From positions 1 through 5,767 of the forward strand of contig JAQVRT010000032.1 of NCBI GenBank assembly GCA_028700905.1: DNA of 5,767 nucleotides, given 5' to 3'. The translations under genes and the position numbers were made by a program. The stretch is from Candidatus Iainarchaeum sp. Its GTDB lineage: Archaea > Iainarchaeota > Iainarchaeia > Iainarchaeales > CSSED10-239. The notes beneath the pieces were generated by a model. It saw only the letters and a program-made list of their open reading frames with translations. It ran no database searches and was not told where the DNA came from. Within the stretch, counting starts at the first letter, position 1. Each line of letters begins with the position of its first letter. Shown here piece after piece: positions 1-5,767 of the stretch.

Positions 1-89
1 GTCAGAACCGCAATCTCCTGCTTGTAATGTATCTGTGTGTGTGAAACATCCACATGAGTCAGAACCGCAATCTCCTGCTTGTAATGTAT
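1..89. repeat. Interspaced direct repeat. Identical 32-nt copies at 1-32 and 58-89 are separated by 25 unrelated nt (57-nt period). Candidate CRISPR terminal repeat-spacer-repeat, or a coding cassette repeat.
   Basis: GTCAGAACCGCAATCTCCTGCTTGTAATGTAT occurs twice with no mismatch. Segment 33-57 has no similarity to 90-114. The repeat is GC-richer than the flanking AT-rich DNA. The first copy abuts the window edge, so further copies may lie outside. Confidence 0.9.
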
Positions 90-114
90 TTAAATTAAAA
101 TTTTCTATACTCAT
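1..114 (-). CDS. Partial CDS (N-terminal 38 codons, runs off the window) for a Cys-rich repeat-containing peptide or protein: MSIENFNLNTLQAGDCGSDSCGCFTHTDTLQAGDCGSD...
   Basis: The ATG at 114..112 is preceded by GAGGTTA (127..121) plus a 6-nt spacer. The eL40, eL41 and 5695 ORFs in this window share this SD geometry. The frame stays open to position 1. The 57-nt repeat period equals 19 codons. Third codon positions are mostly A/T, like the other genes. The competing interpretation is a CRISPR array, and plus-strand frame 2 is also open. Confidence 0.45.
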   Translation of the reverse strand, partial: MSIENFNLNTLQAGDCGSDSCGCFTHTDTLQAGDCGSD

Positions 115-208
115 GTTTTATAACCTCTTTATTTATTTTAATAATTTAAAAAATAGTTTTTAAAAATAAAATTAGTTTATTAAATTTGACTTATTTTAAA
201 ATTAATAT

Positions 209-236
209 CGCCTGTCAACTTGGCGAAAAGTTGAAG
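209..236 (-). repeat. Conserved 28-nt tRNA 3' trailer motif, copy A (CTTCAACTTTTCGCCAAGTTGACAGGCG on the minus strand), immediately after tRNA-Ala.
   Basis: It matches 5509-5536 on the opposite strand at 25 of 28 positions, with the first 18 nt identical. It starts at the base after the discriminator. It can fold as TCAACTT/AAGTTGA or as CGCC/GGCG hairpins. Confidence 0.85.
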
Positions 237-309
237 TGGACTCTGCGAGATTCGAACTCGCGGCCTCGTCCTTGCAAGGGACGCGCTCTACCAGCTGAGC
301 TAAGAGCCC
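237..309 (-). tRNA. tRNA-Ala(UGC): tRNA-Ala, anticodon UGC, 73 nt, no intron, CCA not encoded.
   Basis: Hand-folded cloverleaf: acceptor GGGCUCU/AGAGUCC with the G3:U70 alanine identity pair, D arm GCUC/GAGC, anticodon stem CGUCC/GGACG with loop CUUGCAA, T arm GCGAG-UUCGAAU-CUCGC, discriminator A. Confidence 0.95.
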
Positions 310-446
310 TAATAACTATTGAACCAATATATTATATATATTATAGAACAAAAATATTTATAAACACATCAGATTTATTTTTAATAAAAATTATAAAAAT
401 AAAACAATGGACTGATAAATATACTTTAAAAAAAAATATTATTAAA

Positions 447-483
447 TAAAAAAAGAAAAATTTCTTATAATTAAAGAAATTTT
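447..483 (-). terminator. Hairpin plus oligo-U terminator candidate downstream of the 16S rRNA.
   Basis: The minus-strand RNA has a 10-bp stem, AAAAUUUCUU (483-474) paired with AAGAAAUUUU (466-457), and a 7-nt loop. It is followed by UCUUUUUUUA. The tail UUUUUCUUUUUUUA is identical to the one at 2822..2809. Archaeal RNA polymerase is known to terminate at oligo-T tracts. Confidence 0.5.
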
Positions 484-496
484 GATGTGTGGAAGA
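483..496 (-). other. 3' strand of a candidate pre-16S processing helix (pairs with 2128-2139).
   Basis: Trailer RNA UCUUCCACACAUCA pairs with leader RNA UGAUGUGGAAGA as 7 bp, a 2-nt bulge, then 5 bp. The helix encloses the mature 16S, as expected for archaeal rRNA processing stems. Confidence 0.4.
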
Positions 497-515
497 AAAA
501 CAAACACTTCAGGTT

Positions 516-530
516 AGGTAAGTTTTTAAA
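516..530 (-). promoter_or_regulatory. Second copy of the 15-nt box TTTAAAAACTTACCT (minus strand), in the spacer just 3' of the 16S. Possibly an internal promoter or a conserved pre-rRNA element.
   Basis: Exact 15-nt identity with 2237-2251. It contains a TATA-like TTTAAAAA. Confidence 0.3.
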
Positions 531-569
531 ACTTTTAAAATAACAACTAGTTTAGTCATTATATAAAAT

Positions 570-2064
570 AGGAGGTGATCCGTCCGCAGGTTCCCCTACG
601 GACACCTTGTTACAACTTAGTCTACCTCGCGAAATATAGAATAACTTTATCCTTTAGTAGAGTAAAGTTCATCAACACTCCACTCGGTTGGCTTGATGGG
701 CGGTGTGTGCAAGGCGCAGGGACATATTCACCGCGTGATAGTGACACGCGATTACTGGGGATTCCAGCTTCATGAGGGTGAGTTGCAACCCTCAATCCGG
801 ACTTAGACTAAGTTTTTGAGATTGCCACCCCTTTTCAGGTTAGATACTCTTTGTCTTAGCCATTGTATGCCGCGTGTTGCCCAGAACATTCACGCTATAC
901 AGACCTACCTTCGCCCACTCCTTCCTCATTGTTACCAATGCAGTCCTATTAGAGTGCCTTCTTTTGCAAGCAAAAAAAGTAGCAACTAATAGCATGGGTC
1001 TCGCCCGTTACCTGAGTTAACAGGAAGCTTCACAGTACGAGCTGACGATGGCCATACAGCAGTTCTCAGCGCATCAGGTAACCCCTTCAGAGTGACCATC
1101 ATATTGCTGTCAGCCCTGGTAAAATATCTGGCGTTTCATCCAATTAAACCGCAGCATCCACCCCTTGTAGTGCACCCCCGCCAATTCCATTAAGTTTCAG
1201 TCTTGCGACCATACTTCCCAGGCGGTGAATTTAATGGTTTCCCTTCGGCCCTGAGCTAACTCGTAGTTAACCCAACACCTAATTCACATCGTTTACGGCT
1301 GGGACTAACCGGGTATCTAATCCGGGTTGCGCCCCCAGCTTTCGTATCTCACTGTCGAATCCGTACTCGTTAAGCGCCTTCGCCACAGGTGGTCTTTTTA
1401 GTATCTTAAGATTCTACTCCTACTCTAAAAATACCCTTAACGTCTTCCGGTTCCTAGTCATGCCAGTATCTTTTGCAATTCAACTAGTTAGGCTAGCTGC
1501 GTTCACAAAAGACTTAACAAACCAGCTACACACGCTTTAAGCCAAATAATGCTGGATACCACTTGGGGATTACGTATTACCGCGGCGGCTGGCACGCATA
1601 TTGCCCTCCCCTTATTCACATAGTTATTCACACTATATAAAAGCTTACATAGTAAGCACTTGGAATCTCTTTATCACGATTTCTCGCATTGTAAAAGTTT
1701 CGTAACTGCTGCACCCCGTAGGGCTAGGGACATTATCTCAGTTCCCTTCTCCGGGCTCCCTCTCTCAAGGCCCGTACAGATCTTCGGCTTGGTAGGCAGT
1801 TACCCTACCAACAACCTAATCTGGCGCAGTCCCATCCTTTCGCGCCAAAGAAGCATGATTCTTTGACCTTTAAAATAGTAATCATTCCAGATTTACTTTT
1901 CTATAGAGCATTATACTCAGTTTCCCGAGTTTAACTCTTCAAAAGGGTAGGTTGACCACGTGTTACTGAGCCGTTCGCCAAAACCTCTCATAGCTGAGGC
2001 TTTAAGACTTGCATGTCTTAGTCAGATTCCAATAGCAGTATCCACCAGCAGGATCAGCTGGAAT
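570..2064 (-). rRNA. rrs: 16S (SSU) ribosomal RNA, archaeal type, complete, about 1495 nt, no intron.
   Basis: Read on the minus strand. The 5' end is AUUCCAGCUGAUCCUGCUGGUGG. GUGCCAGCCGCCGCGGUAA is at 1578-1596. GGAUUAGAUACCCGGUUAGUCC is near 1300-1323. The 3' end is ...GUAACAAGGUGUCCGUAGGGGAACCUGCGGACGGAUCACCUCCU. GC content is much higher than in the flanks. Changes in helix 45 are compensatory. Confidence 0.97.
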
Positions 2065-2127
2065 TGGATAATAAATTTGCACACTTTTCTAACACAGAGT
2101 GTTTTTGCTAAAAATGTTTTCGTCTTA

Positions 2128-2139
2128 TCTTCCACATCA
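2128..2139 (-). other. 5' strand of the candidate pre-16S processing helix (pairs with 483-496).
   Basis: See the partner feature. It lies about 65 nt upstream of the mature 16S 5' end in a structured leader, which also contains the local hairpins GCTAAA/TTTAGC (2201-2215) and CCTAAT/ATTAGG (2170-2183). Confidence 0.4.
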
Positions 2140-2236
2140 GACTCAAAATAACTTGAGACCTCATAGTTTCCTAATAAATTAGGATCAAATGAGTTACTTT
2201 GCTAAATAGTTTAGCGCAGTAAAATAATACTAGTGG

Positions 2237-2251
2237 AGGTAAGTTTTTAAA
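2237..2251 (-). promoter_or_regulatory. Candidate 16S rRNA promoter: TATA-like TTTAAAAA within the 15-nt box TTTAAAAACTTACCT.
   Basis: It lies about 175-185 nt upstream of the mature 16S 5' end on the same strand. It follows the oligo-T tract after the HIT gene stop. A duplicate of the box is at 516-530. Confidence 0.4.
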
Positions 2252-2336
2252 GCTATTGTTTTTTACTTAGTAAAATTAGATTTTTTGAATAACTTATATA
2301 AATACTTTTCGTTTTAATCTATAAAAAAATATTTTT

Positions 2337-2795
2337 TTATTTCAAAAAATTATTTTTTAAAATTTTCTTAAGAGTTTTCTCTCTACTTTTTTGATCAATA
2401 GCAGGTCCAACTAATGTTGTAATATACCCAGGATATTTTTCAAAATATACTCCACCAGATAATTCTCCAAACTTTTTATCATTAATTTTATGCATAGGAT
2501 AAAGTTTAGTATGTATATGATCTACTCCTTGTCCTTCAAAAACCATTGCAATTTTTTTAACCTTTAATCCTTTTTCTAAAATTTTTGCAACTTTTTTTGA
2601 AACTAACAATAGTTCAGTATATACTTTATCTGATAAATTAAAAACATAAGAAGAATAATGCTTTTTTGTTAAAACAAGAGTTTGACCTTCAGTATTAGGA
2701 TGACCATCTAATATTGCAATAAAATCTTTATCTTCATAAATAATAGAAGCTTGCAGTTTTTTATCTGCAATCTTACAAAAAACACATTCTTTCAT
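2337..2795 (-). CDS. HIT (histidine triad) family hydrolase-like protein, 152 aa, with a variant triad.
   Basis: It has the N-terminal CVFCKI (CxxC) motif, then IYEDKDFIAILD...TLVLTKKHY, then a triad region GVDHIHTKLYP. The layout and motifs match Hint-type HIT proteins. Confidence 0.85.
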   Translation of the reverse strand: MKECVFCKIADKKLQASIIYEDKDFIAILDGHPNTEGQTLVLTKKHYSSYVFNLSDKVYTELLLVSKKVAKILEKGLKVKKIAMVFEGQGVDHIHTKLYPMHKINDKKFGELSGGVYFEKYPGYITTLVGPAIDQKSREKTLKKILKNNFLK

Positions 2796-2808
2796 AATTA
2801 AAAAATAG

Positions 2809-2845
2809 TAAAAAAAGAAAAATGCATCAATTAATCTATGATGCA
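2809..2845 (-). terminator. Hairpin plus oligo-U element spanning the eL41 stop codon. Possibly a partial terminator.
   Basis: The minus-strand RNA has the stem UGCAUCA (2845-2839) paired with UGAUGCA (2829-2823) and a 9-nt loop. The tail UUUUUCUUUUUUUA (2822-2809) is the same 14-mer as at 460..447. HIT starts only 13 nt beyond the tail, so read-through is possible. Confidence 0.35.
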
Positions 2846-2967
2846 GCTCTTTTTCTTAAATATCTTCTTTCTCTTCTTGTTTCTCTCATTTTTTTCTTTT
2901 TCCATTTCCATCTTTGTCTGGATTTTGTTTTCTTAAATCTACTTGAATCTTTTTTTCTAGTACCCAT
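2836..2967 (-). CDS. rpl41e: Ribosomal protein eL41-like, 43 aa: MGTRKKDSSRFKKTKSRQRWKWKKKKMRETRRERRYLRKRAAS.
   Basis: Hand translation; the ORF is too short for the supplied track. The segment KWKKKKMRETRRERRYLRKRA aligns without gaps to the eukaryotic eL41 core [21 protein letters not shown], with W, M and most basic positions conserved. SD-like AAGGCGA (2980..2974) plus 6 nt precedes the ATG. There is an in-frame stop 5 codons upstream. Confidence 0.6.
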   Translation of the reverse strand: MGTRKKDSSRFKKTKSRQRWKWKKKKMRETRRERRYLRKRAAS

Positions 2968-3023
2968 GAATTTTCGCCTTTAATTTTAATATTAATTTTT
3001 TTTTTCTTACCATATAAAGAAAA

Positions 3024-3097
3024 TGCTCTCGCCGGGATTCGAACCCGAGTCTCTGGCTTGAAAGGCCAGAATGATTACCGGACTACACCACAAGAGC
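3024..3097 (-). tRNA. tRNA-Glu(UUC): tRNA-Glu, anticodon UUC, 74 nt, no intron, CCA not encoded.
   Basis: Hand-folded cloverleaf: acceptor GCUCUUG/CGAGAGC (one G-U pair), anticodon stem CUGGC/GCCAG with loop CUUUCAA, T arm UCGGG-UUCGAAU-CCCGG, discriminator A. Confidence 0.95.
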
Positions 3098-3120
3098 ATA
3101 AAGTCTTTTAGATTAATTTA

Positions 3121-3130
3121 TTTTATAAAA
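3121..3130 (-). promoter_or_regulatory. TATA box candidate for tRNA-Glu (TTTTATAAAA).
   Basis: It is located at -24 to -33 relative to the tRNA 5' end at 3097, which is the canonical archaeal TATA distance. Confidence 0.4.
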
Positions 3131-3314
3131 CTACAATAAAATAAGAAACATTATTTAGTAGTTTATAATATAAATAAGTAACGATTTATTTATATATTGT
3201 TTGTTTTTTCACTTCAGAGAAAAAACTCTTGTTTTAAATACCTTTTGTATGTTAAATATATAACATAATATATTAATATTTAGAACAATTTAAAAATTAT
3301 TAAGGTGAAATAAA

Positions 3315-3467
3315 ATGGAAACAATAGCAAAAGAAAGAAGATTAAAAAATATATGGGTTTGTATGTCATGCAATAATACGATGAGAAGTCCTAAAAAAAT
3401 GGAATATTGTAAAAAATGTGGGGCAGTAAAAATCAGAGCTAAAAAGAAAGGAAAAAATGTAAAGTAA
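3315..3467 (+). CDS. rpl40e: Ribosomal protein eL40, 50 aa: METIAKERRLKNIWVCMSCNNTMRSPKKMEYCKKCGAVKIRAKKKGKNVK.
   Basis: Hand translation; not in the track. It has a CxxC-x12-CxxC zinc ribbon, a basic composition and the size typical of archaeal L40e. A strong SD, AAGGTGA (3302-3308), plus 6 nt precedes the ATG. Confidence 0.85.
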   Translation: METIAKERRLKNIWVCMSCNNTMRSPKKMEYCKKCGAVKIRAKKKGKNVK

Positions 3468-3469
3468 TT

Positions 3470-4309
3470 TTATTTTCTTTTAATTGGTTTAAAAGTTTTT
3501 TTAGAATCTCTACTTTTTAAAAAATCATTTTGTTTAGAATCAAGAAGTCTTTTCTTCTTGATCTCAAAATTTTTTTCAAATTTTTCTTTTAACAGTCTTA
3601 AATCATTTTCTTGTTTACTAATTCTTTTTTTACTACCTTCTCTATAAATATTATCTAAAGAAATATTATCTAATTTAAGTCCAGCTTTAAGACCTGCTTG
3701 AATATATTGTCTTAACTGTCTTTGATATTGAGAAATTGTATATGTTGTTTTTAAAGGAAGTTCTAAAATTATATTATATTTATTTTTTTCAGCATAATTT
3801 TTTAACAAAGACACAACTTTAACTCTCCAATTTTCTTTAAGTTCTTTATTTAGTTTATCTATATAAACTCTATTTTTATCTAAAAGTTCAGCTCTATTAT
3901 TATTTAAATTATTACCAATATATCCTTGTATATTACTTATCCTTAAAGTAATTTTTTTAGAATTATCTATAGTAAAATAAATACCAAAAGTTGAAATAGT
4001 ATTTTTATTATAAGATATCTGATATTCAATAATTGATTCTGAATGTAAATTTTCAAAAGGATTTGCACGACTAACTTTAAATTTTTCATTTTTACCTAAA
4101 GTAAGTTCTTTAAGTTTATTTTTTTCAATAAAATTTAAATTGAATTTAAATGAATTTAAAATATCTTTTTTAGAATAGTTTGTATTCATTAAATCTATTA
4201 AATCATACAATACCCTAACTTCTTTTGCATTTAAGGAACGTCCAACATTATTTACAACATAATTTTTAACATCTAATTCATGAACCATAATAAATCTCTT
4301 TAAAACCAT
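3470..4309 (-). CDS. Hypothetical protein, 279 aa, with a lysine-rich C-terminal tail. Function unknown.
   Basis: A long ORF in a very AT-rich, stop-rich background, with codon usage like its neighbours. It lies directly downstream of FEN1 on the same strand. An alternative start at Met8 (4288) has an SD-like AAAGAGA plus 6 nt and removes the 10-nt overlap with FEN1. I recognise no motif with confidence. Confidence 0.7.
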   Translation of the reverse strand: MVLKRFIMVHELDVKNYVVNNVGRSLNAKEVRVLYDLIDLMNTNYSKKDILNSFKFNLNFIEKNKLKELTLGKNEKFKVSRANPFENLHSESIIEYQISYNKNTISTFGIYFTIDNSKKITLRISNIQGYIGNNLNNNRAELLDKNRVYIDKLNKELKENWRVKVVSLLKNYAEKNKYNIILELPLKTTYTISQYQRQLRQYIQAGLKAGLKLDNISLDNIYREGSKKRISKQENDLRLLKEKFEKNFEIKKKRLLDSKQNDFLKSRDSKKTFKPIKRK

Positions 4310-5343
4310 TTATCAATAGTTTTTTGTTTATTTGAATTGTTTCTAGCTGTAATAAACTTATCTAAACTATTAACAACTCTTTCTTGAGAAAAATTAAACC
4401 TATCTATTAATATATTTTCAATTTTATTACGATCAAACTCAGATTTACTTATTTCTGGATTTTTTGAAATTAGTGGATTTAAAAATATATTTTCAATTTC
4501 TTTATAATCAAAATTAACTACTTTATTTTTTTCTTTTAAACTTTTTTCAATATCTTCAAAACTATTATTTTCTAAAACTAGTTTTAAAGCAGTCTTTGGT
4601 CCAACACCTTCAACTTTATCATTAAAATCTGTTCCAATAAGCATTGAAAGATAAATTAATTTTTCTCTTGAAAGATTTAGTTTTTCTAAAGTTTCTTTAA
4701 GATAAATAATTTCAGGATTAATATCTACATATATATTTTTAGAAGGTATTTTTTTCTTTCTTGAAACAGTTAAATTTCTAACAAGATTTGGAGAACCAAA
4801 TAACAAACAATCAAAATCTTGTGAAACTGTAAAATCTAATAAATTTTCTTTAGTCATATAAGAAATTTGAGCTTCAGCTTCAGAAGGGGCATCTATTATA
4901 GAAATACCCATTGCTTTTAATAAATCTTTTGATTCTTGAATAATTTTATCATCAATTGAGGTTATTCTTTTTGAAAATTTATTCATATCTTCAAGATCCC
5001 CTCTTAAAACAGCATCTTTAAAATGTTCTTTTGCAATTTCTTTTCTAGATCTTCTTTCATCTTGTGTTTTTTGTTTTAAATCTATACTTTTCCCATCATA
5101 TACAAAAAAAACATCAACATCATTAGATAAAATGTTAAGCATCCTATAAAAAAGACCATTTAAATGGCTTGTAATATCACCATTTTCGTTCTTTAAAGGT
5201 TCTCCATCAACACCTCTAATTGTAGTTAAGAACTGATAAAGAATATTATATGCATCAAAACCAAATTTTTTATGTTTATGAGTATGATTAAACTCAAATT
5301 TCTGTTTTGATTCTTCTATTAGTTTTCCAATTGCAACTCCCAT
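4300..5343 (-). CDS. fen: Flap endonuclease 1 (FEN1), 347 aa.
   Basis: N-domain FDAYNILYQFL and VYDGK. I-domain APSEAEAQ and SQDFDCLLFG. H3TH region GTDFN...VEGVGPKTALKLV. The terminal PIP box is QKTIDKWF. The acidic active-site residues are all present. Confidence 0.95.
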   Translation of the reverse strand: MGVAIGKLIEESKQKFEFNHTHKHKKFGFDAYNILYQFLTTIRGVDGEPLKNENGDITSHLNGLFYRMLNILSNDVDVFFVYDGKSIDLKQKTQDERRSRKEIAKEHFKDAVLRGDLEDMNKFSKRITSIDDKIIQESKDLLKAMGISIIDAPSEAEAQISYMTKENLLDFTVSQDFDCLLFGSPNLVRNLTVSRKKKIPSKNIYVDINPEIIYLKETLEKLNLSREKLIYLSMLIGTDFNDKVEGVGPKTALKLVLENNSFEDIEKSLKEKNKVVNFDYKEIENIFLNPLISKNPEISKSEFDRNKIENILIDRFNFSQERVVNSLDKFITARNNSNKQKTIDKWF

Positions 5344-5366
5344 ACTATATTATTAAATAGATAAAG

Positions 5367-5374
5367 TATATAAA
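5367..5374 (-). promoter_or_regulatory. TATA box candidate for FEN1 (TTTATATA, with purine-rich AAAGG just upstream). Implies a leaderless mRNA.
   Basis: The TATA spans -31 to -24 relative to the ATG at 5343. No SD is present upstream of the ATG. Confidence 0.4.
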
Positions 5375-5436
5375 CCTTTATCTGCATATAATATTTATAA
5401 TGATAAAGTTTTTTTTATCATTCTTTCTTAAAAAAA

Positions 5437-5508
5437 GCACTCGTAGTATAGTGGTTAGTATGTGAGCCTTCCAAGCTTAGGACTCGGGTTCGAATCCCGA
5501 CGAGTGCA
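5437..5508 (+). tRNA. tRNA-Gly(UCC): tRNA-Gly, anticodon UCC, 72 nt, no intron, CCA not encoded.
   Basis: Hand-folded cloverleaf: acceptor GCACUCG/CGAGUGC, D arm GUAU/GUAU (wobble pairs), anticodon stem UGAGC/GCUUA with loop CUUCCAA, T arm UCGGG-UUCGAAU-CCCGA, discriminator A. Confidence 0.93.
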
Positions 5509-5536
5509 CTTCAACTTTTCGCCAAGCTTGCAGGCG
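5509..5536 (+). repeat. Conserved 28-nt tRNA 3' trailer motif, copy B (CTTCAACTTTTCGCCAAGCTTGCAGGCG), immediately after tRNA-Gly.
   Basis: It is the inverted partner of 209-236 (25 of 28 identical, first 18 nt identical). It starts at the base after the discriminator. Confidence 0.85.
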
Positions 5537-5538
5537 TT

Positions 5539-5565
5539 GTTGACAAGCAAAGATGCTTAGTTAAC
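5539..5565 (+). other. Stable hairpin directly after trailer motif copy B.
   Basis: GTTGACAAGCA-AAGA-TGCTT(A)GTTAAC forms 11 bp (one G-U pair, one bulged A) with a 4-nt loop. It is unusually GC-containing for an intergenic region here. Confidence 0.5.
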
Positions 5566-5694
5566 AAGTATTATTTTATAATAATTAACAAGCATAAATT
5601 TAATTCTTTTTCTTCAACAAATATTTTTTATATCTAAAACAACTATTTATAAATATAATACTTTAGTAAATATTTATATAAAAGATGATTAAAT

Positions 5695-5767
5695 ATGGCT
5701 AAAAGAAATTATGCATCAGAATTAATTAAAAAAATTAATTCAGGAAATAAAAAACCAAAAGAACCTA
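5695..5767 (+). CDS. Partial CDS (N-terminal 24 codons, runs off the window): MAKRNYASELIKKINSGNKKPKEP... Unknown product.
   Basis: The ATG is preceded by SD-like AAGATGA (5682-5688) plus a 6-nt spacer, the same geometry as eL40 and eL41. The frame is open to the window end. It is too short to identify. Confidence 0.4.
   Translation, partial: MAKRNYASELIKKINSGNKKPKEP

What the first reader, a model, noticed from the sequence alone, without database searches (positions are those of the whole stretch)
1..128. Perfect interspaced 32-nt repeat at the window edge: CRISPR end or a multi-cassette Cys-rich peptide gene
The 32-mer GTCAGAACCGCAATCTCCTGCTTGTAATGTAT occurs at 1-32 and 58-89 with zero mismatches. 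The 25 nt between the copies is unrelated to the 25 nt after the second copy. That is a repeat/variable/repeat architecture, not a simple tandem duplication.

Reading A is a CRISPR array end: a 32-nt repeat, a 25-nt spacer, and an AT-rich leader-like tract (90-208). No cas gene is visible, only two copies are in view, and the spacer is short.

Reading B is coding. The period is 57 nt, exactly 19 codons. On the minus strand an ATG (114..112) sits 6 nt after GAGGTTA. Three other genes here share that SD geometry: AAGGTGA+6 for eL40, AAGGCGA+6 for eL41 and AAGATGA+6 for the 5695 ORF. A G-rich SD is conspicuous in this nearly G/C-free spacer. The frame stays open for all 38 codons: MSIENFNLN-TLQAGDCGSD-SCGCFTHT-D-TLQAGDCGSD. 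So a nucleotide-identical block (TLQAGDCGSD) flanks a variable Cys-rich 8-mer. This resembles multi-core RiPP precursors, where recognition sequences are conserved and the cores vary. The G-D-C-G-S-D-S-C-G-C chemistry is reminiscent of radical-SAM or thioether-modified peptides.

Either reading would be notable in a reduced archaeal genome. If the window start is a contig end, a break exactly at the far edge of a repeat fits a multi-copy element that fragments assemblies.
Basis: partly seen in the sequence, partly recalled or inferred. Interest (0 to 1): 0.75.

Follow-up and report, generated by a model that had tools for sequence, protein, structure and literature searches.

The report
Two-repeat cysteine-rich microprotein gene, not CRISPR
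The perfect 32-base repeat is an internal duplication inside a real 51-codon gene for a small, acidic, cysteine- and histidine-rich protein that sits just after the 16S rRNA and tRNA-Ala genes in Forterrea-type DPANN archaea; it is not a CRISPR array, and nothing nearby supports a multi-cassette modified-peptide precursor.

Summary
The 32-mer occurs exactly twice (window 1-32 and 58-89) with no mismatches, and none is expected by chance.

Longer contigs of the same organism run through the window edge. One is 99.4% identical to the window, and a close relative is the complete genome of Ca. Forterrea multitransposorum. They show a complete minus-strand gene of 51 codons: MNIENFNLN-TLQAGDCGSDSCGCYTHTD-TLQAGDCGSDSCGCSSHNE-ILMA. 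It has two 19-codon units, then a stop codon and unique sequence.

The CRISPR reading is refuted. The coding reading is right about strand, frame, start codon and ribosome-binding site. However, there are never more than two units.

About 13 homologues exist, all 51-57 aa with two units. All come from one clade whose 16S is at least 95.9% identical to the window's. pN/pS is 0.13-0.55. In all nine lineages with DNA the gene follows 16S and tRNA-Ala(UGC).

The nucleotide-perfect repeat reflects homogenisation of an old duplication within the gene. Each unit keeps 2-3 Cys, an invariant Gly and an invariant His.

No known family, solved structure or confident fold matches, and no peptide-modifying enzyme lies within 10 kb. 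My best guess is a two-module metal-binding microprotein. A precursor of a modified peptide remains a minority possibility.

The parts
1..114 (-). Codons 1-38 of a 51-codon microprotein gene, cut by the window edge. The full product in the 99.4%-identical contig L001 is MNIENFNLNTLQAGDCGSDSCGCYTHTDTLQAGDCGSDSCGCSSHNEILMA.
   Evidence: Translation. Complete ORF at L001 12673-12828. The window aligns with L001 over its full length at 99.4% and ends at L001 12786. pN/pS is 0.13-0.55 in all 21 pairs compared.
31..87 (-). Unit 1 (codons 10-28, TLQAGDCGSDSCGCFTHTD). It carries Cys16, Cys21, Cys23 and His26.
1..30 (-). Unit 2, first 10 codons (TLQAGDCGSD). The remaining nine codons of the unit and the ILMA-stop tail lie beyond the window.
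58..89 (.). 32-nt repeat copy that belongs to unit 1 (gene-proximal copy).
1..32 (.). 32-nt repeat copy that belongs to unit 2. The contig or window breaks inside the repeat.
123..128 (-). Shine-Dalgarno AGAGGT, 8 nt before the ATG here and 6-8 nt before it across the loci compared. It is complementary to the 16S 3' end (...GGATCACCTCCT) encoded at window 570-582.
   Evidence: Upstream alignment and the SD table of ten representative loci. 16S 3' end read.
236..309 (-). tRNA-Ala(UGC), immediately upstream of the microprotein gene in every lineage.
570..2064 (-). 16S rRNA. The conserved order is 16S, tRNA-Ala, microprotein gene.
204..235 (-). Conserved trailer with a hairpin after tRNA-Ala, between the tRNA and the gene. 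It is absent in the three lineages where the gene starts 39-41 nt after the tRNA.
   Evidence: (I1).

Best explanation
Shown: the repeat is the internal tandem duplication of a 19-codon unit inside a genuine 51-codon protein-coding gene on the minus strand. The gene has its own SD and ATG. It lies directly downstream of the 16S rRNA and tRNA-Ala(UGC) genes, in the slot where many archaea have 23S. The family is confined to Forterrea-like DPANN archaea and always has exactly two units.

The duplication is old. In six lineages the two units are only 61-72% identical at nucleotide level, and each unit is closest to a unit in another lineage. In three lineages, including the window's, the units have been re-homogenised. 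In the window's clade the 5' 32-42 nt of the units are identical, while the 3' 15 nt of unit 2 still resemble the orthologous unit 2 of L018. That mosaic explains the nucleotide-perfect 32-mer as gene conversion within the gene.

Inferred: the product is a small cytoplasmic protein that is acidic in the window's clade and intrinsically unfolded without a ligand. Each unit, [AVI]-G-x0-1-C-x1-6-(C)-G-C-x-[STG]-H-x-[DEN], supplies 2-3 thiolates, one invariant imidazole and flanking carboxylates. The protein would therefore bind one or more soft or borderline metal ions (Zn, Ni, Fe or Cu) or a small metal cluster. It would act as a metal-binding, metal-buffering or redox microprotein. It may be expressed together with, or close behind, the rRNA-tRNA transcript.

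The confidence of 0.45 applies to the whole statement, including the inferred metal-binding function. The structural part (a real two-unit coding gene, not CRISPR) I hold at 0.95 or more.
For: Gene structure: a complete ORF in five independent assemblies, and in the closed Forterrea genome and a 671-kb MAG.

Coding constraint: start, stop and frame are kept. pN/pS is 0.13-0.55 in 21 of 21 pairs. Amino-acid identity is 50-69%, against 74-78% for FEN1 and 48-59% for the DUF4013 neighbour. There is no RNA-structure signal (z = -0.46).

Architecture: about 13 homologues, all with two units. Invariant columns are A13, G14, G22, H26, G33, G41, H45, I48, L49 and A51. Every member has 4-6 Cys and exactly 2 His. 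The window's clade has 0-2 Lys+Arg against 6-7 Asp+Glu. Cys positions slide (DCGSD to DSGCN, CGSDSC to CDCGNS), but five of the seven distinct full-length variants still have 5-6 Cys. A thiolate-cluster binder tolerates this; a fixed disulfide fold does not.

Synteny: 16S, tRNA-Ala, then the gene in nine lineages.

Homogenisation. Homologous recombination is documented as the main force shaping Forterrea populations (PMC5905446).

Fold: AlphaFold finds no autonomous fold (pLDDT 40-42). This fits a peptide that orders only around a ligand.

From my own knowledge, not tested here: the N-terminal CxxCGC motif of E. coli HypB is a high-affinity Ni site, and plant and bacterial metallothioneins are built of C-G-S, C-x-C and His elements.
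Against: Metal binding is inferred from composition and conservation only. The peptide matches no Pfam, NCBIfam or PDB metal-binding family.

At 8-12%, the Cys content is below that of classical metallothioneins. One family member has only 4 Cys (P0014).

AlphaFold usually models true zinc knuckles and rubredoxins confidently, and it did not do so here.

No metal transporter or regulator is conserved next to the gene. The conserved neighbours reflect general synteny in a narrow clade, so they carry little functional information.

No expression or protein data were available.
Confidence: 0.45

Rival explanations
1. Two-core RiPP or metallophore precursor. MNxENFNLNTLQAG acts as a short double-glycine-like leader, and each ...QAG|DCGSDSCGC... 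unit is cut out and its Cys, Ser and Thr residues are modified into azoles, thioethers or oxazolone/thioamide groups, as in LAPs, ranthipeptides or methanobactin. The enzymes would be encoded elsewhere in the genome.
For: The unit is rich in Cys, Ser, Thr and Gly, and Cys and Ser swap between orthologues. Such swaps are tolerated in azole and lanthionine cores (my knowledge). In the window-clade sequence, hydrophobic residues sit at -4, -7 and -12 from the A-G (my reading against a consensus I recall). The peptide has no fold of its own. RiPP clusters are reported in DPANN (PMC12144867). One related lineage carries a separate small ORF plus a radical-SAM/SPASM-like pair 6 kb away.
Against: No radical-SAM, YcaO, LanB/C/M, DUF692, C39-peptidase ABC exporter or other maturase lies within 10 kb in Forterrea or the Iainarchaeum MAG. 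The radical-SAM pair in L023 has its own precursor-like ORF and is absent from the other lineages.

The peptide matches no NCBIfam or Pfam precursor family even at E <= 10.

There are never more than two units. The inter-unit 'leader-like' segment is deleted in the window's clade. Conservation is highest in the putative core (G, C, H), not in a leader. The invariant His and the conserved C-terminal ILxA tail are not typical of excised cores. The host genome is 0.84 Mb with minimal metabolism (PMC5905446).
Confidence: 0.15
2. A translated microprotein whose function is not metal binding. It could be a CGC-type thiol redox peptide, a binding partner or regulator of another protein, or a weakly constrained lineage-specific small ORF.
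For: The family is restricted to one genus-level clade (16S at least 95.9% identical to the window's). It evolves fairly fast (50-69% identity). It has no detectable homologues or fold. The number of Cys varies from 4 to 6.
Against: Both His, the Gly of each C-G-C, A-G and the ILxA tail are invariant, and pN/pS is below 1 in every pair. This argues for a specific constrained function centred on the Cys/His motif. That chemistry most commonly means metal ligation.
Confidence: 0.3
3. End of a CRISPR array: a 32-nt repeat, a 25-nt spacer and an AT-rich leader.
For: The repeat/unique/repeat layout at a contig edge, followed by an AT-rich tract.
Against: Only two copies exist in contigs that run through the window edge, followed by a stop codon and unique genes. 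The period is exactly 19 codons in an ORF under purifying selection with protein homologues. In relatives the 'repeats' diverge from each other to 61-72%. The repeat has no palindromic structure. No cas gene lies within 10 kb. The 'spacer' has no hit in the viral collection. The 'leader' is the tRNA-Ala-to-gene intergenic region with an SD.
Confidence: 0.01
4. Assembly artefact or non-coding structured RNA. The duplication would not be real, or the conserved GC-rich patch would be an RNA element of the rRNA operon.
For: The window ends inside the repeat. One k=31 Logan contig (L022) shows a single-unit, 57-nt-shorter version. The element sits in an rRNA-tRNA locus.
Against: The two-unit gene is recovered in many independent assemblies, including k=141 MEGAHIT contigs, JGI assemblies and a manually closed genome. 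Substitutions are biased to synonymous sites. Folding energy is no better than shuffles. Rfam finds nothing there.
Confidence: 0.02

Closest known systems
Prokaryotic and plant metallothionein-like or small Cys/His metal-binding peptides (e.g. SmtA/BmtA-type MTs, plant MT C-G-S/C-x-C blocks)
   Same: Small size. Rich in Cys, Gly, Ser and Asp, with C-x-C motifs and His ligands. Internally duplicated. Cys positions drift between orthologues. No fold without metal. The comparison itself rests on my own knowledge.
   Different: No sequence homology to any Pfam or NCBIfam family. Only 4-6 Cys (8-12%). Contains aromatic and aliphatic residues and a conserved hydrophobic C-terminal ILxA tail. Metal binding is untested.
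HypB N-terminal CxxCGC high-affinity nickel motif
   Same: A short Cys3 motif ending in C-G-C. Unit 1 of P0002 is literally C-N-S-C-G-C.
   Different: This is a resemblance recalled from memory. Spacing is C-x1-6-C-G-C in the family. There is no GTPase domain and no hyp genes nearby. Forterrea is reported to have an [FeFe], not a [NiFe], hydrogenase (PMC11216029).
Archaeal zinc-finger micro-proteins (CPxCG type, e.g. Haloferax HVO_2753) and rubredoxin
   Same: A 50-60 aa archaeal protein with two pseudo-symmetric Cys-containing halves. The size matches rubredoxin.
   Different: No CPxCG or CxxCG knuckles, no Pfam match, no aromatic core, and AlphaFold pLDDT about 40.
Multi-core RiPP precursors and Cys-rich precursors (SCIFF/ranthipeptides, microcin B17-type LAPs, methanobactin MbnA ...LCGSCYPCSCM)
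   Same: A short ORF with a repeated Cys/Ser/Gly-rich block after an A-G. The local string CGS..C..C resembles the MbnA core (from memory).
   Different: No match to the NCBIfam precursor models. No modifying enzyme, protease or exporter within 10 kb. Only two units. The core-like part is the conserved part.
CRISPR array
   Same: A 32-nt exact direct repeat separated by unrelated sequence at a contig edge.
   Different: Two copies only, within a coding sequence, with no cas genes. See the membership test.

Membership tests
CRISPR array | Three or more regularly spaced near-identical repeats separated by unique spacers of similar length | tested here: not met
   Exactly two copies in contigs that run through the window edge. 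Unit 2 is followed by 13 codons, a stop codon and unique genes.
CRISPR array | Non-coding repeat, often with a partly palindromic or conserved 3' handle | tested here: not met
   The repeat lies in an ORF with pN/pS 0.13-0.55. The 32-mer folds no better than shuffles.
CRISPR array | cas genes in the neighbourhood or genome | tested here: not met
   None among the called genes within 10 kb in L001, L011 and L013. The whole genome was not scanned.
CRISPR array | Spacer matches to mobile elements | tested here: not met
   The 25-mer has no exact match in IMG/VR viral contigs. This is weak evidence on its own.
RiPP precursor (multi-core) | Co-localised maturase, protease or exporter genes (rSAM, YcaO, Lan, MNIO, C39-ABC) | tested here: not met
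   Pfam on neighbours within 10 kb in Forterrea, and precomputed Pfam for L011, L023, L026 and L027. Only L023 has an rSAM 6 kb away, with its own small ORF. The rest of the genome could not be tested with these tools.
RiPP precursor (multi-core) | Sequence membership in a described precursor family (e.g. SCIFF TIGR03973, NHLP, Nif11, TOMM precursors) | tested here: not met
   0 NCBIfam hits for any family member and 0 Pfam hits at E <= 10 for three of the four scanned; P0004 gave only non-significant, unrelated Pfam matches (E 0.7-1.1, about 10 bits against a 27-bit cut-off).
RiPP precursor (multi-core) | Variable number of cassettes, or hypervariable cores between conserved recognition sequences | tested here: not met
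   Always two units. The invariant residues (G, H, most C) lie in the core-like part, and the linker is the variable, indel-bearing part.
RiPP precursor (multi-core) | Post-translational modification and leader cleavage of the product | not testable with these tools
   Needs top-down mass spectrometry.
Metallothionein / small thiolate metal-binding protein | Small size, high Cys content in C-x-C / C-x-x-C motifs, few aromatic residues | tested here: inconclusive
   51-57 aa, 4-6 Cys (8-12%), a C-G-C motif and 2 His, but 2-4 aromatic residues.
Metallothionein / small thiolate metal-binding protein | Homology to a described MT family | tested here: not met
   No metallothionein or other metal-binding family match in Pfam or NCBIfam, and none in PDB at meaningful E-values; the best Pfam and PDB matches have E 0.3-1.1 and are unrelated.
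Metallothionein / small thiolate metal-binding protein | Demonstrated metal-thiolate binding | not testable with these tools
   Needs metal titration, ICP-MS or spectroscopy on the peptide.
Rubredoxin / CPxCG zinc-finger micro-proteins | Two CxxCG (or CPxCG) knuckles and a confidently predicted knuckle fold | tested here: not met
   The motifs are absent. There is no Pfam hit. pLDDT is 40-42.

The most novel reading that the evidence does not exclude
The 51-mer is a two-core precursor of a small thiol- or azole-based metallophore or signalling peptide, analogous to methanobactin or a LAP. It would be made by a host-dependent DPANN archaeon, expressed from the tail of the 16S-tRNA-Ala transcription unit, and matured by unrecognised enzymes encoded elsewhere among the roughly 45% of Forterrea proteins with no annotation.
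Probability: 0.12. Interest if true: 0.65.

Novelty: new variant of a known kind. Interest (0 to 1): 0.3.

Why it matters
It removes a false CRISPR or multi-cassette lead. It also shows why the contig breaks here: an exact repeat of at least 32 nt inside a gene.

On the positive side, it defines a previously unannotated microprotein family, labelled 'hypothetical protein' or unnamed in all sources. The family has a distinctive twice-repeated Cys/Gly/His motif and is fixed in the 16S-tRNA-Ala locus of a clade of ultra-small symbiotic archaea. In a 0.84-Mb genome that has shed most metabolism, a conserved 51-codon gene is likely to matter. If it binds metal, it would be a candidate metal buffer or chaperone, or an electron-transfer partner. 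Forterrea's ferredoxin and desulfoferredoxin have no known reductant (PMC5905446).

It is also a compact natural example of concerted evolution within a gene in an organism whose population structure is dominated by homologous recombination. The biological claim is modest and untested.

Tried and rejected
1. CRISPR. Rejected after extending the locus, counting copies and searching viral contigs for the spacer and the repeat.

2. Structured RNA. Folding of the gene region and of the 32-mer on both strands is no better than shuffles. Rfam finds nothing there.

3. Known protein families. Pfam and NCBIfam at E <= 10 give nothing meaningful: three non-significant Pfam hits for P0004 (zf-CCHC_4, 4PPT_N and YJL171C_Tos1_C, E 0.7-1.1). 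The PDB profile search gives only chance hits at E about 0.3.

4. Structure. Two AlphaFold runs, with 4 and 11 sequences, both gave pLDDT about 40, so no fold search was justified.

5. Larger proteins hit by the profile (P0009, 1339 aa; P0011, 384 aa; P0012, 5167 aa; E 1e-8 to 6e-6). For P0011, the only one whose sequence I retrieved, the hits fall on short 'CGCF'-type strings in repeats of a large, unrelated protein. P0009 and P0012 are likewise large proteins hit over only 13-23 residues per stretch. I do not treat any of them as homologues.

6. Functional linkage to the downstream DUF4013 membrane protein. It is usually 1-3 genes away, and two to three genes are inserted between them in Forterrea and L027. 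The whole region is syntenic, so adjacency carries no information.

7. Peptidase M50, about 7 kb upstream, and the AmmeMemoRadiSam genes in L024. These are lineage-variable or generic, so I do not take them as maturases.

8. Whole-genome search for maturases in CP045477.1. This was not possible because only 20-kb slices can be fetched.

9. The single-unit 32-aa variant P0005 (L022). It is identical to the window for 136 nt and then jumps to the unit-2 continuation, an exact 57-nt loss. It could be a k=31 graph collapse or a real recombinational deletion. This is unresolved.

Full report
**1. The observation**

The 32-mer GTCAGAACCGCAATCTCCTGCTTGTAATGTAT is at window 1-32 and 58-89 with no mismatches (family D5). 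Allowing three mismatches gives no further copy, and none of 200 dinucleotide-preserving shuffles gives a match. The minus strand reads MSIENFNLNTLQAGDCGSDSCGCFTHTDTLQAGDCGSD from the ATG at 114..112 to the window edge.

The surroundings are an AT-rich archaeal locus:
- tRNA-Ala(UGC) at 236-309(-)
- 16S rRNA at 570-2064(-)
- a HIT-family gene
- tRNA-Glu
- two small ribosomal-protein-like ORFs
- FEN1
- tRNA-Gly

**2. Extending the locus**

A look-up with the HIT protein of the window returned ten contigs of the same or sister strains. L001 comes from a 24-kb contig. It is 99.4% identical to the window over all 5767 nt, and the window ends at L001 position 12786, exactly where the second repeat copy ends.

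In L001 the ORF is complete, at 12673-12828. It encodes 51 aa: MNIENFNLNTLQAGDCGSDSCGCYTHTDTLQAGDCGSDSCGCSSHNEILMA. It is followed by TAA, a T-rich tract and unique genes:
- a 233-aa DUF4013-like membrane protein
- a divergent archaeal RNase P RNA
- a 264-aa protein
- thymidine kinase

So there are two units of 19 codons and no more. The same gene was called in L002, L003, L004 and L006.

Pattern scans of the genome and metagenome collections found it in two named assemblies. One is the closed genome of Ca. Forterrea multitransposorum (CP045477.1, 839,632 bp; 88% identity). The other is a 671-kb MAG labelled Ca. Iainarchaeum (69% identity). Each genome has one locus.

**3. CRISPR is refuted**
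- Only two copies exist.
- The period is exactly 19 codons.
- The repeat is in an ORF.
- No cas gene lies within 10 kb.
- The 32-mer has no special fold.
- The 25-nt 'spacer' and the repeat have no exact match in the viral collection.
- The 'leader-like' AT-rich tract is the tRNA-Ala-to-gene intergenic region. It ends in a conserved AGAGGT 6-8 nt before the ATG in every lineage.

**4. It is a real coding gene**

Seven distinct 51-codon alleles or orthologues, plus the window fragment, were aligned by codon. Start, stop and frame are conserved. Nei-Gojobori pN/pS is 0.13-0.55 in all 21 pairs. The mRNA region folds no better than shuffled sequence (z = -0.46).

Between lineages the protein is 50-69% identical. 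That lies between FEN1 (74-78%) and the neighbouring unknown proteins (35-59%).

**5. The family**

Three searches were run: a word-indexed search, an exhaustive profile search of 1.84 billion representatives and a second profile search. Together they give about 13 proteins. All are 51-57 aa. P0015 (77 aa) is an over-called start, because the SD and ATG are internal. P0005 (32 aa) has a single unit.

All full-length members have exactly two units. The window's clade lacks a 10-residue linker that the others have.
- Invariant columns are A13, G14, G22, H26, G33, G41, H45, I48, L49 and A51.
- S18, C21 and T25 are nearly invariant.
- Each protein has 4-6 Cys and exactly 2 His.
- The window's clade has 0-2 Lys+Arg against 6-7 Asp+Glu.
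- The unit consensus is [AVI]-G-x0-1-C-x1-6-(C)-G-C-x-[STG]-H-x-[DEN].
- Cys positions slide and swap with Ser between orthologues.

All nine lineages for which DNA was fetched show 16S, then tRNA-Ala(UGC), then the gene. The gap is 39-231 nt. In L027 two genes are inserted. Their 16S genes are at least 95.9% identical to the window's, so the family belongs to roughly one genus-level clade.

**6. Why the repeat is nucleotide-perfect**

Within-gene identity between unit 1 and unit 2 falls into two groups:
- 88% in the window's clade, 94% in L023 and 89% in L026.
- 61-72% in six other lineages. There, each unit's nearest relative is usually a unit in another lineage, for example L018_u2 with L001_u2 at 88% and L019_u1 with L026_u1 at 86%.

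In the window's clade the first 32-42 nt of the units are identical. The last 15 nt of unit 2 (TCTAGCCATAATGAA) still match the orthologous unit 2 of L018. In L004 both units carry ACT where the other strains carry ACA in both.

This is the mosaic expected from an old duplication that has been repeatedly homogenised by gene conversion within the gene. It fits the finding that homologous recombination shapes Forterrea populations (PMC5905446).

The repeat also explains the contig break at the window edge. It probably explains the single-unit Logan contig L022 as well. L022 is identical to the window for 136 nt and then continues as unit 2, an exact 57-nt loss. Whether that is a graph collapse or a real deletion allele remains open.

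**7. What the product does (inference)**

No Pfam or NCBIfam family matches at a meaningful level, and no PDB sequence does either. AlphaFold gives pLDDT 40-42 with 4 or 11 sequences.

There is no signal peptide or hydrophobic segment (read directly from the sequence). The invariant residues are the His and the Gly of C-G-C in each unit. They are flanked by 2-3 Cys whose number is better kept than their positions, and by Asp or Glu.

This is the signature of a ligand-organised, thiolate/imidazole metal site present twice. It could equally be one shared cluster built from both halves. I therefore favour a small metal-binding, metal-buffering or redox microprotein.

Two comparisons rest on my own knowledge and were not tested. 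C-x-x-C-G-C is the high-affinity Ni site of E. coli HypB. C-G-S, C-x-C and His blocks are typical of plant and bacterial metallothioneins.

**8. The RiPP alternative**

The composition is compatible with a modified-peptide precursor: Cys, Ser, Thr and Gly, with an A-G before each block. RiPP clusters have been reported in DPANN (PMC12144867).

Against it:
- No maturase, protease or exporter gene lies within 10 kb in Forterrea or the Iainarchaeum MAG.
- The only nearby radical-SAM/SPASM-like gene (L023, 6 kb away) has its own small ORF and is specific to that lineage.
- No precursor family matches.
- There are never more than two units.
- The linker that would carry the second recognition sequence is deleted in the window's clade.
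- The conserved part is the core-like part.

I give this reading 0.15.

**9. Verdict**

The CRISPR reading is refuted. The coding reading is confirmed, but as a two-unit microprotein rather than a multi-cassette precursor.

The family is unannotated and has no detectable relatives outside Forterrea-like archaea. It is a new sequence family of a familiar kind, the small Cys/His-rich protein with an internal duplication. Interest is modest.

Noticed in passing
window 204-235 (-) and 5510-5541 (+): The roughly 32 nt after the 3' ends of tRNA-Ala and tRNA-Gly are about 80% alike (CTTCAACTTTTCGCCAAG[T/C]TTG[A/C]CAGGCG). Across lineages the tRNA-Ala trailer keeps a 6-bp hairpin, and two of its pairs change on both sides (CAACTT/AAGTTG, AAGCTT/AAGCTT, AAGCTG/CAGCTT). 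It is absent in L019, L026 and L029, where the microprotein gene starts 39-41 nt after the tRNA. It could be a processing or termination element, or a small inserted repeat.
   Followed up: partly
L022 78-176 (same strain as the window): A Logan k=31 contig encodes a single-unit 32-aa version (MSIENFNLNTLQAGDCGSDSCGCSSHNEILMA). This is exactly the 57-nt loss expected from recombination or graph collapse between the two repeat copies.
   Followed up: partly
L001 13702-13988 (+), outside the window, about 0.9 kb beyond its left edge: A divergent archaeal RNase P RNA. It matches the full length of RF00373 at 52.7 bits (E = 4e-14), below the gathering score of 84. It lies between the DUF4013 gene and a 264-aa gene.
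   Followed up: partly
window 236-2064 (-) and all related loci: The 16S-tRNA-Ala unit is not followed by 23S. Protein genes follow directly, so the rRNA genes are unlinked, and the microprotein gene occupies the slot usually held by 23S.
   Followed up: no
L023 15861-17194 (+): In one related lineage a 52-aa ORF (...LRGTCGEKPCKGKYQ) lies directly upstream of a 387-aa radical-SAM protein with a Cys-rich SPASM-like C-terminus. This is a candidate RiPP pair. It lies about 6 kb from the microprotein gene and is absent from the Forterrea and Iainarchaeum loci.
   Followed up: partly
L023 9316-9555 (+): A 79-aa ORF with a ChaB (PF06150) hit is called in the spacer between 16S and tRNA-Ala in the L023, L024 and L025 lineage. 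I did not check whether it is real.
   Followed up: no
L013 10162-11787: In the closed Forterrea genome two genes with no family match are inserted between the microprotein gene and the DUF4013 gene. One is 191 aa on the opposite strand. The other is 313 aa with a basic C-terminal tail.
   Followed up: no
window 35-163 (+): A 42-aa antisense ORF with a GTG start overlaps the microprotein gene. A shorter counterpart exists in Forterrea (L013 9967-10074). It is probably a by-product of the codon composition of the sense strand.
   Followed up: no

Follow-up and report, generated by a model that had tools for sequence, protein, structure and literature searches.

A lineage-specific stem-loop module in the trailers of two tRNA genes of Candidatus Iainarchaeum, with apparent sequence exchange between its copies

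We describe a short sequence module that directly follows the tRNA-Ala and tRNA-Gly genes in a 5,767-nt stretch of Candidatus Iainarchaeum sp. DNA (the window, by which we mean the whole of the stretch analysed) and that recurs in several variants at the same two places in close relatives. As compared across its copies, the module consists of a predicted 7-bp stem, a 6-nt loop of the form YYCGCC and a CAGGCG tail; in some relatives it is part of a repeat unit of ~45 nt. It is probably a dispensable RNA hairpin in the tRNA trailer that takes some part in 3'-end formation or in transcriptional insulation. The fuller reading, in which the two copies are lineage-specific paralogous trailer hairpins that act in 3'-end formation or insulation and exchange sequence with each other, we hold tentatively, at a probability of about 0.45.

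The window is A+T-rich (G+C content of the syntenic loci containing its sequence is 26-28%) and the nearest named relatives of its FEN1 protein bear the labels Candidatus Iainarchaeum or Diapherotrites, which puts the organism among the DPANN archaea of that group. The analysis covered three tRNA genes of this genome (Ala, Glu and Gly). The gene for tRNA-Ala(UGC), at 237..309 on the minus strand with the discriminator A at 237, is recognized by ARAGORN and by an Rfam tRNA match of 71.7 bits, and it is the final gene in a 16S-tRNA-Ala unit, the 16S rRNA itself being encoded at 2064..570 on the minus strand. A HIT protein and a 43-aa basic ORF lie between the 16S rRNA and tRNA-Glu (3098..3023, minus strand), and a 50-aa ORF and a 279-aa unknown ORF lie between tRNA-Glu and FEN1 (5343..4300, minus strand). 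The gene for tRNA-Gly(UCC), at 5437..5508 on the plus strand with the discriminator A at 5508, is likewise recognized by ARAGORN and by an Rfam tRNA match (67.6 bits). We use the tRNA ends given by Rfam; ARAGORN boundaries are one base longer.

The module in the tRNA-Ala trailer, CTTCAACTTTTCGCCAAGTTGACAGGCG, occupies 209..236 on the minus strand, with the 5' arm TCAACTT at 234..228, the loop TTCGCC at 227..222, the 3' arm AAGTTGA at 221..215 and the tail CAGGCG at 214..209. Its counterpart in the tRNA-Gly trailer, CTTCAACTTTTCGCCAAGCTTGCAGGCG, occupies 5509..5536 on the plus strand, with a 5' arm of the Ala type (TCAACTT, 5511-5517), the loop at 5518-5523, a 3' arm of a different, Gly type (AAGCTTG, 5524-5530) and the tail at 5531-5536. 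Both copies begin at the base after the tRNA discriminator A, both are followed by an ORF on the same strand, so that each lies between a tRNA and a downstream same-strand ORF, and they are identical at 25 of 28 positions; the first 18 nucleotides are the same and the differences are at motif positions 19, 21 and 22. In all of this we reproduce the coordinates, sequence and extent of identity given in the first-pass annotation, which had also judged a chance origin unlikely. The latter opinion is borne out by the numbers: when up to 3 mismatches are allowed the 18-mer has two sites only in the window, 0.01 being expected, and 0 of 200 shuffled sequences gave 2 matches. The tRNA-Glu gene does lack the motif, its trailer being plain TTTTCTTT, and the motif is, as had been stated, neither a duplicated tRNA nor a classic att site; it starts after the tRNA and its copies are inverted. 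The Ala copy has a perfect 7-bp stem (centroid fold -5.5 kcal/mol; 52.3 bits with our covariance model R1) and the Gly copy, a hybrid with two stem mismatches, scores 48 bits with the same model.

The syntenic locus was fetched from ~12 lineages via exact matches to window proteins and via FEN1 homologues. Among members of the same species, L073, L076 and L077 carry an Ala copy that differs from that of the window by one C-to-U change in the 5' arm (TCAATTT, TTCGCC loop, AAGTTGA, CAGGCG tail), which replaces one pair with G.U, together with the hybrid Gly copy of the window; the hybrid copy is found also in L078 and L079. In L072 and L075, again of the same species, the Ala copy is as in the window and the Gly copy has the perfect stem TAAGCTT/AAGCTTG around TTCGCC, followed by CAGGCG. 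This same stem is present after both tRNAs in L127 and L128 (16S identity 99.8%), with the loop TCCGCC after tRNA-Ala and TTCGCC after tRNA-Gly and with CAGGCG tails in both places. Relative L074 (16S identity 99.93%, FEN1 96.8%) has the arms ACAACTT and AAGTTGA around CTCGCC after tRNA-Ala, which is the stem of the window Ala copy with an A.A mismatch at the outermost pair, followed by CACGCA; after its tRNA-Gly there is no module and the sequence reads CTTTGAC followed by T9. In L080 (16S identity 97.5%) the Ala copy has the stem TAAGCTGG/TCAGCTTG with the loop TTTCGG and the tail CACCCA, and the Gly copy has the stem TAAACTT/AAGTTTA with the loop CTCGCC and the tail CAGACA. In L085 (16S identity 96.9%), where the Ala stem is TCAACTT/AAGTTGA as in the window, there are four tandem 45-bp units after tRNA-Ala, every one of them containing the loop, the 3' arm, CAGGCG and T5, and after tRNA-Gly a T-run and no module. 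T-runs and no module are found also in other relatives: after both tRNAs in L083 (16S identity 96.6%) and in L089 and L092 (93%), and after tRNA-Gly in L087 (FEN1 identity 83%; CTTAATC followed by T10) and in L131 and L132 (FEN1 identity 75% and 74%; T8 and T6), the tRNA-Ala of these last three being off the contig.

Wherever a lineage possesses the module, it starts 1-3 nt past the tRNA end at both loci, in tRNA sense, and the association with tRNA 3' ends proposed from the window is thus seen in the relatives as well, invariably in that orientation. The module was never found after tRNA-Glu among the syntenic loci examined. It is limited to a narrow Iainarchaeota/Diapherotrites-like DPANN clade with 16S identity of at least 96.9%, and the absences are many: of 11 lineages 8 lack it after tRNA-Gly, and of 8 lineages 3 lack it after tRNA-Ala. 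A plain T5-T10 run is found exactly where the Gly module would be in 8 of 11 relatives. The earlier suggestion of a conserved tRNA trailer or RNase Z module does not survive these comparisons, as the module is confined to the one clade, is polymorphic even between strains whose 16S sequences are 99.8-99.9% identical, and gives way to plain T-runs in the lineages that are without it. To judge from these alignments it is dispensable, having been gained, lost and tandemly amplified among close relatives. Presence does not simply follow relatedness: L074 is nearer to the window (~5% nucleotide divergence) than L127 is (~10%), yet L074 is without the Gly block and L127 has it.

Within one species complex (16S identity at least 99.8%) we therefore distinguish four haplotypes, named for the Ala and Gly copies in that order: Ala-type/hybrid (the window), Ala-type/Gly-type (L072), Gly-type/Gly-type (L127) and Ala-type/none (L074). 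The hybrid Gly copy is not an assembly artefact, because it is found in seven independent assemblies besides the window (L073 and L076-L079; L056, the same contig as L077, has it too). The Ala and Gly copies evidently exchange sequence, and the haplotypes are most simply explained if the two inverted copies convert each other over short tracts, by ectopic gene conversion that runs both ways. The 18-nt identity observed in the window is best taken as one such short patch, in which a 5' arm of the Ala type came to stand before a 3' arm of the Gly type. It is specific to the haplotype and makes the Gly hairpin weaker, and is not a conserved core. Over their 3' halves the two tRNA genes, together with the module, form a 63-nt inverted repeat that is 81% matched; conversion may be seeded in these similar parts of tRNA-Ala and tRNA-Gly, and if it starts there the spacing between module and tRNA end would automatically be preserved. 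Exchange is not restricted to the module. The Gly trailers of L072 and L127 are 99-100% identical over ~280 nt and the flanking genes 93-97%, and the locus as a whole is a recombination mosaic.

Comparison of the copies supports the 7-bp stem that the first-pass annotation had drawn for the Ala copy, since the relatives carry compensatory changes in it. Orthologues of the Ala module are present in L072, L073, L074, L085 and L127, and the stem changes there preserve pairing; in all, four stem sequences that differ from one another still pair. Over 10 distinct copies 90% of the cells of the stem alignment pair, and 2 of the 7 pairs are altered on both sides (C-G to A-U and A-U to G-C). Of 500 shuffles, 16 equalled the covariation score, and a shift of the 3' partners by one to three columns is enough to abolish it. 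These changes suggest that the stem is maintained by compensation, in a set of few and related sequences. Wobble pairs are of the G.U kind on the tRNA-sense strand only (U7.G18 in L073, U3.G22, and a G.U pair in the Ala copy of L080), and a structure at the RNA level is favoured for this reason. The hairpins are weak, with fold energies of -3 to -8 kcal/mol. The hybrid Gly copy had been described as keeping the same stem with one bulged C, which is incorrect; its arms derive from different stem types and are therefore mismatched twice, at A6.C19 and at C4.U21. Given this damaged stem, intact pairing is evidently not under strict constraint.

The alternative helix CGCC-N9-GGCG, also proposed from the window, fares differently from the stem. 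In the aligned set the CGCC/GGCG helix is either invariant or broken and never compensated, showing no covariation in a 9-sequence alignment and being disrupted in L074 and in the Gly copy of L080. We also considered and rejected a pseudoknot of the stem with CGCC/GGCG, in which the linker would have 2 nt, too short to span a 7-bp stem, and in which the CGCC/GGCG part would again be broken in L074 and in the Gly copy of L080. In the Ala copy of L080, GG/CC swaps would preserve 2-3 of the CGCC/GGCG pairs, and a weak alternative fold is possible there. Searches for partners of the module within the locus were negative: when paired to the 5' flank of the 16S gene or to the leader of tRNA-Gly, the module reached -14.0 kcal/mol compared to a shuffled mean of -13.8 kcal/mol, the tRNA leaders hold no complement to the module, and the bulge-helix-bulge site (two 3-nt bulges and a 4-bp helix) is absent from all predicted trailer folds.

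The trailers contain further features in the neighbourhood of the module. An apparently decayed second unit of the Ala trailer, AGTCAAATTTAATAAACTAAT, can be recognized at 171..191 on the minus strand, where it aligns by eye with AAGTCAAGTTTACAAGCGAAT in L074 and AAATTAACAGGCGAT in L080; the Gly trailer of L080 has a decayed second unit ~47 nt downstream. In the Gly trailer of the window a second, imperfect hairpin, TTGTTGACAAGCA-AAGA-TGCTTAGTTAACAAG, is recognized at 5537..5568 on the plus strand from its predicted fold, the alignment with L074 and sliding identity. Together with positions 5520-5536 it makes up a ~49-nt GC-containing block, running from CGCC at 5520 to AACAAG at 5568, that is missing from L074; the block follows CTTNNNCTTTT, which is shared with L074, and L074 has T9 in its place. 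Still further downstream, at 5585..5594 on the plus strand, is the box TTAACAAGCA. The window has four TTRACARGYR boxes, this one included, compared to 0.22 expected, and none of them lies outside the two trailers; the pattern was drawn from the same sequences and this enrichment is partly circular. Trailers without the module have T4-T10 within ~15 nt of the tRNA end. Trailers with the module have only T2-T4 within that distance, and their runs of at least five T are found 1-70 nt past the module, the next T-rich stretch being, for example, T5 at +1 in L085, T7 at +3 in the Ala copy of L080 and T5 at +8 in the Ala copy of L127.

Searches for additional copies were made with the exact 18-mer, with a conserved core, with a hairpin scan and with covariance model R1. 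Among 185,579 species genomes (one per prokaryotic species) the exact 18-mer has 31 matches, all in bacterial DNA of 36-62% GC and without tRNA context, which we attribute to chance. In the JGI metagenomes it has 39 matches, of which only L036 and L056 come from the lineage, both being the same locus as the window at ~99% identity, and the rest are chance matches. In these two collections the exact 18-mer is found within the lineage only after tRNA-Ala and tRNA-Gly. The conserved core TCGCCAAGYTKRCAGGCG has 31 matches in IMG/VR, in DNA of 49-68% GC and without tRNA context, and these too are taken as chance; BLAST of the tRNA-Gly region against GenBank phages matched the tRNA body alone. A hairpin scan of ~150 kb of clade DNA and a search of 221 kb of clade DNA with R1 returned known copies only, in the latter case known trailer copies, and R1 recovered the Ala copy of L127, which was outside its training set, at 40 bits. 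A further 17 kb along a 663-kb contig contained neither a tRNA gene nor the module. No family of Rfam 15 matches the motif, whether the gathering threshold is applied or E<=5 is allowed; SpF41 gave a chance-level match of 22 bits (gathering score 52) that covers the tRNA. We found no described element of this kind in the literature, in agreement with the first-pass annotation.

In the reading that we prefer, an RNA hairpin on the 3' trailer of the pre-tRNA would help to form or protect the 3' end and would keep transcription of a highly active stable-RNA gene from reading through into the downstream promoter; in relatives without the module, the T5-T10 run right after the tRNA would serve instead. 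Several features fit this reading: the offset and orientation are fixed, the stem changes preserve structure, the module is placed between the stable-RNA gene and a TATA-like TTTTTAAAAAC that belongs to the gene after it, and T-runs directly follow the tRNA where the module is missing and come only beyond the module where it is present. Against this reading, the hairpins are weak, they are not flagged by a terminator scan, the U-run that follows is inconsistent, the Gly copy of the window is damaged, the covariation comes from few and related sequences, and archaea are known to terminate at U-tracts with aCPSF1 (PMC8716108, PMC7515710); moreover, template-switch correction of a quasi-palindrome could keep the arms complementary without selection. 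A bolder form of the idea, that a structured module, perhaps read by a protein, replaces oligo-T as the signal for 3'-end formation, termination or insulation and spreads between trailers by tRNA-seeded recombination, we consider unlikely on the sequence evidence at hand.

The main rival explanation, itself unlikely though by no means negligible, is that of a neutral palindrome without function. It would have originated in the tRNA-Ala trailer, ectopic recombination would have carried a copy to that of tRNA-Gly, and losses would be random, its self-complementarity being maintained by gene conversion and hairpin-templated correction. The patchy distribution with its many absences, the decay of the second units in the window, L074 and L080, the broken stem of the window hybrid, the weak fold energies and the tandem amplification in L085, which resembles slippage between AAAACTT repeats, are all as this explanation would have them. 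It accounts less well for G+C-rich islands that endure in intergenic DNA of ~85-90% A+T, for loop and tail sequences that are conserved between lineages at 97% 16S identity, for the fact that both stem types are perfect in most haplotypes, and for the Gly trailers of L072 and L127, which are nearly identical between more divergent flanking genes. If the copies are instead attributed to transposition, as a small mobile palindrome of the REP or MITE type or the scar left by an integrative element that targets tRNA genes, with insertion immediately 3' of such genes, then presence/absence polymorphism between near-identical strains, the discrete ~49-nt indel relative to L074, the tandem copies, the occurrence after two different tRNA genes at the same offset from each and a variable two-gene insertion downstream of tRNA-Ala in L127 find a ready explanation. 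Against such an element, there are no additional copies in the clade DNA scanned (~150 kb for hairpins; 221 kb and 17 kb with the covariance model), nor is the exact 18-mer found in the lineage outside these two loci in the species genomes or JGI metagenomes. With no transposase or integrase gene in the neighbourhood, no relevant match in IMG/VR or GenBank phages, no terminal inverted repeats or target duplications, and core genes between the copies, mobility is improbable.

Slightly more improbable is a DNA site for a protein, either a transcription factor that controls the genes downstream or a terminator protein of the roadblock type, for which TTF-I with its Sal-box or mTERF would be the analogues at the ends of stable-RNA units. 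Boxes resembling TTGACAGGCG are indeed present as direct repeats in both trailers (4 in the window), L085 has 4 perfect TTGACAGGCG-like copies at 45-bp spacing, and in L074, L127, L080 and L085 the CAGGCG box is 5-11 nt upstream of the TATA-like TTTTTAAAAAC. On the other hand, half-sites that differ within one genome (CAACTT compared to AAGCTT) are easier to reconcile with a structure than with recognition by a sequence-specific dimer. L080 and the window lineage do not have the extra boxes in common, the gene that follows depends on the lineage (a HIT paralogue or a 201-aa ORF), and nothing would oblige a transcription-factor site to keep a fixed offset from the tRNA end. A trailer small RNA that is freed by RNase Z and acts in trans, or a stem that protects the 5' end of a co-transcribed downstream mRNA, might be expected from a hairpin that begins 2-3 nt past the expected RNase Z cut and from the same-strand ORFs after both copies. 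The T5-T6 runs and TATA-like boxes between the module and these ORFs oppose co-transcription. The 8-mer UUUUCGCC could pair with its complement GGCGAAAA, which lies at 2971-2978 within the ribosome-binding region of the 43-aa ORF; this pairing was rejected as it shows no covariation and GGCGAAAA is retained both by relatives with the CUCGCC loop and by lineages without the module. We regard a small-RNA or mRNA-protecting role as very improbable. Finally, the copies had been suggested as a substrate for inversion, and their inverted orientation, 7-bp inverted arms, 6-bp spacer and 28-nt length are superficially those of a tyrosine-recombinase core or dif site that would flip the 5.3-kb segment. 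Their orientation follows from that of the two tRNA genes, which are themselves oppositely oriented; the arms differ between the sites, relatives have one copy or none and one has four in tandem. Of the independent assemblies with both tRNAs, 11 of 11 are colinear with the window and no recombinase gene lies within 10 kb on either side. The gene tables for this +/-10 kb region contain no recombinase Pfam families, and a Pfam scan of six neighbouring ORFs found no integrase, transposase or recombinase. Inversion is thus hardly credible. A replication origin or ORB site was rejected too, there being no orc1/cdc6 gene within +/-10 kb.

Termination in archaea relies on U-tracts and aCPSF1 and not on hairpins (PMC8716108, PMC7515710). 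The oligo-T terminators that work with aCPSF1/FttA (PMC8716108, PMC7515710) are found in the same place as the module, directly after a stable-RNA gene, and T-rich stretches do follow the module; the module itself is T2-T4 only, and its stem, G+C-rich loop and CAGGCG tail are foreign to the known archaeal signal. The likeness to bacterial Rho-independent terminators lies in a stem-loop that ends a heavily transcribed stable-RNA unit and, in L085, in the tandem arrangement of four copies, with a U5 run directly after CGCC...GGCG. Unlike bacterial terminators, the module has a weak, A/U-rich stem and mostly no adjacent U-run, and its host is an archaeon. Rho-independent terminators in bacteria include tandem ones that end rRNA operons. 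A bacterial-type intrinsic terminator was rejected: the Ala-type 7-bp stem has only 2 G-C pairs (at least 3 are required), CAGGCG follows the stem in place of the U-run expected within 0-2 nt, the T-rich runs are 1-30 nt past the tail and vary with lineage, and a scan with the terminator consensus found no site at 209-236 or 5509-5536. As in REP/BIME and MITE-like repeats, we see a short imperfect intergenic palindrome downstream of genes that varies between strains and forms tandem copies; unlike these, the module was seen at only two loci per genome, both of them tRNA 3' ends, and the DNA examined contains no dispersed copies and no RAYT or transposase gene. The att sites of tRNA genes resemble it in adjoining the tRNA 3' end and in having inverted arms around a short spacer. 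An integrase att site was rejected, as the module starts after the tRNA, its copies are inverted and not direct, and there is no integrase or island; the genes between the copies (16S rRNA, FEN1 and ribosomal-protein genes) are core genes. Like the 28-bp sites of the Xer/dif system, of which there is a single one per replicon, the module has a length of ~28 bp, inverted arms and a 6-bp spacer. An Xer/dif site was rejected in view of arms that are 7 bp long and variable (those of dif are 11 bp and conserved) and of two to five copies per genome, with none in close relatives. Trailer-derived small RNAs include 3'ETS-leuZ in E. coli and tRF-1 in eukaryotes; the likeness would lie in release by pre-tRNA 3' processing and in structure. 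Unlike them, the module is dispensable between strains and has no convincing target.

We conclude that the module is a real feature, narrow in distribution, polymorphic and low in copy number. It is a local curiosity and not a processing signal of wide conservation, best regarded as a new instance of a trailer or terminator-like stem-loop that is specific to its lineage and belongs to no curated RNA family. It also carries a warning, namely that an identical 18-mer in two places can be a recent conversion patch and not a conserved functional core. If the hairpin acts in 3'-end formation, then archaeal stable-RNA genes would be swapping oligo-T for a structured signal within a single species complex, and the natural alleles with the module and with T-runs would be ready-made controls; should a structured module truly replace oligo-T, it would represent a hairpin- or factor-dependent type of terminator not described for archaea. 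On present evidence the main value of the finding is as a case of small-scale concerted evolution between two tRNA trailers in a reduced DPANN genome.

A perfect 9-bp palindrome, ATAAATAAG[TAACGA]TTTATTTAT, occupies window positions 3170-3193, in the spacer that separates the divergently oriented tRNA-Glu gene and 50-aa ORF. This palindrome is kept in all lineages checked, as far as 93% 16S identity (L089; L-numbers denote contigs carrying the same locus in related lineages), and its conservation far exceeds that of the trailer module, the 28-nt stem-loop that follows tRNA-Ala and tRNA-Gly. The loop is changed to CAGCGA in L082 and L083. The palindrome could serve as a shared bidirectional promoter or as an operator.

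The tiny basic 43-aa ORF has a ribosome-binding region, AAAGGCGAAAA, that is conserved across lineages and is exactly complementary to the UUUUCGCC of the module (window 2971-2978; TTTTCGCC on the plus strand, GGCGAAAA on the mRNA). Comparison of the lineages revealed no covariation between this region and the module, and lineages without the module also have AAAGGCGAAAA, which is therefore probably just a variant of the Shine-Dalgarno sequence.

No 23S gene comes after the 16S gene, and the rRNA genes are thus unlinked. The 16S gene is flanked on both sides by a TATA-box-like direct repeat, TTTAAAAACTTACCT, on the minus strand (516-536 and 2237-2257), copies of which may be promoter marks. 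The flanks also contain a long complementary pair, GATGTGGAAGA and TCTTCCACACATC (484-496 and 2127-2137), that looks like a 16S processing helix.

In the relatives L080, L082, L085 and L087, a second HIT-family paralogue of 133-134 aa lies directly 3' of tRNA-Gly (9324-9728, 9409-9813, 4676-5077 and 36-440 of the respective contigs). The species of the window has lost this paralogue, and as a result a different gene comes after the Gly trailer. The trailer itself contains three further TTRACAAGYA boxes at 5540-5594, spaced by 21 and 24 nt, two of which serve as the arms of an imperfect 13-bp hairpin (5537-5568); the boxes are not conserved in L080.

On the opposite side, the trailer of tRNA-Ala adjoins a small cysteine-rich ORF located immediately downstream (window 1-113, minus strand; full gene at 5937..5782, minus strand, in L036). 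The ORF is 51 aa long in L036 and L072, with the sequence MNTENFNLNTLQAGDCGSDSCGCFTHTDTLQAGDCGSDSCGCSSHNEILMA, and is made up of 19-aa (57-nt) tandem repeats with the motif CGSDSCGC, seen in the window as direct repeats at 1-32 and 58-89. The L074 gene is called at 70 aa and appears to have three repeats, compared to two in the 51-aa form, and L085 has a divergent version. No Pfam match was found for this ORF, which is a candidate metal-binding peptide or peptide precursor.

Gene content just downstream of tRNA-Ala is variable among strains: compared with L072 and L074, only the L127/L128 strains have two extra genes (191 aa and 313 aa; L127 8988-10613), inserted between the cysteine-rich ORF and a DUF4013 gene, and neither has a Pfam match.

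The 279-aa ORF is absent from L082-L084, L089 and L092, and where present its length differs by strain (254-279 aa). Most genes are about 100% identical between L072 and L074, but identity drops to only 76-92% in this ORF (L072 10325-10925, approximately window 3640-4240); the locus is a recombination mosaic.
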